Shown: piece by piece, positions 1 through 64,000 of the stretch
How the letters are laid out: every line of letters starts with the position of its first letter
How positions within the stretch are numbered: the stretch's first letter is position 1
Virus record (IMG/VR): IMGVR_UViG_3300030390_001877
Coordinates: 1-64,000 of that record
Reading direction: 5' to 3' (one strand)
Source of the DNA: a virus
DNA length: 64,000 bases
The notes under the pieces: model-generated
The model's input: the letters and a program-made list of their open reading frames with translations, nothing else
What the model was told of the DNA's origin: nothing
The model's database searches: none
Program-made: the position numbers and the translations under genes

Positions 1-22
1 AACGTAAGGAGAGTAGTAAATA

Positions 23-448
23 ATGGAGTTTAATGGAACAGTGTTAGTAAGTAACCGTAAGATAGAAAACGCCTTAAGTAATTACACCTCTTTAAAACGT
101 GAGTATGAAAAGGAAATAAAACGTTGTGAAGATAAGTTAGCATCTCAGATAGGTGATCTATCTTGGTGGGATAATTTTATGTGTAAAGATGGAGATGATG
201 ATTGGTTTAAAGTTTACAAACGTAAATATAAAGGTTGGGTAAGTACCTATCATAAAGCTTGGTTATACCACTTCAAAGAGATAGGATTGGTTACAGAAAG
301 CTTTCATTCTAAATATGAAGATATAGATCTTAATCATTACTACTATGAGAAGGAAGTATACACTTTAAGGGTTTTATCTAGGGCAGGGGAACCTGTATAT
401 TTGAACCCAGCACAAGCAAGTTTTGTTAATGGGTTTTTCGTGGGGTAA
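23..448 (+). CDS. hypothetical protein
   Basis: ORF with GGAG RBS; no family recognised. Confidence 0.8.
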   Translation: MEFNGTVLVSNRKIENALSNYTSLKREYEKEIKRCEDKLASQIGDLSWWDNFMCKDGDDDWFKVYKRKYKGWVSTYHKAWLYHFKEIGLVTESFHSKYEDIDLNHYYYEKEVYTLRVLSRAGEPVYLNPAQASFVNGFFVG

Positions 449-455
449 ATAATAC

Positions 456-485
456 TTGACTTATAGAACACTCTCAGGATAATAT
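456..485 (+). promoter_or_regulatory. sigma70-type promoter
   Basis: TTGACT-18-TAATAT in intergenic gap. Confidence 0.6.
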
Positions 486-544
486 CATCTAAAAGAGAAA
501 TATACTTTACTTTTAAGTAAAACATTTTTAAAGGAGAAACAACA

Positions 545-1072
545 ATGAAAGAGTTAGATTTAACAGAGGCAAAATTATTAAAACTTTGGTTACGAATGGG
601 GTATTGCGACTGGCAGATTACTGGTGAGAAGGATATCTGTTCTTTAACAAGGATGTGCTTGTGGAGTGGTGTTTTAGGGATAAGTAATCTATTGGCGATC
701 GTTTTTATGATTGTGCTTATGTTTGCGCTAGGGGTTGGATTGCTTTGGGTAGGATATTTAATGTTTTCTTTCCTAACATTATATCTACCAGAAGCATACT
801 GGGCTTCTCCAGAGGATATCGGGGTAGGGCTACTACTTACATTTTTTACGTCTATAGTACTCTTAATAAGTTTCACAGTAGAAGTATGCCAAGGAAAGAG
901 AGATTTCTCACCAGAGTATATGAAACGTCCTCTGAGAAAGCTCTTTAAGAAGAACAACAACCATTCAGAGGAAAATACCCGTGTGCAGAAGAAGCCCTCT
1001 CAAACATGGATTGCTTTGAAAGAGATGGGTAAAGCTTGGAAAGAGAAAACTTGTATTAAGGTGAAACTTTAA
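545..1072 (+). CDS. membrane protein
   Basis: AAGGAG RBS; long hydrophobic stretches in the central region. Confidence 0.75.
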   Translation: MKELDLTEAKLLKLWLRMGYCDWQITGEKDICSLTRMCLWSGVLGISNLLAIVFMIVLMFALGVGLLWVGYLMFSFLTLYLPEAYWASPEDIGVGLLLTFFTSIVLLISFTVEVCQGKRDFSPEYMKRPLRKLFKKNNNHSEENTRVQKKPSQTWIALKEMGKAWKEKTCIKVKL

Positions 1073-1083
1073 GGAGAGGTGTT

Positions 1084-1317
1084 ATGGCAAACTATTACAA
1101 AGAAGTGAAACGGGAAGGAGAGGATATCTATTACAGAGTGTACCGTACCAAAGATGACAGTTTAGTGGTCGAAAGGAGGTATAATTATACAGCAGGAGGT
1201 TTCCTAAGGGCTATGTTCTTTTCTCGTGAGAATAGTATGAAGGTAACTTTTAAGATAGTTAACAAAGAGGCAGACTTAGCTATCAAAACTTTAGAAGAAT
1301 ATGAGGTGTCGAGATGA
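1084..1317 (+). CDS. hypothetical protein
   Basis: RBS, operon packing. Confidence 0.75.
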   Translation: MANYYKEVKREGEDIYYRVYRTKDDSLVVERRYNYTAGGFLRAMFFSRENSMKVTFKIVNKEADLAIKTLEEYEVSR

Positions 1318-1700
1318 ACAATATTAGATTAACAAGGAAACCATTTTTAAAAGATTTCACCTTCCACAAGGAAGAAAGTAAACTACACCTAATAGCTGAA
1401 GATATAAGAGGGAGTTTAGAGGGTAAGAAAAACTATTATGAGGAACTCCTCACACCTTTTGAGTACAAGATTATCCATAAGATATATAAATATCATCCTA
1501 ATAATCTACCTTTTAGGGCGGGCGTTTGGGAGGGAGAGAAATCGTATATAAGGGAGATGTTAAGCGTAGTTACCTATATCATAGAGACTTTCTCATTAGA
1601 GGAAGTTGAGTTTATTGATTTAGATAAAGAAACCTTTAAGAAGTGGAAAACCTTCCGAGAATGGTATGATATTGTAGAGGATAACAGTAATGTCCAATAA
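1314..1700 (+). CDS. hypothetical protein
   Basis: ATGA overlap with upstream stop. Confidence 0.75.
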   Translation: MNNIRLTRKPFLKDFTFHKEESKLHLIAEDIRGSLEGKKNYYEELLTPFEYKIIHKIYKYHPNNLPFRAGVWEGEKSYIREMLSVVTYIIETFSLEEVEFIDLDKETFKKWKTFREWYDIVEDNSNVQ

Positions 1701-1890
1701 AATAACAGAAGAGTTTATCAACAAGAAGATAACTTTATCAAATAATATTACATATTTGAAAGAAGAGTTTGAAGGGAAACTTTGGGGTAGCTGTCCTGAT
1801 GGTGATGTAAAACTTTACCAGATGTTAGAGTTCGCCAGAGAATATGATTGGTTATTAGAAGATATAATTAAATTGAGTAAGGAGCTTTAG
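1690..1890 (+). CDS. hypothetical protein
   Basis: RBS, operon packing. Confidence 0.7.
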   Translation: MSNKITEEFINKKITLSNNITYLKEEFEGKLWGSCPDGDVKLYQMLEFAREYDWLLEDIIKLSKEL

Positions 1891-1976
1891 GAGGTTATCC
1901 TGTTGTGGAGTACCTTATTTTAGGATGACTCTACTTGAAAGTATTCCAGAAGATTATTATCGTATAGGAGAGTGAG

Positions 1977-2225
1977 ATGAAATACATTACAGAATTAGAA
2001 GATGTTCACATAGTAGAACTTAATGGAAGAAATATTAAAATAGAAATATCTTCTTACCACAAGGACTCTTGGAAGGTGTACCTTACTGAGAAACAGAGTG
2101 TACTTTTGGAGAAAGAAACTTTGAAAATAAAAGATGTTTATGGAACATTACACCTTGACCAGATAGTTGTTTGTTATGAATTGTGTCGTTTCTTGAAGGG
2201 GGTTGTTGATGATGAACAACCCTAA
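1977..2225 (+). CDS. hypothetical protein
   Basis: AGGAG RBS. Confidence 0.7.
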   Translation: MKYITELEDVHIVELNGRNIKIEISSYHKDSWKVYLTEKQSVLLEKETLKIKDVYGTLHLDQIVVCYELCRFLKGVVDDEQP

Positions 2226-2463
2226 TATAAAAATAACATCCCTCTCATTCAAGTGCTCTTATAGAGAGTGGGGTTATTTTGTGAGAAATTACTACGATAA
2301 GCAAAGTGTGGAAATCTTAGGAGGAGAGTATTTTATCAGAAGTGTTGATGTTAAAAGAGAGCAACCTTCTTGCATAGAGAAAATCAATTTTCCAAAGTAT
2401 AACACTTATGAAGAGATTGTTTCTGTAGAGATGAGCCTGTTTAAGTGGGAGGAGAATTTATGA
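2209..2463 (+). CDS. hypothetical protein
   Basis: start moved to ATG 2209 after GGGGG RBS. Confidence 0.65.
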   Translation: MMNNPNIKITSLSFKCSYREWGYFVRNYYDKQSVEILGGEYFIRSVDVKREQPSCIEKINFPKYNTYEEIVSVEMSLFKWEENL

Positions 2464-2669
2464 GTAAGTGGATACCTGTTGAGGAAAGGTTGCCTTTGAG
2501 ACAAGCAGATAACTGTTCTTATGAGGTGGATGTTTGGATAGAGAATGAACGTTGGCCTGATGTTATCTATGCCTTCCTTGAGGAAGAATGGTATGATACA
2601 GATGTGTGGTGCTCTATTGAAGGAGTGACACATTGGATGGAGAAGCCTAAACCACCTGAGGAGAAATAA
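2460..2669 (+). CDS. DUF551-like phage protein
   Basis: N-term WIPVEERLP and C-term VTHWMEKPKPP signature; start at ATG 2460. Confidence 0.8.
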   Translation: MSKWIPVEERLPLRQADNCSYEVDVWIENERWPDVIYAFLEEEWYDTDVWCSIEGVTHWMEKPKPPEEK

Positions 2670-2805
2670 GTTGAGTCGAGAAGATTTGATTACTGTTAAG
2701 AAGATTGTTTTTGGGGAGGAGTGATCCTTTTAAGAGAGAAGCATTTTAAGATGAAATACACGCTGAATCGAATGGTTTGGGATTTTAATATAGGAGTAGA
2801 GTGAT

Positions 2806-2991
2806 ATGAACGGTAAACAATATAATTCAATGGGTACTGATGTAGAGTTAGCAAACGCAATGCTTGATAATATTGAGGAGTTACTTTTTCAACTTGAAGA
2901 TAGTGATATGGATGAAGACAAGAAAGCAGATGCGATCAGTAAATTAAAGTTTACTAAAAGGTTTGTAACTGGCTTTGCTAATCAACTTTAA
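2806..2991 (+). CDS. hypothetical protein
   Basis: AGGAG RBS; acidic helical peptide. Confidence 0.7.
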   Translation: MNGKQYNSMGTDVELANAMLDNIEELLFQLEDSDMDEDKKADAISKLKFTKRFVTGFANQL

Positions 2992-3037
2992 GAAGTAGAG
3001 TGATATTCTGAAAAGAGAGAAACATTTTAAGAGAGTT

Positions 3038-3057
3038 GCCCCTTTATGGGGCTTTTT
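3038..3057 (+). terminator. rho-independent terminator
   Basis: GCCCC-TTTAT-GGGGC-TTTTT. Confidence 0.8.
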
Positions 3058-3076
3058 GTGTTGGAGGGAGAAGAGA

Positions 3077-3838
3077 ATGAAAGAGATTACAATTACAAAA
3101 GATAATAATACTACACATAGGTTGATTAATAGCAATTTCCTTGAGGTAGGAGGGTTACAGTGTGACATGGTTCTAACAGATTTACCTTACGGAACAACTA
3201 ATGCAAAATGGGATTCTGTTGTGGATTTAGAAGCTATGTGGGGATGGTTAAATATTATAAGAGAACCTCGAACACCAGTGTTATTATTTGCACAAAGTCC
3301 TTTTGATAAAGTGTTAGGCTGTTCTAATATAAAAGAGTTAAAGTATGAATGGATTTGGGAAAAAGGTAATGCTACTGGACACTTGAATGCCAAGAAGATG
3401 CCAATGAAGGCTCACGAGAATATCCTGACCTTTTACAACAAGCTGCCTGTATATAACCCCCAGAAAACTACAGGACATCCTTTGAAAACTTGTAGTAATT
3501 TTGGAGAGAGTGAATTATATGGCGCTTCCAAGAAACGTACATACTCTTCCACTGAGCGTTACCCAAGAGATGTGCTAAAGTTTGGTAATGATAAACAAAA
3601 ACTTAATATGCACTCTACACAAAAACCTTTAGAACTTTTAAGATACCTTATCAGAACATATACAAGCGAAGGAGATACTGTTCTCGACTTCACCTCTGGA
3701 AGTATGTCTCTTGCTGTAGCATGTTATCTGGAAGGAAGAAATTCTATCTGCATAGAGATGGACGAGGTTCAGTTTGAAAAGAGTGTTTCTTGGGTGAGGG
3801 GATGTTCTTTTGAGAATGTATATGGTTTAGGTGTGTAA
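3077..3838 (+). CDS. orphan DNA amino-methyltransferase (N4C/N6A, beta-type motif order)
   Basis: DLPY catalytic motif, HENIL, HSTQKP.ELL.YLI, VLDFTSGS SAM-binding motif; start ATG 3077. Confidence 0.85.
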   Translation: MKEITITKDNNTTHRLINSNFLEVGGLQCDMVLTDLPYGTTNAKWDSVVDLEAMWGWLNIIREPRTPVLLFAQSPFDKVLGCSNIKELKYEWIWEKGNATGHLNAKKMPMKAHENILTFYNKLPVYNPQKTTGHPLKTCSNFGESELYGASKKRTYSSTERYPRDVLKFGNDKQKLNMHSTQKPLELLRYLIRTYTSEGDTVLDFTSGSMSLAVACYLEGRNSICIEMDEVQFEKSVSWVRGCSFENVYGLGV

Positions 3839-3854
3839 ATCTTTACGGTAAATT

Positions 3855-3876
3855 GCCCTCAACTAAGAGGGCTTTT
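3855..3876. terminator. terminator between convergent genes
   Basis: GCCCTC-AACTAA-GAGGGC-TTTT. Confidence 0.75.
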
Positions 3877-3877
3877 C

Positions 3878-5224
3878 TCATTCTGCATATAACCACTCCT
3901 CTAATAATCTTTGCATCCTACTACTGAATATCAACACTTCCATACGTTGACCTTGCCTAATACATCCCCTAAAGATAAGCTGCAGGAGTTCAGAAATCGA
4001 GTACAAATCTGAGTTGAATATAACACCCCTCTCCTTCAAGTAATTAATCTCCACAGGACGTTTATAAACATTGACAGCATATAAACACAACGTATGATCT
4101 CTGTACTCATTAACAGCTTTCTTATTCCAAGGGATGTATGGTTCTAAACCATTTCTCGGGGTTTGTTTATACCCTTTCCCAGCTAATCTTCCTTTATAAG
4201 GCTTAAACGTTGTCCAAAACACTCTGTTACTTTTTGTATTGGTTCTATTGATAGTAGATTCCATAATACGTCTAATCGTCTTAGTGTATTCACTATCCTC
4301 ATCCTTGCTTCCATCACGAGTGACATTTCTCTCATACCAACCAGCAGAGAACATTGTTTCAATACTCTTATTACTTCCTTTCTTACGACAACTTTCCCTG
4401 AACGTATTCAAAGCTGTAGACTTTAATATAACCAGATTATTACGTATCTCTTCTTTGATATCTTCTTCTGGTCTGAGTCCTAAAACATTATGAGGGAGGT
4501 ATTTATAAAGAATATTATTCTTCTTCATCCAAGATGACATAATACTTCCTTCAAACAAATAAGACATAACATAAACATCATCTAATTCTTTCAACAACAG
4601 AGGAGGGTATTCCCACACAAGGATATTATCTTTGTATTTATACAAACTTTCTGTCTCACATAGTTTCATGATAGCATAATAAGGGTTCTTTGTAGTCACT
4701 TCATTACCAGACCAAACAAGCTTACCATCCTCTTCAACAGTCATCCACCCTCCTACAGATAACAACTCAACACTGTCAACATCTAATTGGTCATACTGTG
4801 AAATACAATCAAGTGCTTCATCAATAATAAGTGTGTACCCTCCATCTGTCATAAGTTGAATACATTCTTTATCAAAAGCCTTGAAAGATTCATGAGTTGT
4901 TGATATATTCTTACCTGCTCGTATTAAATCTTTAATATTCTCCTTCTTACCCTGACCAAGACTCTTTGGCATACAAAACTTCATCTCTGGTAGTTCTTTA
5001 TGGATACGTCCTTCTACTGGAGCTTCCCTTCCACTCTTACCATCACCCACTTCACTAAGAAATAATGATACATACAAGAAACGTTTATCTGGAGTATCAA
5101 TATGACTCTTCCTCATATGATTAAACATACCTGTAGTCTTACCACTCCCCATAATAGCATCAACTATCTTGACAGGGGTTTGAATAGCGGACTGCTCCTT
5201 AATAGTCTGTTCTTCTGTGCTCAA
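3878..5224 (-). CDS. SF2 helicase-like / possible origin-binding ATPase
   Basis: Walker A DAIMGSGKTT, STTH, Walker B LIIDE, C-term QLIFRGCIR motif VI-like; TTG start with AAGGAGG. Confidence 0.75.
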   Translation of the reverse strand: MSTEEQTIKEQSAIQTPVKIVDAIMGSGKTTGMFNHMRKSHIDTPDKRFLYVSLFLSEVGDGKSGREAPVEGRIHKELPEMKFCMPKSLGQGKKENIKDLIRAGKNISTTHESFKAFDKECIQLMTDGGYTLIIDEALDCISQYDQLDVDSVELLSVGGWMTVEEDGKLVWSGNEVTTKNPYYAIMKLCETESLYKYKDNILVWEYPPLLLKELDDVYVMSYLFEGSIMSSWMKKNNILYKYLPHNVLGLRPEEDIKEEIRNNLVILKSTALNTFRESCRKKGSNKSIETMFSAGWYERNVTRDGSKDEDSEYTKTIRRIMESTINRTNTKSNRVFWTTFKPYKGRLAGKGYKQTPRNGLEPYIPWNKKAVNEYRDHTLCLYAVNVYKRPVEINYLKERGVIFNSDLYSISELLQLIFRGCIRQGQRMEVLIFSSRMQRLLEEWLYAE

Positions 5225-5266
5225 TATTATTCCCTCCTTTATTAATTAAAATATCAGCTAGTCTAC

Positions 5267-5295
5267 ATTATAACAGAAGAATTAGAAATTAACAA
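5267..5295 (-). promoter_or_regulatory. sigma70-type promoter of helicase-like gene
   Basis: TTGTTA-17-TATAAT. Confidence 0.6.
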
Positions 5296-6960
5296 CAAAC
5301 TATTTCTAATAACACCCTACTTCTTAGAAGCTGATTTCTAACTTTACTCTTAAAATATCTTTATATTGAAAGACTAAACCAATGTGATTAGAAATACCAA
5401 ATCAAGACGACTTTGCTAACGTGAGTTGTCTTGTCAGACGGACAACGTCCAGAAGAGGATACCTTTTAGAAGAGTATAAATAACCATAGTAATCTTTACT
5501 TAAACAACCCTACTCTAGAGAGTGCTAAATATAAGGGTATTAGAAACTAGATAGAAGAAGTTAGAGAAATCCTTCTATTATATTTCTATCTTATAAAATA
5601 TCCCCCTCTCCAAAAGGATAACATTTACAACCTTGTTGTAGAAATATCAATAGGTTATAGAATATAACAAAATATCATAGGGAGATAGAAATATCCTAGA
5701 AACATATCTATTTTATAGAAGCCTATTTTATAGAAAGTAAATATCTGAAAATAAAATTTTCTGGGAGGTGTTATTTTGGGAAGAGTGTTATCTATTTGGG
5801 GATGAAAATATCTGGGAGAGGGTTCCTTTAGAGAAAGGTGTATTGTTTGAGTAAGGTATTGTTGATAAAGGTGTTTTCTTATTAAGGAAGAAATTTTAGT
5901 GAGAGGTGTTAAGCACTGTTATAGTATAACATATCACTAACTTTTAAATATTAAAATATCTACCAATATCAAGCACTTTCTTAGAATAAATCCCCCAAGC
6001 ATATAACATTCTAGTATATGTTACCTTATCACAAAGAGTCTCCTTCTGTAACTACGTTACAATATAACATCTCTATTCAAAAGGGTTGCATATACAAATA
6101 AGATACATTCTCAATTATATTGAACATAACATAGTTTATAGGATGTCATCTATAAGAGGTTATTACTCTGTGAATACATATTCACAAATAGAATACTTAT
6201 GCAAAGAGGGTATTCCTTCTTATAGAAAGTCATTTGTTGATAATAGTTATCATATGAGAACAGTTATTGTTTATGAAAGGGTGTTATATTATCACGTACG
6301 TGATAGAAGTGTTATGTTATAGCATAGCTATAGAAAGTGTTATGTTATAACGTTCCGTTATGAGATAGGTTTTTCCTATTAAATGTTCCATTTAGAAAGT
6401 TATTACCTTTTATAGTAAGTGTTTGTGTTCTTAGTGTGTTTAACAACCCACATAAGAAGCACCTCCACTCACAAAGGATATACCTCCCCAAAATTACCCT
6501 TCCTAAATAGAGTACTTTTGTTACTACGTAACAGAATAATCACCCTTTGTAACGTAGTTACACAAGACACCTCTTTATACTTCGTATAGCCTATCACAGC
6601 TGCATTTCATGCAAACATAACAATCTATTAAAGCTACACTCTCATAAGCTCCTTACACTAGCTTATAGGTAGCTAATTTTTTATAAATAAACACCTCCTA
6701 AAAGCAGATAACACTACCTAAAAATGTTACATTATCACACTAATCCTATGTTAGTAAGAATAATACTTCTGTGACGTTGTCACAAAGAGGGTTAACTATT
6801 TGAAAACATTATATTTCTTTACTCTGTAAAGGGGGTTTACACTTAGTAAAGTAGTCTATTTGGTCAGCGTGATTTATCCAAGGGTAACACTGCGTTTAGG
6901 ATAATGTTATATTGTAACGTTGTTACAAAGAAGGGTAGGTTTAAGAGGGGTTTTACAGGT
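5296..6960. repeat. long non-coding region with TAGAAA-type repeats and TGTNAC-N3-GTNACA palindromes (origin or genome-end candidate)
   Basis: no credible ORF for about 1.7 kb; direct repeat CTATTTTATAGAA at 5708 and 5723; palindromes at 6047, 6519, 6548, 6770, 6913. Confidence 0.6.
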
Positions 6961-6964
6961 GAAG

Positions 6965-6988
6965 AAAAACCCCAGTTAAGGGGCTTTT
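6965..6988 (-). terminator. terminator closing the early region
   Basis: minus strand AAAAGCCCC-TTAACT-GGGGTTTTT. Confidence 0.8.
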
Positions 6989-7014
6989 ATAGGTTTGGTG
7001 GTAATAATTCCTAT

Positions 7015-7224
7015 TTAAAGTGTCGCTCTATAGTAATTAGGATCATTAGGAAAAGGATATACACGGAGATCATGCCCTTTGTATTTTATCCATAATTGCT
7101 GGTCTATTTTCCAGATTGTTCGTTCAACTGTTGTGAACACCTCACCCTTGCGGATGCTTTTATTTGATAGTTGTTTGACTTCCCGCACTTCCACATACCC
7201 TTTACCTAAGTTTACTTTGTTCAT
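7015..7224 (-). CDS. hypothetical early protein
   Basis: flanked by RBS linker repeats. Confidence 0.75.
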   Translation of the reverse strand: MNKVNLGKGYVEVREVKQLSNKSIRKGEVFTTVERTIWKIDQQLWIKYKGHDLRVYPFPNDPNYYRATL

Positions 7225-7239
7225 GGGAATAATTCCTAT

Positions 7240-7437
7240 TTAACATGTCCAACTATTACAAAAGTAATTATACTCTTTTTCTGTACCATCTGAATAAATA
7301 ACATATATAACACTATAATCAGATCCATAACTCCAGCCTTTGAACTGAGGATGTTCCCCAAAATCATCAGGGTGTGGGAGTTCACTAGGTACGTTAAAAC
7401 TTGTTTCATTATACCAATCATTTATATTTATGTTCAT
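7240..7437 (-). CDS. hypothetical early protein
   Basis: flanked by RBS linker repeats. Confidence 0.75.
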   Translation of the reverse strand: MNININDWYNETSFNVPSELPHPDDFGEHPQFKGWSYGSDYSVIYVIYSDGTEKEYNYFCNSWTC

Positions 7438-7452
7438 GATAATAATTCCTAT

Positions 7453-7698
7453 TTAGAATGATAGTTGTTCGAAATAAGCTTTCATTTCGTTAGCATACTC
7501 GACACACTCTTTTTTAGTCTTTGCGCGGTGTTGGTGATCTGCTTCGAAGTCACCTTCTAGACTTAACACCCACTTGTTGCCGTCTATGTCTTGATCCTCT
7601 ACACCTGAATACTGTCCGTAAGATTGTAAGCTAAGCTCAAGACCATTGTCTAAAGTTGTGAAGTAAGAGCCTTGAAAACGTCTAGTAAATTTTAACAT
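7453..7698 (-). CDS. hypothetical early protein
   Basis: flanked by RBS linker repeats. Confidence 0.75.
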   Translation of the reverse strand: MLKFTRRFQGSYFTTLDNGLELSLQSYGQYSGVEDQDIDGNKWVLSLEGDFEADHQHRAKTKKECVEYANEMKAYFEQLSF

Positions 7699-7745
7699 TG
7701 TGATAATTCCTATTTATTTAATTTGTCCCGTTTGGGTATGTCTAT

Positions 7746-7773
7746 ATAATAACAAACCCTCACCAAACGTCAA
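7746..7773 (-). promoter_or_regulatory. sigma70-type promoter
   Basis: TTGACG-16-TATTAT upstream of cassette trio. Confidence 0.6.
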
Positions 7774-8345
7774 CCCTTTCAACAAATAAATTCAATTATT
7801 TTATATATGATAACTGTTCTCAACAAAACCACCTATGCACAAACAATTAACTATGTCAACACTATTTATTTTTGTTACATTGTAACACACCACCTTTAAT
7901 CCGAGCTGTACGCCTCGCTGTGGCATTTTAAGATTTAGCTAACAAAGTGTATTACTACCCTGTTAAAAGTGGCATACAGTGCAATACAGGAATTTTACCT
8001 ATTTTAGGGTATTTTTGCCATTCACCAACGTTATAATGGTAGATACCCTTATTAATACAGTGTCAACAATAATAATTATAATAAATAATACTAACCTTAT
8101 AACAAAACGTTATTTATAAAAGAGTTATTTTTCTGGTAAGGTGTTGTTCTTCTATCAAGTGTATACATTTATGTATATTGTCTTTATAAGGACAAGGATA
8201 CACTATTAAAAGGTTTTAATAAAAAGTAAAACGCTCTCAGATTAAAACCTTAATAACATTAAAACCTTAACAAGATTAATATTCTCTCAGGTACTTAATT
8301 ATTTGTTAAATCAAAAACCTGTTAGTATCAGATCCTCTATTAGCT

Positions 8346-8648
8346 TTAAAACTCATTCAAATAAAGATCAACCACCTCAAAAGTATTTATATCCTTCAAA
8401 GAGTGTTCTTCGAAAATAGTTGGTACATCATCAAACCATTGCAGATCATAACAATGACCTATAACAAAAGTATGATGAGCAAATAACCTTCCAATGTAAG
8501 CACTATCTAATCCACGTAAACCACCTTCGAAAAACTCCCCTGCCTTAACAGTTAAATCTGGATTAATTGTAATCATTCTCGTTAATGTAACAGTGCTGCC
8601 AACTTTGTTTTTAAGTAATATGTTTTGTGTAAATGTTTTAGTTTTCAT
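8346..8648 (-). CDS. hypothetical early protein
   Basis: start re-called at ATG 8648 (MKTKTF) after AAGAG. Confidence 0.7.
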   Translation of the reverse strand: MKTKTFTQNILLKNKVGSTVTLTRMITINPDLTVKAGEFFEGGLRGLDSAYIGRLFAHHTFVIGHCYDLQWFDDVPTIFEEHSLKDINTFEVVDLYLNEF

Positions 8649-8735
8649 AATAAATTCTCTTAATGTGTTTCGTTTCAATACAATAATCATCTCATAACTT
8701 TGTTATAAAAACAACCCTTTTCAACAAATAAATCA

Positions 8736-8867
8736 CTATTCATCAATAAACATCTCTTTACAACGTTTACTATCTTTAACAATAGCTATTCCGAATAAAG
8801 TGTACACTGTTATGAAAGCAACAACCCACGGTAAGACGCTTATAAAACTATTAATATAATCTGACAT
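8736..8867 (-). CDS. small membrane peptide
   Basis: ATG 8867 after GAGGG; single hydrophobic helix. Confidence 0.6.
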   Translation of the reverse strand: MSDYINSFISVLPWVVAFITVYTLFGIAIVKDSKRCKEMFIDE

Positions 8868-8913
8868 GATAAACCCTCTTTTAAAATTAAAACCTTTGTT
8901 AAAGCACCTTTTA

Positions 8914-9081
8914 CTAAAAAACATTACTCAAACGAAACACTCTTAACCAATCTAAAATTATCAAAACAACCACACTAACAGGGATACACAGTAATAAAAA
9001 GGATGTTATAAAAGATTGTATTTTCTTACGTTTATTAACCTTTGCTAAATAGTCTTGTGTTCTTTGTGAATGGTATTTCAT
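8914..9081 (-). CDS. small membrane peptide
   Basis: ATG 9081; basic N-term then hydrophobic helix. Confidence 0.6.
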   Translation of the reverse strand: MKYHSQRTQDYLAKVNKRKKIQSFITSFLLLCIPVSVVVLIILDWLRVFRLSNVF

Positions 9082-9104
9082 GTTGGTGTTCTCTTTTAAA
9101 TTGA

Positions 9105-9204
9105 TGGACAATGACAGAATCGAACTGTCACCAGCACTAAACGTTAACCAAGTCGAGGGAACATATATTATATGCCGTAAAGTACCAGACTCCCGAAGAT
9201 GCCC
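9105..9204 (-). ncRNA. tRNA-like element (non-canonical)
   Basis: perfect T-arm GACAG-TTCGATT-CTGTC (9113-9129); partial acceptor pairing GGGCAT/ATTGTCC; no CCA, no clean anticodon arm. Confidence 0.4.
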
Positions 9205-9279
9205 TTTTATTTAATTAAACTATTTTATTAAGATGCAAACATTGTTACATATTCACATCAATAAAACAACTATTATTCA

Positions 9280-9507
9280 TTACCCTCTATCTAATCTCTT
9301 CTTAAAGTTCAAAGAAAAACCACCACCTTTGCAGATAACCAAAACTAAAGGTTCAAGATTGTTTGACGTGTTCACAGTCTTATTATATTCAGCAACCAAT
9401 AATTTTAAAGTTTCTAGCCTACAAAGTGTTAAAAATTCGTTGTTAGTGTCAGTTGCTAACATGTAATCATTTGCAGCGATTAGTACTTGGTTATATTTGA
9501 TAGTCAT
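9280..9507 (-). CDS. hypothetical early protein
   Basis: GAGAG RBS, own promoter. Confidence 0.7.
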   Translation of the reverse strand: MTIKYNQVLIAANDYMLATDTNNEFLTLCRLETLKLLVAEYNKTVNTSNNLEPLVLVICKGGGFSLNFKKRLDRG

Positions 9508-9563
9508 AATATTATTCTCTCAATTTGTTTAAAAGGCTAACACCCTTGCCAGCCAACAAATAC

Positions 9564-9592
9564 ATATTATCAAAACGTTTTACTTTGTGCAA
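9564..9592 (-). promoter_or_regulatory. sigma70-type promoter with leader hairpin
   Basis: TTGCAC-17-TAATAT; hairpin 9535-9555. Confidence 0.7.
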
Positions 9593-9621
9593 CCTTTATT
9601 TACAAAATAATCTAACTTTTA

Positions 9622-9930
9622 TCAGAACACACCTTTATCAAGGCACACCATCCCCACACATACACCTTTATCAAAGGTCACCTTTATAGTGTGATCATAC
9701 ATCATAAGAGTGTGTTCACCGTCCTGTAAGCCGCCTTTACTCAACAACAACCCCAGTGCATTAATAGCGTTCTTAAAGTGCTTAGAATCACGCTCCGAAT
9801 GGTTAATTTGTGCTAAACTGTCTTGCACTTGTCCAAAAAGAGACTCTTTTTCAATGTTAGCTATATTACTAGCATGTTCCGCTTTAAAAGCTTGTTCTTG
9901 AGAATGTTTATTGTTGAAAAATAGTCCCAT
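9622..9930 (-). CDS. hypothetical early protein
   Basis: GGGAG RBS. Confidence 0.75.
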   Translation of the reverse strand: MGLFFNNKHSQEQAFKAEHASNIANIEKESLFGQVQDSLAQINHSERDSKHFKNAINALGLLLSKGGLQDGEHTLMMYDHTIKVTFDKGVCVGMVCLDKGVF

Positions 9931-9931
9931 C

Positions 9932-10087
9932 TTAAAGACTCCCTTCTATTGGAAAGTGTTTTACTTTTCGTGCTTGTTTACGTTCTAATCGAATACTCTT
10001 TTTACATTTACGTGTAGCAGTGTTGTCATTTTCAAAGCGTGACTGTTTGGTACGTGTGATTTTTTGAGTAGTGTTGTTTGTTTGCAT
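9932..10087 (-). CDS. small basic protein (51 aa, not in ORF track)
   Basis: MQTNNTTQKITRTKQSR...RKQARKVKHFPIEGSL; stop abuts next start. Confidence 0.55.
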   Translation of the reverse strand: MQTNNTTQKITRTKQSRFENDNTATRKCKKSIRLERKQARKVKHFPIEGSL

Positions 10088-10146
10088 GATAGAGCCTTAT
10101 TTAAAGTAGTTGTGAGGGCTTGCGCCCTTTTAAAAGGTTTTCTATA

Positions 10147-10734
10147 TTAATAATCTTCTAAAAGCTCTCTTAATTCTTCAAGCTGTTTTTGTGTGAACAA
10201 ACTATTCAATTGTTTAGCGTTCTTTTGGCAAGCTCTGTAAATTTCTAAAGATTTGATACTATCTTGGTCATAGCCGCAGTTATTACAAAAATCTTCAAAT
10301 AATTCATGGCCGCAATCACTATCTAATAAAAGGGAATACAACACACTTGCAGCGGTAGGACTAACAGCGTAGCAAGAACCCCCAGTATAAAAAGTGTTTT
10401 TGTAACCATTACTTAGTTTAAAATCATTGTCAATTAAATGTAAACCTTTTTCTATATTAGCCTTTTTTAGCTCTTTGTTATACTTAGTTGATAAAGTTGA
10501 TAAACTAGTGTAAGTACCTTGTTTAGTTTTTAATACTCTGTGACCTAAACCTGTTTTAAATTCAGTGTTGATAAGGTTACTACCCTTGATAAAAGAGATA
10601 TTAAATAAATCGTGTTGCCATTCTGAGTCCTTAGAACAATCTAAAAGATATACACTTTTATAAACTACGTTATTGTCTTCTAAAAACTTAGCTACTGCGA
10701 TATCTTGGTCATTGATTGAAATAGATGTTTTCAT
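10147..10734 (-). CDS. conserved-looking hypothetical phage protein
   Basis: C-term PTAASVLYSLLLD..FEDFC...GYDQDS pattern; function unknown. Confidence 0.7.
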   Translation of the reverse strand: MKTSISINDQDIAVAKFLEDNNVVYKSVYLLDCSKDSEWQHDLFNISFIKGSNLINTEFKTGLGHRVLKTKQGTYTSLSTLSTKYNKELKKANIEKGLHLIDNDFKLSNGYKNTFYTGGSCYAVSPTAASVLYSLLLDSDCGHELFEDFCNNCGYDQDSIKSLEIYRACQKNAKQLNSLFTQKQLEELRELLEDY

Positions 10735-10858
10735 AATAGTACTCTTTTTAAATAGTGGCGTAATTGCCTGTTAATAATTCTGTTGTTAAACCGTTGTAAT
10801 CAGCGGCTTTGTTAAGATGTGCTTAGTATAATATTAAACACATCAACAAAGCAAGCTT

Positions 10859-11254
10859 TTATTTAATAAGTTTTTCAAGCTTATTTAAATCATTTTTCAT
10901 CAATGTAATTTCACGTACCAAAAATGAATTAATTTGTTGTTCAATATTAGCTACCACAAGATCAACATTTTCAGGTAAGCAATAAATAAAACCTTTTAAT
11001 TTATAGTTAAACTTAGGAACAAAGAATAAATCATTTATATCTAGATTTGAATTATTCTCATAAAAATTACTTGATGAGCAAGAACCTAGCTGACTTACAA
11101 AATCACAACCGTTTGCTGGTGATACTTGAGGTCTTACACTTACTTTTGTCTCTACTTTGTCAATCTTCAAACCATTTACATTATCAAAAGACCAAGACAG
11201 GTTTACAAATGTATTACCATCTACTTTAAAAGTTTTTAAATCAAAAGTTTTCAT
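10859..11254 (-). CDS. hypothetical early protein
   Basis: AGGA RBS, own promoter. Confidence 0.75.
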   Translation of the reverse strand: MKTFDLKTFKVDGNTFVNLSWSFDNVNGLKIDKVETKVSVRPQVSPANGCDFVSQLGSCSSSNFYENNSNLDINDLFFVPKFNYKLKGFIYCLPENVDLVVANIEQQINSFLVREITLMKNDLNKLEKLIK

Positions 11255-11311
11255 AATAATATTCCTAAAAGTAATAATTTGCCGAAGGTGGCGCTTTGTT
11301 TCAATATGGTA

Positions 11312-11340
11312 ATTCTAGTCTAAGTGGTGTTTGTTGTCAA
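11312..11340 (-). promoter_or_regulatory. sigma70-type promoter
   Basis: TTGACA-17-TAGAAT. Confidence 0.8.
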
Positions 11341-11348
11341 CGTTTTAT

Positions 11349-11537
11349 TTAATAATTACAAAGATTTTTAATACCGTCCAATTTATCAGAACACATATAG
11401 CTAATTTCATATGCAAAACCATAATTAGATGCTTCAGCTATTGCCCACTCGTTAACTTGTTTTTCAGTGCCTACTACAAATTGCTCTGATATGTGGCCTA
11501 ATTTGTTTGTAAATACAACGCTGTAAAATTTAATCAT
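11349..11537 (-). CDS. hypothetical early protein
   Basis: GAGAG RBS. Confidence 0.7.
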   Translation of the reverse strand: MIKFYSVVFTNKLGHISEQFVVGTEKQVNEWAIAEASNYGFAYEISYMCSDKLDGIKNLCNY

Positions 11538-11640
11538 AATATTACTCTCTTCTTTTTAAAAGTTAATGTTTTTGTTTAGATGCGTTCTATTCTACACAAG
11601 ATAAAACAAAACGCAACAACTAAAACACTATTTTATAAAA

Positions 11641-11820
11641 TTAATCCCTGTTTAAAAATTCTTTTAACGTTCGCGGAATAGTACCCGCTGTTAACTCTTT
11701 TTCTGTGTCAATGTCAAACACTGCCCGAATATAACCATCATCCGCAAATTTTGCCGCACTTCTTAAACAGTTGAATGTTTTTAAAGGTTTCTTTTTACTT
11801 GGAACAAATACGCCGTACAT
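11641..11820 (-). CDS. hypothetical protein (59 aa, not in track)
   Basis: MYGVFVPSKKKPLK...; AGGG RBS. Confidence 0.55.
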   Translation of the reverse strand: MYGVFVPSKKKPLKTFNCLRSAAKFADDGYIRAVFDIDTEKELTAGTIPRTLKEFLNRD

Positions 11821-11837
11821 AATAACACCCTTTTAAA

Positions 11838-11972
11838 TTAACAACGTTTACCAGAACGATCCACCACTGATAGGATATTACTATCTGAGAAACGTAAACT
11901 CTTGGCAGCGGCATAATCAGCACACCATTTATTTACAGAACGACCACTTTTAAAATTAATTGTTATGTTCAT
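11838..11972 (-). CDS. hypothetical protein (44 aa, not in track)
   Basis: MNITINFKSGR...; GGGGG RBS. Confidence 0.5.
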   Translation of the reverse strand: MNITINFKSGRSVNKWCADYAAAKSLRFSDSNILSVVDRSGKRC

Positions 11973-11987
11973 TAGATAAGCCCCCTT

Positions 11988-12257
11988 TTAAGCAAAGCTA
12001 TTTAAAACAGTAATAACGTTTTTATTATGCAATTTTCTTGCTAATAGTTTACTTTTTAAATCTGAGTAATTAGCAACTTTTACAGCTTTACCACCTTTAA
12101 CAACAAAGCTTTGACGTTTACGTGTCACTGTGCAAGATACATTCCATTTGCCGCTAGAATCCTTTTGACGGGGAGCTGTTGCCGCAAGTCCTTGTGCTTT
12201 TAAGTAGGCTGTTAATTTGCGAGCGTTTGAACGTGTGTTTAAGTTTATTGTTTTCAT
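11988..12257 (-). CDS. basic hypothetical protein
   Basis: K/R rich; own promoter. Confidence 0.75.
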   Translation of the reverse strand: MKTINLNTRSNARKLTAYLKAQGLAATAPRQKDSSGKWNVSCTVTRKRQSFVVKGGKAVKVANYSDLKSKLLARKLHNKNVITVLNSFA

Positions 12258-12299
12258 AATATATTCTCTTTGTTAATGTAATTGTTTAATTGAGTGTTG

Positions 12300-12328
12300 A
12301 TTGTAGCGGATAACGTTTTAGGTGTCAA
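12300..12328 (-). promoter_or_regulatory. strong sigma70-type promoter
   Basis: TTGACA-17-TACAAT. Confidence 0.85.
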
Positions 12329-12342
12329 CCGCTTTTTGTGAT

Positions 12343-12741
12343 TTATTCGTCAATCATAGATTGAAGCATTTCATCAATGTTGTTTCTTTTTGCAAATTCA
12401 CTGCAAAAATCATCAATAAAAGCGTTCAGAAAATAACTGTCGTCAGTCTCATCACTTGCATAAAGTTCTGAAAATATTCCATCATTTTTTAAAATCTTTC
12501 CTAAATCATTATATACAGTATCTGCACCTGAATTGTCCCAATGGGCGCGACCTTTACCGTTGCCGTTCATATCACTGTCTTGATAGCAGATACAAAAACC
12601 ATCAAACCAGACCGCAATTTGGTTATATTCATACTGATGATCGATATTCCCTTGAAAAGCACTAAACATAATTTCTATTAGCTTGTCTTTGTTTTCTTTG
12701 TAAAAGATTTCAGCTTGTTCAAGGGTTATTGACGTTTTCAT
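12343..12741 (-). CDS. acidic hypothetical protein
   Basis: about 26 D/E versus 10 K/R in 132 aa (hand count). Confidence 0.75.
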   Translation of the reverse strand: MKTSITLEQAEIFYKENKDKLIEIMFSAFQGNIDHQYEYNQIAVWFDGFCICYQDSDMNGNGKGRAHWDNSGADTVYNDLGKILKNDGIFSELYASDETDDSYFLNAFIDDFCSEFAKRNNIDEMLQSMIDE

Positions 12742-12792
12742 AATATTCTCACTTTCTTTAAGTGGCTAACACCCTTGCTAGCCAGTGATTTA

Positions 12793-12821
12793 ATAATAGT
12801 ATAGTTGATTATTGATTGCAA
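12793..12821 (-). promoter_or_regulatory. sigma70-type promoter with leader hairpin
   Basis: TTGCAA-17-TATTAT; hairpin 12764-12784. Confidence 0.75.
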
Positions 12822-12829
12822 GGATTATT

Positions 12830-13174
12830 TTAAATTTTATTCATTATTTCATATTTACGGTTTAATATCTCTTTACCAGCCTTTATAAGTTTTAAGGCTT
12901 GTTTTTCTGTGAATTTGTGATCACCGCAAAACTTACCAATTGACAGATAATTATTAGCCCATTCTAAATATACATATACAGGATAAATAAAATCATTATA
13001 AACAGCTTGCACATAAGACGGTGCAACACATTCACTAAGGTGAGCCATACAGTTACGTTTATCTAAAAACAAGGCTGTATGCATAGTGTTGTTTCTATCA
13101 GCGTTTAAACTTGCGTACAATGCTGATTCTACGCTGTGGAAGTGTTCACAAGTGTTTTGATTTAGTTCTAACAT
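12830..13174 (-). CDS. hypothetical early protein
   Basis: start re-called at ATG 13174 after AGGA. Confidence 0.7.
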   Translation of the reverse strand: MLELNQNTCEHFHSVESALYASLNADRNNTMHTALFLDKRNCMAHLSECVAPSYVQAVYNDFIYPVYVYLEWANNYLSIGKFCGDHKFTEKQALKLIKAGKEILNRKYEIMNKI

Positions 13175-13237
13175 AATATTTCCTAAATGTTTATTTCTCA
13201 AGTTGATGATTTAAGTTTACACGATTATTTTAATACG

Positions 13238-13426
13238 TCAACAAGTTATTTCGAAATTAATAAAAACTTTTCTATAACTCCCACACGGTGAAAAAATAAC
13301 CTGTAAAAATTTATCCTCGTTTTTAAAAATTTCATTACTTGAAAACGTATTAATTGTAGATAATTGCAACTTGTGATCATTTATTATCTGATCAAGCTCT
13401 TTGTTAGTCGGGTTTATTTGTTTCAT
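13238..13426 (-). CDS. hypothetical early protein
   Basis: ATG 13426 overlaps upstream stop. Confidence 0.65.
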   Translation of the reverse strand: MKQINPTNKELDQIINDHKLQLSTINTFSSNEIFKNEDKFLQVIFSPCGSYRKVFINFEITC

Positions 13427-13944
13427 AATGCACCACCTTTTAACCACTCAGGATCACCACAGCAAAATGCAACTTTCAAAGGCTTATCACGGTTTAGCCA
13501 TTCTTCAAACTTGCTTTTTAAATATTCTTGATAGGCGTGTTCGGTAGTCTTGCCTAATACAACTAGCATTTTAAAAGAGTTGGGAGCGGCTACAGGTGGC
13601 ACTTTAAAAGGCTTATTTTCTATGTTAACAGGTGGTTGTAATAGTTGCACAAGTGTGTCATGAGTTTTATGTGTTTTACCTGTCGCAGCGGTGTACATAT
13701 TACAAAGTTCTAAAGCCATAGTTAACACATAATTATAATGTTCCACACTTTCACGTATCCATATCGCGCTAGGGTGGTTTTTATGTGTTAATTTGTAGAT
13801 ACCTGTAAGGGCTTGATCACCGTCTGAAACATGGTGAGCCGCTGATAAAATCTGTGCATACTCAATTATCATTTTGTTTCTGTGAATCGTGCAGTGTTCA
13901 CGTGCGCATTGTATTGGGTCTGAATTGGTGTAAAAAATATTCAT
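13423..13944 (-). CDS. pyrimidine-dimer DNA glycosylase / endonuclease V-like family protein
   Basis: MNIF...DP..CA..HC..H..KMI.EYAQIL.. and YK.THKNHPSAIW.RES signature. Confidence 0.8.
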   Translation of the reverse strand: MNIFYTNSDPIQCAREHCTIHRNKMIIEYAQILSAAHHVSDGDQALTGIYKLTHKNHPSAIWIRESVEHYNYVLTMALELCNMYTAATGKTHKTHDTLVQLLQPPVNIENKPFKVPPVAAPNSFKMLVVLGKTTEHAYQEYLKSKFEEWLNRDKPLKVAFCCGDPEWLKGGAL

Positions 13945-13955
13945 AATATAAAACC

Positions 13956-14258
13956 TTACTTATAGTAGCTTGCAGTGTTGAAACCTGTTTTAGTTTGTTT
14001 TATTTCAGTGTGTTCATAATAAACACCATCTTTAAGAATGTAAAGCATACCATGTAAGTAATTTGTTTTTATGACTCTATTACCTTTGTAGGTGTATTTC
14101 CTTTGAAGTTTTAGGATCATGTTAGGTTTATTTTTAAACTTTATAAGTAAAGAGTATTTATGAAACCCTTGTGATCTTTCTAATTCATCATAAAGGTCTG
14201 CTAATTGGACAAAATCTGGATTATAATCTATCTCTATTCTATGGTGAGCTAATAACAT
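13956..14258 (-). CDS. hypothetical early protein
   Basis: start uncertain (14258 or further upstream). Confidence 0.6.
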   Translation of the reverse strand: MLLAHHRIEIDYNPDFVQLADLYDELERSQGFHKYSLLIKFKNKPNMILKLQRKYTYKGNRVIKTNYLHGMLYILKDGVYYEHTEIKQTKTGFNTASYYK

Positions 14259-14344
14259 AATATAAAGCCTTATTTGCTTATGTAATTTCAATACACATAA
14301 AGATACACTATTTACAGCACATAGCAACTTTTATTAAAAGAATT

Positions 14345-14394
14345 TACGTGCAGAAAAGTGTATCAATTTAGTAAAAATACGTGCAGAAAAGTGT
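14345..14394. repeat. 17-bp direct repeat TACGTGCAGAAAAGTGT x2, 33-bp period
   Basis: 14345-14361 and 14378-14394; second copy abuts the -35. Confidence 0.85.
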
Positions 14395-14423
14395 TGACGT
14401 TTGAAAAGGTATTGTATTATAAT
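14394..14423 (+). promoter_or_regulatory. promoter opposite to the surrounding genes
   Basis: TTGACG-18-TATAAT. Confidence 0.7.
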
Positions 14424-14490
14424 ATTGGTATAGTAACTCGGAGCAGTGAAGGGAAACGCAGCAACCGATCCTGTCATTCTGGTAATGCGA

Positions 14491-14507
14491 TTGAGAATAA
14501 TTATCAA
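14491..14507. promoter_or_regulatory. Fur-box-like palindrome
   Basis: TTGAGAAT-A-ATTATCAA; one mismatch to the 7-1-7 TGATAAT-N-ATTATCA consensus. Confidence 0.55.
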
Positions 14508-14523
14508 CTAGTAGATGTGAAAA

Positions 14524-14541
14524 AGCCGCAATTAAGCGGCT
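14524..14541. terminator. bidirectional terminator
   Basis: GC stem with T-tract on the minus side (TTTTT) and ATATTTT on the plus side. Confidence 0.75.
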
Positions 14542-14559
14542 ATATTTTAGAGAAACGTT

Positions 14560-14742
14560 TTAATTTGTGATTGGTGTGATTTTTAGGACTTCAAATCTTA
14601 AAAGACGGGGATCTTTTTCAAGATTCTCTATTATTGTTTTTTCTGCCTCAAAGATATGTTTAGCATATACTTTACAATCATTAGTAAATTTTATCTCGCC
14701 ATCTTTGTTTTTCGTGACTATATCATAACTATAACTATTCAT
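14560..14742 (-). CDS. hypothetical early protein
   Basis: ATG 14742 after AGGTG. Confidence 0.65.
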   Translation of the reverse strand: MNSYSYDIVTKNKDGEIKFTNDCKVYAKHIFEAEKTIIENLEKDPRLLRFEVLKITPITN

Positions 14743-15142
14743 AATGATCACCTAATTGTAGTAAGGCACTACCCCCTAAGTAGTTGTCCCCACTTTTACC
14801 CCAAGCGTACCCCTTTAACTTTGTTCGCATAGGGTGTGTTTTTCTCTTTTCTTCAGCATAATTTATTTTCTCATCTAAATTAAACACCAACCCATAATGA
14901 TCCTGAATTAGGTTTAAAAAGTCGATATCAGCTGGCGGTAGTTTATCAAAAACTTTTCCTATACATCCTGAAAGTGTTATTATTTCAAGATGGCTTAAAC
15001 CTCTTTGATCAAGGCCGTATATGCAAGCTGGTTCAATATTCAGTTTATCCTTGCTAACTATGTTTAATAATCTTTTATTGTCTTTGTTTTTCCATTGACG
15101 ATCTGCAAAACTTTGTTTAACTTCTTTTAGTGAAATGGTCAT
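14735..15142 (-). CDS. hypothetical early protein
   Basis: AAGG RBS. Confidence 0.75.
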   Translation of the reverse strand: MTISLKEVKQSFADRQWKNKDNKRLLNIVSKDKLNIEPACIYGLDQRGLSHLEIITLSGCIGKVFDKLPPADIDFLNLIQDHYGLVFNLDEKINYAEEKRKTHPMRTKLKGYAWGKSGDNYLGGSALLQLGDHYE

Positions 15143-15161
15143 TTTAAAATTACCTTATAGA

Positions 15162-15332
15162 TTATTTAATAAGTTTGAAAGTACAGTTTAAACGGTTTTT
15201 ATTAACGTTGCAATAGTCTTGTATACCTTTTAAAGCTGTTTGTTTATCCTTGGCTCTGTACTCTTCTGTACGTGATCTTTTTTCCATAGTATAAGGGCAA
15301 GTAAAATTTAACTCAAATAAAAACGTTTTCAT
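15162..15332 (-). CDS. hypothetical protein (56 aa, not in track)
   Basis: MKTFLFELNFTCPYT...; first gene after promoter 15408-15435. Confidence 0.55.
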   Translation of the reverse strand: MKTFLFELNFTCPYTMEKRSRTEEYRAKDKQTALKGIQDYCNVNKNRLNCTFKLIK

Positions 15333-15407
15333 AATATAGAACCTTTGTTAATTAGTGGTAGCGTTTAACTGCCTTTTAAAAATCCGTCCCCCGTTGGAAC
15401 AATGCCA

Positions 15408-15435
15408 TTATTACAAATAGTTGGTCACGTGTCAA
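15408..15435 (-). promoter_or_regulatory. sigma70-type promoter
   Basis: TTGACA-16-TAATAA. Confidence 0.6.
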
Positions 15436-15544
15436 CAACCTTTTATAAAATAGTTTAACTTTTATAAAATAGTTTATTAAGTTTAGTAAAATAACACTAT
15501 TAGTATTAAGATCTGAAAAGTTTTAAACTATTTTAATTTATTTG

Positions 15545-15574
15545 TTGACAGGGTAAAACGTTTGCTTATATAAT
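15545..15574 (+). promoter_or_regulatory. sigma70-type promoter
   Basis: TTGACA-18-TATAAT. Confidence 0.75.
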
Positions 15575-15615
15575 GTAGGTATTCAAACAAGAGGTATTAT
15601 TTAAGGGGTTATGTT

Positions 15616-15837
15616 ATGAAAGAATTAAAGGTAGAAAGTATAGAGGATTTTTATCTAGAATCTAATCTAGGGCAAGATAAAGAATATTATGGCAAGAGAT
15701 TGTGGTTTGTATGTCCAAATTGTAAACATGAAACGTTTCAACTTGTAAAAGAGTGTGATCACCATCATGATTTCAATTTAAAGGGTTGCATTATTGGAAG
15801 TTGTTGCAAAACTGATTTTAAAATACTTTTAAATTGA
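15616..15837 (+). CDS. small putative Zn-binding protein
   Basis: CPNC ... C-DHHH ... GSCC; own promoter. Confidence 0.7.
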   Translation: MKELKVESIEDFYLESNLGQDKEYYGKRLWFVCPNCKHETFQLVKECDHHHDFNLKGCIIGSCCKTDFKILLN

Positions 15838-15851
15838 TTCACAAAAAGCCC

Positions 15852-15880
15852 TTGCAATTAACTTTGTGAGGGTTTATACT
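15852..15880 (+). promoter_or_regulatory. orphan promoter (no downstream ORF)
   Basis: TTGCAA-17-TATACT. Confidence 0.6.
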
Positions 15881-16382
15881 TACTTTAACAACTTGAGAAA
15901 CAAAGCGTAACCTGTATTGAACGCAGACACTATAGTCTAAAATGGATTGCATACTCCAGCCCTGCCTGTAAGAAAATCCAACGTTATGTTATAACATATC
16001 CCCTCTTTTGAAATGTTATATTATCACAAAACAAATCCCCCTTAGAATGAATCTAATTCTCATAAAAATTTTTCCTGAATCTAATATCCGTGTGAATCAA
16101 AAACGTATCAAGACCTTTTCCTTTTCAAATCAAATACTTAGCAGGATTATTTTTGTAAACGGTTCTAAACAATTTCCCCTAATAATAACTTTTCCATCAG
16201 GTTCTCTCCTCAAAATAATCCCCCCACAGAATAACTTTTCTCGCAGAGATATACTCTCTCAGAAGCTCTCTCACGCCACGTAACACTCTTCTTATACAAT
16301 CACCCTACTTAAACTAGAAAACCTCTCACAAGTAGCTTATGCTTGCAAGAGGTTTATGTTTTGAATCAGATTTACGTCAGGT

Positions 16383-16832
16383 TTAGATTTTCTCGTATAC
16401 CGTAATCACTTTCTCAACAGGTTTCACTTCGTGAATAGTGTCTTCAATATAATCATATTCATGACCATTGAAACTATAATAAGCATATTCACAACAGTAA
16501 ATCTTACCTTTAAAAGAGAAGATCCCTGTACAGGCTTCTTGACCACCCTCACCACCGCCGTTTTGATCTAAATGTTTATAACCTATTGATTCCATATAAT
16601 CTTCTTCAAGTTTATTGTTGTAATCACGTACTTCTTGGTAAGCTGAATATTGCTTATTGTATAGTTCAGGGTCAGATTCTTTCAAAGAATACCGTGGATA
16701 AGCTGGGTACTCCTTAAAAGAATTCAATGTTACCCTAAAATCACCTTCACACATGTTAAATAACATATCAGAAATACCGCCATCATAAAATTCTAACACA
16801 TCTTCAAAAACACTCATATCAACTTTACTCAT
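16383..16832 (-). CDS. acidic hypothetical protein
   Basis: AGGAG RBS. Confidence 0.8.
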   Translation of the reverse strand: MSKVDMSVFEDVLEFYDGGISDMLFNMCEGDFRVTLNSFKEYPAYPRYSLKESDPELYNKQYSAYQEVRDYNNKLEEDYMESIGYKHLDQNGGGEGGQEACTGIFSFKGKIYCCEYAYYSFNGHEYDYIEDTIHEVKPVEKVITVYEKI

Positions 16833-16833
16833 A

Positions 16834-17586
16834 TTACTCTCCTATAAAAGAATTTAATTTTCTAACAATTTCAATATTTGGACGATAGAATTTATCAATG
16901 TTTCTGATAAGATATTCTGTTGCCCAACCTTTCGTTAACGATGTAATAGTTTTCCGAACACTCCAAGGGTAAGCTTTCATCCAAGACGTTCCGTGAGGAA
17001 TAACCCACCTTTCGAATAGTATTACATGTATTTCTTCCTGAAACATCCTTATCTGTTCAGATTCTTCCATGCTGAAAAACTTCTCCTTGTCAATCAGAAC
17101 ACTTTCCCCTTCACGTAAACACTTTTCATAAACGGGACGTTCTGGAGATGATGCTACCTCATGCAGAAGGTCATGGTCATAAATGTAATCTACGTGGTCA
17201 GTGAAAAACTCTTCTTTCTCTTGCTTCAAGGATAGAAAACTCTTATCACCTAGTTCTTCTTTCCAATACTCAATCAATTTTGCAAACAGTTCTTCTTGGA
17301 TAACACATCCTTTCTTCTTCATAAACAATACATCTAAATAATGTTTATTCCACATAGGGTTATCCCATCCTAAATGAGAACACTTTATGGTGAATAAGCT
17401 ATCAGGAAGGGCATACCCTTCGGAATCAACCTCTACTAAATCAATTACGTACCGAGGTATAATTTTCAAATCAAGTCCTTTCCTCAAATGGATTTCCTCA
17501 TCACACCACATATCCAAGTCAGAAGGGGTTCTTCTGGAAAGGGAATACTTTTGTGCTGCAGTACTTCCGATGATTATTTGTTTCAC
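16834..17586 (-). CDS. putative nucleotidyltransferase (Pol beta-like fold)
   Basis: IIIGSTA...RTPSDLD = GS + DxD motif; GTG start with AGGAGG. Confidence 0.6.
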   Translation of the reverse strand: MKQIIIGSTAAQKYSLSRRTPSDLDMWCDEEIHLRKGLDLKIIPRYVIDLVEVDSEGYALPDSLFTIKCSHLGWDNPMWNKHYLDVLFMKKKGCVIQEELFAKLIEYWKEELGDKSFLSLKQEKEEFFTDHVDYIYDHDLLHEVASSPERPVYEKCLREGESVLIDKEKFFSMEESEQIRMFQEEIHVILFERWVIPHGTSWMKAYPWSVRKTITSLTKGWATEYLIRNIDKFYRPNIEIVRKLNSFIGE

Positions 17587-17661
17587 AGGGTGTCCTCCTA
17601 ATAACCTATATCCTCTGTTAATAGAATAATTTTCTACCTTATAATTATTCTCCTTATTTAA

Positions 17662-18165
17662 CTACCAAGCAAAATTACCCACATCTAAGTACACTTGGGA
17701 ATGTCTACGCAATACATTATCCCCGCTAGGGTTAGCTGGTAGAATGTCTTTATGTGTAGCACGAATAAAACCTCGCCATTGGAAACTCTCTGAACGCGTC
17801 CCTCTATGTTCATCTGCTTGTGTAAAACGTTTCCAAGTTTCGGGTTCAATAGTTGAGATAACACCATCCTTGCGGAATTCTGTCAAGGGTAATCCACTTA
17901 ACCACAAATACATAGGTAGATCTAATCTAACCAAACCCCAATCCTGAACATTGTTTACACGAGGTACATTATCATAATGCCAATTAGGTATACAGGGCCA
18001 TTGAGATGGCATTAACATATGCACCTTCACATCCCAAGTAAAATCTTCCATATTTTCTGGAAAGGATTCAAACACTAATTGATAAACATCTGGCATGTAC
18101 TTCTTCAAATCTTCATCAGATGCTCGGTGAACACCATTATGCTGTTTTGTCCAATCAATACTCAT
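17662..18165 (-). CDS. putative 2-oxoglutarate/Fe(II) dioxygenase
   Basis: DVKVHMLMP..WPCIPNWHYD (HxD), distal EHRG His and a downstream Arg. Confidence 0.65.
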   Translation of the reverse strand: MSIDWTKQHNGVHRASDEDLKKYMPDVYQLVFESFPENMEDFTWDVKVHMLMPSQWPCIPNWHYDNVPRVNNVQDWGLVRLDLPMYLWLSGLPLTEFRKDGVISTIEPETWKRFTQADEHRGTRSESFQWRGFIRATHKDILPANPSGDNVLRRHSQVYLDVGNFAW

Positions 18166-18188
18166 GATTATTCTCCTATAATAATGAT

Positions 18189-18647
18189 TTAAAACAAACT
18201 CTCAACAGCAGACTTCTCTTTCTGGAAGCGTTCTTTCTCCTCAGAAATCTTATTCTCATATTGTTTTATACGGAAATCATAATGTCTTTTCAAAGACTCT
18301 CTTAAAACTCGGATAAACTCTTCGTAAGCTTCATCCCATTTACCCGATTCATAATTCCAAGAGTTAAAACCGTACTGAGATTCATTATACCAATAAGTTC
18401 TATCTGCAAACTTATAAAATTCCCCGTCAGGTAGTTTTATAAAGCTGTTAACACTCACTCCAGTATCATGACAATTTATGCTGAAAAGGAACCTATCATT
18501 CTCAATATTACCTCCTTTAGAGTGGTATTTTGTATTAGCATAGTAATGTTCTTTCAAAAGGAAACCTAACCTTAAGGAAGCCACTTTATCTTTTAAGCGT
18601 TGACATCTTTCAATGTCTTCTTCTAAACGTTTTATCACTGTATTCAT
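18189..18647 (-). CDS. hypothetical protein
   Basis: ORF track, coupled. Confidence 0.75.
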   Translation of the reverse strand: MNTVIKRLEEDIERCQRLKDKVASLRLGFLLKEHYYANTKYHSKGGNIENDRFLFSINCHDTGVSVNSFIKLPDGEFYKFADRTYWYNESQYGFNSWNYESGKWDEAYEEFIRVLRESLKRHYDFRIKQYENKISEEKERFQKEKSAVESLF

Positions 18648-19255
18648 AATTTGTACTCTCCAACATCTAATTCTGTTTCAGTTGCCCAATGAATGATAAT
18701 AAACTGTTCCAAGAAATCTTCATCTGTATAATCAGATAATACTCCTGCAATATCTTCTTTCCTTTCAGGATGTTCTTCTAAGTATCGTTCCGCAGAGTTC
18801 TTACTATACCGAATAGCAGCCTTCTCAGAGACAACCACTTCATAATCACCATCCTCTCTGTGTTCAACGTAACTATAATTTTTCATAAAAACTTCTCCCT
18901 CAAACATCCACTTATGCACAACACAACCTTTATCATAAACAAACCCCCCAGTACCAACCCTTTCACGATTATCCACCTTCGGACAAGAACAATCTTTGAA
19001 ACCAAACCTATACGTCTGATAATTCTTATCGTAAGAGAATCCCCACAAGAGTTGTAACGTTGTTTCTAAAGATTCTACGCATTCTACCGCATCTTTATAC
19101 GTTTCACAATAGTAAAGAGGACGGCTATGAATAATATGAATCTTGTCCATAATAGTTTGTATTGCTGTAATTGTACTCTCTGATAAATCTCTCTGTCTTG
19201 CAAGAGAAAGGTTTATCTGTGGAGATGAGTTTTCTTTCAGGGTGTATTCTTTCAT
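18644..19255 (-). CDS. hypothetical protein, possible two-gene fusion (CxC-P-x-DN...C-x-x-H domain)
   Basis: internal GGAG + ATG at 18886 in frame. Confidence 0.7.
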   Translation of the reverse strand: MKEYTLKENSSPQINLSLARQRDLSESTITAIQTIMDKIHIIHSRPLYYCETYKDAVECVESLETTLQLLWGFSYDKNYQTYRFGFKDCSCPKVDNRERVGTGGFVYDKGCVVHKWMFEGEVFMKNYSYVEHREDGDYEVVVSEKAAIRYSKNSAERYLEEHPERKEDIAGVLSDYTDEDFLEQFIIIHWATETELDVGEYKL

Positions 19256-19258
19256 CCA

Positions 19259-19510
19259 TCACTCTCCTTGAGGAGGGATTGATAGATAAACAAAGCTCCC
19301 TTGATAATCAGAATATGTTTTCACAAGGAATCCTCTTACTTTCAAAAGTTCCTCTGTTTCAGAAAGACTTACACCTTCTGGGATAGAGAACCCTTGTTTG
19401 TTATGGGTAAACTTTGGGAAAACTTCCTTCTCCAACCAAGTATCAATGATAGTGTTTTTATCACTCTGTTTAAGTTTTAATAAGTTTTCCAAATCTTTAG
19501 CTGTTTTCAT
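19259..19510 (-). CDS. hypothetical protein
   Basis: start re-called at ATG 19510 after GGGG. Confidence 0.7.
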   Translation of the reverse strand: MKTAKDLENLLKLKQSDKNTIIDTWLEKEVFPKFTHNKQGFSIPEGVSLSETEELLKVRGFLVKTYSDYQGSFVYLSIPPQGE

Positions 19511-19511
19511 A

Positions 19512-20012
19512 TTATTCCCCTTTAAACTGACTACTATTTTCACAAAAGTCATACACTAACACAAAATCCTTATAATCACAATCATTGTGATCATAGTATA
19601 CATCCCCAAAAGATTCTAATGCAATAGCAACTTGATTCATAATAGAATGATTTTTACCCCAGTGTCCTATAGAGAAGATTATTTTATCTCCTTCAAAGGT
19701 ATCTTCGTAATCACAAGAACAGTTTGGGAGGATATTTAAAACACGTTTAGGATCATCACCACACCCAAAAATAATCTCTACGCAGTCCATATTATAAGCC
19801 TGTAATTTAACTCCGTTCGTGAATAATTCTGCTTGTGCTTTATAATCTTCTCCCCAAAGAAACTCTGCACGACTATTAGCCTCTGTGTTATTCTGCCAAT
19901 AACCGTCAAGTTCTTTTCTCACCCAAACATTTAGTTGTTTCACAACAGCATTAACAACATCTACAAATTTATCTTTCCCACATGTAACAAACATTTTCGA
20001 ATCTACTGACAT
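19512..20012 (-). CDS. hypothetical protein
   Basis: AGGAG RBS. Confidence 0.8.
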   Translation of the reverse strand: MSVDSKMFVTCGKDKFVDVVNAVVKQLNVWVRKELDGYWQNNTEANSRAEFLWGEDYKAQAELFTNGVKLQAYNMDCVEIIFGCGDDPKRVLNILPNCSCDYEDTFEGDKIIFSIGHWGKNHSIMNQVAIALESFGDVYYDHNDCDYKDFVLVYDFCENSSQFKGE

Positions 20013-20021
20013 ATTATTCTC

Positions 20022-20312
20022 CTATTTGTAAAACGGACTTAAATACCTATCAACAACAATACTCTCTCTCAAAATAAAAATAATCTTCTTCAACTGACTA
20101 TGCTTTTTGACAATATTACCTTCTTCATCTAACCAAGTCAAACCTTCATAAGAAGACATGTGTTGTTTAAAGTTGTGTTTATTCAAATCTTCACATGTAA
20201 AACGAAAATCTCTTTTCCAATTGAATAACTTTGATAACAGGTTGTCTTCTAAAGTATAATTAACTTCGAAAACACCATTTTCATTTGATGTACAGTAACC
20301 GTAAGACTTCAT
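20022..20312 (-). CDS. hypothetical protein
   Basis: GAGGAGG RBS. Confidence 0.75.
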   Translation of the reverse strand: MKSYGYCTSNENGVFEVNYTLEDNLLSKLFNWKRDFRFTCEDLNKHNFKQHMSSYEGLTWLDEEGNIVKKHSQLKKIIFILRESIVVDRYLSPFYK

Positions 20313-20372
20313 AATAACCTCCTCGTAAAATTAATACTCTTATAAACAGAAACACCCTCCAAGAGATGTTCT

Positions 20373-20418
20373 CTGTTTCGATAGAGTTAATCTTACTGGA
20401 GGGTTGTTTGTTTGTCAA
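20373..20418 (-). promoter_or_regulatory. promoter with TATCGAAACAG start element
   Basis: TTGACA-17-TAAGAT-N6-TATCGAAACAG. Confidence 0.8.
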
Positions 20419-20460
20419 GAGGGAAAATTGAATAAATCAAGTTGTTTTGTGGGAAATTAA

Positions 20461-20649
20461 TTATTCTTTTACCCAATTAGATAATCTCTGGGTGAATTTT
20501 GTTAAAGTGTTGTTTAATTTACCCTCAATACTTTCTGAAAGCCATCTTACTACTGTAAAAGGTGTTACTAAAAGTACACTCACTATAGCAACTACTAACC
20601 AGATATAAAACTTCCAATTTAAAACAGGTTTAAGATTTAGATTTGGCAT
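20461..20649 (-). CDS. small membrane protein
   Basis: one hydrophobic helix. Confidence 0.65.
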   Translation of the reverse strand: MPNLNLKPVLNWKFYIWLVVAIVSVLLVTPFTVVRWLSESIEGKLNNTLTKFTQRLSNWVKE

Positions 20650-21013
20650 CTACTCTCCCCTCAAAGAATTTGAATTGACAAGGTGTTATTAAATTGTATA
20701 TTCCCTCTTTACAACTTAACCCTCCTTGTTTGTTTATATACCCTTCAAAGGTGTCTTCTTCAGTTAGACAACTATATAGCAGATGGCCTCCAGATTGGCA
20801 CGACTTAATGTAACCTTCTCTGTCTATGAGCTTAAACACTCTTAATAAAGGTCTTTTAAAACGTAACTCTTTTGGTCGAGGAGGTATCCCCTCTTTACGT
20901 AAATACTCCCCGATAGAATTATATCTTGGAGTAGATAGACAATTCCACAAGGCTGCGCTTATTAGGATTAAAGCTGTTAACCCAAGTGCTGTGTATAAGA
21001 TTATGTAACCCAT
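20630..21013 (-). CDS. membrane-anchored hypothetical protein
   Basis: N-terminal hydrophobic helix. Confidence 0.7.
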   Translation of the reverse strand: MGYIILYTALGLTALILISAALWNCLSTPRYNSIGEYLRKEGIPPRPKELRFKRPLLRVFKLIDREGYIKSCQSGGHLLYSCLTEEDTFEGYINKQGGLSCKEGIYNLITPCQFKFFEGRVDAKSKS

Positions 21014-21273
21014 TATTCAAGCTCCGTTGAAAGATCCCACATTACTTGAATAAGGTCAGGTTCTTCATGATAATCTCTGAACCACTTCAAAACACAACCA
21101 GAAGAGTTAACTGTTTCTGATGCGCCTTTTATCAAAGATGTTATCTTATCCTCGGGAATATTTAAGTCACTCTCCAAATCTTTAATTTTATAAGATAACA
21201 ATTCTTCTTCTAAAGCTTCCACTTTACCTTGTAGTTTATCTATTAAGTAATCTCTGTAATCTTCTTTTATCAT
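21013..21273 (-). CDS. hypothetical protein
   Basis: GGAG RBS. Confidence 0.7.
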   Translation of the reverse strand: MIKEDYRDYLIDKLQGKVEALEEELLSYKIKDLESDLNIPEDKITSLIKGASETVNSSGCVLKWFRDYHEEPDLIQVMWDLSTELE

Positions 21274-21313
21274 TGTAGTATCTCCCGAAATAATACCCTA
21301 AATTGTTGAGTTG

Positions 21314-21342
21314 ATATTACTTTATTAAATATCTTCTGTCAA
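21314..21342 (-). promoter_or_regulatory. sigma70-type promoter
   Basis: TTGACA-17-TAATAT. Confidence 0.75.
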
Positions 21343-21345
21343 CTA

Positions 21346-21543
21346 TTATTTTAAAGTTTCGTATGTATATTCTCCTAAGTCAATACGCAATTTTAAGAAA
21401 GCTATATAATCTTCCAGAGAATACCTTTCTTGTACAGGGAGTTTATATTCTAAATAGGTGGTGTTACCTTTTACAAGTTGTTCTATTCCAAAATGTGTAT
21501 CGTTTACGAAAAGTGTAAACCCTTTGTATGTTTGTTTATACAT
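21346..21543 (-). CDS. hypothetical protein
   Basis: AAGGA RBS. Confidence 0.65.
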   Translation of the reverse strand: MYKQTYKGFTLFVNDTHFGIEQLVKGNTTYLEYKLPVQERYSLEDYIAFLKLRIDLGEYTYETLK

Positions 21544-21544
21544 G

Positions 21545-22834
21545 TTAAGATTCCTTTACAATATGGCAGTTGTCACTAAAACCTAAAACATGTTCGTAAG
21601 CCTTGTGCATAGTGTCTTTTAATTCTTGTTCTTTCTCAATAGTACATCTGAAATCGTCGTGTACTTGTACTACAAGAGTTTTATGGTTCTGTATCATACT
21701 GTCTAAAACAAAGTCATTTATTTCAGCCCCAACGTTCTGTACACAATATCCTCTGTGGCTACTAAAGAACACTTCTCCAATCATATGGTGGTAGTCTAAC
21801 ATAATATCGATAACTTCTGCAGTTGGTATCATCTTAGAGGGGATTTTACCTTGTTTATGAAGTTTCTCAAGGTCCATATTTTCACTTATCCACATACTAA
21901 GTGCTCTTTTTGCCTGTGTTATATTATCACAGTTCAAGCATATAATAAAAATAGCTTTTGCTAGTTTCCTTGCTGTCTCAGGTTCATATCCATTCTCGTG
22001 TAGTACATCTAGTGTGTAAGGGTCTCCTTCCATGATTTCTTGTTTAATTGAATAGGCTATAGAAGGTTCAAAACCTTTATAATCATAGCAACAGGTAGAA
22101 TCACCACCTATGATCACCTCATCACGTTTCTCTCCACTTAATCTTTGATACTCACTCACCATTACTGATCTCCCACCATGATTGAAATCTTTGTTGAATA
22201 CTTTATATATCTGGGCATCCAACCGTGTATCTCTAAACAACACTTCTACTCCAAGACTAAACTTATTGTATCTTTTAGCATGAGCTATAGCTCTTTTGGC
22301 ATACTCATTTATTCTGTAAGTCTTTTCCTTTTTATTTTCATCCCTCAATTTAACTACATCATCTAATAAGTCAAAAGTTTCTGGTCTAACGACGTGCTTA
22401 TCGTACATTTCTTTTAGTTTATCATTAACCTTGAAATAACTTCTAGAGAATACTGTTGCAACCCATTCTTTACCAATGAATCCATAGTCCTCAACTTCTC
22501 CTCCTATAGTGAGGTCACCATAATCTTTCTGATGGAGGAATTGAAACAAAGACCTTGTGTAAGTATAACTTACTTTCCTTTTCGTGTCTCTCCCGTTAAC
22601 TATAATTTTCTTAGAATAGTTTGACTCATCCAACGTTATACCGAAAGTATCTTTTCTTGCTATAACACTTTTATTAAGATTCAGAACAAAACATCCGACT
22701 GCATTCTTTATTAACTTTCTTCTATTAACTGTTAAATTTACAAAATTACCCTTTAAATATTCTTCAAAATCTTCAATCAAAACCTCTCTTAGTTTGAATA
22801 AATATTTAGGTATTTTATGGTCTATTTTGTACAT
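21545..22834 (-). CDS. minimal family-A-superfamily polymerase (palm domain, no exonuclease)
   Basis: FN..FNHGGR pre-motif, motif A YDYKGFEP, motif B R..AK.IFIICLN, motif C VQVHDDF. Confidence 0.65.
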   Translation of the reverse strand: MYKIDHKIPKYLFKLREVLIEDFEEYLKGNFVNLTVNRRKLIKNAVGCFVLNLNKSVIARKDTFGITLDESNYSKKIIVNGRDTKRKVSYTYTRSLFQFLHQKDYGDLTIGGEVEDYGFIGKEWVATVFSRSYFKVNDKLKEMYDKHVVRPETFDLLDDVVKLRDENKKEKTYRINEYAKRAIAHAKRYNKFSLGVEVLFRDTRLDAQIYKVFNKDFNHGGRSVMVSEYQRLSGEKRDEVIIGGDSTCCYDYKGFEPSIAYSIKQEIMEGDPYTLDVLHENGYEPETARKLAKAIFIICLNCDNITQAKRALSMWISENMDLEKLHKQGKIPSKMIPTAEVIDIMLDYHHMIGEVFFSSHRGYCVQNVGAEINDFVLDSMIQNHKTLVVQVHDDFRCTIEKEQELKDTMHKAYEHVLGFSDNCHIVKES

Positions 22835-22966
22835 CTGAAATACCCCCTGAACACAAATACTTTACTATATATTATTTATTATTATCAAACACTTACTACT
22901 TTGTAACCCCTGTTTTGTCTTTTATAGTAGGAACTACTACCGCTATAACGCGGAATACAACCTTCT

Positions 22967-23140
22967 CTAACCCCTCTCAAAGAACATAACATCTTCTAAC
23001 AATCCTACCTTATCTTCTCCAGCATTCTTTGTAATAAATACCTCACCATTATAGTAAGCTACCCACTCTAAATCATTATCTAAATCTAAGTAAAGAGTAT
23101 CACCTCTCATATCAATCTTGTGTGTATAGTTAATTATCAT
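22967..23140 (-). CDS. hypothetical protein (57 aa, not in track)
   Basis: GGAGGTG RBS; MIINYTHKIDMRG... Confidence 0.6.
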   Translation of the reverse strand: MIINYTHKIDMRGDTLYLDLDNDLEWVAYYNGEVFITKNAGEDKVGLLEDVMFFERG

Positions 23141-23221
23141 ATCACCTCCAATAAAACTTTATTATAGCAGTTAAACTCTTGTACAGGAAGCCTTCTGAAC
23201 GGCTATAAATAAACCTGCTTG

Positions 23222-23515
23222 TCAACTCCTTATATTATACAAAGAATCCTTCCTAATAGTATTGCAAATAAGAATCCACTCCTTTTCAAGTTTTATAGCC
23301 TCCTCTTTAGAAAGGTTATCCTCCACAGCCCACACTTGAATATGTTTACCTTCGAAAAGGTCTCTATTAAGTTGCACACAAGAACTCTTCCCGCTTAAAG
23401 GGTGTTTATATCTAGCACCAACACCCCTCCCGATATAACGATTTACTCCATCAACTTTCACAGCATAGACGTAGTTACCTTCAAAAGAACCCCAGAAGTT
23501 TCTATTAAACAACAT
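23222..23515 (-). CDS. stand-alone GIY-YIG-like nuclease domain
   Basis: YVY...RYIGRG..R and EEAIKLE. Confidence 0.6.
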   Translation of the reverse strand: MLFNRNFWGSFEGNYVYAVKVDGVNRYIGRGVGARYKHPLSGKSSCVQLNRDLFEGKHIQVWAVEDNLSKEEAIKLEKEWILICNTIRKDSLYNIRS

Positions 23516-23969
23516 AACACCTCCTTACACCACCACCTCTCATCTCAACACTCCCATCCTCAAAGCAATCCAGATACATCTCTCCAAGAAGATTACCACA
23601 TCCACAGAATAACTCTTCTCCCATGTTATAGTTGCAGCAACCATGCCCCGTTTTAAAAAGAGGAATAACACCTTCTAGAAAGCTCCTCTCACCAACTACA
23701 AGACGTTTCTCAGAGGATTTTACTACTTGGAAGTAACCTTCTATCCCATGAACCTCAAAGTCTCTGTTATACGCTGGAGAAGCCTTCTTAATATAGAACA
23801 CTCCTTTCTTCATACGAAAATCACTTTGACTATAAGATATTCCGTGATCAGAGGTATGTATCTTAGAAAGACTTCCTTTTGTGAGATAGCCATGTTTATC
23901 GAAAGATACCTTTTGGTAATATAAATCCTGTGTTAAGAGGGTGCTACATTTTGAACATTTTAGTTTCAT
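23505..23969 (-). CDS. putative Zn-binding protein
   Basis: CSKC at N-term; GCC...FCGCG...LDC at C-term. Confidence 0.7.
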   Translation of the reverse strand: MKLKCSKCSTLLTQDLYYQKVSFDKHGYLTKGSLSKIHTSDHGISYSQSDFRMKKGVFYIKKASPAYNRDFEVHGIEGYFQVVKSSEKRLVVGERSFLEGVIPLFKTGHGCCNYNMGEELFCGCGNLLGEMYLDCFEDGSVEMRGGGVRRCYVV

Positions 23970-24187
23970 AACCCAAACACTCTCATCAACTCAGAACCTA
24001 ACACATACCCGAAAGCTACAAGACTCCCTCCAAACCAAAAACCTTGCCACAGAACAAAGCAATCAAAGCCTCGAAAAGGTTTACCCTTAGAGTATAAATA
24101 TTTACCAACCCAAGGTGTGTCACTGAAGAGAAGTGTCAATCCTACAAAAGGACACCACATCAGTAAATGTTCTAATAATTTATTCAT
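23966..24187 (-). CDS. small membrane protein
   Basis: two hydrophobic segments. Confidence 0.65.
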   Translation of the reverse strand: MNKLLEHLLMWCPFVGLTLLFSDTPWVGKYLYSKGKPFRGFDCFVLWQGFWFGGSLVAFGYVLGSELMRVFGL

Positions 24188-24914
24188 AATCTACCCAACC
24201 CTCACTCAATAACATACGTTCATACCAAGAAAACTTTCTTCCTTTAATAGCTTCGTACATATTACAATAAGGATTAACTTCTAACGGATTATTAATCACT
24301 TTCACAAAAGAATGATAATCTCCAATAGAAGCTTTCGTCATCAACTGTTTATTTTTATCAAGAGGTTTCCAATTAATAAGATGATAATCCCAACTCTTAA
24401 ATGCATAATTAATATTACCATCTTCATCTCTCTCCAAAACACCATTTACATACACAGGGTTACGATATGCACAAGAGAAAGGATTTGCAGAGAAGACCAT
24501 TTGTTTATAACGATCCACCCTGTCCATAATATAATATGCTGTACCACCCTCTTTATGAAGAGCGTCAACGTTATCAATAAACACCCTATCAACATTAGGC
24601 TTCATTTCTAATATGAAAGGAAGTTTTTCCCTGTAAACAAACAATACACTTGATAATCCATTACCCCAAGTGATCTTCTCTCCAGAAAAGTCCCTATTCA
24701 TAGTATATTCTATATCTAAGTCTTTTAATACCGCCCTAAACCTACTACTCATGTTAGAAGGAGAATCCAATCCTCCACAAAATAAGGAATGACCTCCTTC
24801 AGTGATAGCTTTTAAGTATAAACTTGTTGTAGCTCCTTTGGCACGACCTTCTGCAACAATAACCACTTTATCTTTAGCTTGTAATAATTGGTGTTGTGGT
24901 TTTAGTAAATTCAT
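24180..24914 (-). CDS. terminase-large-subunit-like ATPase domain, degenerate
   Basis: PQHQLL Q-motif, atypical Walker A EGRAKGATT, Walker B VFIDN, coupling motif SANP; no nuclease domain. Confidence 0.45.
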   Translation of the reverse strand: MNLLKPQHQLLQAKDKVVIVAEGRAKGATTSLYLKAITEGGHSLFCGGLDSPSNMSSRFRAVLKDLDIEYTMNRDFSGEKITWGNGLSSVLFVYREKLPFILEMKPNVDRVFIDNVDALHKEGGTAYYIMDRVDRYKQMVFSANPFSCAYRNPVYVNGVLERDEDGNINYAFKSWDYHLINWKPLDKNKQLMTKASIGDYHSFVKVINNPLEVNPYCNMYEAIKGRKFSWYERMLLSEGWVDYE

Positions 24915-24917
24915 AAA

Positions 24918-25163
24918 CTACTCCCACAATCCCGAATGTTTCTCTTCCTCTAACCACTGTTCCATTAATACCTTCATCTTCCCTCCTGTAAAAGGTAACA
25001 CTAATATTACTCTACTTCTACACTCAGAAACTAAGTTTTGTCTTGTTCTGATATGGCTGCTCCAATTCCATTCAATAGGTTGTAATAACCTGTGAGCAAC
25101 TACCCAATGCGCAGGCCAATCTTTATTAGGGATTGATTCTTGAAATCTTTTAAGTTCATTCAT
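24918..25163 (-). CDS. hypothetical protein
   Basis: GGAGG RBS. Confidence 0.7.
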   Translation of the reverse strand: MNELKRFQESIPNKDWPAHWVVAHRLLQPIEWNWSSHIRTRQNLVSECRSRVILVLPFTGGKMKVLMEQWLEEEKHSGLWE

Positions 25164-25522
25164 AACCTTCCTCCATATAATTCCCCAAACACCTTCAAAT
25201 CCTCCACCATCTCCTTATAACCCTCATCCTGCAAACGTTTCACTTCCTCAGGGTTTGGTGTCAGGATAGTATTATTCGCTAAGTTTTTATTCTCTTGGAA
25301 TCTCATCCCTCCTAAAGAAAGAAATTTCTCACCAGCAATACTTACGAATCCAGAGTAATCCATCCTCATAAGCTTATTGAAAACATCTTCTGACACGTAG
25401 ATAGTCGTTTCGTAAGATGATTCCTCTTGAGGAGGTTGTCCTGTTAGTAGAGTATCACTTTTTGACATAATAACTGAATCCTTCTTCACAAGTGTCGTCA
25501 TCTTCAAACCAAACCCAATCAT
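25160..25522 (-). CDS. hypothetical protein
   Basis: true start probably internal (MSKSD). Confidence 0.6.
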   Translation of the reverse strand: MIGFGLKMTTLVKKDSVIMSKSDTLLTGQPPQEESSYETTIYVSEDVFNKLMRMDYSGFVSIAGEKFLSLGGMRFQENKNLANNTILTPNPEEVKRLQDEGYKEMVEDLKVFGELYGGRL

Positions 25523-26027
25523 GATTTAATTCCATAAACGCATCCCCTCCTATTTCCCAGTACTCATAATCTTCTAACTGAGTTACGGTTTTTACCACTG
25601 TCGTACCTTCCTTTTCATCTTTACAGATAATAGGTTGTCCTTTCTGCAACAACCCCTTCCAATTCTCCAGAGTAATACGCTCACCACACTCCTCTGCCTC
25701 TACAAACGAATTCTCAGAAGCTTTCTTCTCCTCAGAGGGTGATTGTGTACCTAGAAGGTTATCGTCTGTCAGAGAGCTTTTGTGAGAGGATTCCTCTTTC
25801 TCGGAAGTTCCTTTCTGTAAAAGGTTCTCATGCAGTTGAAAAGTGATTCCGTTTCTGATGCACGTATCCAAAAACTCTGCCATAGAAATTTCATCTGCTT
25901 TTAGAAGGATACTTCTAGCATCAGCTCCAACTTGTGTCAAAAGAGATTCTAGTTTAGAGATTTCTGTCTCCTCTAGGGAAGGTGTTTTCTTGTACATATT
26001 ATTAATTGTTTGCATTACTGTATTCAT
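25455..26027 (-). CDS. hypothetical protein
   Basis: GAGGAG RBS. Confidence 0.75.
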   Translation of the reverse strand: MNTVMQTINNMYKKTPSLEETEISKLESLLTQVGADARSILLKADEISMAEFLDTCIRNGITFQLHENLLQKGTSEKEESSHKSSLTDDNLLGTQSPSEEKKASENSFVEAEECGERITLENWKGLLQKGQPIICKDEKEGTTVVKTVTQLEDYEYWEIGGDAFMELNHDWVWFEDDDTCEEGFSYYVKK

Positions 26028-26040
26028 TTAAAGTCTCCTC

Positions 26041-26592
26041 CTAAACATTATACTTCTTGTGGTGAAAATTCTTAATAACAGAATCACCTTTTCGGTAATC
26101 CACCCAATGACGAAATTCTTCTCCATCATGGTCTATTAAGATAGAAGAATCTCTGTCCAAAAGATAATATTTCTTTCCACCCTTTTTATGCATACTAAAA
26201 AACTTCTTTAAACATTTACTTAAAAACTTAGATTTGTACAGAGGTTTACTTGATTCAAGAACACCTACTGAATAGTATCCATCACACTCTTTCCTCCGCA
26301 TCTTCTTAACCAAAGCTTTATTCTTATTAGATAGTAGACATTTATGAGGGTTGATACAATCCCAAACACCATCTTCAAGTGTTGACTCTAAGAAAGCTTC
26401 TTTGGTATGAAACAGGTAACCCCATTTAATATCGTCAATCTCTCCTGTAGAAACATCTTTAACAGTACAACGTTTATCAAAATCACAATCTAAGATAACC
26501 ACTTTTCGGGGAGTGTTCTCATCTCCAGCAGTGTATGTCCACACAACAGGATGTTTTCCCACAACACAGTAATCATACCAATGCTTCTTCAT
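26041..26592 (-). CDS. hypothetical protein
   Basis: GGAGG RBS. Confidence 0.75.
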   Translation of the reverse strand: MKKHWYDYCVVGKHPVVWTYTAGDENTPRKVVILDCDFDKRCTVKDVSTGEIDDIKWGYLFHTKEAFLESTLEDGVWDCINPHKCLLSNKNKALVKKMRRKECDGYYSVGVLESSKPLYKSKFLSKCLKKFFSMHKKGGKKYYLLDRDSSILIDHDGEEFRHWVDYRKGDSVIKNFHHKKYNV

Positions 26593-27056
26593 AATAAATC
26601 CTCCATCAACTTACTCAAAATTTCATTACGATAAGAGTACTCTTTCAACAAAGAGATGTCAACCTCTAAAGAAGATAATTTCTCTAAAAGTTCCTCATTC
26701 AAACCAAGAAGGGTTTGTTCTAAAGAATACCTAACCTCGGAAGCTTCTTCTTTCTCAATATAATCCTTCCAAAACGAGATAACATCTCCCTCGGAGTATT
26801 CTTCTGTAAATAAAGTGTTTGGTAAAATAAACCTTTTTATGTCGGAGTCATCTTCAAAAGATTCTTGGTAAACTAAATCTACAACTAAACTTTCCTCTGT
26901 GTTTTGTACAAAGGTGATCTTATTATAATAGTAATCCCCATAAGAGAATACATCTTCTAGTACATTTAATATTTGATAAACTCTGTTGTACAAAGTACCT
27001 TTTGATGTAAAGTATTGCTCAATCATATCACTCTTCATAACATAACCCTCTTTCAA
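26589..27056 (-). CDS. acidic hypothetical protein
   Basis: ORF track; exact start uncertain. Confidence 0.7.
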   Translation of the reverse strand: MKEGYVMKSDMIEQYFTSKGTLYNRVYQILNVLEDVFSYGDYYYNKITFVQNTEESLVVDLVYQESFEDDSDIKRFILPNTLFTEEYSEGDVISFWKDYIEKEEASEVRYSLEQTLLGLNEELLEKLSSLEVDISLLKEYSYRNEILSKLMEDLL

Positions 27057-27768
27057 TCATAATCATCTTCTCTAAGTCACCCACTTTAACAACAGAATCC
27101 ACTTTGTAAGAAACCTCTTTGTAGTCTACAAGGAAATAGCTTTTAGAGGAACCCCCTTCGGCGGGGGAATCATCCTTTGGATGAAAGCTGTAGAACAACG
27201 TGTAACGCTCTGAGAGAGAGTGTAACCTTTCAGCTAGAGAACCACCTCCGTTAGTAGAGATCTCTTGTTCTACCTCTTCTGAGAGAGCTTCTGTGGTAGG
27301 TCTGTTAGCTTGTGAAAGGAACTCCTCCGATACAAACCCTTCTTTCTGGTAGATTGATTCTGGGAAAGGAACCCCTACTTCTGAATAGTACATCTTATTT
27401 GGAGTTAATTCTAAAAGCATCTCACCTTTCTCATTGAATACTATGTAAACAGGAACACCCTCTGGTGTCTTAGATATTAAATCTACGGAGTTTAATAAAT
27501 TGTGATGTGCAGAATAACCTCCGTTGACACCTAACTTCATCAAGAATAGAATATCAGTAGGACACTTCACACGAACGTATTTTCCTTGAAGGAATTCTTT
27601 TGTGCAGATAGTGTCGTCTTTTTGGATTGGTTCATCTTCTACATAAGCTTTGTTACTTATTGTAAGATTAGCCACTGAGGTAGGGGATTCGTATATACAA
27701 AAATTGCCTCCGTCATCTGCTACTTCTACAATAACAGGGTATTTAATTTCATTAATATTCTCGATCAT
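27028..27768 (-). CDS. hypothetical protein
   Basis: AGGAG RBS. Confidence 0.75.
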   Translation of the reverse strand: MIENINEIKYPVIVEVADDGGNFCIYESPTSVANLTISNKAYVEDEPIQKDDTICTKEFLQGKYVRVKCPTDILFLMKLGVNGGYSAHHNLLNSVDLISKTPEGVPVYIVFNEKGEMLLELTPNKMYYSEVGVPFPESIYQKEGFVSEEFLSQANRPTTEALSEEVEQEISTNGGGSLAERLHSLSERYTLFYSFHPKDDSPAEGGSSKSYFLVDYKEVSYKVDSVVKVGDLEKMIMIERGLCYEE

Positions 27769-28157
27769 AATTGTTCTCCTATAAGTTTTGCTTTGTTCAG
27801 ATAAAGAGAAGTTTCGTTATAATCGTACCCATCCCAGTACTGAACTATTAATTCAATAGGGAGATTTCTGTTAGAACGTTCTTTACCGAAACGAAACCCG
27901 GTGACACCCTCTTCAAAAAGAAAACTTTGATCAGTAAGGAAATCTTCATCCATAAGTAAATCACCTACATCATCCAAACTTTTAATGACAAAATCTGTAA
28001 AACACTCTCGGTATAAACCAGTTGATACTATATACATAACTCTCCTCCTAAAAAATAATATTCCAAATACAAAAACTCTTTTGTGAATACAAAAACACCT
28101 CGCAAAAGATGTCCTCTTCAATAGGATTACTTTAGCAAGGTGTTTTGTTTGTGTCAA
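27765..28157 (-). CDS. hypothetical protein
   Basis: ORF track; start uncertain. Confidence 0.6.
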   Translation of the reverse strand: MTQTKHLAKVILLKRTSFARCFCIHKRVFVFGILFFRRRVMYIVSTGLYRECFTDFVIKSLDDVGDLLMDEDFLTDQSFLFEEGVTGFRFGKERSNRNLPIELIVQYWDGYDYNETSLYLNKAKLIGEQL

Positions 28158-28176
28158 GGTTTTATTTTATAAAAGT

Positions 28177-28485
28177 TTAGGCTGTTTCAACAACGCGCCA
28201 TTCAAGTTGTGGATCTGATAAAAGTTTGATAGGTTTTAACATTACCTCACGACCTGTACGGTCAAGAATATCCTCGTTAACAACCTCTGCACGTACCTTT
28301 TCATTATGCTTGGTTAAAGCAGTCATAACCTCTCCAGATGCAATAACATTCATCTTAGTATCCTCTAGAGAGTTGCTTGTCTGGACACCTTTCTTCTGGA
28401 AGACGATTCGTTGATTGTCCTCTAAGTTGATGTTGTTGTCGATCAGTGTAAGGGTAACCTCTTTAAGTGTGTTATTTGTGTTCAT
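28177..28485 (-). CDS. hypothetical protein
   Basis: start re-called at ATG 28485 after CAGGAG. Confidence 0.75.
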   Translation of the reverse strand: MNTNNTLKEVTLTLIDNNINLEDNQRIVFQKKGVQTSNSLEDTKMNVIASGEVMTALTKHNEKVRAEVVNEDILDRTGREVMLKPIKLLSDPQLEWRVVETA

Positions 28486-28547
28486 ATTTTTCTCCTGTTT
28501 AATTGAATTTTCTACTCGTTCATTTGTGAATGTTTCTATTCGTGTAC

Positions 28548-29684
28548 TTAGTTTCGCCATTTATAACTTTCCTCTTTTAGTTTAAGTAAATCTTCTTTTA
28601 ACCAATCATTATCGTTATCTCCTTCCTGCTCTGTGCTTATAAGATTTTCCTGCCATAAGAATTCTAACACATTATCAACAGTTTCTGCAACCTTTTCTGA
28701 AGGTGTTTTCTTCTCAACAACTTCTAGGTTATCCAACATATCATTATAAGCAGACCCATTTTGGATAGATTCAACTAATGCTGTGTTTTCAATATACTTA
28801 CAAGGATTACCTAGTGCAACGTTAGTCTCATAATCAGAGAAATTATCTGTAACCAAACATACACCGTTCTCTTTTATAAATTCTTCGGATAAATCCTCTG
28901 TAGCTGAGTGACCCTTACCCGAATTATAAATATTTACAAGATAACAATCCTCTGTATCAGATTTTATAGCTTGTGTCATAAGATCTTTATCTTCTACAAG
29001 ATTCCATATCTTAGCAGTTAATTTTTTAAGTTCCCAGTTATCAACAGCATTACGTTCTGTAGACAGTTTTAGGATGCTAGGTTTCATGTTGTAGCTGTAC
29101 TTAAAACCATTACTTTGACAGACAAACAACCCTCCGCAGAATACTTCACCACCTTCATCATCTTCTGGGTTAGCTATGATGTCGCCTAGTTTAGTTGAAT
29201 ATAATACTTCTCTTTGTTGAAAGAGTAAAGCTCTTTGTTTTATTTCGTCTAAATCTTCTTCAGATAAACCCCTGATACAAACAGAGAAATCTGAATTAGG
29301 TTCTGCTGCTAAGTATTCTTTAAAAACTAATATATCGTGATCAAATACCTCATCAAACACGAACTCAGGTTTCCATACTATATCATTATTCTGGATAGTT
29401 ACATCTATACCACGATCTGTAAGAATAGCCATTGCTTGGCTGCTCCCTATACCATGAACACCAAGTTTAGTAGGGTCTTCTCTCTTGTCTGATAAACCCA
29501 TAAGCAACATTTTATGAGATACTTTTATATTCTTGTTGGTTAGGATTATACCATCTTCTAACCAAGAGTAAACTCCTTCTCCGTCAGAATCAATAAAGTT
29601 TTGTACGAATTCCATCACACTTTTGCTGTTTGTCCACTGATGGAAGACACCTCTTACAAGACTTGTTTTATAAACTTTACTCAT
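28548..29684 (-). CDS. GHKL-family ATPase domain protein (rIIA/MORC-like N-terminus)
   Basis: N-box EFVQNFIDS, LLMGLSDK, G-box LGVHGIG. Confidence 0.7.
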   Translation of the reverse strand: MSKVYKTSLVRGVFHQWTNSKSVMEFVQNFIDSDGEGVYSWLEDGIILTNKNIKVSHKMLLMGLSDKREDPTKLGVHGIGSSQAMAILTDRGIDVTIQNNDIVWKPEFVFDEVFDHDILVFKEYLAAEPNSDFSVCIRGLSEEDLDEIKQRALLFQQREVLYSTKLGDIIANPEDDEGGEVFCGGLFVCQSNGFKYSYNMKPSILKLSTERNAVDNWELKKLTAKIWNLVEDKDLMTQAIKSDTEDCYLVNIYNSGKGHSATEDLSEEFIKENGVCLVTDNFSDYETNVALGNPCKYIENTALVESIQNGSAYNDMLDNLEVVEKKTPSEKVAETVDNVLEFLWQENLISTEQEGDNDNDWLKEDLLKLKEESYKWRN

Positions 29685-29687
29685 AAA

Positions 29688-29972
29688 TCACCACCCCACC
29701 ACATAAGATTTATCTTTACTCAAAGCATTTCCTCCCTGAGAAACAACACTCCACCCCTCAGATTCTATATGAGAAATGAAACCTTCTGCAAGGATGTCAT
29801 TTCCATTAAATTGTTCCTTCAACGTGTTGTGATAGATCACTACCTCAGAGAGTCCTTTTGCACGAGCTTTCACAGCCTCTTCAGCAAAGTCATTCTCCAA
29901 ATAAGATTCATACATAGAAAGGTTATCCTCTTCTAAAGAAACCACCTTCTCAAGCCATTGTTGTTTGTTCAT
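29688..29972 (-). CDS. hypothetical protein
   Basis: AAGGAG RBS. Confidence 0.7.
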   Translation of the reverse strand: MNKQQWLEKVVSLEEDNLSMYESYLENDFAEEAVKARAKGLSEVVIYHNTLKEQFNGNDILAEGFISHIESEGWSVVSQGGNALSKDKSYVVGW

Positions 29973-29977
29973 AATTA

Positions 29978-30415
29978 CTACTCCTTTCCAGACTTATCAG
30001 TTTTTGTTAAAGGTATATCTACACTATTAAGTAGACTTTTAATATCAGCATCATCTTCTGACCAAGTTTGTAGCTGTTTAATAACAGCCTTCTGAGAGAG
30101 TGTAATACTTTCCTGAACAAACTCTGACTCAAAGGTTGTCTGAATTAAATAAGCTGCCCCTATATACTTCATTGTTTGTTGTGAAGGAATTAACCACACA
30201 ATGAACAATGCAGTTAGAAGTGTTTTAACAGGGTAATACTTTTTAAGAAAATCCCACATCTGTTTAATCGTATAACAGTCCTCTATAATACTCACCAGAA
30301 AACCTACCACCAAACCCCCCGCGGTTAATACTAGAAAACCTCCCAATGTTTTTGTTAGGAAAGAATCTAACCCCGTGATCAAATCTACTATGTAAACTAA
30401 TAATGCTAATTCCAT
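29978..30415 (-). CDS. membrane protein
   Basis: two to three hydrophobic helices. Confidence 0.75.
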   Translation of the reverse strand: MELALLVYIVDLITGLDSFLTKTLGGFLVLTAGGLVVGFLVSIIEDCYTIKQMWDFLKKYYPVKTLLTALFIVWLIPSQQTMKYIGAAYLIQTTFESEFVQESITLSQKAVIKQLQTWSEDDADIKSLLNSVDIPLTKTDKSGKE

Positions 30416-30487
30416 AATTATTCCTCCTCAGAAATAGTCTTTTGTTCAGATTGTTGTTTGTAATAAAGGTTCCATGCTTGGGATAAA

Positions 30488-30670
30488 TTACTCATAACGT
30501 TCCTCATATTCGGTTGCAGTTATTTCCTCTGCCTCAGAATTATACCAAACGTGATCAAACTCCTGATCACATTCCATCCCTGAGAGTTCCTCTGCTTCTT
30601 TCGGAGAACTTGCTTCAACAGACACTTCCTCTTCATACTGCATAGTTTTGATAACTTTATAAAACGGCAT
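30488..30670 (-). CDS. small acidic protein
   Basis: AGGAG RBS. Confidence 0.65.
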   Translation of the reverse strand: MPFYKVIKTMQYEEEVSVEASSPKEAEELSGMECDQEFDHVWYNSEAEEITATEYEERYE

Positions 30671-30680
30671 AACATTTCTC

Positions 30681-31193
30681 CTAGTTAAAATTTGAACAAC
30701 GTTTCAAGATGTTTAGATAATAGCTTACCTTTTTGTAATAAGCAACCCCTTTCTTCAAATTTTTCTCATCTTTTTGATTACCAATATTATATGACATAAT
30801 CATCTTCTTCCAATCGTTTTTGTGAACACGCTGAAAGTGTTCTAAGACATCTAAAGATAAAGTAACATTCAACTCGTCATCATAAATAAGTCTTTGGTGT
30901 AGTTCTGCCTTCTTGAAATAGTTTGTTACCCCAAGGATATTTTCTGAGGTCTTATAGTTAATCTGCATAATACCTAAGTCGCCACTTCTAATATTCAAGC
31001 GATACCTGCCGAGGGTACTTTCTGTCCACGAAATCGCTGGCAATGTCAGTTGTAGGTTATGAGGCTCACCTCGATCATATAACCATTCAGCAATCTTACG
31101 TTGGTTGTCCGACAGGCTCTCCCACTCAGAGCAATCTTTTGCAAACAATCCTTGTGAGAAGAGTAGTGTTAGTAAGAGGGTGATTATTTTCAT
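30681..31193 (-). CDS. SLT-domain lytic transglycosylase with signal peptide
   Basis: Sec-type signal MKIITLLLTLLFSQGLFA; catalytic TES, GIMQIN, SYN.G. Confidence 0.8.
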   Translation of the reverse strand: MKIITLLLTLLFSQGLFAKDCSEWESLSDNQRKIAEWLYDRGEPHNLQLTLPAISWTESTLGRYRLNIRSGDLGIMQINYKTSENILGVTNYFKKAELHQRLIYDDELNVTLSLDVLEHFQRVHKNDWKKMIMSYNIGNQKDEKNLKKGVAYYKKVSYYLNILKRCSNFN

Positions 31194-31429
31194 AAAACTT
31201 CTACTCCTACATAAGGATATTTAAGGTTGTGGTCAAGTTTAATCTTATTTATCTTATCAAGGTAAAACATTGTTCTTACCATCCTTTGAGTGCAATCTAA
31301 TTCCCAAACAGAGATTCTATTTCTTCCATTAAGGTTTTTCAAAATCCATTTGTGTAAAGAATTCCCTTTCAAATGTTTAGGGTATTCATCTAATGGTTTG
31401 TAAAAATCTGAAAAAGATGTGATTATCAT
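31190..31429 (-). CDS. hypothetical protein
   Basis: start re-called at ATG 31429 after GAGGTGG. Confidence 0.65.
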   Translation of the reverse strand: MIITSFSDFYKPLDEYPKHLKGNSLHKWILKNLNGRNRISVWELDCTQRMVRTMFYLDKINKIKLDHNLKYPYVGVEVL

Positions 31430-31638
31430 AAATCCACCTCTACAACCTTCACCTGCCAACGAGGACTTAGTTTAACAGCGTCCATATCTAAAAGGTAGGC
31501 TTCTCCTTTATCATCTACTACCCTACCGCACATTCCGTAATGTTCTGTAACAGGATACCATTTCATATTAGTGAAAGGTTTACTAGAGATATAATCTTCT
31601 GATAAAGCTAACCTTACATAAGTTTGATAAGTTTTCAT
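31426..31638 (-). CDS. hypothetical protein
   Basis: coupled. Confidence 0.65.
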   Translation of the reverse strand: MKTYQTYVRLALSEDYISSKPFTNMKWYPVTEHYGMCGRVVDDKGEAYLLDMDAVKLSPRWQVKVVEVDL

Positions 31639-31829
31639 TACTTCTCCTCAACTATTTCAAATTCATAAGAGCAGATACCTAATAAATCACACAAGGTATC
31701 AACTACCCCTTGTAAATATACCCACTCTTTTGAGTACAACGCTCTTGTGGGGTGGTCTTTCCAAATAATACTTCCACAAGAATAACCTGAATAATATCTT
31801 CCATCTTCTTTACTTTTAATATAAAACAT
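31638..31829 (-). CDS. hypothetical protein
   Basis: coupled. Confidence 0.65.
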   Translation of the reverse strand: MFYIKSKEDGRYYSGYSCGSIIWKDHPTRALYSKEWVYLQGVVDTLCDLLGICSYEFEIVEEK

Positions 31830-32284
31830 TAACTATTCTCCAACAACTTCACATAATGAGATTGAGCTTTTACGAAAGGAGCTTTCTTAAGTTTCTGAAG
31901 TTTAACCTCATGAACAAGTCGTGCATCACAAGCTTCTTTATAAATACTCCAAGGAATATGAAACTTGTACTTGAAGGCCATGATATCCACAAACCCTTTA
32001 GCATCTGATGTCTCTCGGAAATGAACTTCTCGTAAAGGTGCTCCGTTATGTAAACGAACAGCGTCTTGGAAACTAATATGCTTAGGGTAATATTTATATA
32101 AATCAACTAACCCTTTAGGTGCGTAGAAACCTCCTAAACCTTTTACTTTGTTGGGAGAGAATAAGTAACCTAAGTGTGCCATAAACAACACTAAACTATC
32201 TAGTTGAAGATTAATAGTGTGAATAGGGATCTCTCTCGCAGTAACTTCTTCTTTAAAACTTTGTGTATAAAATTCTTTGTTCAT
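31829..32284 (-). CDS. hypothetical protein
   Basis: AAGGA RBS. Confidence 0.75.
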   Translation of the reverse strand: MNKEFYTQSFKEEVTAREIPIHTINLQLDSLVLFMAHLGYLFSPNKVKGLGGFYAPKGLVDLYKYYPKHISFQDAVRLHNGAPLREVHFRETSDAKGFVDIMAFKYKFHIPWSIYKEACDARLVHEVKLQKLKKAPFVKAQSHYVKLLENS

Positions 32285-32514
32285 AATAATTCCTTATTTA
32301 ATAAGTGTAAGCTCATCATATCCCAGTTATAATCAAGAATCAACTTGTAAATCATATTTTCTGCAACAGAGTTATCTTCTTCATTCCAAAGTTCATGATA
32401 TTTAGAAGAGTCTTTCATAAAACAACATAAGAAAGCTTGCCCAAGACGATAGCTCGCAGAAGGATACTTCTTGTAATAAAGATGTTTGAAATCAAAGTAT
32501 GACATAGTTTTCAT
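32281..32514 (-). CDS. hypothetical protein
   Basis: YRLGQAF pattern; coupled. Confidence 0.7.
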   Translation of the reverse strand: MKTMSYFDFKHLYYKKYPSASYRLGQAFLCCFMKDSSKYHELWNEEDNSVAENMIYKLILDYNWDMMSLHLLNKELL

Positions 32515-32792
32515 AACCCTTTCTCCTCACATAATTTCTCATACCAATTGTACACATCATTTAAGCAAAGGTAAATATCTGTTTCAGAATAATCTTCTAA
32601 GAATTTAACTGTTACACGAAGTCTCCACCCTGACAAATGTACACGTTCTAGTTCATAGGGTTCTCTCGTCCAACCCCAATTACCTTGAATAATACTAGCC
32701 TTGAAAGATTCCTCTTCTTGGAAGATACATTCTATAAGAGTTTTAGCTGTTTGTTGCATTGCAACGAATTCTTCTGATGTAATTGTTTTCAT
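32511..32792 (-). CDS. hypothetical protein
   Basis: CAGGAG RBS, own promoter. Confidence 0.75.
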   Translation of the reverse strand: MKTITSEEFVAMQQTAKTLIECIFQEEESFKASIIQGNWGWTREPYELERVHLSGWRLRVTVKFLEDYSETDIYLCLNDVYNWYEKLCEEKGL

Positions 32793-32802
32793 AATCGTTC
32801 TC

Positions 32803-32848
32803 CTGTTTCGATAAATATAATACTACCCGTAAGGTTATTTGTTGTCAA
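32803..32848 (-). promoter_or_regulatory. promoter with TATCGAAACAG start element
   Basis: TTGACA-17-TAGTAT-N6-TATCGAAACAG. Confidence 0.75.
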
Positions 32849-33156
32849 CCAGTACTTGTAAAAGAATTCCAAAACCTTTTACAAAAATCTAAATCTTCCT
32901 TAGAATACCTTCTACTACTCCAGTCTAAAAACTCTTCACAAGATATTCTGTTTGTGAGGATCTGCTCTACAACATCCTCTACTGGACGGGAATGACACTT
33001 CTTACAAGGAACAAATCCTGTACCAGAGAAATACCCTCCGAAATGTTGTTCTCCTTTTAGAAAGGCTTCTACACAACAGTCTGGATACCCGTAATATTTA
33101 CCCCACATTCTCCATACGTGTAATGTTTCTTCTGGGATGTTATTTCTGCTTGGCAT
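32845..33156 (-). CDS. hypothetical protein (GYPDCC...GFVPCKKC)
   Basis: GAGGAG RBS; Cys pairs. Confidence 0.7.
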   Translation of the reverse strand: MPSRNNIPEETLHVWRMWGKYYGYPDCCVEAFLKGEQHFGGYFSGTGFVPCKKCHSRPVEDVVEQILTNRISCEEFLDWSSRRYSKEDLDFCKRFWNSFTSTG

Positions 33157-33168
33157 GTTACTCTCCTC

Positions 33169-33492
33169 TTAGTAAGGTGGTCTATCTTTAGGTGGCAAAT
33201 GTTTAATATGTTTCCATTTACAATGATGCTCTTGGTTTTTAGTATGGTCGTAAGGTTTGAAATGATTACCCTTTACAGTATCGAAACATTCTTTCCATCT
33301 TATAGGTTGGTTACAAGTTGAACAATTACCAAACCCTTTAAAACCGCAATCATGTTTATAATGAGGAGGGAAACCTTCTTCATAGTTCCACAACTCCCAT
33401 TTAGGGTTCTCTTTTATAGTAGATACATCTACCCACTTAACGTTACAACTTCCACAATACTTACAGCACGTACCCATTGTTACTCTCCTCAA
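33169..33492 (-). CDS. putative Zn-finger protein
   Basis: CKYC, HDC, CSTC, HHC. Confidence 0.65.
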   Translation of the reverse strand: MRRVTMGTCCKYCGSCNVKWVDVSTIKENPKWELWNYEEGFPPHYKHDCGFKGFGNCSTCNQPIRWKECFDTVKGNHFKPYDHTKNQEHHCKWKHIKHLPPKDRPPY

Positions 33493-33508
33493 AAATGAAT
33501 CTCACACA

Positions 33509-33600
33509 ATAATAACACCATTCTTAAAACAGTCAACCTTTAAATAAGATTATTTCTATGAAAAGTTTTATTTGACAAGGGAGGATTCTTTGTGTAGGAT
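33509..33600. promoter_or_regulatory. divergent promoter pair at the strand switch
   Basis: minus TTGACT-16-TATTAT (33509-33536); plus TTGACA-17-TAGGAT (33572-33600). Confidence 0.75.
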
Positions 33601-33629
33601 TGTTGGAAATTGATTAGAGGAGATACATT

Positions 33630-33794
33630 ATGGTAGAGTTTATTATTTGGTACGTGATGGGTTTGGTGGGCTGTTTGTTAACCGATTACGTAGAGTGTAA
33701 GATTGTGAATAGGGATTATGAAAAATATAAATACGATTCTAAAACAACTATAACTTATTTAGGAGGTGTACGCCCCCTGCTTACCTTGTATTAG
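33630..33794 (+). CDS. small membrane protein (54 aa, not in track)
   Basis: GAGGAG RBS; MVEFIIWYVMGLVGCLL. Confidence 0.6.
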   Translation: MVEFIIWYVMGLVGCLLTDYVECKIVNRDYEKYKYDSKTTITYLGGVRPLLTLY

Positions 33795-33879
33795 TATTTT
33801 CTGTATTCGGAATAATAACTTTTGCAATCGGGTTGAATAGTATGTACAATTATTTGAAAGGTAACTATGGGGAATTTGA

Positions 33880-34122
33880 ATGAACAAAGCACTTTTAATA
33901 GAACAAATAGCCCTTCAAGCGGGAATCTCTGTTGAAGAAGCAAACTTTGCTTTAGAAAAGTTTGAAGAAGCAATGAAATCTTTTGACGAAGGGAGATCTT
34001 CTTATGAACTATTAGTGGATAGTCTTTCAGAATACACTACACCAAAAGATGATCTACTTTACCAAGAGCCTTTGTGGGTGAGAGATCAACAGAATAAAAC
34101 TTTTAAGAGAGGTAAACAATAA
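33880..34122 (+). CDS. hypothetical protein (HU-like first helix only)
   Basis: MNKALLIEQIALQAGIS..EA resembles HU helix 1; the rest does not. Confidence 0.6.
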   Translation: MNKALLIEQIALQAGISVEEANFALEKFEEAMKSFDEGRSSYELLVDSLSEYTTPKDDLLYQEPLWVRDQQNKTFKRGKQ

Positions 34123-34466
34123 TGACAGATTCAACTTTTACAGAAAACACACTTGAACGAATTGCATCTTTGGAAGAAGAGAACCGTCTCTTAAGGAAAG
34201 CCCTCTCTTTGGAAGAGTCTTATTGTTCTCGTGCAGAACAAGAAAACTACGAGATATGGAAACTTTCCCATACAATGGGATTCTATAAAGAATTAGTGTC
34301 TGTTTTGGAGAAGGGTAGCAGTGAGAAAGATGTGAACCTTTTTATAGAGTATATGGGATCTGAGGGGTATGTAGGAGAGGATGAATACGATAAGGAAGGT
34401 CGTCGTAGCTTAGAGGAACACAAAGAGCGTCAAGAGGCTTACAATTCGTTTGAGGAGGACATGTGA
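34122..34466 (+). CDS. hypothetical protein
   Basis: coupled. Confidence 0.7.
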   Translation: MTDSTFTENTLERIASLEEENRLLRKALSLEESYCSRAEQENYEIWKLSHTMGFYKELVSVLEKGSSEKDVNLFIEYMGSEGYVGEDEYDKEGRRSLEEHKERQEAYNSFEEDM

Positions 34467-34484
34467 TGGAAGAGTATACTGAGG

Positions 34485-35893
34485 AAAGTTTCAACTTGAC
34501 ATACCCAAAGTTTAAAATATTTTATAAAGTGTTACAAAACCAGCAACAGATGGAACATTTACATTTGTTTTCTGTGAAAACATGTTATATGTTAAAGAAG
34601 GATTTACTTAACCTAAAAGGAGGTTGTTATGTTTTTAGCCCATAAGGTCGAACTGAGGCCTTCTAAAGAACAACAAGAAAAATTACTACAATGGATTGGA
34701 ACAACCCGACATTGTTTTAATAATTTACTAAGTAACTTTTCTAAAGAAGGTGTTAAGTTTTCTAAGAAAACTGCTAGGGAATACCTTTATAACACGTTAC
34801 GTGTTGATAATGAATGGTATTCTGACATAAGTCAGGAAATCTTACGAGAAACTATCAATGATTTAGAAAACGCTTACAAACGTTTCTTTAAGAAACTTGG
34901 AGGTTATCCAAGATTCAAGAAACGTGGAAGTAAAGCTTCTTTCTCTGTAAGAGACAAGGCTAAGTTTAAAGTAGAAGGTAGAAATCTTTACTTAGAAAAG
35001 TTTAATAAAGGTAAAGAGGGTAAGCCTTTAAAGTTACGTGAGAAACTTCGTTTCGAAGGGACTCCTAAGCAGGTCACCATTTCTTTCCAGAATGGAAAGT
35101 GGTGGGCTTCTATCTTAGTGGAAGGTTGCTCCAATTATAAAGGTAGTTTTCCGCAAAGCGGGGAAGCAGGGATTGATTTAGGTATTAAAGATTTAGCTAC
35201 ATTGTCTGATGGAACTACGTTCCAAAAGAGTAATAAGCTAACATTAAGTTTAAAGAAGTTATCTAAACTTCAAAGAGTATTTTCTAAGAAGAAGAAAGGT
35301 TCTAATCGTAGAGCGAAAGCCAAGCTTTCGATTAGTAAGCTTCATTTTAGAATAAAGAAACAACGTGAAGCATTGCTTCACAACGTAAGCCATACTATTA
35401 CATCTAAATATAAAACAATCTGCTTAGAAGATTTGTCTATCTCGTCTATGACGAAAGGTAAGAATAAGTCATTAAACAGAATGATTTTAGATGTAGGTAT
35501 GTATGAGTTGCGTAGGCAACTAGAGTATAAATCTTTTCTGAGAGGTGTTGACATCCACTTCGTGGATAGGTATTATCCTTCAAGTAAACTACATTATGAG
35601 TGTGGCTTTAAGAATGACAACCTTAAATTAGGAGAATCTAATTGGAAGTGTGGTAACTGTGGTCAACAAGTTGACCGAGATTTAAATGCTTCCAAGAATA
35701 TCCTAAAAGAAGGGGTGAAACACTTACGTGTTTAAAGTATAAATTGTGGACGTAGTTCACGAGAGGAGACAGGTACAAGCTTCTCTATAATCCCTACGGA
35801 GTAGGAAATGTAATCCTTAATTTATTAAGTTGTTTCTGTTAATTACGTAGATAACCTAACGAATGTTTCATTCGTTGCGGTTTTATGTATCGG
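34485..35893 (+). mobile_element. non-autonomous tnpB element, IS607-like ends (no tnpA)
   Basis: GGAAAG at both inferred junctions (34483-34488, 35892-35897); excision restores a short ORF ending at the next RBS. Confidence 0.55.
34629..35735 (+). CDS. tnpB: RNA-guided endonuclease TnpB
   Basis: OrfB HTH N-term, RuvC-I GIDLGIK, RuvC-II EDL, PSSK..ECG and CGNCG Zn finger, RuvC-III DRDLNA. Confidence 0.92.
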   Translation: MFLAHKVELRPSKEQQEKLLQWIGTTRHCFNNLLSNFSKEGVKFSKKTAREYLYNTLRVDNEWYSDISQEILRETINDLENAYKRFFKKLGGYPRFKKRGSKASFSVRDKAKFKVEGRNLYLEKFNKGKEGKPLKLREKLRFEGTPKQVTISFQNGKWWASILVEGCSNYKGSFPQSGEAGIDLGIKDLATLSDGTTFQKSNKLTLSLKKLSKLQRVFSKKKKGSNRRAKAKLSISKLHFRIKKQREALLHNVSHTITSKYKTICLEDLSISSMTKGKNKSLNRMILDVGMYELRRQLEYKSFLRGVDIHFVDRYYPSSKLHYECGFKNDNLKLGESNWKCGNCGQQVDRDLNASKNILKEGVKHLRV

Positions 35894-35913
35894 AAAGATT
35901 GATTTTATTAAGA
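35736..35913 (+). ncRNA. predicted omegaRNA scaffold plus guide
   Basis: 190-nt gap after tnpB with hairpins CCTAC-GGA-GTAGG and AACGAATG-TTT-CATTCGTT; inferred guide begins 35894. Confidence 0.55.
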
Positions 35914-35928
35914 TAAAGGAGGTTTGAG

Positions 35929-36537
35929 ATGAAGAGTTTTGAAGAAGATTTTTATACAGAGGATTATGATAAAGAGATGTTGGATTTTATCGAGGAGAAT
36001 TATTCTGTAGATAAGGTTAATGGTTGGGTTGTACAAGCCTCACTGATCCACCGTCACGGAGAGTTTTTCGTTTCAAGATACGATGGTAAAGATCGTGGTC
36101 TGGAACTCTTAACAAAAGAACAATTTAAGGAGAAGATTGGTATGACAGAAAATCTTACAAATAAGATTACTCCATCTGATGAGGGCGTGTTTACGAAAGA
36201 TATGCTTAAAGATGGTATGTTCGTTAAAATGAAGGGGAATATTTACATGGTGCTTGGGAAAGTATTATGTTCTTATGACCGTTATATTTTATTAGAAGAT
36301 TATGATGATGGTTTGAACGATAATGAAGAAGAAGTGTGGAATATCCAAGAAGTGTATATAGTAGAAGGAGAGGATAATATTGCGCCATTAAACTATTTCC
36401 TCAGCGGTAATGGTTTAAAATCTATCTGGAAACGTCCTCCAGAGAAAACCCTTGCACAAAAACACCTTGAGGAGAAGATTGCTATTACAAGAAAGCACCT
36501 TCTGGAATTAGAGAAACTTTTAGAGGAGAATTCTTAA
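35929..36537 (+). CDS. hypothetical protein
   Basis: AAGGAGG RBS. Confidence 0.8.
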   Translation: MKSFEEDFYTEDYDKEMLDFIEENYSVDKVNGWVVQASLIHRHGEFFVSRYDGKDRGLELLTKEQFKEKIGMTENLTNKITPSDEGVFTKDMLKDGMFVKMKGNIYMVLGKVLCSYDRYILLEDYDDGLNDNEEEVWNIQEVYIVEGEDNIAPLNYFLSGNGLKSIWKRPPEKTLAQKHLEEKIAITRKHLLELEKLLEENS

Positions 36538-36746
36538 TGACACACGCACACGTACAAAAATGTATTGAATCTGGAAAGATCGATTCTGCAACAAAATTAC
36601 ATGTTACCCAAGAATGTAGGCGTGTGATGGATACCTATGCTGATGAGATGAGAAGGCTTAAACTAGAGATGCTTGAGGTGGAACAGGGTATTTCTGATGC
36701 AAAGGAAACTTTAGAGAAGGTAGCTGATTTGGAGGTGGTGTTGTGA
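36537..36746 (+). CDS. hypothetical protein
   Basis: coupled. Confidence 0.7.
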   Translation: MTHAHVQKCIESGKIDSATKLHVTQECRRVMDTYADEMRRLKLEMLEVEQGISDAKETLEKVADLEVVL

Positions 36747-37096
36747 GTTTTGATTACGGATATACATGTTATTATATTGACAAAGATATAGACTCTTTCA
36801 AGGAAGCATCCTTCGAAACGTGTAAATGGTTTGTGGAAAGTATCTACTCTGATGAAGGGATTGATATTTCCAAGGAGGCTATTCTTGCGAAGAGTAAGGA
36901 GCTTTCTGGTGAGTTGTATTCTGACGCAGAAGATATCTTCGAGAACACACGTTCTCATAACGAGGATATGCGTGGGGCTGCTGACTCTCAGATAAGTGAT
37001 TTGAAAGGGGGTATAGAAGACTTGGAAGAGAGGTGTCATTTGTTGGAAGAGGAAGTGGCTGCTTTGGAGAAAGAACTTGAGAGGATGAGTGAATGA
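36743..37096 (+). CDS. hypothetical coiled-coil protein
   Basis: GGAGGTGG RBS, GTG start. Confidence 0.75.
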   Translation: MSFDYGYTCYYIDKDIDSFKEASFETCKWFVESIYSDEGIDISKEAILAKSKELSGELYSDAEDIFENTRSHNEDMRGAADSQISDLKGGIEDLEERCHLLEEEVAALEKELERMSE

Positions 37097-37353
37097 ATAA
37101 ATTAGATTATGAAAAACTAGGTAACCTTATTATGGAGAATGGTCTTGAGGGTGGAATGGGTTTATTCTTTTCTTACGAAGGAGAAGAACACTTTGCAGAA
37201 CAGGTGGAACTTTTAGAATTAGATTTATTTGCATCAACGGAATGCTTAGAACATGTGATCAAGCGGTTAATGTATAAGTATTTACAAGAATGGGGTAAAC
37301 AAGATAAAATAGAGGAAATCTTTCAACCTATGGTGGATATTTGTGATGAGTAA
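37093..37353 (+). CDS. hypothetical protein
   Basis: coupled. Confidence 0.7.
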   Translation: MNKLDYEKLGNLIMENGLEGGMGLFFSYEGEEHFAEQVELLELDLFASTECLEHVIKRLMYKYLQEWGKQDKIEEIFQPMVDICDE

Positions 37354-38071
37354 GATTAAATACTACAACAACAATCCGTGTAAAATATTACGTGAGGTTG
37401 GAGAAGGTTTTTCTGAGGTGGTTGTATTTCCTCATGTACAAGATATAGAGTTACAAGGAAGTGAGTGGTGTACCGCTTGTCAAGTGGGTGGTATGGACGG
37501 AGCTTATCCTTCTCATGAATGTGAACCTTACCAAGAAGTGATTGACGTGGTTAATAGTTTGCGTGAAGAAGAGGGTGTAGTCATCATTGCTGATAATCGT
37601 CTTATCCAAGAGGAGATGGTTGAGTGGAAGGCTTGGAACTTGATTAAGAAACGTTGTGCAGAAATTACTGAATTACACAATGAAACTCGTAGGCAACGTA
37701 GTGACCTTCTTATAGAAACACACAGGTTACAAGAGAGTATTAAAACTTTACAAGAGGATGTCACTCTTTTAGAGGACACTAGAGAGAATATTCTTGTTAG
37801 GCTTAACGAGACTTTTGATAAATACGATACTATAAAAAGTGAACTTTCATCTGCACAAGATAAGCAAACTTCTGTGACGTTGGATTCTAATTTTAAAGTA
37901 GATTTATCTATAGATACGCTACGTAGTTTGATTGAATCAAGTATTAAATTGGAACAGCTTGAAAATGGTGGTGTGGATAATTGGGAATGGTACGGAGAGA
38001 GTGTTGATTGGGATAACCTTGATAATCTTGTAGATGAAGAATTGAAGAGTTATAAGGTGGAAATCTTATGA
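37346..38071 (+). CDS. hypothetical coiled-coil protein (C-term LENGGVDNWEWY)
   Basis: ORF track; heptad region. Confidence 0.75.
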   Translation: MSKIKYYNNNPCKILREVGEGFSEVVVFPHVQDIELQGSEWCTACQVGGMDGAYPSHECEPYQEVIDVVNSLREEEGVVIIADNRLIQEEMVEWKAWNLIKKRCAEITELHNETRRQRSDLLIETHRLQESIKTLQEDVTLLEDTRENILVRLNETFDKYDTIKSELSSAQDKQTSVTLDSNFKVDLSIDTLRSLIESSIKLEQLENGGVDNWEWYGESVDWDNLDNLVDEELKSYKVEIL

Positions 38072-38298
38072 GTGAAGAAGATATTATAAAGTTAATTAAA
38101 TCTACTATAAAGGAAAACCTTGAAGTAGATATTTATACTGAGAGTGCTAATACCATAGGTTCGAATGTTGTAGTGGAGTTAGCTTTTAAAGGAGAGGAGG
38201 AACCTTTTTATAGAAACATCTCTTACTTAACTGCGGACTACTCTGAGGAAGAGTGGATGGGCGATGTTAGTAAAGATGTTATCATAGAGATTTGTTAA
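38068..38298 (+). CDS. small acidic protein
   Basis: coupled. Confidence 0.7.
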   Translation: MSEEDIIKLIKSTIKENLEVDIYTESANTIGSNVVVELAFKGEEEPFYRNISYLTADYSEEEWMGDVSKDVIIEIC

Positions 38299-38299
38299 T

Positions 38300-38614
38300 A
38301 TGAAAATAGCTTTAGATTACGATGAAACTTTTACAGCAGCACCTATCCTGTGGAAGATGTTTATTCAACTTGCAATACAATACGGGCACGATGTTAAGTT
38401 TGTAACATACAGAGATTCACGTTACAATAATGACGATATTTGTGCAGACGCTTATGATTGCAAGATAGATATTATTTTCACAAATGGTGTTCAGAAACAA
38501 CACGTTTACCAAGCGGATATCTGGATAGATGATTCTCCTGAGACAGTGGTATCTTATGAGAAGATGTTATCTATGTGTGAAGGGTGTGAATTGAGAGGAG
38601 ATACTGGTGAATAA
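38300..38614 (+). CDS. HAD-superfamily phosphatase-like protein
   Basis: motif I ALDYDET, VTYR, motif IV IWIDDSP. Confidence 0.75.
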   Translation: MKIALDYDETFTAAPILWKMFIQLAIQYGHDVKFVTYRDSRYNNDDICADAYDCKIDIIFTNGVQKQHVYQADIWIDDSPETVVSYEKMLSMCEGCELRGDTGE

Positions 38615-38903
38615 AACAATATACCGTTACACAGATGACTCTTGGATAGATGGACATGAAGACTGTTCTTGCTGCAGTGGGCTTCTTTTCGAAACATATA
38701 ATGCGGACGGATGGCCTCAGAATGGAAGTGCTTCTGATAAATGGGGACTTTATGTTGATGTGCTAGTTGCCCATAAAGCAAAAGAATTTGAAGAAGATTA
38801 TGTGGAGATGGGTAATTGGGCATACGGTCTCTATGAGGGATTAACCTTGGAAGAGTTGGCATCTTTGTGTGAGAGGTTGGGTGTAGTTTTGGAGGAGGTG
38901 TAG
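38607..38903 (+). CDS. hypothetical protein
   Basis: GTG start after AGGAG. Confidence 0.7.
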   Translation: MNKTIYRYTDDSWIDGHEDCSCCSGLLFETYNADGWPQNGSASDKWGLYVDVLVAHKAKEFEEDYVEMGNWAYGLYEGLTLEELASLCERLGVVLEEV

Positions 38904-38904
38904 T

Positions 38905-39192
38905 TTGAGTGATGATTATAAAGTTGGCAGTTGTGTATGTTCTACTACAAATTTAACAGGATGTGGCATAGTTATTGCTATTAAAGAGAACTCTGAGGAT
39001 AAGAAAAATATTTTAGGAGAGTATCAATATCAAATTTTAACAGATTTTGGTAATATCATAAAACTTACTTATGAAGAGATTAATAATAACTATGAAGTAG
39101 TACGAGAAGATAATATCCGTGAAAGGTTTATTCGCCAAAAGGAATTACTTTTAGAGGCGGAAAATTACTTACATAAGTTGGATTTAATTTGA
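38905..39192 (+). CDS. hypothetical protein
   Basis: TTG start after GGAGGAGG. Confidence 0.7.
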   Translation: MSDDYKVGSCVCSTTNLTGCGIVIAIKENSEDKKNILGEYQYQILTDFGNIIKLTYEEINNNYEVVREDNIRERFIRQKELLLEAENYLHKLDLI

Positions 39193-39202
39193 GGAGATTG
39201 AT

Positions 39203-42200
39203 TTGAGTGATGACGGTTTATTTATTGGAGAACACCAGTATTGTTTAGCTAAAGAGTTTCCTGTTAAATCAGATGGAACGCAGCGTAGGTCTTGCGGTTC
39301 AAGTGACGCATTAGCTATTTATGAACATACAACTGTAGATGGTGTTACTTGGTATGATGGTACGTGTTTCTCTTGTAAACAAAAGTTTGATAGAGAAGAA
39401 GTACACTCTAGTAGTTTGTCAGGTTTTTTAGGGGTAGGAGAAGGTACTCTAGATGTAGTAGATAAAAAGGAGTTTGAAAATAAAGCTACTAAGAAGAAAA
39501 AGATTACTCGTGAAGAAGTGCAAGATCTTTGGTTGCGTACTGGAGGCAGGGAAGGTAATTCTGGTAAAGGTTATCGTGGTTTAAGTGATTGGGTGCTTAA
39601 ATTTTATGGACACAGAGTTGAGTATGATAAGCAAGGGAAGGTAAGTTCAATATATTACCCAGAGACTTCATCAGAAGATGGTAAGCTTAATGGTTATAAA
39701 TCTAGACACTTACCTAAGAAATTTGGTATAGGTAATCTAGGTAAGACAGGGGTAGTAAATCAGCTATCAGGGCAGCATAAGTTCCCTAATGGTGGGAGGT
39801 ATGCGTTAATTGCCGCTGGAGAAGAAGATAAGTGTGCTGCACAAGATATGCTACGTGAATACCAAAAGATGAAAGGACAAGAAGATTATGATCCTTATGC
39901 TGTAGTATCCCCTACAACAGGAGAACCCTCCGCAGCTAAACAATGTAGGCAACAGTATGATTGGTTTGATAAGTTTGAAGTTATAATTATTGGTATGGAT
40001 TCTGATGAAGTAGGGGAAGAAGCAGCCTTAGAGATTGCAAAAGTCTTACCAAGAGATAAAGTTAGAATAGCTAGATGGTCAGGTAAAGATCCAAACCAAA
40101 TGTTACTTGATGGTAAAAAGAAACAATTCTGGAGTGATTTCTTTGGTGCTAAGGAAGTCGTAGATAGTGGGGTATATAACGCTAATGATGACATGGTACA
40201 AGATGTAATTGATGTACTGACTACTCCTAGGATACCTTTACCTCATTTTGCTAGTAAATTAGAAGCTATGACAAAAGGATCAGGTTTGTTTACTAGGTCT
40301 ATATACTCATTAATAGGGGATACATCTGTAGGGAAGTGTCACGGAAAAGGTACAACTATTTTGATGCATGACCTTACTACTAAGAAAGTAGAAGACGTGG
40401 AGATAGGTGATCTGTTAATGGGGGATGACGGAACTAAAAGGGAAGTCAAGAAAGTACATAAAGGTTTTGATACTTTATACAATATAGAGCAATGTGATGG
40501 GGTTAATTATACTGTAAACAGTAAACATACACTATCCCTTAGAACAGGTTTTGATACTGTAATTAAAGGGTCTGACAGAAATAAAAGTAGAAGGTGTGCT
40601 GTTGATTATAAAAAAGGGCAAATTGTTAATATAGATGTACAAGATTATATTAAACTTCCTGCTTTAGCTAAAAGGTCTTTGAAAGGGTATAAAGGTTCTA
40701 TCCAAGAAGGCATAACTAGTAATATTAAACACCCTTGGTTATTAGGTATGTGGTTAGGTGATGGGCACACTAACCAAGCGAGAATAACTTTAGCTAAAAG
40801 TAATGTTGAGATCATAGATAAAATTGAAGATATAGTAAGAGAAGAGGATTATTACATAACTGTACCTCCTTCTTGTGATAGAGATACTACTTACACTTAT
40901 AGTATTGGTGGAGGTTTTAGAACTTATCTTACAAAACACTCTTTGATAGGGTTTAAGCATATCCCTAAAGATTTACTTTTAGGTAGCAGAGAAGAAAGAT
41001 TGCAACTTTTAGCAGGTATTATAGACTCAGATGGGTATCTAAATAGTAATGGTTGTTCTTATGAAGTTACTCAAAAAAGTAAAAAGTTAGCAGAAGATAT
41101 ACAAACTTTATGCAGGACTTTAGGTTATCGTTGTAGTATTAATTTGAGCAAAAAGTCTTCACAAAATGGTACAGTAGGTGAGTACCACAGAATGTGTATT
41201 ACAGGTGCTATTCACGAGATACCAGTAATCTTGTCTTATAAAAAGGCAAAAACTCAATCTGATTTACGTAAAGACAACAACACAGCTATAAAAGTGTCTT
41301 GTTTAGGTGGAGGAGATTATTATGGTTTTGAGGTAGACGGTAATCATCTATATTGTTTAGAAGATTTTACAGTGACACATAATAGTACGCACATAGATGC
41401 ATGGATATTCCATTGGATGTTTAATGTACCAGACCATAAAGTAGGTATTGTGAGTGTAGAAGCCACTAAAGGCGAGTGGGTTGCTGGTATGTTGTCTACT
41501 TATCTAGAAAATAACCTTTGGTGGATTCCTGTAGATGAGATAGAAAGTTATATGAATACTCCAGAAGTAAAAGCTAGAATTAATAACTTCTTTTACAATG
41601 AATATGGAGAAAGTAGGTTCGCTATTGTTGATGATAGGGAAGGAACAGTAGAGTCTTTGCAGAAATGTATAGACAAACTTGAGAGGCAGTACGGTTGTAC
41701 TATTATAGTGAATGATGTACTTACAGATATACTTCGTGTTGTAGATAATGAAGCTCAAGCAAGACATTTCAACTGGCAAAGTAATTTCGTTAAGAATGGT
41801 GCTACTATTTTCAATATATTACACACTCGTAAGTCAGGTGATAATCGAGGAGGAAAACCTACTTTCCCTAATGAGTTTGATGCCTACGGTAATTCTATCT
41901 TCGTCCAGAAAGCAGCAGGTAACTTTGTAATAGCCCGTAATAAAGAAGCACCTAACGATGATACTATTGAACAAAACACTACCTACTTGAGAGTACCTAA
42001 ACTTAGAAAAGGTGTTACTGGTAGTGGTGGTGCTTGGTATTATGACGGGGAAACTAGGAAGGTTTATGATCGAGATACCTACTTTAAGGATAATCCTGAA
42101 AAACTACCAACAGGTTATGACTTATCTATAAGCAGTTTTGATAGAGCCTATTGGGAAGAAGGTGGGCGTGGTTGGGATGGTGTTTCTGATAATAAAGGAG

Positions 42201-42280
42201 GTTTCACTAAAAAAGCGGTTAAAGTTGAAAAGGTAGAAAAAGATTGGGAAATAGATGTTGGAGATGGTACTAAATTCTAG
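39203..42280 (+). CDS. T7 gp4-like DNA primase-helicase containing an intein
   Basis: Zn finger C..SDA...CFSC, TOPRIM GEED...DSD, Walker A GDTSVGK[intein]ST, helicase VSVE, FNILHTRK. Confidence 0.92.
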   Translation: MSDDGLFIGEHQYCLAKEFPVKSDGTQRRSCGSSDALAIYEHTTVDGVTWYDGTCFSCKQKFDREEVHSSSLSGFLGVGEGTLDVVDKKEFENKATKKKKITREEVQDLWLRTGGREGNSGKGYRGLSDWVLKFYGHRVEYDKQGKVSSIYYPETSSEDGKLNGYKSRHLPKKFGIGNLGKTGVVNQLSGQHKFPNGGRYALIAAGEEDKCAAQDMLREYQKMKGQEDYDPYAVVSPTTGEPSAAKQCRQQYDWFDKFEVIIIGMDSDEVGEEAALEIAKVLPRDKVRIARWSGKDPNQMLLDGKKKQFWSDFFGAKEVVDSGVYNANDDMVQDVIDVLTTPRIPLPHFASKLEAMTKGSGLFTRSIYSLIGDTSVGKCHGKGTTILMHDLTTKKVEDVEIGDLLMGDDGTKREVKKVHKGFDTLYNIEQCDGVNYTVNSKHTLSLRTGFDTVIKGSDRNKSRRCAVDYKKGQIVNIDVQDYIKLPALAKRSLKGYKGSIQEGITSNIKHPWLLGMWLGDGHTNQARITLAKSNVEIIDKIEDIVREEDYYITVPPSCDRDTTYTYSIGGGFRTYLTKHSLIGFKHIPKDLLLGSREERLQLLAGIIDSDGYLNSNGCSYEVTQKSKKLAEDIQTLCRTLGYRCSINLSKKSSQNGTVGEYHRMCITGAIHEIPVILSYKKAKTQSDLRKDNNTAIKVSCLGGGDYYGFEVDGNHLYCLEDFTVTHNSTHIDAWIFHWMFNVPDHKVGIVSVEATKGEWVAGMLSTYLENNLWWIPVDEIESYMNTPEVKARINNFFYNEYGESRFAIVDDREGTVESLQKCIDKLERQYGCTIIVNDVLTDILRVVDNEAQARHFNWQSNFVKNGATIFNILHTRKSGDNRGGKPTFPNEFDAYGNSIFVQKAAGNFVIARNKEAPNDDTIEQNTTYLRVPKLRKGVTGSGGAWYYDGETRKVYDRDTYFKDNPEKLPTGYDLSISSFDRAYWEEGGRGWDGVSDNKGGFTKKAVKVEKVEKDWEIDVGDGTKF
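40337..41383 (+). mobile_element. intein (349 aa) with LAGLIDADG homing endonuclease
   Basis: starts C-HGKGT after GK, ends VTHN before S; WLLGMWLGDG and LLAGIIDSDG motifs. Confidence 0.92.
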
Positions 42281-42324
42281 TACCTCTCTTTTAAGTTAAC
42301 TCTAATGAATTTATAGGAGAAATA

Positions 42325-45165
42325 ATGCAAGCAGAGTTTTTAAAAGATAAGAGTAAATTTACAAATAGGTTGCTGCATAGTGACGTGGAAGCTAGAGGCT
42401 TTATAGATATAGTTAATAAACCTGAAGATGTGTGGTGTTTGGTTTCAAGAGATGATGAAACTGATGAGGTATTTATATTCCACGACTACCCTGAGTACGA
42501 TAACGCAGAAGTATTCGACCAAGGAGAGAAACATATTATTCCTCCTAGAACAGGAACTCTCTTAGACGGAGTTAGGTTTTGGTATCTAGCAGGTAAGAAT
42601 GGTAGTAAGCTATCTGTGCATAACTGCTTCACCTATGATAAACCTTTAATAGAAAAGATCTGGCCTAAGTGTATTATTGATGATGATGTTTGGGTAGATA
42701 CTTTTATACAAAGTAAGATTCAATATTTTGACAGACCACAACGGAAAGGAGCTAAATCTCCTCACGGTTTGTTGAATTACTCTTTGATGGAAGGTAATAA
42801 GAAACCTGAAGTAGAAGACTTTAGTATTATGAATGCTTTTATGCTACATCGTTGTATAGTAGATACTAAGACTCAGAAGTTTGCACATAACTATCTTAAA
42901 AAAGAAAGAGATATGCTTTTGAGTAAGCTTGGTATTGACATGCAAGATGCTTATAAGATGGAGGTAGAGTATACAAAAACATGTTACGAGCAAGAACAGT
43001 ACGGAGCTAAGGTAGATGTACCACATATTAAAAAATGTATTGAATATCTTGATAAAACTACCGCAGATCTAGCAAAAGATATAACACCTAAACTCCCTCC
43101 TACTATTAAGGTAAGTGGTGGCAAAGTATCTCGTGTTGAGATGGCAGGTTTGTTTGGTTATGATACATCTGGTATGAAAGATGAGATGGAAATGGTTAAG
43201 AAAGATGGTGAAATGGTTTCCCAACCAGTTAAACCTTATTATAAACCTACCACTAATTTCCATACTATTAAAAAAGTTAATCAATATTCAGGTTTTAATA
43301 TTTCCTACGGGTACAGCCCTAAGTTTACTAAAAAGAATGACCTGACTAAATGGATTAAATCTCAACACCCCAAAGGTGACACTGCAAAAGTAAAAGAGTT
43401 ATCAGACTTCGTAAAAGAATGGGAGATTGATAAAAACATTGAAGAAACTAAACTTTTAAATAAAAACACTTGTGATTATTTTGAAGTAGAACCAGAAGAT
43501 ATAGATGTTATTGCTGGTGCTCACACTAAAATTAAGTTTGTTGAAAGCTCTTTGACCCAACATGAAGTGGTAAAAGGTTATCTGATAAAAGAAGGTATAA
43601 AATTCGCAGAAGAATGGAATCTTAAGAAGGATGGTGAAGGTCAGATCATAAAAGCTGAATTTGATACTGAAGTTAGGTATCCACCTAAAGCCAGAAGAGA
43701 TCAACAAATGGTGTTGAAGATTAAAAAGGGTGATGCATTAGTAACTTCCCCTAAGTTCGGGGAAAAAGAATATGCTCAATTAGAATCAGAAGATGGTAAG
43801 AATGTAGGTATGTACAACACTTTGGTACACCGTAGGCGTTACCTTGAGAACTACAAAGACCCAGAAAATAAAGGCTTACTTTCTTACGTAAGAGAAGATG
43901 GTAGGGTTGGTGCTGGTGTTAATAACTTCAACACTGCAACTGGGCGCGCATCACACAGAAAAATTGTAAATTTGCCTGCTGATGGTGCTGTATTTGGTAA
44001 AGAAATGCGACAATGTATTGTTGCTGATGAAGGAAAAGAGTTAGTCGGTATTGACCAAAAATCTAGCCAACTTTCTATATGCGCTTTTGTAACTAACAAT
44101 ACAGATTATTATGAGGCGGTTGCGACAGGGGTAGAATTCGAAAATGATGAAAATGGAAATCCTATTTTCCATGGTTCTAGTGCTCATTGTGTGAATTCAA
44201 GATATTTTAATTTGGTAACCAAAGAAGAATGGGCAGATGCAGTAAGAACACAAAACCCAGATTTGATACATGATATTGTACTCAGACGTAAAAAATCCAA
44301 AGGATTAAGTTTCGCTTCGTTATTTGGTTGTGGTCCTGCTAAGTTAGCTTTAATGGGTGGTTTTGAAGTATCAGAAGCTAAAACAAAACTGCAAGCCTTC
44401 TTAGATAATATGGGTTTATCTGAGGTAATAAAATTTCTAGAAGTATGTAGGGAGAAATACAAAAGAGGTAAAGGTTTTTATATACCAACAGGGTTTGGGT
44501 ATTGGGTTTATTGCGGAGGTGTACATAAATCAACCAACTACCTGATCCAGTCGCTAGAAGGAGTGGTGCAAAAGAAAGCAGTTGAAATAATGAAACAGAG
44601 GTTTATAGAAAAAGGTTATTGGGGAAAAAGCGTTAATAAAATACTTGATATGCATAAATATTGTGCCTTCTAACCGTGAGGTTAGTCGAATAACTCCGTT
44701 AATTACTGGAAACCTTAACTAGATTTGTTAATATTATCGTGAGATAAATTTAACATGTTTGTAGAAGGTGATCAGAAGCCACACTGTTCTTACAGTAGGT
44801 TCAGAGACTATCGAAAGCGTATGTATCAATGGAAGATACTATATACAGCAAGTAGAGTAGGGTTCAAGCGAATTCGAAAATGGAGCATCTTAGTTAAGAT
44901 GATTATATAGTCCGACTCTGTTAGAAATAACAGGAGATTTAGCGAGTCTCATAAGTAGGTGGATGAAGTATTATTAGAAGTAGATAAAGGTATGGGTGTT
45001 GAGGTAGGCAAAATCGCTTGTGAAGCTTACACTCAAGCTGGAGTGGAATTAAATAAATGGTATAAAGAAAATTTACATTTATATCCTGCAGGCGGTACAC
45101 CTAAGATTACCTGTGATTTTGCAGGAGGTTATGCTGTTGGGGTAGACTACGCAAGTTGCCATTGA
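42325..45165 (+). CDS. family A DNA polymerase; join 42325-44655 and 44962-45165 (844 aa)
   Basis: ExoI DVE, motif A GIDQKSSQL, motif B K..SFASLFG; splicing restores motif C LDMH|DEVL. Confidence 0.92.
44656..44961 (+). ncRNA. group I intron (306 nt, no ORF) in polymerase motif C
   Basis: P1 GCAU/GUGC with U-G pair; P AAUUACUGGAAA, R GUUCAGAGACUA, S UAUAUAGUCC; terminal G. Confidence 0.92.
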
Positions 45166-45185
45166 TTTTTAATAAGGAGTATACT

Positions 45186-45992
45186 ATGAGAAAAAGAAAG
45201 TACGGAGAAGGTTACACAGCAATAGGTAATTATGGAGAATTTACAGTAATATCTTATTTGAATAAAAATGAAGTATTGATACGTTTCAATGAAACGGGTT
45301 ATGAAGTTTGGTGTGCATCTAATAATGTAGCTAAAGGTACAGTAAGAGATCCTTACTTTAAGTCTGTCTATGGGGTAGGTTATATAGGAGACACTGCAAC
45401 ATCTAATAGGGTAGGGGATAAAAATATACTTAAAACTTCTTACAATACTTGGCACGATATGCTAAGACGTTGTTACGCAAACAACGAAGGTAAAATGAAA
45501 ACATATGAGAATTGTGATGTGTGTGACGATTGGTTGTGTTATGCTACATATGAAAGGTGGTTTGATGATAACTATATTGAAGGTTTTCAGGTAGATAAAG
45601 ATTTCTTAAAATTAGGTAACAGAACATATTCTCCTGAAAATTGTGTTTTTCTTCCTAGAGAGATAAATGCTACTATAGGCTTTAAGACTAATAATACCAC
45701 CCGACAAGAGGATTACAAGGACTTACCAGTTGGAGTATCTTTTCATAAAAGAGATGAAGTATATACCGCTAGATGTTGGTGCGATGGAAAACTAAAATCT
45801 TTAGGTTACCACAAAACACCTGATTTAGCTTTTAGCTCTTATAAAAAATTCAAAGAAGATAAATTGAAAAGCTTAGCTGAGTTTTACTTTTCTGAAGGTA
45901 AGATTTGTCAAGAAGTTTACAATAATTTAAAAAATTATGTTGTATATCCAGAAGGTCATGCTTATTACCTGAAAAACTACAACATACAATAA
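45186..45992 (+). CDS. free-standing HNH-type homing endonuclease with AP2-like domain
   Basis: W.DMLRRCY, VCDDW, QVDKD..GNRTYSPENC, then GVSFHKR..YTA..SLG; ATG 45186 after AAGGAG. Confidence 0.8.
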   Translation: MRKRKYGEGYTAIGNYGEFTVISYLNKNEVLIRFNETGYEVWCASNNVAKGTVRDPYFKSVYGVGYIGDTATSNRVGDKNILKTSYNTWHDMLRRCYANNEGKMKTYENCDVCDDWLCYATYERWFDDNYIEGFQVDKDFLKLGNRTYSPENCVFLPREINATIGFKTNNTTRQEDYKDLPVGVSFHKRDEVYTARCWCDGKLKSLGYHKTPDLAFSSYKKFKEDKLKSLAEFYFSEGKICQEVYNNLKNYVVYPEGHAYYLKNYNIQ

Positions 45993-46084
45993 ACCCGCCC
46001 TCCCTACGAGGGCAACCCTCCCCAAAAAGAATACCTCTCCTAAAAGTATCCCCCCAAATAATCCCCTTTATTACAAAATTCCCC

Positions 46085-46129
46085 TTGACAAATAATACCC
46101 TCTCCCCTAATATCTCCTTATCGAAACAG
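46085..46129 (+). promoter_or_regulatory. promoter with TATCGAAACAG start element
   Basis: TTGACA-17-TAATAT-N5-TATCGAAACAG. Confidence 0.8.
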
Positions 46130-46165
46130 AATGTTTCAAATTAAAAACTTTAGGAGAACTACCTT

Positions 46166-46465
46166 ATGAATAAATATTACGATAACCAAACTAACAACTT
46201 TCCAGAAGTATCTGACCCTCTTGAAGCAGTACATCTTATTCAAAAGGTGCTACCTTCCTTACAAAGAATTTCTTCTGCAATGTATACTCTAGGGTTGCCC
46301 GTTTCTGATGATCTAGATTCTATTTGTGCAGAGATAGAACATTTATCTAAACAAGCTGCAGATGGTATTTGCAGAGAGTCTACTGAAAGATTAAATGATA
46401 TTCAGGAAACTAACAGTAAGTTGATAGGTGCTTTGTTTCAAAATATCCTTGAGGAGGGTAAATAA
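46166..46465 (+). CDS. hypothetical protein
   Basis: AGGAG RBS. Confidence 0.75.
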   Translation: MNKYYDNQTNNFPEVSDPLEAVHLIQKVLPSLQRISSAMYTLGLPVSDDLDSICAEIEHLSKQAADGICRESTERLNDIQETNSKLIGALFQNILEEGK

Positions 46466-46466
46466 T

Positions 46467-46784
46467 ATGAATTGCATTGTAATACCTATACAAACTTATC
46501 AATCCGAAGAGTATCAGGAACTCCTTCGTTCTATCGAACCTGAGAATTTATACGACCTGCGCGATAAACTGTCTGCAAAAGGATACGAAATACCTATACA
46601 CCAACCTACTGGATCAATCAGGAACACTCCTCCTATAAACTGGGAGCTTGCTAAACGTTCAGATTTAATACCTGTATACGATTACCAGACTGAGAAATAC
46701 CTTATTGTAAAGGATCGTTATGTAGGTAAATGTTGTTGGATGAATAAATCTGATTTTATTTTACTTTCTCAGAAAGGATCATAA
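46467..46784 (+). CDS. hypothetical protein
   Basis: start re-called at ATG 46467 after GAGGAGG. Confidence 0.7.
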   Translation: MNCIVIPIQTYQSEEYQELLRSIEPENLYDLRDKLSAKGYEIPIHQPTGSIRNTPPINWELAKRSDLIPVYDYQTEKYLIVKDRYVGKCCWMNKSDFILLSQKGS

Positions 46785-46787
46785 ATC

Positions 46788-46991
46788 ATGAAAGTACTAT
46801 TCCTTCTAAAAGGAAACACACCTCTTTACGAAAAGGTGCAATCTTACCACAAATGGAAATACTCTGGTAAAAGATACCTTGCTTGTATAAGTGTTATGTC
46901 AAATGGTAATTTGAAGGGGTTGTCTGTTGGAGAAGATAATGATTACTTCTTTGAATGGTTTTCTCCTAAGATGATTAATAATTTAAAATAA
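46788..46991 (+). CDS. hypothetical protein
   Basis: AAGGA RBS. Confidence 0.65.
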   Translation: MKVLFLLKGNTPLYEKVQSYHKWKYSGKRYLACISVMSNGNLKGLSVGEDNDYFFEWFSPKMINNLK

Positions 46992-47003
46992 ATTAAAAAC
47001 CCC

Positions 47004-47080
47004 TTGACAACAACCACCCTTATGATAAGATTACCTTATATTAAAAGCTTAAAGAATACTATTTGGAGAATATTATTATG
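47004..47080 (+). repeat. promoter-RBS module, copy 1
   Basis: TTGACAACAACCACCCTTATGATAAGATTACCTT ... AATACTATTTGGAGAATATTATTATG; identical blocks at 47988-48056. Confidence 0.9.
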
Positions 47081-47344
47081 ATTAAAACTAGAACATACGA
47101 CCAAACATCACAACGCTGTGCAATACTAGAATCTTTCGGGTTGAAAATACTCCACGAAGATAGTAGAGTTATTCACGAAAGTTTTCCTGAGATAGAGTTT
47201 GACTTTTCAAGTATTGACCTGACATCTGAGAAGGCTGCTCGTAATATAATGTGGTATATCATTCAAGTAACCAGTAGTGTAAGTCATTCCAAAGGAGAAG
47301 ATAATCTTCGTAAACAGTTTAATAATTTGTTGAAAGGAGAATAA
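47078..47344 (+). CDS. hypothetical protein
   Basis: start re-called at ATG 47078. Confidence 0.7.
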   Translation: MIKTRTYDQTSQRCAILESFGLKILHEDSRVIHESFPEIEFDFSSIDLTSEKAARNIMWYIIQVTSSVSHSKGEDNLRKQFNNLLKGE

Positions 47345-47346
47345 TT

Positions 47347-47553
47347 ATGTCAAAAGAATCTTTCGAAGTTTACACAATGCAATACCTAAAAGATCAAAAC
47401 TATAATGGATGTTGGAATCATATTGGGAATGGTAACACTCAAACCACGTTATATATTGAAAAGGATGGTGTAAATTTAGAATTAAATGATAAAGAGATTA
47501 ATAAAGTTTTAAAGAGTTTATCGGCTTTCAATCCTACTATTAGAGTATCTTAG
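47347..47553 (+). CDS. hypothetical protein
   Basis: AAGGAG RBS. Confidence 0.7.
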   Translation: MSKESFEVYTMQYLKDQNYNGCWNHIGNGNTQTTLYIEKDGVNLELNDKEINKVLKSLSAFNPTIRVS

Positions 47554-47562
47554 GAGACTACC

Positions 47563-47964
47563 ATGCCAACATATATTATTAAATTCCCAGATCAGACACA
47601 CCTTACCAAGCCAGAACCTTGCTTATACGGTAACTATCTTTCTGATCATAAGTATAGTCAGTTTGATAGATCTATAGCTCAACAATTTACTTCCTTGGAA
47701 GATGCAACTATTGTAGCAGATATTGTTGGTGGTAAGGTTACTACGCTAGAGACATATGAAAAGTTCGAAGAAGGTAAAACTTACCTAACTATAGGTGGAG
47801 ATGAGTTCTTTGTAGAAGCTATTGTAGGTAACTGTGTACGTAATGAGAAAGGTAGCCATCGTTACAATAGACAAGACTCTATAGGTTGGTGTAATGGGCG
47901 TACTACAGGAAGTAAGTGGACTGAAAAATGTTTACGATACCCTCCAGAAGCGGTTGTAAAATAA
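47563..47964 (+). CDS. hypothetical protein
   Basis: AGGAG RBS. Confidence 0.75.
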   Translation: MPTYIIKFPDQTHLTKPEPCLYGNYLSDHKYSQFDRSIAQQFTSLEDATIVADIVGGKVTTLETYEKFEEGKTYLTIGGDEFFVEAIVGNCVRNEKGSHRYNRQDSIGWCNGRTTGSKWTEKCLRYPPEAVVK

Positions 47965-47987
47965 CTTAATTTATTTAAGTTTACCTA

Positions 47988-48056
47988 TTGACAACAACCA
48001 CCCTTATGATAAGATTACCTTGTCTTAAACAATACTATTTGGAGAATATTATTATG
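47988..48056 (+). repeat. promoter-RBS module, copy 2
   Basis: see copy 1. Confidence 0.9.
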
Positions 48057-48458
48057 AAACAATATATTATGATGAATAAAGAAAACAACAGAGTACTTCT
48101 AGAGTCTGATTCACTTTATAAACTCTTAAGTGGAGAGCTTGGTAATAAAGGTGTAGATAATTTTAAACCTCTCTTAGTCAAGAAAAGTTTTATAAACGTG
48201 ATCACTTCTTGGTGGAATAAATTGACTCTTACTCCTGTAAACTATTCCCTATTAGATTACGATTGGGTGGATGGTATGGTTACAGAATATGAATGGCTTT
48301 ATAGAAAGAGTACAGGGATTGTTTATAAAGTTTACAGTCCTACTTCAAAAGAGATAGTTCATAACCCTTTCATTAATATGTTTAGTCATGACGGAGAAGT
48401 TTGTATTAAGGGTATCGGTTTGTTACCTTACGAAGATTTTCTAGTTTTTAATTTTTAA
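48054..48458 (+). CDS. hypothetical protein
   Basis: start re-called at ATG 48054; the track start lies inside the promoter. Confidence 0.7.
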   Translation: MKQYIMMNKENNRVLLESDSLYKLLSGELGNKGVDNFKPLLVKKSFINVITSWWNKLTLTPVNYSLLDYDWVDGMVTEYEWLYRKSTGIVYKVYSPTSKEIVHNPFINMFSHDGEVCIKGIGLLPYEDFLVFNF

Positions 48459-48470
48459 AGAGGAAGAGTC

Positions 48471-48749
48471 ATGTTTCAGCAATTACAAAGTAAGTACATC
48501 AAAGAGAATGGTAAATTTAAAGTAGTGTACTCTGTAAAAATTACCGACCCTTTTAAGAAGTTCTCCACAGATGAAATTGATTGGTATGAAGCAATAGGGT
48601 GCGGTTTTGAAAGAAGTATACCTCCTCTTGAAATAACTTCTGATGGGAAGGTAGCCTCTTGGGTAGAAGAATTAATATTACCTTCCAGTAAGGCTATACG
48701 TTACACTGAGTCACAATTAAATTTTATACTTCGTAATACAGTTTACTAG
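48471..48749 (+). CDS. hypothetical protein
   Basis: GAGG RBS. Confidence 0.7.
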   Translation: MFQQLQSKYIKENGKFKVVYSVKITDPFKKFSTDEIDWYEAIGCGFERSIPPLEITSDGKVASWVEELILPSSKAIRYTESQLNFILRNTVY

Positions 48750-48758
48750 GAGAACAAC

Positions 48759-49043
48759 ATGAAAACACTTTTGGAATATATTAAACTTTACCCAGAATCA
48801 TTTATTGCAACAGCAACTAGACGTTCGCAAACAACACCTTCTCAGCAGAACCGTACTAATCATTTATTTTTGGCTGAGAGTATTTCTAGTAAAAAATGGG
48901 ATTATGTTGAGAGTATTATCACTATGCCAGAATATCAATCACCGTTAGACGGAGTAGTTGTTTGTTTAAATGATTTTAGTAATCTTCCTCACGATGTTTG
49001 TGTGGGTATATATGAGTCTTGGGTAGAGGGGTATATATTATGA
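48759..49043 (+). CDS. hypothetical protein
   Basis: AGGAG RBS. Confidence 0.7.
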   Translation: MKTLLEYIKLYPESFIATATRRSQTTPSQQNRTNHLFLAESISSKKWDYVESIITMPEYQSPLDGVVVCLNDFSNLPHDVCVGIYESWVEGYIL

Positions 49044-49213
49044 AAATAGTAAACAGCTTTGATTGGGTTTTTGCTACACTAACAATCCTAATTGGAAGTT
49101 TTGTAATTATAGTAGGATCACTTCCTGCTGAATACCTATTTATACAATTAATGGTTGTACTTTTACAAACTTTTCGTGTAGGGTATACTTTCGCTAAAGA
49201 GGGTTTATTATGA
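49040..49213 (+). CDS. small two-helix membrane protein
   Basis: ATG 49040 overlaps upstream stop. Confidence 0.65.
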   Translation: MKIVNSFDWVFATLTILIGSFVIIVGSLPAEYLFIQLMVVLLQTFRVGYTFAKEGLL

Positions 49214-49506
49214 AAAACTATATTACAGAAGGTGAGGTTGATTCTTTAATATTAAGAAACATTTGGAAACAGGATAACTTTGCAATAAATTATAGCAATA
49301 ACGAAAACAAAACTTTAAATATGGTTGTTCCAAAAGAGAGACCTTCTTTTGTAAGTGGAACCTTTCATGTACATTACGGAGGAGAAAAGATCACTCTTCT
49401 GACAAAAGTAAAGAAAGGTTGTGGGAAAGGAAAGCCTCGTAAAGTTGTATTCTTTAAACAAAGGAACCTTTTTGAAAATTTAACTTGGAGGGAGAAATTA
49501 TTATGA
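49210..49506 (+). CDS. hypothetical protein
   Basis: coupled. Confidence 0.7.
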   Translation: MKNYITEGEVDSLILRNIWKQDNFAINYSNNENKTLNMVVPKERPSFVSGTFHVHYGGEKITLLTKVKKGCGKGKPRKVVFFKQRNLFENLTWREKLL

Positions 49507-50054
49507 AAATATTTAAACTTTTAACAACAGGTTGCTTAGTAGTAATGTTATCTGCTTGCAGGAACACTGTCTTGGATGAGAGTCTTGTTAATCAGAAGGA
49601 ATTAGCTATATTATCTTCTATCAATAAAAACATTTATAACTCTTGCAAGGCCTACCCTGTAAAAGTTGTGAAAGCTATTAACAAACGTATGTCAGCCCCT
49701 GTGGTGGAAGATTCTTTTAAAGATGTGGAATATCTTATTAAAGCTTTTGACGACTCCTTGTCTTGTATTAAAACTAAAACAACTCTGCAGGAACTATATT
49801 ACAAACTTTATAACGAGAAGTTATTCTCAGGTAAGGGTGTTGTTTTAGAAAGAGGCTCAACTCCGCAAGAACTTCTTACTGCAAAAGAGATAAGAGAGCT
49901 TACAGATACAGTTAAATCGTGTAATGTTGCTAAGGTAAAGGTAATTTCTTTACTTGACCAAAATAACCTTCTTACTGTAGAAGATAAAAATTCTATAGAA
50001 AAGCTTGTACTTCGTTGTGAAAGTGATAAACTTATACAAGAGTTAAATAATTAG
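49503..50054 (+). CDS. lipoprotein
   Basis: MKIFKLLTTGCLVVMLSA-C lipobox; ATG 49503. Confidence 0.75.
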   Translation: MKIFKLLTTGCLVVMLSACRNTVLDESLVNQKELAILSSINKNIYNSCKAYPVKVVKAINKRMSAPVVEDSFKDVEYLIKAFDDSLSCIKTKTTLQELYYKLYNEKLFSGKGVVLERGSTPQELLTAKEIRELTDTVKSCNVAKVKVISLLDQNNLLTVEDKNSIEKLVLRCESDKLIQELNN

Positions 50055-50222
50055 GAGAACTCTCATGAAAACAGAACACGATTACAACAAAGCCTCTCAG
50101 GTAATAAAACTCCTCAACAAGAATAATCTGTTGAAAGAAAGATTTTCTGGGCAAGTTTTTGTTGACGATTATGAAAAGTTGTGGGATACTGTTTTCCAGA
50201 TAATTGATATTATAGAGGAGAA

Positions 50223-50420
50223 ATGATTATGAATTGGAAACAACTTCAAAAGAAAGAAGACCTTCTCAGAGAGTTACACTGTCTCACAGAACAATCCATT
50301 CTCGCTGAAAAGGAAAACAACTTCTCAGAACAAGAACGTCTTGCAAATGAGATATCTATTCTGTTAAAGTATATCGATAAGCAAGAATGGACTTACACTT
50401 TAGAGGAGTTAGGTTTGTGA
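50223..50420 (+). CDS. hypothetical protein
   Basis: GAGGAG RBS. Confidence 0.65.
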   Translation: MIMNWKQLQKKEDLLRELHCLTEQSILAEKENNFSEQERLANEISILLKYIDKQEWTYTLEELGL

Positions 50421-50605
50421 AAATAGGATTCTTATTAAAATGGTTATTGATATTCCTAGGAGTGATAATCTTGTTGACATTCGTCAAAGGGATTTTTATT
50501 ATAGGAATCATCACACTTCTGGTAATATTGTTCTTTTCTTTAAGGGATAATATTCGAAAAGGTGTCGATTATGTGAAGCGTAGTATTGGAAATATATTTA
50601 ATTAG
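50417..50605 (+). CDS. small membrane protein
   Basis: GTG 50417; long hydrophobic stretch. Confidence 0.65.
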   Translation: MKIGFLLKWLLIFLGVIILLTFVKGIFIIGIITLLVILFFSLRDNIRKGVDYVKRSIGNIFN

Positions 50606-50616
50606 GGGAGAGATTT

Positions 50617-51057
50617 ATGTTGGAACAAGTTAATATTGTGGAAGTAGTTTTAGTGGTTTGGGGATTGAATTTATTATTACCTTTTATTCTGGGAGCTACC
50701 ACTGGATTAGTTTTCTTCTGGAGTCGAGGAAAAGTTAACCTAGAGTTAGCCAGTGGTTATCAAGCTTTTAAATGGAGAAATGGTAAACACGACTGGGTAA
50801 ATGGAGAACCTCATTGTTGGATACCTAGATTTTTAATAGTAGAAGGTTTTCTTGGGTTATGTGCAGCCATCCTTCTTCTTTGCGCTGGTGTAGAAATTGC
50901 AATATTTGTAGGGGTAGTATCTTTGACCTTACTAGTCCCACGTTTCATCCTAGACTTATGCAAAGGATTAAAGATGAATCATAAAACAGGCAACTTAGAG
51001 GAAATCAATTCCCTAAAGAAACGTCTTGAAGACTTAGAATCTAAAGGAGATAAATAA
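50617..51057 (+). CDS. membrane protein
   Basis: three hydrophobic helices. Confidence 0.75.
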   Translation: MLEQVNIVEVVLVVWGLNLLLPFILGATTGLVFFWSRGKVNLELASGYQAFKWRNGKHDWVNGEPHCWIPRFLIVEGFLGLCAAILLLCAGVEIAIFVGVVSLTLLVPRFILDLCKGLKMNHKTGNLEEINSLKKRLEDLESKGDK

Positions 51058-51058
51058 T

Positions 51059-51591
51059 ATGTTACAACAAGTTTTATTCTGGGTAAGTTATGGACTTTTA
51101 ACAACAATTTGGTGGGGATGATTGTTTATTGGATGTTCCCTCTTATTGATAAATGGCTTGAGAGTGTAACAGATGGTGACCTGAAAAGTTTCCTCTGTGA
51201 AAAGTATCGTAACCCTTTCTTAAATAAGTTTGGTTTGATGGAGAAGACTGATCGTTGGGGTAATGTGGATTCTAGGGGTAAATGGAATTATATGTACGAA
51301 GAAGATTATTATCGTTGGAAGGCTGTTATTGTTTGGTGGGTAGCTTTGCTAGGGTTGTTTGTTAACCTTATATACTTTGTAGTTCGAAGTGTGAGTGTAT
51401 TTTTCGATAAAAAGAAAGTGTACACCTTACACGAGCTGACTACCAACATAGCAGAGTTTATCTCAACAGAACTAGCTTTCCCAATGATTATAGTTTTAGG
51501 AGCGATTCTTCTGAATACAACTCTTAAGAAGCTATACAAGTTTGGGAAGAAAGTGAAACCTTTAGTAGATAATATTAATAATCAGAAGTAA
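51059..51591 (+). CDS. membrane protein with an apparent frameshift near 51109
   Basis: RBS-supported ATG 51059 frame stops at 51121; the long frame runs 51109-51591. Confidence 0.55.
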
Positions 51592-51594
51592 CTA

Positions 51595-51622
51595 TTGACA
51601 AAAGTTTATATTCTGGTAAAAT
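51595..51622 (+). promoter_or_regulatory. sigma70-type promoter for the SSB-like gene
   Basis: TTGACA-16-TAAAAT with TG extension. Confidence 0.75.
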
Positions 51623-51785
51623 AGATTTCACGAACATTAACGCTTCTGAAAGGAAGTTACTTTTGGCAGAGATGTCATTTCATCAGGGGATTGTTATTAG
51701 GACAGTCCTCTATTTTAAAGATAATAATATTAGAGATAATATAATTTGAAGATAACTATGCAAATATTCTTAAAGAGGAGAGCAT

Positions 51786-52985
51786 ATGACATTTAGTAAA
51801 AAAGCAGGCGCAGCACAACAGGGTAATAATCCAGTGACCAAAGAAGAACTTGACGCTAAGAGTGAATGGAATCAATATCAATTCAATACTTTCAAAGCTA
51901 AAGCAAAAGAACTTCCAAACGGCAAGACTCGCAAAGAAAAGAGTTTAATTGGTAGGGTTAATCTGGTTATGGATTTGGGTTTCCCTCCTTCTGCACCTAG
52001 CGAATGGGATACGAAGTGTGCGTTACCTTCTGGGGACGAGGAATACTCTCAGGAAGAGATTACCTACATGGAAAAGAATCCTACTCACGACTTTATCTGG
52101 ACAAAAGAGTATGATGAGAGTGTTAAGAAAAGTGTTACTGTACGTAAACAGACTTCACCTTCTTACCCAGCACAAGAGTACGGCGTGGCAGTAGACTTCC
52201 CTCAGATTATGTTGGACTACAGTAAGCACCCAGAAAGTACTTCTGGTAAAGAGGATTTACGTCCACTACGTATCAGCTTGAACGGTTCGTTCCATCAGAA
52301 GTTCTTCAAGACAATAGTGTTTGATGGTAGTTTTAAACCTGTTAGTAATAACAATCTTATCTACAAGATTTGTGCTGCAGCAGACCGCGAGAAAGAGTTG
52401 GTGGATAGTCAGTTTGATATCGCCACTGTAGCGGGTGCAACTTGTAACTTCACTGTACGTGCTGATCTTAACACTTCTGATGAAGGTATTACTTACGTCA
52501 ATTGGAACGCTTCAAAACCTGCTTCTGTAGAAGATATTGAAACTCCAGATGGTGAGTGGTCAGCAGAGGATCAGATTGAGAAAGCGTTCGAGGGTAAGAA
52601 TGTATCTGAGTTTGTAGGTATCCTATTGGACGGTCAGGACTACACAGACGAGATGTTATCTATGTTGGGTAATGACACCTTTGGTTACGTTAAGCACGCC
52701 TCAGAGAGTGCTACGTTTAAACTAGAAGGTATTTCTAAGAAGACAGGTAATGAATACTCGTTTGAGAAAGGTTTGGATTATGATACCACTGACTTCGCGA
52801 AAGCATGGAAAGCATTCCGTGAAAAGAATGGAGATTCTGTAGCAGATAAACCTTCTGTCCCTAAGAGCAACACACCTAACAGTGATAAAGTGGTAGAAAA
52901 GGCCGTTCCTGTTGAGAAGAAACCTACCCAAGAAGAGTTTGTTCCAGAGGAAGATTTCGACTTTAATGATGATGTGCCTTTCTGA
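51786..52985 (+). CDS. putative single-stranded DNA-binding protein
   Basis: acidic tail ending FDFNDDVPF; position after the replication genes; strong promoter and terminator. Confidence 0.6.
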   Translation: MTFSKKAGAAQQGNNPVTKEELDAKSEWNQYQFNTFKAKAKELPNGKTRKEKSLIGRVNLVMDLGFPPSAPSEWDTKCALPSGDEEYSQEEITYMEKNPTHDFIWTKEYDESVKKSVTVRKQTSPSYPAQEYGVAVDFPQIMLDYSKHPESTSGKEDLRPLRISLNGSFHQKFFKTIVFDGSFKPVSNNNLIYKICAAADREKELVDSQFDIATVAGATCNFTVRADLNTSDEGITYVNWNASKPASVEDIETPDGEWSAEDQIEKAFEGKNVSEFVGILLDGQDYTDEMLSMLGNDTFGYVKHASESATFKLEGISKKTGNEYSFEKGLDYDTTDFAKAWKAFREKNGDSVADKPSVPKSNTPNSDKVVEKAVPVEKKPTQEEFVPEEDFDFNDDVPF

Positions 52986-53017
52986 TAAGTGATTGTTTTA
53001 TAAGAAGTTTTATAGAT

Positions 53018-53040
53018 TACCTCCTTAATTGGAGGTTTTC
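53018..53040 (+). terminator. rho-independent terminator
   Basis: ACCTCC-TTAATT-GGAGGT-TTTC. Confidence 0.7.
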
Positions 53041-53062
53041 TTATTTCAGAAGGAGATGTACT

Positions 53063-54238
53063 TTGGGTGTAGTAACAATACACGAACACTTAGGTAAGAC
53101 TTACTTAAACAAACAAGGAAATACTCTCACTGTTGTTGGTTACGTTAAGAATGATACAGGTAGAGGTTATAAGTTAACAGTTACTTGTAGTAAATGTAGC
53201 GAAGATAAAGAATTGTTCCCTGACCCCTTCCCTATACTTTATAGTAAATTAAAAGCAGGAAGAAGTCCTTGCGGTTGTACTAGAATTATATACACAGAAG
53301 ATCAAATAAAAATATTAGCGAAAAGGAAAGCGAAGGAATTAGGGCACACCTTTTTAGGCTTCACCGATGAATTCGTAAGTAACAGAGTTACTGACCTTAT
53401 TATAAAATGCCCTCATGAAATTAAAGAAATTAATTGCCACCTCTACCTTAACTATAGTAAACACGGATGTAATAGTTGTGCTTCTGAGAGGGTATCTGAA
53501 AGCTATATCTCTAAGTATGAATACCCTTCGTGCGTGGAAGAAGTTAGATCTACTGAAGTAAAAGATTATGGAAGCAGGTATCATGAGTACAAGTGTTCAG
53601 TATGCTCTTATGATTGGTATGTTGTTAACGGTTTTTGTGATGGTTGGTTTAGTTTCAAGCCATGTAGGCTTAGTAAGGGAATCTTTACTTGTCGTTGTAA
53701 CTTAAATTATTTCCCAAAAGACTCTGATAGATATAATTTAGGAAGGGCAATCAAAAGTCGTCTGCCACATAAAAATATAAAAGTTTTAGACTTTAAGGGT
53801 GATAGGATACTTTTTGAATGTTCTTATCACGGAAAAGGTGATCAAAACTCCTCTAGTTGTTTTGAAGGGAGACTTCCTAAATGTTGTGTTAAGAATTCAT
53901 GGGGATATTACGAAGATAGAAAATATGATACAGATTACCTTTACTTCGTAAGTATGGAAGACATGGAGAACAATAAATACATAAAGATAGGAAGGTCTTT
54001 TAACCTTATGACCAGAATACAAGATTTAGAAGACGGTTATTTTGTTGACTTGCTTTATCTACTAGAATCTCCCCACAAGGATATATATAAGTATGAAAAA
54101 TTCTTCCATAAAGTTTTTCGCAAGTACCGAGAACAACCTCCTACTTATTTTAAAGGGGAAACTGAAGTTTTTAATTATACTGTATTAGGAGATAAGGATT
54201 TCAAATTACTTGTGTCAGATTTTATAGAAGGTTACTAA
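53063..54238 (+). CDS. T5orf172/GIY-YIG homing-type endonuclease with repeated Cys-rich DNA-binding modules
   Basis: C-term YLYFV...YIKIGRS..R and YE..FH; N-term CSKC..PCGC, CSVC..CRC modules; TTG after AGGAG. Confidence 0.75.
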   Translation: MGVVTIHEHLGKTYLNKQGNTLTVVGYVKNDTGRGYKLTVTCSKCSEDKELFPDPFPILYSKLKAGRSPCGCTRIIYTEDQIKILAKRKAKELGHTFLGFTDEFVSNRVTDLIIKCPHEIKEINCHLYLNYSKHGCNSCASERVSESYISKYEYPSCVEEVRSTEVKDYGSRYHEYKCSVCSYDWYVVNGFCDGWFSFKPCRLSKGIFTCRCNLNYFPKDSDRYNLGRAIKSRLPHKNIKVLDFKGDRILFECSYHGKGDQNSSSCFEGRLPKCCVKNSWGYYEDRKYDTDYLYFVSMEDMENNKYIKIGRSFNLMTRIQDLEDGYFVDLLYLLESPHKDIYKYEKFFHKVFRKYREQPPTYFKGETEVFNYTVLGDKDFKLLVSDFIEGY

Positions 54239-54252
54239 ATAATTAGATAACA

Positions 54253-54289
54253 AAAAGCCCGAACTTCAATTAAGAGGTTCGGGCTTTTT
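54253..54289. terminator. bidirectional terminator at the replication/structure boundary
   Basis: AAAAGCCCGAAC...GTTCGGGCTTTT. Confidence 0.9.
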
Positions 54290-54315
54290 CACATTTATGC
54301 TTTATTAAAATACTT

Positions 54316-55167
54316 TTACGACCTATCCGTTAGAATATTAGCACATCTTCCTTGTCTGAATCCTTCCTTCTGAGTATATTCCCTCTCAAGAGTGTCCATC
54401 TCTACTCCAACAACACCCATCTCAATACCAGTATTTCCCATCTCATTTTCTGTAAGAGGAGTTATATCATAAGCATCAGTTAATTCAGGAAGAATACTAT
54501 TACCTAAAAGAGTATCTTCTGCAACATCTTCGAAATAATACTCTGAGGAAAAGTTACCTGCCATCTCTACAACAGACTCTCCCATCTCAGCGATACTATC
54601 CCCCATTTGATATTCTGTTGAAGGAGGATTACCAACAAAAACTCTATTAGCAAACGCCTCTGAAAGTCTACAAGGTCTCAAACAAACGTCATCTTCTACA
54701 ACAATAATACCGCCTGTACGAACACCTGCTGGGGTAACGTTATCCATTGTAGCAGGGATAGCTTTAGGAATATTAGTTCCGTTGGTTTCTAACACTGTAC
54801 AAGCAGGATAATGTTCCCAGTAGCGTACTTTTGTAGCTTTAGTTATTGTTTGAAGGAAACCGATTACATCCTCAGGAGTACCACTACCTGTATTACGAGA
54901 TATACCAAACCTGATAGCATCCCTGAACTCTTCATCATCTAACCCTAAACGAGACACCCCTAGCAAAGCACCTATGATATCAAGTTGATACCCGAAAGCA
55001 GTATTTAGTTCAGTAGAGAATTCTCCTAAGGCTTGTTGAGCTAAGTTTAGTTCTTCTACTTGATCAAGATATATTGATAAAAGTTTTATTAAGTTTTCAG
55101 AGTCACTAAACTGTACTGGAAGAAGATCTGTATAAGAAGAGAAGTCTCTTATCTGTAGTTCTGACAT
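54316..55167 (-). CDS. baseplate wedge / tail-fibre attachment protein (DUF2612 / Mu gp48-like)
   Basis: G.QLDIIG..LGVSR..DDE.FR.AI; follows baseplate J-like gene. Confidence 0.7.
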   Translation of the reverse strand: MSELQIRDFSSYTDLLPVQFSDSENLIKLLSIYLDQVEELNLAQQALGEFSTELNTAFGYQLDIIGALLGVSRLGLDDEEFRDAIRFGISRNTGSGTPEDVIGFLQTITKATKVRYWEHYPACTVLETNGTNIPKAIPATMDNVTPAGVRTGGIIVVEDDVCLRPCRLSEAFANRVFVGNPPSTEYQMGDSIAEMGESVVEMAGNFSSEYYFEDVAEDTLLGNSILPELTDAYDITPLTENEMGNTGIEMGVVGVEMDTLEREYTQKEGFRQGRCANILTDRS

Positions 55168-55175
55168 ATCTTCTC

Positions 55176-56633
55176 CTAGGTTATTGTGGAAACTGTTACT
55201 CTATCTAAAGAGAAGTTTGCTTCTTGTAAGCCGCTTATTCTAATAGGAGGGGAAGTTTTCAGCAATGGAGTAGGATCTTCTGGATTAACAGTACTCCCTA
55301 TAGTAACCACCACTTCTTCTAATCCTGTTATATTCTGGTACAAAGAAGCTTCTATTCTTCCTTGAATAACATCAACACCTACATCTAAACTATCTCCGTA
55401 AGCAACTACTTGTTCTGCTATAGCTATCTCTATATCTTCAGGAGAAAGTTCCTCCCCGTATAAAGAATACTGAACATTAGCATGGATATAAACATTGTTA
55501 ACTCTTGAGAAGCGAACTTCTTGATCCTCCCCTTGAGAATCCTTTACGGTATAACTACTATCACCTGAGGTCTTTATTCCAGCAGGTTTATTATCCCAAA
55601 TAGTGTTAGCTATAAGCTGAGAATCTCCCCCTTTAACAATGCACTTCAAACCCTTCTCATCAATACCTTGTACATTATTATACACTAGGGTATCATTCTC
55701 TATAACAATCGCTGTAGTGACTCCAGAGACTCTTAGAATAGCCGTTTTAATAGAATCTAAGGTAGCTTTACCAGTACTTCTACCTAACTTAACTCTTTCT
55801 CTTAGAACACCATCTGTCTCAACACCACTACCCCCTGTAATAGGCTCTCTGTTAGTTGCAGATAAGATAGTTGCATAATTAGGAAAGTTAACAACAGTGT
55901 TCTCTTGGAAAGAGTTATCTCCTAGTTCAGAGTAACGAACTTCTCCATAAGAAGTCATCTCAACTATAGAGAAGGGTTGTGCTGCTACTGTGTAAGCTAG
56001 TTTATCAGCTTGATCATCAGACACTATCTCTAAGAAAACTGTATCATCAATAACTTCAACAGTAGCAGTTACACCTAATGCTATATTACTGGTTATATAG
56101 TCTGCTAACTCTTGAACACCTGCTGTACTTGGATTAGTAGCGGTTGCTGTGAAAGCGTCTCCTTCTACAAGAAGATATGGTTGTTCTAAAGAAGGGTTAT
56201 TTAAAGGAGTAGATAATTTTATTCTTGTAAGAGAAGATGGTTTTATTACGATGATACTATCATTTGTAAAAACATTACCGTTGTTATCCGAGAATTCCTC
56301 TCCCTCAAGTATTGACGTTACACTATCGACTGTTATATACTCAAACCCTCTAGAATAACTTCCTGCTGAGCGAGTTATACCAAAGAAAGAAGCTAGGTTG
56401 TCCAGCCAGATACCTTCAGCTTTATCTAAATCAAACATTGTTTGTAGAGTTTGAGTGTTACTCCAAGATTGAGCTATTGGGAGAGTGATCAGGTTTGTTA
56501 TCAATTTTTCTACGGTGTCAGGGTAACGATCAATATCAATACCCAAATCTGTTTCGAAACGTTGCTTTATTTCAGCAAATATTTCTTCGTATCGTTTGGC
56601 TTTAAAACCCGTTGGGGTAACTCCATATGCCAT
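55176..56633 (-). CDS. baseplate J-like wedge protein
   Basis: AEG.WLDNLA..GITR, G.GVETD..LRER, I..AI..VSGV. Confidence 0.85.
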   Translation of the reverse strand: MAYGVTPTGFKAKRYEEIFAEIKQRFETDLGIDIDRYPDTVEKLITNLITLPIAQSWSNTQTLQTMFDLDKAEGIWLDNLASFFGITRSAGSYSRGFEYITVDSVTSILEGEEFSDNNGNVFTNDSIIVIKPSSLTRIKLSTPLNNPSLEQPYLLVEGDAFTATATNPSTAGVQELADYITSNIALGVTATVEVIDDTVFLEIVSDDQADKLAYTVAAQPFSIVEMTSYGEVRYSELGDNSFQENTVVNFPNYATILSATNREPITGGSGVETDGVLRERVKLGRSTGKATLDSIKTAILRVSGVTTAIVIENDTLVYNNVQGIDEKGLKCIVKGGDSQLIANTIWDNKPAGIKTSGDSSYTVKDSQGEDQEVRFSRVNNVYIHANVQYSLYGEELSPEDIEIAIAEQVVAYGDSLDVGVDVIQGRIEASLYQNITGLEEVVVTIGSTVNPEDPTPLLKTSPPIRISGLQEANFSLDRVTVSTIT

Positions 56634-56634
56634 C

Positions 56635-56997
56635 TTAAATCTCCACTAAAATATTATTTATTATTTTTCCACTTTTCACTTTAACAGAGAATAAAACTTT
56701 CAACACTCTTTCTGGTGTAACAATACTTTCATAAGATAACAAACTTTGAACGTTCTCTGTTGCAAGTATTGTACTCTTTAAGTTGGCATCCGCAGCAGCT
56801 TTAGTATTTTTACCGAAGATTTCTTGAACATAAGGAACACCATAGTCAATATCTCGAAACCACTCTCCTTTAAAAACAAGGAGTCTTATTTTAATAAGTT
56901 GTACTGTTGCATCTTCTTCTGTTTCAAAAAGTGTTAATCCGTTATTTGAAATTTCTAAATCATGTGTTAAACTATTCAACACTATTCCTGTATCCAT
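56635..56997 (-). CDS. baseplate wedge subunit (gp46/W-like)
   Basis: IKIRLL.FKGEWF.D..YGVPY. Confidence 0.75.
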   Translation of the reverse strand: MDTGIVLNSLTHDLEISNNGLTLFETEEDATVQLIKIRLLVFKGEWFRDIDYGVPYVQEIFGKNTKAAADANLKSTILATENVQSLLSYESIVTPERVLKVLFSVKVKSGKIINNILVEI

Positions 56998-57176
56998 TAA
57001 GTTATCTCTCCTGTTGAAAGATTAACCTCTGCGGAAGTAGTGATATGTGTTATGATTGCTTCGGCAAAAGCAGTGTATGTGTCATCTGGGGATTTTTCCC
57101 CGTTCTGGTATGTGTCTCTAATAGCTTCCATATTAACTTTAATAATGTTGGCTAAGACTGTTGAGTCCATAGGCAT
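56997..57176 (-). CDS. small structural-region protein (59 aa, not in track)
   Basis: MPMDSTVLANIIK...; TAATG coupling to the next gene. Confidence 0.65.
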   Translation of the reverse strand: MPMDSTVLANIIKVNMEAIRDTYQNGEKSPDDTYTAFAEAIITHITTSAEVNLSTGEIT

Positions 57177-57183
57177 ATGAATA

Positions 57184-57897
57184 TTATCCTTTTAATGTAT
57201 CGAGTCTTGACTTAAGAGATGCTATCTGAGAGGCATCGTTAAGAGGTTGAGGCCCGATCATTGTATTAGTTGTTGTGGAAGACAATACCCCCATTAGGTC
57301 ACTAATTAAGGATATCAACTCTTCTGAGGAATTCTGTATCTTTATTGTAGAAGCTGTTATGACTTCAATTTTACCGTTCGACAGTTGTTTAATCTCACTC
57401 CCAGATTCACTCTTTATAGAGATGCTTTTATCTGATCCAAGAGTGATTGAATTAAGTTTACCAGAAGCATCCTCGAAACGTATCTGTACGTCTTCTGTAG
57501 AGGCTTCTAAGGAGTTTCCTTTACTTCTTAACCCAACTATACCAACAGCATCGTTGTAGTCGTGATAACGTACTGTAGAAGGTATTCCTGCCTTACCAGT
57601 ATCCCATACCTCGTCAGTATCATTTTGGAAAAACAACACTAACACTTCATCATCTGGTTTTATTGGGAAGGTGATACACCCACCTCCTGAAGCAGGAAAC
57701 ACTATAGGTACGTGGTCTATATCTGGAAGAGGTTGGTTTGCTCCATCTGAGTAAGCTCTATAGACCAGAGGTGTTACTGTTGCCGTCTGTGTTGATGAAT
57801 CAAATGTTTTAATCTTTGCAAAGACACATGTATTAAGCTGAGTCTCGAAATTATCAACATAAGATTTTATTATAGACGGAAGATCCATTACTGGCAT
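57184..57897 (-). CDS. baseplate central spike (gp138/gpV-like)
   Basis: TATVTPL..LP.I.HVPIVFP.SGGG.ITFPIK..DEVLVLF. Confidence 0.8.
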   Translation of the reverse strand: MPVMDLPSIIKSYVDNFETQLNTCVFAKIKTFDSSTQTATVTPLVYRAYSDGANQPLPDIDHVPIVFPASGGGCITFPIKPDDEVLVLFFQNDTDEVWDTGKAGIPSTVRYHDYNDAVGIVGLRSKGNSLEASTEDVQIRFEDASGKLNSITLGSDKSISIKSESGSEIKQLSNGKIEVITASTIKIQNSSEELISLISDLMGVLSSTTTNTMIGPQPLNDASQIASLKSRLDTLKG

Positions 57898-57978
57898 ATT
57901 ATACTCTCCTCCTGTTCATTATTCTTATTTGGTATGTTATATTATAGCCTGAAAACACATTTTAGTCAAAGTAGACAG

Positions 57979-58974
57979 TTAGCTAGAAACTTCTTTGCAC
58001 TCAATAACTGTTGTCCAACCACCATTCCTATAATCCAGCGTGTGAGATTTAGAAATAATCTTGTAGTTTCCTTGGTAAGTTCCATCCAAGATTTCAATAC
58101 GCTTATCTGTATCAAGCCTTCCATCTAAGAAGGTTGTTATCTTGACGCCTCTGTCACCTTTCCCAGTAGAAGTATTTCCTACTTGAGAACCTGTTCTTCT
58201 AATAGATTTAATCTGATCAGTAGTGAATTGATAAGATTCTATTGTACGGGTAAAACCTTTTGGATGAACAAACAATCTTCCGTTAGTGATGTAATTCACA
58301 TAACCTAAACTTTCACAAACATTATCCATTATTTGACGAAGAAACCCTACTGCTGAAAATCCTTTCTTTAATACTGTTTCTCTTGGTGTACGTAATTGAA
58401 CATATGTTTGTCTGAACTCAATAATACTTTCTAATTCAAGTTGTGCTGTTGGAATACCATTCCTTGCATACTCATTTGCTAAGTCAATAAGGACATCTGC
58501 GTAAGTAAGTCCTGCTGCAAACTTCTTAGCTATCCTAACAGCGTTTGTTGGAGTGTAACCCTCCTTGCATTTAAGAGTGGTTACTAAGTTTTCACCTTCT
58601 TTGTCAGTGGCGTATTCAAAAACTTGCCCAGAGAATATCATTGCAAGTTCATCATCTTGGGCATAGCCTGCTGATAATATAATGTAGTTATTCTCTTGAG
58701 ATATAATAGAAAGAGTTTCTTCTGAAAGGTTTAATATTTTAACAACACACCCTGCTTGACTACTACTTGAAGCACTCCCTGTGACAGTAGCCATCATCTG
58801 TAAATCAGTTATTTCAATAGCACTGCCATCTTCTAAACGATAATCTGTTACATATTCAGCTCTTTCTGTAACATTAATAGTGTCTAGATTAATAGTGGTA
58901 TCTTGTCCAGTGTAGATGATTGTTTTAGGTTTACCTATGATCAGGGAATATTTTCTATCGTAAAGTAAACTCAT
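57979..58974 (-). CDS. baseplate hub protein
   Basis: I.NL.....I.LSAGY...L..IFSG; synteny. Confidence 0.7.
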   Translation of the reverse strand: MSLLYDRKYSLIIGKPKTIIYTGQDTTINLDTINVTERAEYVTDYRLEDGSAIEITDLQMMATVTGSASSSSQAGCVVKILNLSEETLSIISQENNYIILSAGYAQDDELAMIFSGQVFEYATDKEGENLVTTLKCKEGYTPTNAVRIAKKFAAGLTYADVLIDLANEYARNGIPTAQLELESIIEFRQTYVQLRTPRETVLKKGFSAVGFLRQIMDNVCESLGYVNYITNGRLFVHPKGFTRTIESYQFTTDQIKSIRRTGSQVGNTSTGKGDRGVKITTFLDGRLDTDKRIEILDGTYQGNYKIISKSHTLDYRNGGWTTVIECKEVSS

Positions 58975-58975
58975 A

Positions 58976-59344
58976 TTATTTTAATCCTTCTGAAACCATC
59001 TCTTCATTGGAGAAATACCACAGTTGAAACTGTTTCCCTGTCCCAAAGTTGTCTCTTTTTATAGCGGCTGTTGTATCCTTAACATTGATACACCAGATAT
59101 CCCCTCCTAAGAGTGTGTTTAAACTAAGGTAACGAGAGGTAAGATTCTGAATAGGAACCACTTTCACACCAGAAATAATATCGTTGAATTGGCGATCCTG
59201 TATATCAAGATACCAAGCCCCTTCTCCGTCCCTATTAACATCATCAGAAGAGTTATAAGCTATTGTAAGATTCAACACTGTACCGTTAAGTACAATTTCT
59301 TTTCCTTGATAAGCATTCTCATCTATTTTAATTTGTATTGCCAT
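58976..59344 (-). CDS. small baseplate protein
   Basis: start re-called at ATG 59344 (MAIQIKID); synteny. Confidence 0.65.
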   Translation of the reverse strand: MAIQIKIDENAYQGKEIVLNGTVLNLTIAYNSSDDVNRDGEGAWYLDIQDRQFNDIISGVKVVPIQNLTSRYLSLNTLLGGDIWCINVKDTTAAIKRDNFGTGKQFQLWYFSNEEMVSEGLK

Positions 59345-59909
59345 CTTCACTCTCTCCTGTAAAGTAACCAAAAACATTAGAGATACTTCTAGTAAGTTCC
59401 TCTCCTTCCACAACTTTAGTAGTTTGGTTACCAGAGTTCTTCTTACCAGCTAAGTCATCTGAAACAGATTCTTTAGGTTGAGGTATCTCTACTATACGTG
59501 CTCTATCTGAAATAAGTATTTCTTGCATTCTAAAAGAACATCCCCATCCAGATAATCCGTGAGATTTATTCTTAGTTATATCAAAAGACACCATTAAACA
59601 ATTAGGAATAATATTCAAACTATCAACATGAACATTTAAAAGCTGTTTACTTACCCTGAGTTGTCTGATATCCTCTATCCATTGGTCAACATCTTTCCTA
59701 CGGGATTCATCTTGCCCAATAACTTTTATATTAGTGATAACTCCTGTGAAAGTTACAACCCTAGGTTCAATAACAAAATTATCTGTGATAGACTTACCAC
59801 TTTCTACAGGAGATGTTGTTGCTCTGGCTGGTTCTGAAACAGTTATATCTGTAGTGGAAGATAACTCGTAAAAGTTACCCTCCTGATCTGTAAAGTAGAA
59901 CACACTCAT
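59328..59909 (-). CDS. tail tube initiator / Dit-like baseplate protein
   Basis: T.SPVESG..ITD.FV.EP...TFTGVI; follows tape measure. Confidence 0.7.
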   Translation of the reverse strand: MSVFYFTDQEGNFYELSSTTDITVSEPARATTSPVESGKSITDNFVIEPRVVTFTGVITNIKVIGQDESRRKDVDQWIEDIRQLRVSKQLLNVHVDSLNIIPNCLMVSFDITKNKSHGLSGWGCSFRMQEILISDRARIVEIPQPKESVSDDLAGKKNSGNQTTKVVEGEELTRSISNVFGYFTGESEDGNTN

Positions 59910-59923
59910 TAAAAGTATCCTTA

Positions 59924-62900
59924 TTATTTAGTTGTGGATAATCCAGAGGTAGCCCCTACATATCCTATCAGTTGTTTCATCTCGTCTGCGGAAGAGTTGT
60001 TGAAAATATAGGTGTTTCCCCCTTGTTGTTGATTACTTGTAGAAGGATTACCATCAGAGAACATATAGTTATAAGCTCCTTTCAGAGTAGGATATGCTGT
60101 CAAGTTTAATAATGAAGCTGAGTCTCTTTGTGATGAGAGGATATTCCCTAAGAAAGAGTTTTCATCTAAACCAAATAATTGACTTGTTTTACCTGCTCTA
60201 AGCTTTCCTTCTTTATCCTGAGTAAACCCTGATGTGGTCATTTCCCTGAGGTTAACCTGCATACCTGCACTTTCTTCTATATTACCCACAATCTTATCCG
60301 AGAAAAGAGATACTAATTCTTCTGCTGCTGCTAAGGCTAGTGTGATTGGAAGGAATGCTTTTGCTAAAGCTGCGTTAGTGGATAAAGCTACTATACCCAT
60401 AGTCTTACCAAAGGCTAGAAGTTTACTTATCGCTAAAGCTCCGAACAATAGTTCAAAGTTATCAATAGCAACTTTAATCACAGGTTCTATAAGCTTTAAA
60501 GAATAAGCAATCCCATTAAATACTGCTCCGAATATTTTACCCATCTTCTCAAGTTGTGGTCCTGAGGTTTTGAGTATTTGTGAAATTGTTTTGTAAAGAT
60601 TAGATAATCCTTCTGAGAAACCTGATTTGAAGATAGTATCTCCTGCACGCTGGGTTTCTGTGATCATCTGACCTTCTGTAACACGTAATCCTTGAAGAGC
60701 CTTATCGAAAGCGCCACCTTCTAGAGCTGCCTTTTTTAGTTCGGCGGCTACTTTAGGTAATACTTCTGAGGAAACAAGTTGACCCTGCTCCATCATCTTG
60801 AATAATTCTGCTTCTGAGACGTTTAGTGCTCTGCTGAACACCTGAACTGCACCTGGAAGGCTATCACCTAGCTGATTTTTGAGTTCCTCCAGTAAAGCTA
60901 ATAAAATCAATAACTTAGCTAAACACCTACACCTTCTCAGGGTAGCCTGATCATATCATAACCCTCGCCATTCTACGTTAGGGTTCCTGCCTTTTCTTCC
61001 TCTAAGAGGTTCTACTCTACTAACTTACCAAAGGTAGTCTACGCTACCTTATCCGCTTTCGATGATCGATGATCGTGAATCTACTTCTTACGTTTATTTA
61101 CTGTTATACTATATTGTTCCCATATGTGTTTCCAAGCATGTCCTGCACGTATCTTAGTGGCTTGCTGTCTACTGATTTCGTACTTTTCAACAGCTTCTTT
61201 AGGCATCATACCTTTCTCAAAATCTTTACAAACTTTGTGTACTAAATCTTCTGTTAAAACACTTCTACCATTCAAAGTACCTTTTAGTGCTGGTGTATTA
61301 CCGACTCTCCAAGACTCTTTAGTGTTGTGTTCGTGCGTACACCATTCCAGATTAGAGTAGTGGTTATTAGTCTTATCATGGTCAATATGATTAACACAAA
61401 CAACATAAGGGTAGTTTTCTGAACATAACTTTTTCAATTCTTCCGAAGGCTCTTCTAAAAAATACATTGCTACTAATCTGTGGACTTTTCTAGCAAATGT
61501 CTTACCATCTTTCTTAAATTGTACTTGGTAGTAACCCTGTTTATTTACAGGTACGTATTTCTTAGTTTTGGTTTTAATGTTCCTTATTAAACCTTCACAG
61601 TTTATTTCATACTTAGGAAATTCTTCTATAACTTTAAACATAAATATAACCCTTATTCTATTAAAAGGTTATTGTAGATCATTCGAGGCTGATTGTCAAT
61701 ATTTTCAGAATTTTTAGGGTTCGCTACTATGTCACCATGTAGTATCCTATCTGAAATCTAACTTGAGTTCCCAGCAGTTAAACAGGTTATTCGATAACAG
61801 TTTCCTGTTAAAGGGCCAAAGAACTTTTAGCCATTACCTTCCCTTTTGACATCCAATCTCTTCGAGTAAGTACGTTAACCCTTACTCCGCAAGTTCCTTA
61901 TTGCAGCTCTATATCACTATAGAAGTTGAGACTATATCTTCACCCTTACCGTTACGTATTAGGGGTTGTGCGCTTCCACTCACTTGAGTGTACAGGTTTC
62001 ATAATCCCAGAAGGATCGTTTACCTTAGTCGTTACACCTTGATAAGAATTACTTCCTACCCTTGGCTCGGTATTGTCTACTTGAGAGTTCCACCGAATTC
62101 ACACAATTTGTTCATGCTTATTACTAAGCAGCCAGACAATAATCGTCTATCTGGATCAAAGCTTTCTGACTTCGCTTCATGCTTTCGTCATCTACTTTCA
62201 ATGATGTACCAAACATACTCAATCCTGTGAATATATCTTCTTGCTGATCTTGAGAAATCTTACCTTTTGCAGCAAATTTGAACTTTACCCAAGCATCAGT
62301 TGTATCTTTTAAACTAAGTCCCATCTTATCAACAATACTATTGATAAAAAGCATATCTGTTGCTGCGGCATCAGCACTACCAGCAGCAGCTAGCATAGAT
62401 GCATCGATCCCTTGAAATGTCTGCCCAACACGTTTAATAGCAACAGTCCCTTCAAACAAAGCAAACAAACTTGCATAAGAACGGATCATATTACGAGTAG
62501 AGTCATTTAATCCTCCCTGAACAACATTCAATCCCATCATATTACGTTTTAAAGATTTAGTCTCTCTGTTAACAGATCTCATCTCAGAAGCTAGACGAGT
62601 CATTGCAGCAGTGTCACCTACTCTAACAGCATCTCCAAATCTTTTATCATAAGAAGACATATCCTTTCCAGAAGATTTCATGTTCTGATAATAAGCTGTA
62701 CTTTGGAAACGTGCTATCTTGTTTGCAAAAGCTTGTTGACGTTTAGTAGCAGCCTTGGCAAGCTTATCCTGCTGTGCGTAGAAGTCTTTCATCTTCTTGA
62801 GTTCTTCATCTTGGGCAGTCATCTTCTTGACGTGTTGCTTCATGAAAGCATTATTAACTTCTTCACTAGAAGATTTTATTTTAGCATTATTCCTAAGTTT

Positions 62901-63317
62901 TATTTTAAGAAGATCTTGCTCTCGTTTGTTTTCCTTTTTAAAACGTTCTTCTACATTAGCTTTTAAAGCAGCTTCCACCCTATTAAAGTCCGATACCTTA
63001 GCAGAAGCTACATCCCTCCCAGCTTGCTTACTTTGCTTGTAAACTTTTAACCTTTCTTGTAAAGATTTCCTGCCGTTAGAAATTTCCTTATCTCTCGCAG
63101 CTTTGTCTTCTTTAATACGTTTGTTGATGATGTACTTTTGGTAATTAGCCGTCCCTTTAAGATCTTTCCTTTTAGACCTCTCAATCTTACCAGACCTTTT
63201 TACAGCCCTCATCCCCATGGAATCCAGCATCTTATCGATTTCTTTAGCTTGTTTACCAACTCCTTTAGTATTCAAGTCTATATCAATAAAAAACTGTTCA
63301 ATCATATTATCTGCCAT
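59924..63317 (-). CDS. tape measure protein; join 63317-62149, 61853-61829, 60889-59924 (719 aa)
   Basis: splicing restores ALIQ-MMSKGKVMA-EELKNQLGDSLPG, the tape-measure N-terminal domain motif. Confidence 0.9.
60890..61828 (-). ncRNA. group I intron 2 of tape measure (939 nt, carries HNH ORF)
   Basis: P1 GGCU/GGCC, P10 GUUCUUU/GAGGAAC, P AACUGCUGGGAA, P7 GAUCA/UGAUC, terminal G. Confidence 0.88.
61081..61641 (-). CDS. intron-encoded HNH homing endonuclease (NUMOD4-HNH, I-HmuI-like)
   Basis: EEFPKYEIN.EG.IRN; VHRLVA..F; VNHIDHDKTNN..SNLEWCT..N. Confidence 0.9.
   Translation of the reverse strand: MFKVIEEFPKYEINCEGLIRNIKTKTKKYVPVNKQGYYQVQFKKDGKTFARKVHRLVAMYFLEEPSEELKKLCSENYPYVVCVNHIDHDKTNNHYSNLEWCTHEHNTKESWRVGNTPALKGTLNGRSVLTEDLVHKVCKDFEKGMMPKEAVEKYEISRQQATKIRAGHAWKHIWEQYSITVNKRKK
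61854..62148 (-). ncRNA. group I intron 1 of tape measure (295 nt, no ORF)
   Basis: P1 CCAGAU/GUCUGG, P GAAUUCGGUGGAA, Q AAUACCGAG, R GUGUAACGACUA, S AAGAUAUAGUCU, terminal G. Confidence 0.92.
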
Positions 63318-63359
63318 AAAATGTTCCTCTTATCAGATAATCTTTCTAAAAGAGCCTGA

Positions 63360-63656
63360 TTATTTAGGCTCATTATCTTTGTAACTTGCCATAGAATAAT
63401 CTACATCAAGATACATCTCTTCTTCAAAATATAAAAACTCCTCTACAGAATATTTCTCTAACAAAGTGTGATAAGGAATACCGTAATTCTTAAAAGTATA
63501 CTTACCAACAGCTCTCCATTTCAATTCTATAGGATTATCTTTGAGTGAGTAGCTTTCTTCCCTAGCTCTATCTACTCTTCTTCTATATCTGTCCTTCCCA
63601 TCATTTTGTGGAATCCATCCGTCACTGATTGGAAGATATCGCTTTCTGTAAAAAAA
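63360..63656 (-). CDS. -1 frameshift extension of tail assembly chaperone (gpGT-like)
   Basis: slippery GG-T-TTT-TTT at 63650-63656; -1 frame open for about 97 codons to TAA 63360. Confidence 0.75.
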   Translation of the reverse strand, partial: FFYRKRYLPISDGWIPQNDGKDRYRRRVDRAREESYSLKDNPIELKWRAVGKYTFKNYGIPYHTLLEKYSVEEFLYFEEEMYLDVDYSMASYKDNEPK

Positions 63657-64000
63657 CCTTTGAAGTTTACCTCCAATGCAAACATGATTAATGTCTGGTA
63701 AGAGTGAATACTTCCTGCAAAATCTCTCTCTACATCTAAAGGTTGTCCATCTACTTGAGCACCTACTAACATTTCATCAATAAGAGCCTCCATATCTGGT
63801 GTACGTAATTTGCTTGAAACAATCGTAAGTATTTCTCGGAAAGTATTTTGTTTCTCAAACATTATAGCTTCATCAACATTACGTGAATCAATAACTTCAC
63901 CAAAGATAGGACCAACCATTTCTAAAAGAAGTGTCCATCCTCTCCAACCAGCTTTTACACCTAGAGGTTTTATTGTGAAGGTTTTATTGTTGATGATTTT
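63572..64000 (-). CDS. tail assembly chaperone (gpG-like), 5' end outside window
   Basis: frame open to the window edge; directly upstream of tape measure. Confidence 0.75.
   Translation of the reverse strand, partial: KIINNKTFTIKPLGVKAGWRGWTLLLEMVGPIFGEVIDSRNVDEAIMFEKQNTFREILTIVSSKLRTPDMEALIDEMLVGAQVDGQPLDVERDFAGSIHSYQTLIMFALEVNFKGFFTESDIFQSVTDGFHKMMGRTDIEEE

Follow-up and report, generated by a model that had tools for sequence, protein, structure and literature searches.

The 429-amino-acid protein described here (Table 1), which is encoded in the window (the whole analyzed stretch of DNA, 64,000 nucleotides at the start of the virus record IMGVR_UViG_3300030390_001877), is a further member of the published divPolA2 family and not a new kind of enzyme. 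The host of this gene is a marine phage with a 132-kb genome. We consider it moderately probable that the protein is an active, exonuclease-less and poorly processive accessory DNA polymerase.

Membership in the divPolA2 family

The divPolA2 family was named by Yutin et al. ("DNA polymerase swapping in Caudoviricetes bacteriophages", Virol J 2024;21:200; PMC11348598). According to the parts of that article that deal with this family, its members were first seen in 110 barbaviruses and later in other Caudoviricetes, are represented by 1 to 3 paralogs per genome in variable neighborhoods, and combine a conserved palm with a novel N-terminal globular domain, with no thumb homolog and no exonuclease; the role proposed there, which the authors left untested, is that of a repair DNA polymerase or an RNA polymerase (PMC11348598). 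A BLASTP comparison of the window polymerase with gp041 of Barba19A aligns residues 4-414 with 25% identity (E = 1e-27), and the two proteins fall in one tree. Given this full-length alignment and the matching structural results, the protein is a new member of the known family. The same traits are found here, namely a palm with the catalytic residues, the lack of a thumb homolog and of a 3' exonuclease, an N-terminal domain without known relatives, occurrence in addition to a regular PolA, a variable neighborhood, and the presence of a paralog. There are also two differences: the co-resident replicase is PolB in barbaviruses but PolA in this phage, and the Barba proteins combine a Trp gate with the HDS form of motif C, whereas the window polymerase belongs to the clade with a Glu gate and [HF]D[ED] (see below).

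A tblastn search identifies homologs in 204 phage records, including ICP1 vibriophages, other Vibrio phages, Aeromonas phages, Pseudoalteromonas phages HM1 and PH357, and 115 records of Rheinheimera "Barba" phages (25% identity, 96% coverage, E = 1e-20). An exhaustive search yields 993 representatives of clusters formed at 50% identity, and a metagenome scan with a narrower alignment added 13 loci. The sole match in the sequence libraries is PHROG 4756 (E = 1e-112), a family annotated with unknown function. The window polymerase matches no Pfam family at all, including DNA_pol_A (PF00476) at E<=10, and PF00476 is not among the 25 Pfam families listed for 70 relatives (E<=1). A phmmer search of PDB finds no sequence match, an ESM Atlas search returns clusters of hypothetical proteins only, and an hhalign comparison with the PolA of the same phage is uninformative (probability 0.2). 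A PADLOC match to Cas12i (E = 7e-4, residues 131-198) was judged spurious. Family members of 480-555 amino acids contain no Pfam domain, and no fused or longer forms above 752 amino acids were found, which counts as weak evidence.

Table 1. Coordinates of the polymerase gene, its motifs and flanking elements, and of other replication-related genes of the phage (window positions unless marked otherwise)
Feature	Position	Strand	Remarks
divPolA2-family polymerase gene, 429 aa	21545..22834	-	stop codon within coordinates
N-terminal domain, aa 1-150, winged-helix-like	22385..22834	-	no confident homolog
G220-G221-R222, beta-hairpin Arg (= Klenow R668)	22169..22177	-	R222 invariant in 70 relatives; aligns to TGR of Aquifex Pol I
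Motif A, aa 249-258, CYDYKGFEPS: catalytic D251, E256 at the steric-gate position	22061..22090	-	
D271-P-Y273, family-specific conserved fingers motif	22016..22024	-	Y273 invariant; D271 in 64/70
Motif B / O-helix, aa 289-301 (RKLAKAIFIICLN): R289, K293, N301	21932..21970	-	
Motif C, aa 389-395, VQVHDDF: catalytic D393	21650..21670	-	D393 invariant; matched with VHDE in Aquifex Pol I
Upstream intergenic region of the polymerase gene, 132 nt	22835..22966	-	
Double hairpin, 90 nt upstream of the ATG	22925..22953		unique in the genome
Toprim primase-helicase with intein	39203-42280		
Family-A DNA polymerase (replicative PolA)	42325-45165		
Second divPolA2 paralog, 443 aa	genome 88814-90145	-	profile search, E = 4.7e-71

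Fold and domain organization

An AlphaFold2 model built from 25 homologs (pLDDT 91.5, pTM 0.81) displays a palm and fingers fold. A Foldseek search of PDB started with this model retrieves family-A polymerases alone at the top (probability ~1.0, best E = 8e-6), namely apicoplast Pol, Aquifex Pol I, Bst, Taq, Klenow, Pol theta and T7 DNAP; further structural neighbors include mtRNAP (6ymv) and N4 vRNAP, the same as published for divPolA2. The alignments with polymerases start at residue ~152-170, so that the protein contains neither an exonuclease domain nor the long two-helix thumb of the family-A DNA polymerases. The similarity to these enzymes extends to the form of the three motifs (A, D-Y-x-x-x-E; B, R-x-x-A-K-A-I; C, Q-V-H-D-[DE]), with the difference that Asn replaces Tyr766 of the O-helix. 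In the model, the N-terminal domain consists of two long helices (10-29 and 36-58) at the far N-terminus, followed by a helix/beta-wing unit; two helices, 138-147 and 177-193, precede the beta-hairpin. These results bear out the original prediction, made from the sequence alone, of a minimal polymerase of the PolA/T7-RNAP superfamily that lacks an exonuclease and carries an unrelated N-terminus, and the structural comparison that it had called for agrees with the motif A Asp, the RxxxK signature and the motif C Asp. The GGR, YDYKGFEP, R..AK (R289-K-L-A-K293) and VQVHDDF motifs that it listed are all present.

Active-site motifs

Conservation was assessed in 70 relatives with 19-83% identity to the window polymerase. 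Six residues, R222, R237, D251, Y273, K293 and D393, are invariant; R289 is present in 69 relatives, and G221, D271 and R289 are each conserved in at least 90%. Position 301, which corresponds to Y766 of Klenow and Y639 of T7 RNAP, is Asn in 60/70 sequences and Tyr or Phe in 7/70. The alignment of the 70-sequence profile with Aquifex Pol I is weak (E = 0.07, below the HMMER significance threshold); it pairs GGR with TGR, D-Y-K-A-L-H/E with D-F-S-Q-I-E, and VHDS/D with VHDE, and the Klenow counterparts are R668 (GGR), D705...E710 (motif A) and D882 (motif C). The distance between D251 and E256, five residues, is the same as that between D705 and E710. As far as can be judged from the sequences, conservation of the catalytic residues among the relatives is the pattern expected of an active polymerase, in which D251 and D393 are predicted, by alignment to solved polymerases, to meet at a single metal site. 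A polymerase fold that has lost catalysis and serves for binding DNA or RNA would be compatible with the missing thumb and with Asn in place of the O-helix Tyr, but both Asp residues, the O-helix Lys (and the Arg in 69/70) and the hairpin Arg persist down to 19% identity, which makes this explanation extremely improbable.

DNA or RNA as the product

The canonical steric gate of Pol I is Glu710, located five residues after the motif A Asp (PMC13369328). Among the 70 relatives, this position is occupied by His in 42 and by Glu in 21, and in the rest by Gln, Phe, Tyr or Cys; in the Barba19A protein (L021), it is Trp. The gate residue tracks motif C: Glu is found with [HF]D[ED] in 18/21 sequences, and His with HDS in 40/42. 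In a quick maximum-likelihood tree, the sequences with the Glu gate form one branch (SH-aLRT 99), with the window polymerase within it, so that the association of gate and motif C may reflect one historical event and would not be independent evidence of coupling. The motifs of the window polymerase, DYKGFE and QVHDD, are similar to those of Pol I. Given Glu256 at the D+5 gate and the Pol I-like motif C, the use of dNTPs, i.e., DNA polymerase activity, is predicted, and we favor it as somewhat the more probable choice of substrate. RNA synthesis is less probable, but the equally strong structural similarity to RNA polymerases and the HDS majority in the family leave room for it.

The corresponding alternative is a minimal single-subunit RNA polymerase that would resemble a T7 RNAP of half size or N4 RNAPII. 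Its transcripts would come from a small number of phage genes or serve at an origin or in priming, and they would possibly start at extruded hairpins; we regard this alternative as rather unlikely. In T7-type RNA polymerases, the D+5 position of motif A is occupied by Gly. The gate is never Gly, Ala or Ser among the 70 aligned relatives and Barba19A, and the window polymerase has the Glu of Pol I. The stretch between motifs B and C spans only ~90 residues, with no region for a specificity loop or intercalating hairpin, and the N-terminal domain, when compared alone, shows no similarity to the N-terminal domains of RNA polymerases. The Pfam family RNA_pol (PF00940) does not match the window polymerase and matches 2/70 relatives with E = 0.05 only. 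Thus, the features of T7-like RNA polymerases, namely the PF00940 match, the small D+5 residue and the specificity loop, are all missing from the window polymerase. Similarly, compared to N4 RNAPII (gp15+gp16) and N4 vRNAP (PMC4496689), the T7-type N-terminal promoter domain and the specificity loop are absent, as is a partner subunit containing DX2GR.

Genomic context, a second paralog and the ICP1 slot

The polymerase gene is part of an extended leftward run of small genes that have no matches in a Pfam scan, ~17 kb away from the replisome genes, which fits the accessory location, far from the replisome, that had been claimed for it. The premise that the phage already encodes a full PolA also holds, because the replicative PolA is intact although split by a group I intron (44646-44934) inside motif C, with exon 1 ending in ...ILDMH and exon 2 starting with DEVLLEV. 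An all-against-all comparison of the ORFs in 17 loci reveals no neighbor that is conserved across lineages, apart from an XRE-type HTH gene in some of them. Given this lack of conserved neighbors and the exchange of alleles in one slot among ICP1 isolates (see below), the window polymerase is an accessory enzyme, and the replicase of this phage is the intron-split PolA.

A search of the 132-kb genome with the single protein detects one copy, and a profile search identifies a second paralog as well (Table 1). The two paralogs are 26% identical, and the second one, which is preceded by a small, putatively XRE-like ORF, is of the His/HDS type and is located far from the copy in the window on the tree. 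Hence one phage genome keeps both gate types, Glu/[HF]D[ED] and His/HDS. In phage ICP1, the two types are found in one place: depending on the isolate, the slot flanked by GP97 and GP103 contains either ORF100, a 555-aa His-type homolog with a Mom-like modification gene after it (2001 isolate), or an XRE-HTH gene and the Glu-type homolog ORF100.1 (2017 isolates). This in-place swap suggests that the two gate types are interchangeable, so that a functional reading of the gate residue calls for caution, and it marks the polymerase gene as accessory and fast-evolving.

A gene of the HTH_3 (XRE) family is located directly upstream of the polymerase homolog, in the same orientation, in ICP1, in Vibrio phages 496E54-1 and 1.161.O, and in Aeromonas phage 4L372D; when the XRE-like ORF at the second paralog is counted, an XRE-type HTH is found upstream in at least five lineages. 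This arrangement resembles the antitoxin-first layout of toxin-antitoxin systems and is compatible with an arms-race effector under an XRE-type regulator, which would make or modify a nucleic acid against host or satellite defense or competitors and would have no part in the DNA metabolism of the phage. The alternation of a Mom-like DNA-modification cassette with an HTH-polymerase cassette in the ICP1 slot, a DNA methylase gene directly after the homolog in phage qdvp001, the variable neighborhood and the numerous paralogs point in the same direction. All these arguments are purely contextual, however, and the copy in the window has no HTH neighbor in the Pfam scan of its neighborhood and no PADLOC or Pfam link to defense or anti-defense families at its locus, so we consider an effector function very unlikely.

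The upstream region

The polymerase gene is preceded by an intergenic region (Table 1), and gaps of ~50-200 nt are found before most of the homologs in other phages. The region in the window matches no Rfam family and contains no canonical terminator. It contains a double hairpin, which on the coding strand reads CCGC-GTTATA-GCGG, then TAGTAG-TTC-CTACTA; given the TTC loop of the coding strand, the template (+) strand carries a 5'-GAA-3' triloop. The z-score of the DNA fold is -3.3 to -3.5, and no second copy of the element occurs in the 132-kb genome. In the nearest relative (L004), the first stem, CCGC/GCGG, is retained with a rewritten loop, and the second stem shows one compensatory pair change, T:A to G:C, on both sides.

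Hairpins with a G-R-A triloop (stem of at least 6 bp, within 150 nt upstream) are present in 4/20 lineages, with a binomial P of 2.5e-5 against the background for a test that was defined post hoc; their orientation varies between lineages, and 4 further lineages that were examined afterwards lack them. Other lineages possess different upstream palindromes, e.g., TAATGG-N4/5-CCATTA, which might just as well be the operators of dimeric regulators. The promoters of N4 vRNAP are template-strand hairpins with the same type of loop (PMC4496689), and the GAA-triloop hairpin is an example of the extruded structures from which a minimal RNA polymerase might start. The variable orientation and the absence from the 4 further lineages argue against such transcription; furthermore, being unique in the genome, the hairpin does not mark a regulon, and, unlike the N4 system, it is single-copy and not family-wide. 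The double hairpin is therefore best described as a local cis element that is possibly meaningful but is not a family trait.

The original prediction also connected the polymerase with the tract at 5.3-6.9 kb of the window. This tract contains repeated, operator-like palindromes of the TGTTAC-N3/4-GTAACA type, whose sequences bear no relation to that of the hairpin next to the polymerase gene, so this connection finds no support.

Comparison with TV-Pol and CcPol

The core of the TV-Pol family is defined by the beta-hairpin Arg, two Asp residues in the palm, an Asp in the fingers, and the RxxxK motif (Iyer, Abhiman, Aravind, Biol Direct 2008;3:39; PMC2579912). When the window polymerase is set against this definition, the entire core is found (R222, D251, D393, D271 and R289xxxK293), and TV-Pols are likewise PolA/T7-RNAP-related minimal cores without nucleases that are encoded in viruses. 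The prediction that TV-Pols are primases rests on fusions to and neighborhoods with D5-type helicases (PMC2579912). In ~25 loci of the family analyzed here, there is no fusion or linkage to a D5-type helicase, resolvase, integrase or transposase, which sets it apart from TV-Pol, as does the N-terminal domain, mixed alpha/beta and winged-helix-like in the window polymerase but all-helical in TV-Pols. The TV-Pol thumb is formed by two antiparallel helices placed immediately before the hairpin; in the model of the window polymerase, helices 138-147 and 177-193 precede the hairpin, and the long helical pair is at the far N-terminus.

The second system to be compared, the CcPol-MP/PolA-SSB proteins of SCCmec and Bacillota elements, resembles the window polymerase in that a truncated family-A domain is encoded by a mobile or viral genome, and a start of synthesis without a classical primer would be plausible by this analogy. 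CcPol is a demonstrated primase that requires an adjacent OB-fold partner and is encoded in a Pol-SSB-helicase-recombinase operon (PMC10061031; PMC7581432), whereas the window polymerase has no adjacent OB-fold SSB partner and no downstream helicase. A 65-aa ORF (21346-21543) is located directly downstream of the polymerase gene and is tightly coupled to it; it has no Pfam match, and a homolog is missing even from L004, the relative with 82% identity, and a CcPol-MP-like pair formed with it was rejected because the ORF is not conserved.

These comparisons bear on the possibility that the protein is a primase-polymerase of the TV-Pol/CcPol type, which would make de novo DNA primers on single-stranded or hairpin DNA, e.g., at an origin or in a mobile cassette. 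The TV-Pol minimal core, a reduced thumb as discussed for CcPol, and the stable upstream hairpin are compatible with this function. So is the location of the ICP1 homolog: a coverage peak attributed to the theta origin of ICP1 is located "near 60 kb" (PMC7145576), and the polymerase slot lies a few kb from this peak, a coincidence seen in one phage and at low resolution. On the other side, no helicase, SSB/OB-fold or recombinase neighbor is conserved in the ~25 loci, the phage already encodes a Toprim primase-helicase, and divergent ICP1 alleles in a variable slot together with 1-3 paralogs per genome are ill-suited to a single essential initiator. Hence a primase-polymerase appears unlikely. 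The TV-Pol/primase assignment of the original prediction agrees with the core features but finds no support in a linkage to helicases, SSB or recombinases; judging by its core motifs, the polymerase resembles TV-Pol, and the assignment to TV-Pol and to primases is over-specific. That prediction also took no account of the published divPolA2 description, of the second paralog, or of the preference for dNTPs expected from Glu at the steric gate.

Predicted mechanism and implications

Under the preferred hypothesis of an accessory DNA polymerase, the protein would be a stand-alone nucleotidyl transferase of family A (Pol I/T7-like) cut down to the palm and fingers, without a canonical thumb and without 3'-5' or 5'-3' exonuclease, and with a winged-helix-like N-terminal domain of ~150 amino acids. 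D251 of motif A and D393 of motif C are predicted to support two-metal catalysis, R289 and K293 of the O-helix would bind the phosphates of the incoming nucleotide, and R222 of the beta-hairpin probably contacts the template. The N-terminal domain would take over the part of the thumb in gripping the nucleic acid, so that synthesis would be template-directed, limited to short tracts, unproofread and poorly processive. The probable sites of action are special DNA ends or structures, where the enzyme could function in gap filling, repair after attack by the host, or local priming and extension.

The new observations reported here are the gate/motif C classes, the second paralog, the either-or slot of ICP1, the XRE-type HTH upstream and the local GAA-triloop double hairpin. 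Compared to the account of the family in the relevant parts of Yutin et al. (PMC11348598), the gate/motif C split, the XRE-HTH linkage and the upstream hairpins are additions.

The divPolA2 family is widespread, with ~1000 clusters at 50% identity, the cholera phage ICP1 among its carriers, and has a polymerase-like active site. Establishing whether its product is DNA or RNA, and whether synthesis starts de novo, would help to establish what a family-A polymerase needs at a minimum. Experimental handles are provided by the co-occurrence of both gate classes in a single genome, the natural allele swap in the tractable phage ICP1, the XRE-HTH proteins as candidate regulators, and the upstream hairpin and palindromes as candidate cis elements. 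The presence of two deeply diverged types in one 132-kb phage, the "DNA-like" Glu-gate/HD[DE] and the "T7-RNAP-like" His-gate/HDS, could indicate complementary roles. It is a long shot, in our estimate, that divPolA2 proteins are not repair polymerases but specialized modules of nucleic acid synthesis that form a private system for priming and origin activation or for counter-defense synthesis. If true, one type would start chains de novo at structured DNA, e.g., the G-N-A triloop hairpins beside some copies, and the other would extend them, under XRE-type control and independently of the T7-like replisome and the host RNA polymerase. The chemistry of divPolA2 could reveal a new phage strategy of priming, repair or counter-defense.

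Divergent polymerase paralogs and their gene neighborhoods

The phage genome encodes a second paralog of the divPolA2 group (exonuclease-less family-A polymerases), a 443-aa protein of the His-gate/HDS type that shows only 26% identity to the copy in the window; a single-protein search of the genome did not detect it. Upstream of this gene there is a 79-aa XRE-like ORF (L040:2378-2617). Coordinates of this and the other features are listed in the table.

In ICP1, the slot between GP97 and GP103 is occupied by one of two alternative gene sets, with the flanking sequences 98-99% identical between the alternatives. The first consists of ORF98-99, ORF100 (a 555-aa divPolA2 homolog of the His type), ORF101 and the Mom-like ORF102, and the second of GP97.1, an XRE-HTH gene and the Glu-type ORF100.1. 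A few kb separate the slot from the peak at the theta origin, which has been reported near 60 kb (PMC7145576).

A palindrome of the TAATGG(T)-N3-5-(A)CCATTA type recurs 5' of the polymerase homologs in several lineages. At one of these loci, L002, it follows the XRE-HTH gene and precedes the polymerase gene, a placement that suggests an operator. The palindromes in the tract at 5.3-6.9 kb of the window are of the TGTTAC-N3/4-GTAACA type (e.g., TGTAACGTTGTTACA), often followed by AAAGAG, and are unrelated in sequence to the hairpin next to the polymerase gene. Together they resemble a series of operators or iterons.

Coordinates of the features discussed (positions in the window unless another source is named)
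Feature	Location	Strand	Details
TAATGG(T)-N3-5-(A)CCATTA palindrome	L002 -45; L028 -44; L026 -118; L009 -78		relative to polymerase ATG
Palindrome tract	5290-6930		largely non-coding; 15-16-nt palindrome present in 8 or more copies
TnpB/IS605 OrfB-type gene	34629-35735	+	OrfB_IS605 E 1e-21; Cas12f1-like TNB E 2.5e-17
Primase-helicase gene	39203-42280	+	weak Toprim_2 match, slightly below Pfam cut-off
Group I intron	44646-44934	+	RF00028 (Rfam), 53.7 bits; inside replicative PolA gene
CapR-homology domain + T5orf172 nuclease-like domain protein	53063-54238	+
Second group I intron	61907-62158	-	RF00028, 70 bits; overlaps 3' end of ORF 62124-63317
Second divPolA2 paralog	G000 (phage genome) 88814-90145 = L040:815-2146	-	outside window
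ICP1 slot	L039 = NC_015157, 53113-55849		compared with L038/L001 (ICP1 2017 isolates)

The replicative polymerase and mobile elements

The replicative PolA of the phage has motif C split by the first group I intron, exon 1 ending with ...ILDMH at ~44660 and exon 2 starting with DEVLLEV at ~44960. The 278-aa ORF that follows the split gene (45156-45992) has no Pfam matches. Motif A (residues ~570-580 of PolA, encoded within 42325-44673) reads G-I-D-Q-K-S-S-Q-L-S, so that the steric-gate position, D+5, would be Gln as opposed to Glu in Pol I, an assignment for which a low-probability hhalign alignment is the sole basis.

The primase-helicase gene contains an intein that includes a homing endonuclease of the LAGLIDADG type (E 2e-18 for Hint and 9e-10 for LAGLIDADG_3). 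Several triloop hairpins cluster at 34.2-35.9 kb, the stretch that contains the TnpB gene and in which both gene orientation and GC skew switch. Finally, the protein with the CapR-homology domain resembles those homing endonucleases of ICP1 that are related to CapR of PLE.

Follow-up and report, generated by a model that had tools for sequence, protein, structure and literature searches.

In a window of 64,000 nucleotides of viral DNA (positions 1 to 64,000 of IMG/VR record IMGVR_UViG_3300030390_001877), positions 34532-35891 probably form a non-autonomous IS607-like TnpB/omegaRNA insertion that split a small gene, later had its flank rearranged and would home into co-infecting relatives, a reading to which we give a probability of about 0.6. 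The element, of 1.36 kb, carries only tnpB and a guide-RNA scaffold, and lies in a marine phage with a complete genome of 132,129 bp, probably a virulent phage of the Pseudoalteromonas type. The features of the locus are the following.

34122..34466, plus strand: upstream flanking phage gene, 114 aa (open reading frame)
34466..34531, plus strand: 5' part of the interrupted small gene, 22 codons, MEEYTEESFNLTYPKFKIFYKV, including the left GGAAAG (34483-34488); every base aligns with the beginning of the intact gene in L032 and L033
34530..34531, plus strand: TG of the left junction, the presumed recombination core (TG before the left end in 8/8 relatives)
34532..34628, plus strand: left end and 5' leader, starting TTACAAAACCAGCAACAGATGGAACATTT, with a Shine-Dalgarno sequence AAGGAGG at 34617-34623; alignable to the same part of L096, L101, L015, L105 and L099
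34629..35735, plus strand: tnpB, RNA-guided endonuclease, 368 aa (Pfam and NCBIfam matches, RuvC triad D183/E267/D351, HxxC...CxxC zinc ribbon)
35710..35891, plus strand: omegaRNA (reRNA) scaffold, ending ...GGUUUUAUGUAUC (covariation, stop of conservation at 35891, Shewanella phage 1/4 copy)
35892..35893, plus strand: GG at the right junction, in the core-dinucleotide position and native to the target gene (NG in 15/15 copies)
35892..35913, plus strand: predicted omegaRNA guide, (GG)AAAGATTGATTTTATTAAGA, the flank directly 3' of the conserved scaffold
35892..35927, plus strand: remaining 3' part of the interrupted small gene, encoding GKIDFIKIKEV up to the stop codon and alignable to the corresponding end of the uninterrupted gene in L032, L033 and L030
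35929..36537, plus strand: downstream flanking phage gene, 202 aa (open reading frame)

The target gene was recognized in three TnpB-less relatives (L030, L032 and L033), which were reached with the upstream 114-aa gene as query and carry its homologue (80-90% amino acid identity) at the same position. Where the window has the element, they have a gene of 69-74 aa, intact in L032 and L033 and, once a TTAC is removed, in L030. Alignment of the window to these three alleles fixed both junctions and revealed 108-123 nt that the intact alleles hold and the window lacks; the element occupies the place of 108 central nucleotides of the small gene. The frame of the 5' fragment continues open into the element as far as a stop at 34645, while the 3' fragment also bears the ribosome-binding site of the downstream gene; the split gene is dispensable. 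The downstream 202-aa gene has homologues in Pseudoalteromonas phage HM1 (55% amino acid identity) and L032, is absent from L030 and from a relative in sequencing run X4, and as a query returned a single 32%-identical locus each from IMG/VR and the JGI metagenomes. Phage HM1 was rejected as an empty site; it lacks the small gene, the two flanking genes abutting with a 1-nt gap, and with these genes only 34-55% identical at the amino acid level, it is not close enough to locate the borders of the element. No RNA run with this sequence was among the sequencing runs listed, which has no bearing on expression, and no joint skipping the element was seen in the runs compared, all of them contigs, where rare empty alleles need not show.

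These alignments bear on an earlier note, which had placed the element at 34485-35893 with GG-AAAG at both ends as a GG crossover core, and had predicted a TAM of about TGAGG, an empty allele ACTGAGGAAAGATTGATT and, upon removal of the element, an ancestral ORF of 13 aa. GGAAAG does occur at 34483-34488 and 35892-35897, and the right junction (35891-35893) and the guide fit our data. The left GGAAAG, however, is no junction; it forms codons E-E-S of the native small gene and stands in the same place in the TnpB-less relatives, where both GGAAAG copies lie about 170 nt apart within one intact gene. Since 34485-34531 is native sequence in these relatives, the left end moves to 34532. The hexamer is also frequent, with 51 occurrences in the window and seven on the plus strand within 34195-36835, or about one every 380 nt. 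Instead of a 13-aa ORF, the intact alleles encode the gene of 69-74 aa with its additional 108-123 nt, and an exact search of IMG/VR for ACTGAGGAAAGATTGATT returned one unrelated GC-rich chance match. The note itself had named the lack of this junction in relatives as grounds for giving up its model, and the relatives do lack it. The model is refuted by the intact alleles of L032, L033 and L030, and we allow it next to no chance of being right. An experiment built on a TAM or guide taken from one sequence and its short repeat would have gone to the wrong target context.

The nuclease gene itself is genuine and intact. The 368-aa product matched the Pfam domains OrfB_IS605, Cas12f1-like_TNB and HTH_OrfB_IS605 (PF01385, 77 bits; PF07282, 63 bits; PF12323, 35 bits; all over their cut-offs) and the NCBIfam model guided_TnpB (254 bits; cut-off 100). 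Its best match among solved structures was ISDra2 TnpB (PDB 8BF8, 8EXA and 8H1J; PMC8612924; E = 9e-47, residues 6-362), to which it is similar in size and domain order. As had been noted, all three RuvC acidic residues are present: D183, E267 and D351 correspond in the alignment to D191, E278 and D361 of ISDra2 TnpB (PDB 8BF8) and are identical throughout seven relatives. The frame was open, at 368 aa, in 10/10 compared copies including that of the window, and comparison with nine relatives gave dN/dS values of 0.09-0.15, which indicates purifying selection on tnpB (dN/dS about 0.1). Such a ratio across ten intact copies that occupy different sites speaks for ongoing selection on the nuclease. 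TnpB genes are common in phage genomes, relatives of this one being found in 414 phage records (tblastn), and a transposase-less TnpB element of this sort is already known from phages.

The guide-RNA scaffold overlaps the final 26 nt of tnpB and defines the right end. Conservation among 12 related copies stops at 35891 (...TTTTATGTATC), with 80-98% identity to the window in the final 120 nt of the scaffold and 20-43% past this position, and in the second copy, from run X4, divergence begins at exactly this point. Shewanella phage 1/4 has a copy without tnpB that is 92% identical to the scaffold and begins at the matching position. The consensus fold has 25 pairs, seven of them with compensatory changes, and this covariation and conservation point to a guide-RNA scaffold that is under selection. 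The right end (...TATGTATC, 35891) adjoins the native GG plus AAAGATTG..., and the two bases after ...TATC were NG in 15/15 copies (TG in 12, GG in two and CG in one), a dinucleotide other than TG also being found in L105 (GG) and L015 (CG). Because conservation stops at 35891 and is then followed by NG in all 15 copies, the guide starts at 35892 or 35894, with the GG at 35892-35893 either closing the scaffold or opening the guide. Under the IS607 convention, ...UCGG closes the scaffold; the Clostridium botulinum IStron (PMC10690162) is an example, and the phage RNA shares this end. The 20-nt guide AAAGATTGATTTTATTAAGA proposed earlier agrees with this convention and with the stop of conservation; a guide length of 16-20 nt was assumed from studied TnpBs. 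The guide sequence occurs once in the phage's own genome, allowing up to three mismatches.

Elements of the IS607 family have the same core dinucleotide at both junctions, typically GG, and lack terminal inverted repeats. In the related copies with a full left end, TG stood directly 5' of that end in 8/8 cases, and in every intact allele the TG of the left junction is native to the small gene. Since the right junction is NG in 15/15 copies and the left TG in 8/8, the usual core of these elements appears to be TG and not the textbook GG that had been proposed for the window. Here the element's exact left start falls within 34532-34538 (left end TTACAAAACC..., right end ...TATGTATC, TG being the usual core following), and the dinucleotide in the core position is TG at the left junction and GG at the right one; the intact alleles have GG (L032 and L033) or GA (L030) at the right-junction position. 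Experimental work has reported elements whose two dinucleotides differ (PMC10690162). Among the other copies, long flanking repeats were found in L102 only.

L030 and L031 carry a 4-nt TTAC footprint precisely at the insertion point of the element, and without the TTAC that follows AAAGTG the ORF of L030 is complete again. In our preferred reading, a serine transposase supplied in trans would have inserted the element at AAAG-TG|AATG..., where L030 keeps TTAC, and a later rearrangement beside the right end would have removed the next 110 nt and so given the omegaRNA its present guide. This two-step history, insertion and then deletion, is inferred from one footprint; only with TTAC counted as part of the element does the window, too, have TG before the left end. 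Alternatively, illegitimate or double-strand-break-repair recombination could have put the cassette in place of 102-108 nt of the gene in one step, with no transposase; TTACAA would then be native and the left end would lie at about 34538. AAAGTG is followed by TTACAA in the window and L030 alike, the left end of L105 begins AAAACAGCAAC right after its TG, and deletions or duplications occur at other junctions, all of which fit such a replacement. We nevertheless consider it very improbable, because TTAC is a frame-breaking 4-nt insertion in L030, because the TG found 5' of the left end in all eight relatives would be missing from the window, and because an exact right junction in 15/15 copies speaks for end-specific recombination.

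Assignment to a family relied on several lines of evidence, not all of which agree. No tnpA adjoins tnpB, as had been stated, and the complete 132,129-bp genome holds no Y1 transposase, resolvase or tyrosine integrase; thus neither the serine-recombinase TnpA of IS607 elements, which would appear as a resolvase domain, nor the Y1_Tnp of IS200/IS605 elements was found in it. No serine transposase able to mobilise the element was found, and the left end is just 97 nt from tnpB. A relative of 56% identity in Vibrio phage 1.187.O (L010) retains a 66-aa MerR-HTH remnant whose best NCBIfam match was transpos_IS607 positions 1-50, the N-terminus of the IS607 transposase. The TnpB scored 166 bits against NCBIfam IS607_TnpB (cut-off 350) and 245 bits against IS200_TnpB, above the IS607 score yet below the cut-off of 425. 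An Rfam scan of 33500-37000 at E <= 1 returned nothing, neither RAGATH-18 nor the IS605-orfB motif, so that the curated-model and RAGATH-18 signature of IS607 elements is lacking. IS607 insertion entails no duplication or loss of target, and the window is without 108 nt of its target gene; junction changes were also seen in relatives, namely an 11-nt loss in VpB-34, an 8-nt repeat in 355E48.1 and a repeat of about 85 nt in L102, and such losses and repeats may be secondary events. As regards IS200/IS605, whose members insert 3' of a fixed motif of 4-5 nt, the sequences before protospacers and left ends have only ...TG in common. On balance, the element looks like a non-autonomous, tnpA-less member of an IS607-like family with a TG rather than a GG core, which supports the earlier description of a transposase-less TnpB/omegaRNA element of IS607 type. 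A scan of the genome collection yielded two contigs in a Flavobacteriaceae MAG bin, with no transposase nearby.

The intact alleles contain the predicted target. The guide matched L032 in 24/24 bases and L033 and L030 with two mismatches each, and the protospacer was preceded by TTTGC-GG (L032), TTTGT-GG (L033) or TTTGC-GA (L030), not by the TGAGG expected earlier. A search of IMG/VR with the protospacer AAAGATTGATTTTATTAA gave 55 matches, none of them in the homologous gene, and the L015 guide, used as a query for an empty site, returned only occupied copies. RN-TG stood before the left end in eight related copies and before the protospacer at two empty sites of such copies, unlike the GC-GG that precedes the present protospacer in the intact allele. 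Two candidate motifs were set aside: a purine at -4, found at 10/11 sites including the window's intact allele, was too weak to claim as part of the TAM, and an ISDra2-like YTGAT, suggested by L096, L015 and L097, was reduced by more copies to a constant TG, the AT belonging to the left end. A sister subclade has AGGAG, the published IS607 TAM (PMC11061315), immediately 5' of the protospacer in two empty sites. The TnpB of ISFba1 tolerates no single TAM change (PMC11061315); given this strictness and the contrast between GC-GG and RN-TG, the present guide may be unusable.

For the homing reading, we propose that TnpB and its mRNA-derived omegaRNA would form a nuclease that recognizes a TAM and about 16-20 nt matching (GG)AAAGATTGATTTTATT, and that a guide-matching target, with a different 5' context, would be confined to intact copies of the small gene. 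Genomes with such a copy would be cut by the nuclease during mixed infection and then either repaired from the element-bearing genome, copying the element (non-restorative homing), or lost. Both kinds of allele exist, with the target intact in the unoccupied ones: the window and the approximately 90%-identical relative from run X4 are occupied, L030, L032 and L033 are not, and occupied (X4) and unoccupied (L030) alleles coexist among relatives about 10% diverged. Because the intact L032 allele matches the guide in full, homing in mixed infections is plausible, and homing into co-infecting relatives is, judged from these sequences, a fair hypothesis.

The same observations could describe a fixed cassette with no transposase, a rearranged flank and a guide without a usable TAM, which would not home and whose tnpB would persist through recent arrival, through cutting other targets with the omegaRNA of another element, or as an addiction module. 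The phage does lack a transposase, the present protospacer follows GC-GG and not the RN-TG usual in related copies, the guide seems to be secondary, arising from the deletion, and decay is known among related copies, Shewanella phage 1/4 having kept the scaffold only and L030 having lost the element. Against this, a dN/dS of about 0.1 and ten intact copies at different sites suggest selection on the nuclease, and the strong conservation of the scaffold suggests selection on the RNA; L105 and L015 likewise have no TG after the right end, and the approximately 90%-identical relative has the same rearranged allele. We therefore regard such a stranded cassette as rather unlikely, and retain homing as the preferred reading.

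A broader reading is decidedly unlikely to hold in all its parts. According to it, tnpA-less IS607-like TnpB/omegaRNA elements would form a clade of RNA-guided homing or competition modules in probably virulent marine phages of Pseudoalteromonas, Vibrio and Shewanella hosts; the element ends would join at different nearby target dinucleotides, with a duplication of about 85 nt and the 108-nt deletion as the extremes seen, and the guide would thereby be re-programmed without transposition. Relatives may make counter-moves, such as near-precise loss with a 4-nt footprint or the G-to-A change of L030 at the TAM/core position, and the stand-alone scaffold of Shewanella phage 1/4 might act as a decoy.

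Comparison with known systems places the element closest to IS607 TnpB elements such as the C. botulinum IStron (PMC10690162) and ISFba1 (PMC11061315), with which it shares an RNA-guided TnpB, an omegaRNA at the right end and, apparently, a common dinucleotide at both junctions, as well as, in its relatives, the remnant of an IS607-type transposase and a sister subclade with the published AGGAG TAM. The role of IS607-family TnpB in homing into empty sites is documented (PMC10690162, PMC11061315). In contrast to these elements, that of the phage has no tnpA and no intron, has TG as its apparent usual core, a TnpB under the IS607_TnpB cut-off (166 vs 350 bits) and an RNA without a RAGATH-18 match, shows in its subclade neither AGGAG nor TGGG as a TAM at the sites seen, and resides in a probably virulent phage instead of a bacterial chromosome. 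ISDra2 has a Y1 transposase and inserts after TTGAT (PMC8612924), whereas the phage element has no Y1 transposase and gives no hint of a TTGAT rule, the YTGAT beside three copies being better read as a TG core and a left end starting with AT. Free-standing homing endonuclease genes such as SegF and SegB of T4-like phages (reviewed in PMC13565253) resemble it in being nuclease genes wedged between or into conserved phage genes, patchy among relatives and expected to cut the allele that lacks them in a mixed infection, but the target of the phage element would be read by an RNA guide and TAM and not by protein. In that review, non-restorative homing of transposons between co-infecting phages figures solely as a theoretical possibility, demonstrated to date in a plasmid population (PMC13565253). 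The locus offers a concrete pair of an occupied allele and natural intact alleles, L032 with a perfect protospacer and L033 and L030 with mismatches or a changed base at the TAM position.

Among phages, relatives of the proteins flanking the tnpB element were found only in Pseudoalteromonas phages HM1, H101 and J2-1. The two flanking genes lie 1 nt apart in HM1, which is too distant to fix the element borders, and closer relatives were found by searching with the upstream 114-aa protein. Four sequences without TnpB at the locus were recovered, in which this protein is 90% (L030 and L031, both Logan contigs), 83% (L032) and 80% (L033) identical at the amino acid level. They carry a 69–74-aa gene (MKEYTEESFNLTYPKFKILYKV...GKIDFIKIEEI) between the two flanking genes; the window keeps both ends of this small gene, with a 1,360-nt element in place of the 108 nt of its middle (123 nt in L033).

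Features of the occupied locus in the window
34466–34531: 5' part of the small gene, first 22 codons (alignment with TnpB-less relatives)
34629–35735: tnpB, 368 aa (Pfam, NCBIfam and structure-relative alignment)
35892–35927: 3' part of the small gene, last 11 codons and stop (alignment with TnpB-less relatives)

The 368-aa protein matched the Pfam families OrfB_IS605, Cas12f1-like zinc ribbon and OrfB HTH, reached 254 bits with NCBIfam guided_TnpB (cut-off 100) and had ISDra2 TnpB as its closest solved relative (E = 9e-47), identifying the ORF as TnpB. The RuvC triad proposed in the earlier note was confirmed, since D183, E267 and D351 align with the catalytic residues D191, E278 and D361 of ISDra2 TnpB, and the three are unchanged across seven phage relatives. 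Ten tnpB copies, the window's included, from different sites and different phages, are all open and all 368 aa, with dN/dS values of 0.09–0.15 against the window copy, indicating that the nuclease is under selection. Three metagenome contigs (L104, L107 and L108) encode a TnpB 85–86% identical to that of the window, yet both of their ends are of the other subclade's type, so that ends and gene are mosaic between elements.

The earlier note had placed the element between two GGAAAG copies, with TGAGG as TAM and a 13-aa ORF in the empty allele. Both copies are native codons of the small gene (E-E-S and G-K), shared with the TnpB-less relatives, GGAAAG is frequent (51 copies in the window, seven of them on the + strand in the 2.6 kb surrounding the site), and a search of IMG/VR for the predicted junction ACTGAGGAAAGATTGATT gave a chance match only. 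Together with the intact 69–74-aa gene of the relatives, whose real alleles differ from the predicted one, these results refute the left end, the TAM, the 13-aa ORF and the empty site. The right junction, in contrast, was correct within 2 nt. Between the end of tnpB and 35891, conservation over approximately 180 nt clearly exceeds synonymous-site levels, and an eight-sequence alignment of this scaffold gave 25 consensus pairs, seven of them with compensatory changes. Compared with 12 other copies, the final 120 nt are 80–98% identical, while the 30 nt past the end are 20–43% identical, and another copy, from sequencing run X4, departs from the window sequence exactly after 35891. The dinucleotide following ...TATGTATC is TG in 12 copies, GG in two (the window and the related copy L105) and CG in one. 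By the IS607 convention the scaffold includes this dinucleotide, and that of a Clostridium botulinum element likewise ends in ...UCGG (PMC10690162); if the convention applies, the guide AAAGATTGATTTTATTAAGA named earlier is the expected one.

At 35857–35877, the last scaffold stem-loop, followed by GGTTTTAT, scored as intrinsic-terminator-like; as only 14 nt separate it from the guide downstream, production of a guided RNA would depend on read-through. Shewanella sp. phage 1/4 has a stand-alone scaffold (L001:3001–3181, equal to KJ018209.1 41128–41308) that is 92% identical to that of the window and ends exactly (...TATGTATC|TGATATG), with tnpB gone except for its last seven codons. This copy may have arisen by decay or may still provide an RNA in trans, and it shows movement of the element between phages of different host genera.

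At the left, eight related copies with a full end start directly after TG, and in the window a native TG (34530–34531) is followed by TTACAAAACCAGCAACAGATGGAACATTT, which aligns with those ends. In L030 (3883–3893) and L031, a 4-nt TTAC directly after AAAGTG (AAAGTG-TTAC-AATG...) frameshifts the small gene, and removing TTAC alone gives a full-length ORF homologous to the L032 and L033 proteins. We read TTAC as the footprint of a lost element, suggesting AAAG-TG|AATG... as the original insertion point, at a stage when the gene's middle still lay to the right of the element; the window lineage would later have lost the next 110 nt, bringing GG-AAAGATTG... against the right end. Replacement in one step, which would place the left end near 34538, would be an alternative history, which we consider improbable.

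Several observations favour classing the element as IS607-like, with TG as its core. The two junctions share dinucleotides. The Vibrio phage 1.187.O element (56% identical) has kept a 66-aa MerR-HTH ORF, overlapping the tnpB start (L010:1338–1538), whose best NCBIfam match covers positions 1–50 of the IS607 transposase; the ORF is thus a truncated tnpA. Vibrio phages 1.193.O and 501E54-1 carry elements of a sister subclade, and their close relatives have empty sites with the sequence ...AGGAG|protospacer; most of the IS607 TnpBs studied use AGGAG as their TAM (PMC11061315). The 501E54-1 guide has an exact match in phage 424E50-1. The occupied/empty pairs of this subclade are clean (1.193.O versus 1.187.O, L009/L011; 501E54-1 versus 424E50-1, L002/L034), its right ends finish in TAM-like AGGAG or AAGAG, and its two empty sites, although the genes around them are unrelated, resemble each other over approximately 35 nt.

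Against simple IS607 membership, the element contains no tnpA; the earlier note had reported none adjacent, and no tyrosine integrase, resolvase or Y1 transposase was found in the complete 132,129-bp genome (direct terminal repeats; the window is its first 64 kb), which fits a virulent phage but is no proof of one. The genome has a single tnpB. The curated IS607_TnpB NCBIfam model did not reach its cut-off, the IS200 model scored higher, and the element RNA did not match RAGATH-18. Nor are the junctions scarless: 11 nt of target are absent from VpB-34 and 108 nt from the window, 355E48.1 has an 8-nt repeat at the junction, and in L102 a flank segment of approximately 85 nt occurs on either side of the element, the two repeats differing by about 5% over a 61-nt core and by more at the start. 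The right-end junction is exact in all four, while the left end directly follows TG in L102 and the window and is truncated in VpB-34 and 355E48.1, suggesting that one end may have recombined with a pseudo-target close by, either in the same genome or in that of a co-infecting phage. The L102 repeats (40–125 and 1490–1575 of an ENA scaffold with a 94% identical TnpB; 61 nt at 95% identity) are the mirror image of the 108-nt loss, and their divergence suggests an origin in two different genomes.

Judging from studied TnpBs, processing of the tnpB transcript would yield an omegaRNA whose 3' end is the flank (GG)AAAGATTGATTTTATT..., a sequence unique within the phage. The phage's own copy is preceded by scaffold (GTATC-GG), a context that should protect it from cutting. 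Intact alleles have TTTGC-GG in L032 (guide match 24/24) and TTTGT-GG in L033 (two mismatches); L030 has TTTGC-GA, with two mismatches, one of them at the dinucleotide, and might be resistant to the window's nuclease. Provided that the context found in intact alleles can serve as a TAM, mixed infections would expose these alleles to cutting by the nuclease, and repair templated by the occupied genome would then carry the element over. Related copies show only RN-TG (ten of the 11 sites have a purine at −4), and GG stands in place of TG in the window's target. Alternatively, the cassette may be stranded with an unusable guide; we regard this as possible, though rather unlikely.

Transposase-less TnpB elements are a kind already known from phages, and such cassettes are common there (relatives in 414 phage records). 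For bacteria, homing driven by TnpB is an established process (PMC10690162), and a review has put forward its extension to co-infecting phages (PMC13565253). Because this locus occurs naturally in occupied, intact and footprint forms, it allows the phage-homing idea to be tested directly.

Downstream, at 35932–36553, 9 nt (CATATTATC) take the place of the 202-aa gene in the approximately 90% identical X4 relative. The gene is also missing from L030 and appears dispensable. Near the locus, L030 encodes a weak GIY-YIG match (1796–2458) and a large protein with Hint/LAGLIDADG homing-endonuclease domains (6254–7345), indicating that other homing-type elements populate the same genome region.

Follow-up and report, generated by a model that had tools for sequence, protein, structure and literature searches.

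The question raised by this locus is whether two minus-strand open reading frames, 63317-62124 (397 aa) and 60910-59924 (328 aa), are separate genes or the broken halves of a single tail tape-measure protein (TMP) gene. The analysed window, i.e., the whole 64,000-nucleotide stretch of DNA considered here, comes from an uncultured marine phage with a complete 132-kb genome and direct terminal repeats, which is a myophage of the Pseudoalteromonas phage H101/J2-1/HM1/PH357 group. Scored separately against Pfam PF20155 (TMP_3), the two halves reached 31 and 25.4 bits (cut-off 41), and they cover the profile in order, from positions 5-99 to positions 109-163. Upstream are the genes for the tail sheath, tube and chaperone (sheath and chaperone as seen in relatives), and downstream come Dit-like and baseplate-hub genes. 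Coverage of TMP_3, alignment with annotated TMPs and gene position together identify the split gene as a tail tape-measure gene. We conclude that two unrelated mobile group I introns have very probably invaded its most conserved motif, and that the spliced TMP would be 719 aa long. The features of this gene model are as follows, with sites A and B denoting the insertion sites of introns 1 and 2:

62149..63317, minus strand: TMP exon 1, 1169 nt, its last two bases being the first two of a Met codon
62132..62154, minus strand: P1 of intron 1, exon CCAGAU paired with guide GUCUGG (from the Infernal alignment and the sequence)
61854..62148, minus strand: intron 1 (site A), 295 nt, ORF-less, group I, IA-like (P7.1/P7.2 insert), with a terminal G
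61829..61853, minus strand: micro-exon, 25 nt, finishing one Met codon and adding eight further codons
61812..61834, minus strand: P1 of intron 2, exon AUGGCU and intron AAA paired with UUUGGCCCU
60890..61828, minus strand: intron 2 (site B), 939 nt, group I, IA-like, with the HNH gene in the P6 loop and a terminal G
61081..61641, minus strand: HNH homing-endonuclease gene, 186 aa, I-HmuI-like, with its stop codon in the 3' strand of P6
59924..60889, minus strand: TMP exon 3, 966 nt, stop included

Excision of both introns would leave 1169 + 25 + 966 = 2160 nt in one frame, encoding a 719-aa TMP (predicted mass ~79 kDa) with zero internal stops, whereas unspliced translation would meet an in-frame stop 8 codons inside intron 1. 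The joined protein reads ..ALIQ-MMSKGKVMA-EELKNQLG.., and the predicted peptide across both junctions is ..ALIQMMSKGKVMAEELK... The micro-exon contributes the 9 residues MMSKGKVMA that bridge the junctions, and the 9 profile positions left between the two halves in TMP_3 are the 9 codons that it completes. A sequence-only reading of the locus had proposed this same arrangement, with two different group I introns of 295 and 939 nt, junctions at 62149/61853 and 61829/60889, a 25-nt micro-exon and an in-frame product of 719 aa, and the model bears it out in each of these respects. The junctions proved exact when compared with intron-less alleles and with gap-free alignments of intact TMPs.

The end of exon 1 is set by the U-G pair in P1 and by the alleles of PH357 and an uncultivated virus genome (UViG L022), both of which are without intron 1 and have exon 1 joined to the micro-exon (in PH357, at L004 2819|2820). 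Similarly, exon 3 begins where the terminal G of intron 2, the frame, a gap-free match to intact TMPs and the allele of another UViG (L012) all place it; in L012, site B is empty and the micro-exon is joined directly to the next exon. Both junctions are hence backed by natural alleles without the intron, and ligation restores the host gene exactly. Uninterrupted TMPs in three further records (L005, L006 and L007) align without gaps over both junctions. The 25-nt micro-exon itself is conserved in PH357 and L012, but for synonymous changes and one V-to-I replacement (PH357). The predicted spliced ORFs are open to the stop codon in four relatives and, in H101, as far as the retrieved sequence extends, and an identical 29-aa motif is found in all five predicted spliced relatives.

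Intron 1 matched the full Rfam RF00028 model (positions 1-253) with 70 bits (E = 1e-15), above the gathering cut-off of 50 bits, and its orthologues scored 50.8-66.4 bits. Together with the exact presence/absence alleles in relatives, this E value places the match far beyond chance. Intron 2, on the other hand, was left unmatched when the window was searched with Rfam, and also in permissive mode on 60700-62300. This miss is due to a 584-nt insertion in P6 bearing the HNH ORF (61670-61087, as delimited against the J2-1 intron), not to the absence of a ribozyme. The ORF-less orthologues of intron 2 matched the full RF00028 model at 64.2 bits (J2-1), 64.2 bits (HM1), 54.5 bits (H101) and 54.3 bits (PH357), and each ribozyme half of the window copy has 84-90% identity with them. 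The predicted membership of intron 2 in group I rests on this orthology. The two introns share no mutual sequence similarity.

The folds of both ribozymes are supported by observed covariation. For intron 1 (4 orthologues), 9 of 89 alifold pairs are doubly compensated and 99.1% of cells are paired; for intron 2 (5 phages), the figures are 22 of 97 pairs and 98.4%. These counts carry the caveat that the RNAalifold structure itself rewards covariation and that they draw on just 4-5 related sequences. Based on Infernal and alifold, the core P3-P9, the P7 pseudoknot and the J8/7 consensus are kept by covariation in both introns. For example, P7 of intron 1 is GACUA/UAGUC, and the pseudoknot covaries among its orthologues (GACUA/UAGUC vs GACCA/UGGUC); P7 of intron 2 is GAUCA/UGAUC. 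The U-G pairs in P1 that the sequence-only reading had placed at both 5' splice sites were recovered as U(62149)-G(62137) in intron 1, through Infernal, and as U(61829)-G(61817) in intron 2. For the latter, Infernal drew the U-G pair of P1 at the splice site predicted for the J2-1 orthologue, whose first 27 intron nt, P1 included, are identical to those of the window. The P10 of 7 bp likewise noted for intron 2 can be drawn on the sequence by pairing the first 7 nt of exon 3 with the guide GUUCUUU, two of the pairs being G-U. Intron 1 has a P10 of just ~4 bp.

An alternative is that the intervening sequences are dead relics and that the TMP is made as two cooperating polypeptides (397 + 328 aa). 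Both halves are open ORFs, and the GenBank annotation of relatives follows this view, with a 'tape measure protein' and a separate 'hypothetical protein'. Nonetheless, we consider it extremely improbable, given that compensatory changes keep the ribozyme cores, and that a conserved 25-nt piece, invisible to ORF finders, encodes exactly the 9 motif residues that are missing. Moreover, the second 'ORF' begins at a TTG within intron 2, and the homologous gene of Vibrio phage ICP1 is experimentally spliced. A single spliced TMP thus remains the preferred reading, and it amends the annotation of an essential tail gene that is broken in two by gene finders and in the GenBank entries of four published relatives. 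The records of J2-1 and H101 additionally annotate an HNH gene within the split TMP.

[quoted passage not shown] The same conserved TMP motif is invaded in both phages, and the first ICP1 intron lies exactly at site B of the window, after the ..VMA codons. In ICP1 isolate 1992_Ind_M4, this first intron carries an HNH gene whose product is 64% identical to that of the window (694 nt of intron and ORF aligned in blastn, 67%). ICP1 also has micro-exons, of 8 and 16 nt, as mapped here from sequence rather than taken from the paper's figures. It differs in that site A is empty, and in that two further introns follow downstream, one at site C and one after ..QLG, both of these positions being empty in the window. 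Furthermore, its host belongs to another genus, and most isolates carry the homing-endonuclease gene in the middle intron. The two-intron split of the window TMP is hence a well-supported further example of a kind already published, with splicing, in ICP1. Site A adds an insertion site to the ICP1 picture, and the shared site and 64%-identical HNH establish a cross-genus link between Pseudoalteromonas-type and Vibrio cholerae phages. As for mechanism, the locus reveals nothing new. Searches of the literature for introns in Pseudoalteromonas phages yielded no account of these TMP introns.

Group I introns (TMP-IVS1/2/3) have also been reported in the TMP genes of Bacillus cereus-group prophages (Tourasse and Kolsto 2008, PMC2504315). 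As described in that paper, these are likewise IA-type, occupy several sites per gene with or without homing-endonuclease genes, and are patchily distributed and inserted in conserved sequence. Unlike the window phage, they involve Gram-positive hosts and siphovirus-type prophages with TMPs of more than 1200 aa, and the text consulted describes no micro-exon arrangement such as that of the window.

We infer rather than observe that splicing takes place in the source phage. Guanosine-dependent self-splicing is predicted for both introns, with splicing having been seen in the ICP1 homologue. The TMP would be transcribed as a single 3.4-kb precursor, in which each ribozyme's internal guide would form P1, with its U-G wobble, on the 3' end of the upstream exon. 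An external guanosine would open each intron, and the exons would then be joined after the terminal G, yielding the in-frame 719-aa product once both introns are out.

The short exon between the introns raises the possibility that splicing order is obligatory or, as the sequence-only reading suggested, coupled via the shared micro-exon, or that exon skipping throttles TMP output. The closest parallel is orf142 of Staphylococcus phage Twort, where three group I introns, a 23-nt exon and exon skipping have been described (Landthaler and Shub 1999, summarised in PMC10136302 and PMC3073962). As far as these summaries go, the two loci are alike in having tandem group I introns around a micro-exon (23 vs 25 nt), although the Twort introns interrupt another host gene. 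According to PMC10136302, some of the Twort orf142 transcripts lack the 23-nt exon, and tandem Tetrahymena introns placed in E. coli likewise leave out an exon of 24 nt. Whereas skipping is shown in Twort, for the window micro-exon it is only predicted, in silico, to shift the frame and reach a stop after 7 codons, as the sequence-only reading had expected of a frameshift, so that a skipped product would be truncated. The recognition elements in the micro-exon, however, lie at opposite ends without overlap (nt 1-4 as the P10 partner of intron 1, nt 20-25 as the P1 strand of intron 2), and no bases are shared. In addition, the single-large-ribozyme model for Twort, as summarised, invokes two highly similar introns (introns 2 and 3), in contrast to the unrelated introns of the window. 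Finally, each intron is found alone in relatives, with the site-B intron by itself in PH357 and L022 and the site-A intron without a site-B intron in L012; therefore neither needs the other, which argues against obligatory coupling. We regard coupled order or a skipping throttle as very unlikely, and the two introns probably splice independently of each other.

The HNH gene that had been noted within intron 2 was recovered as a 186-aa product matching I-HmuI (PDB 1U3E) with E = 8e-8 (residues 10-172 vs 12-163, ~30% identity), and His and Asn of the HNH motif coincide in this alignment. Against Pfam HNH_3, it scored 24.5 bits (cut-off 24.8). I-HmuI is the nicking HNH enzyme of Bacillus phage SPO1, and its similarity to the window HNH is full-length; both are encoded in the loop of a phage group I intron, but the two proteins are only about 30% identical. 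Relatives of the window HNH are present in 910 phage records, and many of these are annotated as HNH homing endonucleases. The enzyme is presumably active, and presumably cuts or nicks intron-less alleles, with repair copying the intron in. Presence/absence polymorphism is observed for the site-B intron and for its ORF.

Whether this single endonuclease also serves as the mobility engine of intron 1, with both introns moving as a unit by co-conversion, as the sequence-only reading suggested, is a related question. Intron 1 of the window is without an ORF, and introns 25 nt apart lie well inside typical phage homing co-conversion tracts, as is generally known from T4 and SPO1 homing. Joint mobility is nonetheless unlikely, as L022 has an HNH-bearing site-B intron while its site A is empty, and L012 has a site-A intron while its site B is empty. 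Moreover, the site-A intron of HM1 and L020 has its own, different HNH gene (176 aa), and the nearest within-genome relative of intron 1 is a paralogue in terL (75.6% over 205 nt). The alleles and similarities compared here thus point to separate histories for the two introns.

A broader view is offered by the relatives, in which a stretch of ~64 nt in the TMP core motif of marine myophages holds at least 7 insertion sites, with exons down to 8 and 11 nt. Up to five introns are found in one gene in the TMP of H101. For the fourth H101 intron, the P1 proposed by Rfam was rejected, because its bases belong to the 3' tail of intron 3; a P1 read manually (AUCAGU/GCUGAU) restores the conserved peptide. 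Alternative H101 junctions giving 12-, 15- or 16-residue versions of a 13-residue segment were also rejected, since they would either introduce gaps into the family alignment or require an intron without a terminal G. The core motif might be a shared landing pad for many group I introns in marine myophages, where bases of short exons would serve first in the upstream P10 and then in the downstream P1, forcing splicing order, and where the 25-nt exon of the window could tune TMP yield through a weaker, kinetic form of coupling or through occasional skipping. We judge this extended scenario very unlikely; if it were true, tail-protein output would hinge on a chain of RNA folding events. The window locus and its siblings constitute a natural allele series, with one to five introns around the same TMP motif, that could be used to examine how tandem group I introns splice, skip exons and home.

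The tape-measure protein (TMP) locus carries the following open reading frames:

63317-62124, minus strand, 5' TMP ORF (397 aa)
61641-61081, minus strand, middle ORF encoding an HNH_3-type protein (186 aa)
60910-59924, minus strand, 3' TMP ORF (328 aa)

The outer ORFs successively cover positions 5-99 and 109-163 of the Pfam TMP_3 profile, leaving nine positions uncovered between them, and one Dit-like and one baseplate-hub gene lie downstream in the window. The source genome is a complete IMG/VR virus (132,129 bp, direct terminal repeats), and the window spans its first 64 kb. Among published phages it is closest to the Pseudoalteromonas myophages J2-1/SL20, HM1, H101 and PH357 (78%-87% nucleotide identity across the TMP region), in which tail sheath, tube and chaperone genes precede the TMP gene, and whose GenBank records annotate the TMP pieces as separate genes. 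Judged from sequence comparison, the following three-exon model, with a predicted 719-aa product, is very likely right:

63317-62149, minus strand, exon 1
62148-61854, minus strand, intron 1 (295 nt, site A)
61853-61829, minus strand, micro-exon (25 nt)
61828-60890, minus strand, intron 2 (939 nt, site B)
60889-59924, minus strand, exon 3

Predicted ligation of the exons (1169 + 25 + 966 = 2160 nt) gives 719 codons for amino acids with zero internal stops, and without the 25-nt exon the frame would shift, as the sequence-only reading had proposed, and run into a stop after seven codons. The predicted TMP aligns without gaps over both junctions with three uninterrupted TMPs (Pseudoalteromonas phage J2-1_QLiu, Alteromonas phage PT11-V22 and Rheinheimera phage Barba1A). 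The proposed junctions also match natural intron-less alleles. PH357 is an exact intron-1-less allele, in which the equivalents of 62149 and 61853 adjoin (positions 2819/2820 of its locus, blastn), and IMG/VR contig L022 is a second allele without an intron at site A. At site B, the IMG/VR relative L012 is intron-less and its micro-exon is continuous with the next exon, which provides DNA-level support for junction 61829/60889. The Ala codon at site B ends in A in L012 (3427-3459) and in U, the base that the P1 U-G pair needs, in all intron-bearing copies examined (seven phages, including the Vibrio phage ICP1 isolate 1992_Ind_M4). Exon sequence flanking the introns tends to travel with intron type (e.g., the GAGGAACTC and GAAGAGCT variants), and these linked variants look like co-conversion tracts. 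Both introns contain an in-frame stop a few codons past the 5' splice site; early stops of this kind in phage introns would shield the ribozyme core from ribosomes, as may be the case here.

Intron 1 matches the Rfam group I model RF00028 over the model's whole length (62158-61907, 70 bits, E = 1e-15). Its P1 pairs guide GUCUGG with exon CCAGAU, placing a U-G wobble at 62149; beyond P9 the intron has two extra hairpins and finishes with a G at 61854. A consensus of four orthologues comprises 89 pairs (99.1% of cells paired), with both-sided changes in 9, and the P7 pseudoknot covaries (GACUA/UAGUC versus GACCA/UGGUC).

Intron 2 gave no RF00028 match, even in permissive mode, because a 584-nt HNH-bearing insertion (61670-61087) interrupts it. 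J2-1, HM1, H101 and PH357 carry the same intron at site B without this insertion, and these orthologues match the full model (64.2, 64.2, 54.5 and 54.3 bits, respectively); the window intron minus its insertion aligns with them end to end. RNAalifold recovered P1, P2, P3, P4-P6, P7.1, P7.2, P8 and P9 from this alignment, with double compensatory changes in 22 of 97 pairs and 98.4% of cells paired; P2, for example, is AACAG/CUGUU in the window versus AAUAA/UUAUU in the others. A P7 (GAUCA/UGAUC) and a J8/7-like segment are also present, the guide pairs in P1 with exon AUGGCU (U-G wobble at 61829), and the terminal G is at 60890. The HNH ORF sits in the P6 loop, its stop codon belonging to the P6 3' strand. 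Similarity between introns 1 and 2 is limited to short core motifs, and they are therefore two different introns. What the sequence-only reading had observed, including two distinct group I introns and a U-G pair at each 5' site, was correct in every detail.

Over nearly its full length, the 186-aa protein aligns with I-HmuI (PDB 1U3E; E = 8e-8), an HNH nicking endonuclease encoded by an intron of phage SPO1, motif His and Asn included; it scores 0.3 bits under the Pfam HNH_3 cut-off. Searched against 50,697 phage records, the protein has its best match in a gene of ICP1 1992_Ind_M4 (64% identical over 185 residues), located between both halves of the ICP1 TMP gene. This identity with the HNH gene of the first M4 intron points to transfer of an intron and its homing endonuclease gene between Vibrio and Pseudoalteromonas phages.

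We assigned exon boundaries in the relatives from the motif, the P1 pairing and the terminal G, and lettered the sites A to E in order along 64 nt of coding sequence. Four predicted spliced ORFs were open to the stop codon, and that of H101 stayed open as far as the retrieved locus extended; an identical 29-residue motif occurred in five of five predicted spliced TMP ORFs.

Introns in the TMP genes of the window and its relatives
Window: A and B (HNH in B)
PH357: B only
L022: B (HNH) only
J2-1: A, B and E (HNH in E)
HM1 and L020: A (own 176-aa HNH gene), B and E-prime
L012 and L013: A, C (249-aa ORF) and E-prime
H101: A, B, C, D and E (HNH in E); micro-exons of 25, 8, 11 and 20 nt

Each occupied site is intron-less in some other phage, the pattern expected of mobile introns, and neither window intron therefore requires the other. 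A possible coupling of splicing order had also been suggested. A 7-bp P10 can be drawn for intron 2 (two pairs being G-U), and intron 1 has a P10 of only about four pairs. The 25-nt exon holds both recognition elements at opposite ends without competition for bases, so that the sequence does not suggest obligatory coupling, and single-intron alleles contradict it. Skipping of the micro-exon is possible in principle, with precedents in Twort, Coxiella and engineered Tetrahymena tandems (PMC10136302), although the Twort model depends on two very similar introns and those of the window are dissimilar. That the single HNH protein co-converts both introns is plausible and would fit general knowledge of homing, but the distribution among relatives indicates separate histories for introns 1 and 2.

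Such an arrangement is of a known, experimentally documented kind and would not surprise specialists. Interruptions are common in TMP genes, and for ICP1 RNA-seq, RT-PCR and Sanger sequencing established that three introns divide the TMP transcript into four exons; in isolate M4, introns 1 and 3 contain HNH-3 genes (Barth, Dunham and Seed 2023, PMC10448857). By our mapping, M4 exon 1 ends after the ..VMA codons, i.e., at the window's site B, and exons of 8 nt and then 16 nt separate three introns (L024 3330-5636; 921, 372 and 990 nt, each with a terminal G; the middle one 84.5 bits in Rfam), giving an open predicted ORF of 677 aa. In prophages of the Bacillus cereus group, IA1/IA2 introns interrupt TMP genes at three sites (Tourasse and Kolsto 2008, PMC2504315), and a fungal mitochondrial cox1 gene with many group I introns has micro-exons down to 3 nt (PMC2987802). 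Our literature search found no published description of the Pseudoalteromonas phage introns; the three-exon model is useful for annotation and as a member of a natural allele series.

By our mapping, the H101 TMP (NC_029094; 2857-5346 of its locus), annotated in GenBank only as fragments, contains five group I introns inside 64 nt of coding sequence (66.4, 54.5, 80.3, 39.0 and 30.3 bits in Rfam), and the same bases of its 8-nt exon must serve P10 with the upstream guide and P1 with the downstream guide. In HM1 (2956-3486 of its locus) and L020, a 129.5-kb IMG/VR relative, the 176-aa ORF of the site-A intron has a classical C-terminal HNH and zinc-finger motif and bears no relationship to the I-HmuI-like gene in the window; window intron 1 is the ORF-less form. 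In two more distant IMG/VR phages, L014 (about 3920-5030) and L015 (about 5000), the TMP is likewise broken within the conserved TMP motif (after ..EELKRQ and before ..QLGDRLP); L014 gave no group I match in Rfam at E < 0.01. A genome-level search detected an additional group I intron in the window (44646-44934, plus strand, RF00028 53.7 bits), absent from the window-wide gathering scan list. Outside the window, the same genome carries group I introns at 76922-77166 (minus strand, 90.5 bits) and 77501-77768 (minus strand, 40.1 bits). The former is a paralogue of TMP intron 1 (76925-77119, 75.6% identical over 205 nt) and lies in what we take to be the terminase gene (terL), another essential gene.
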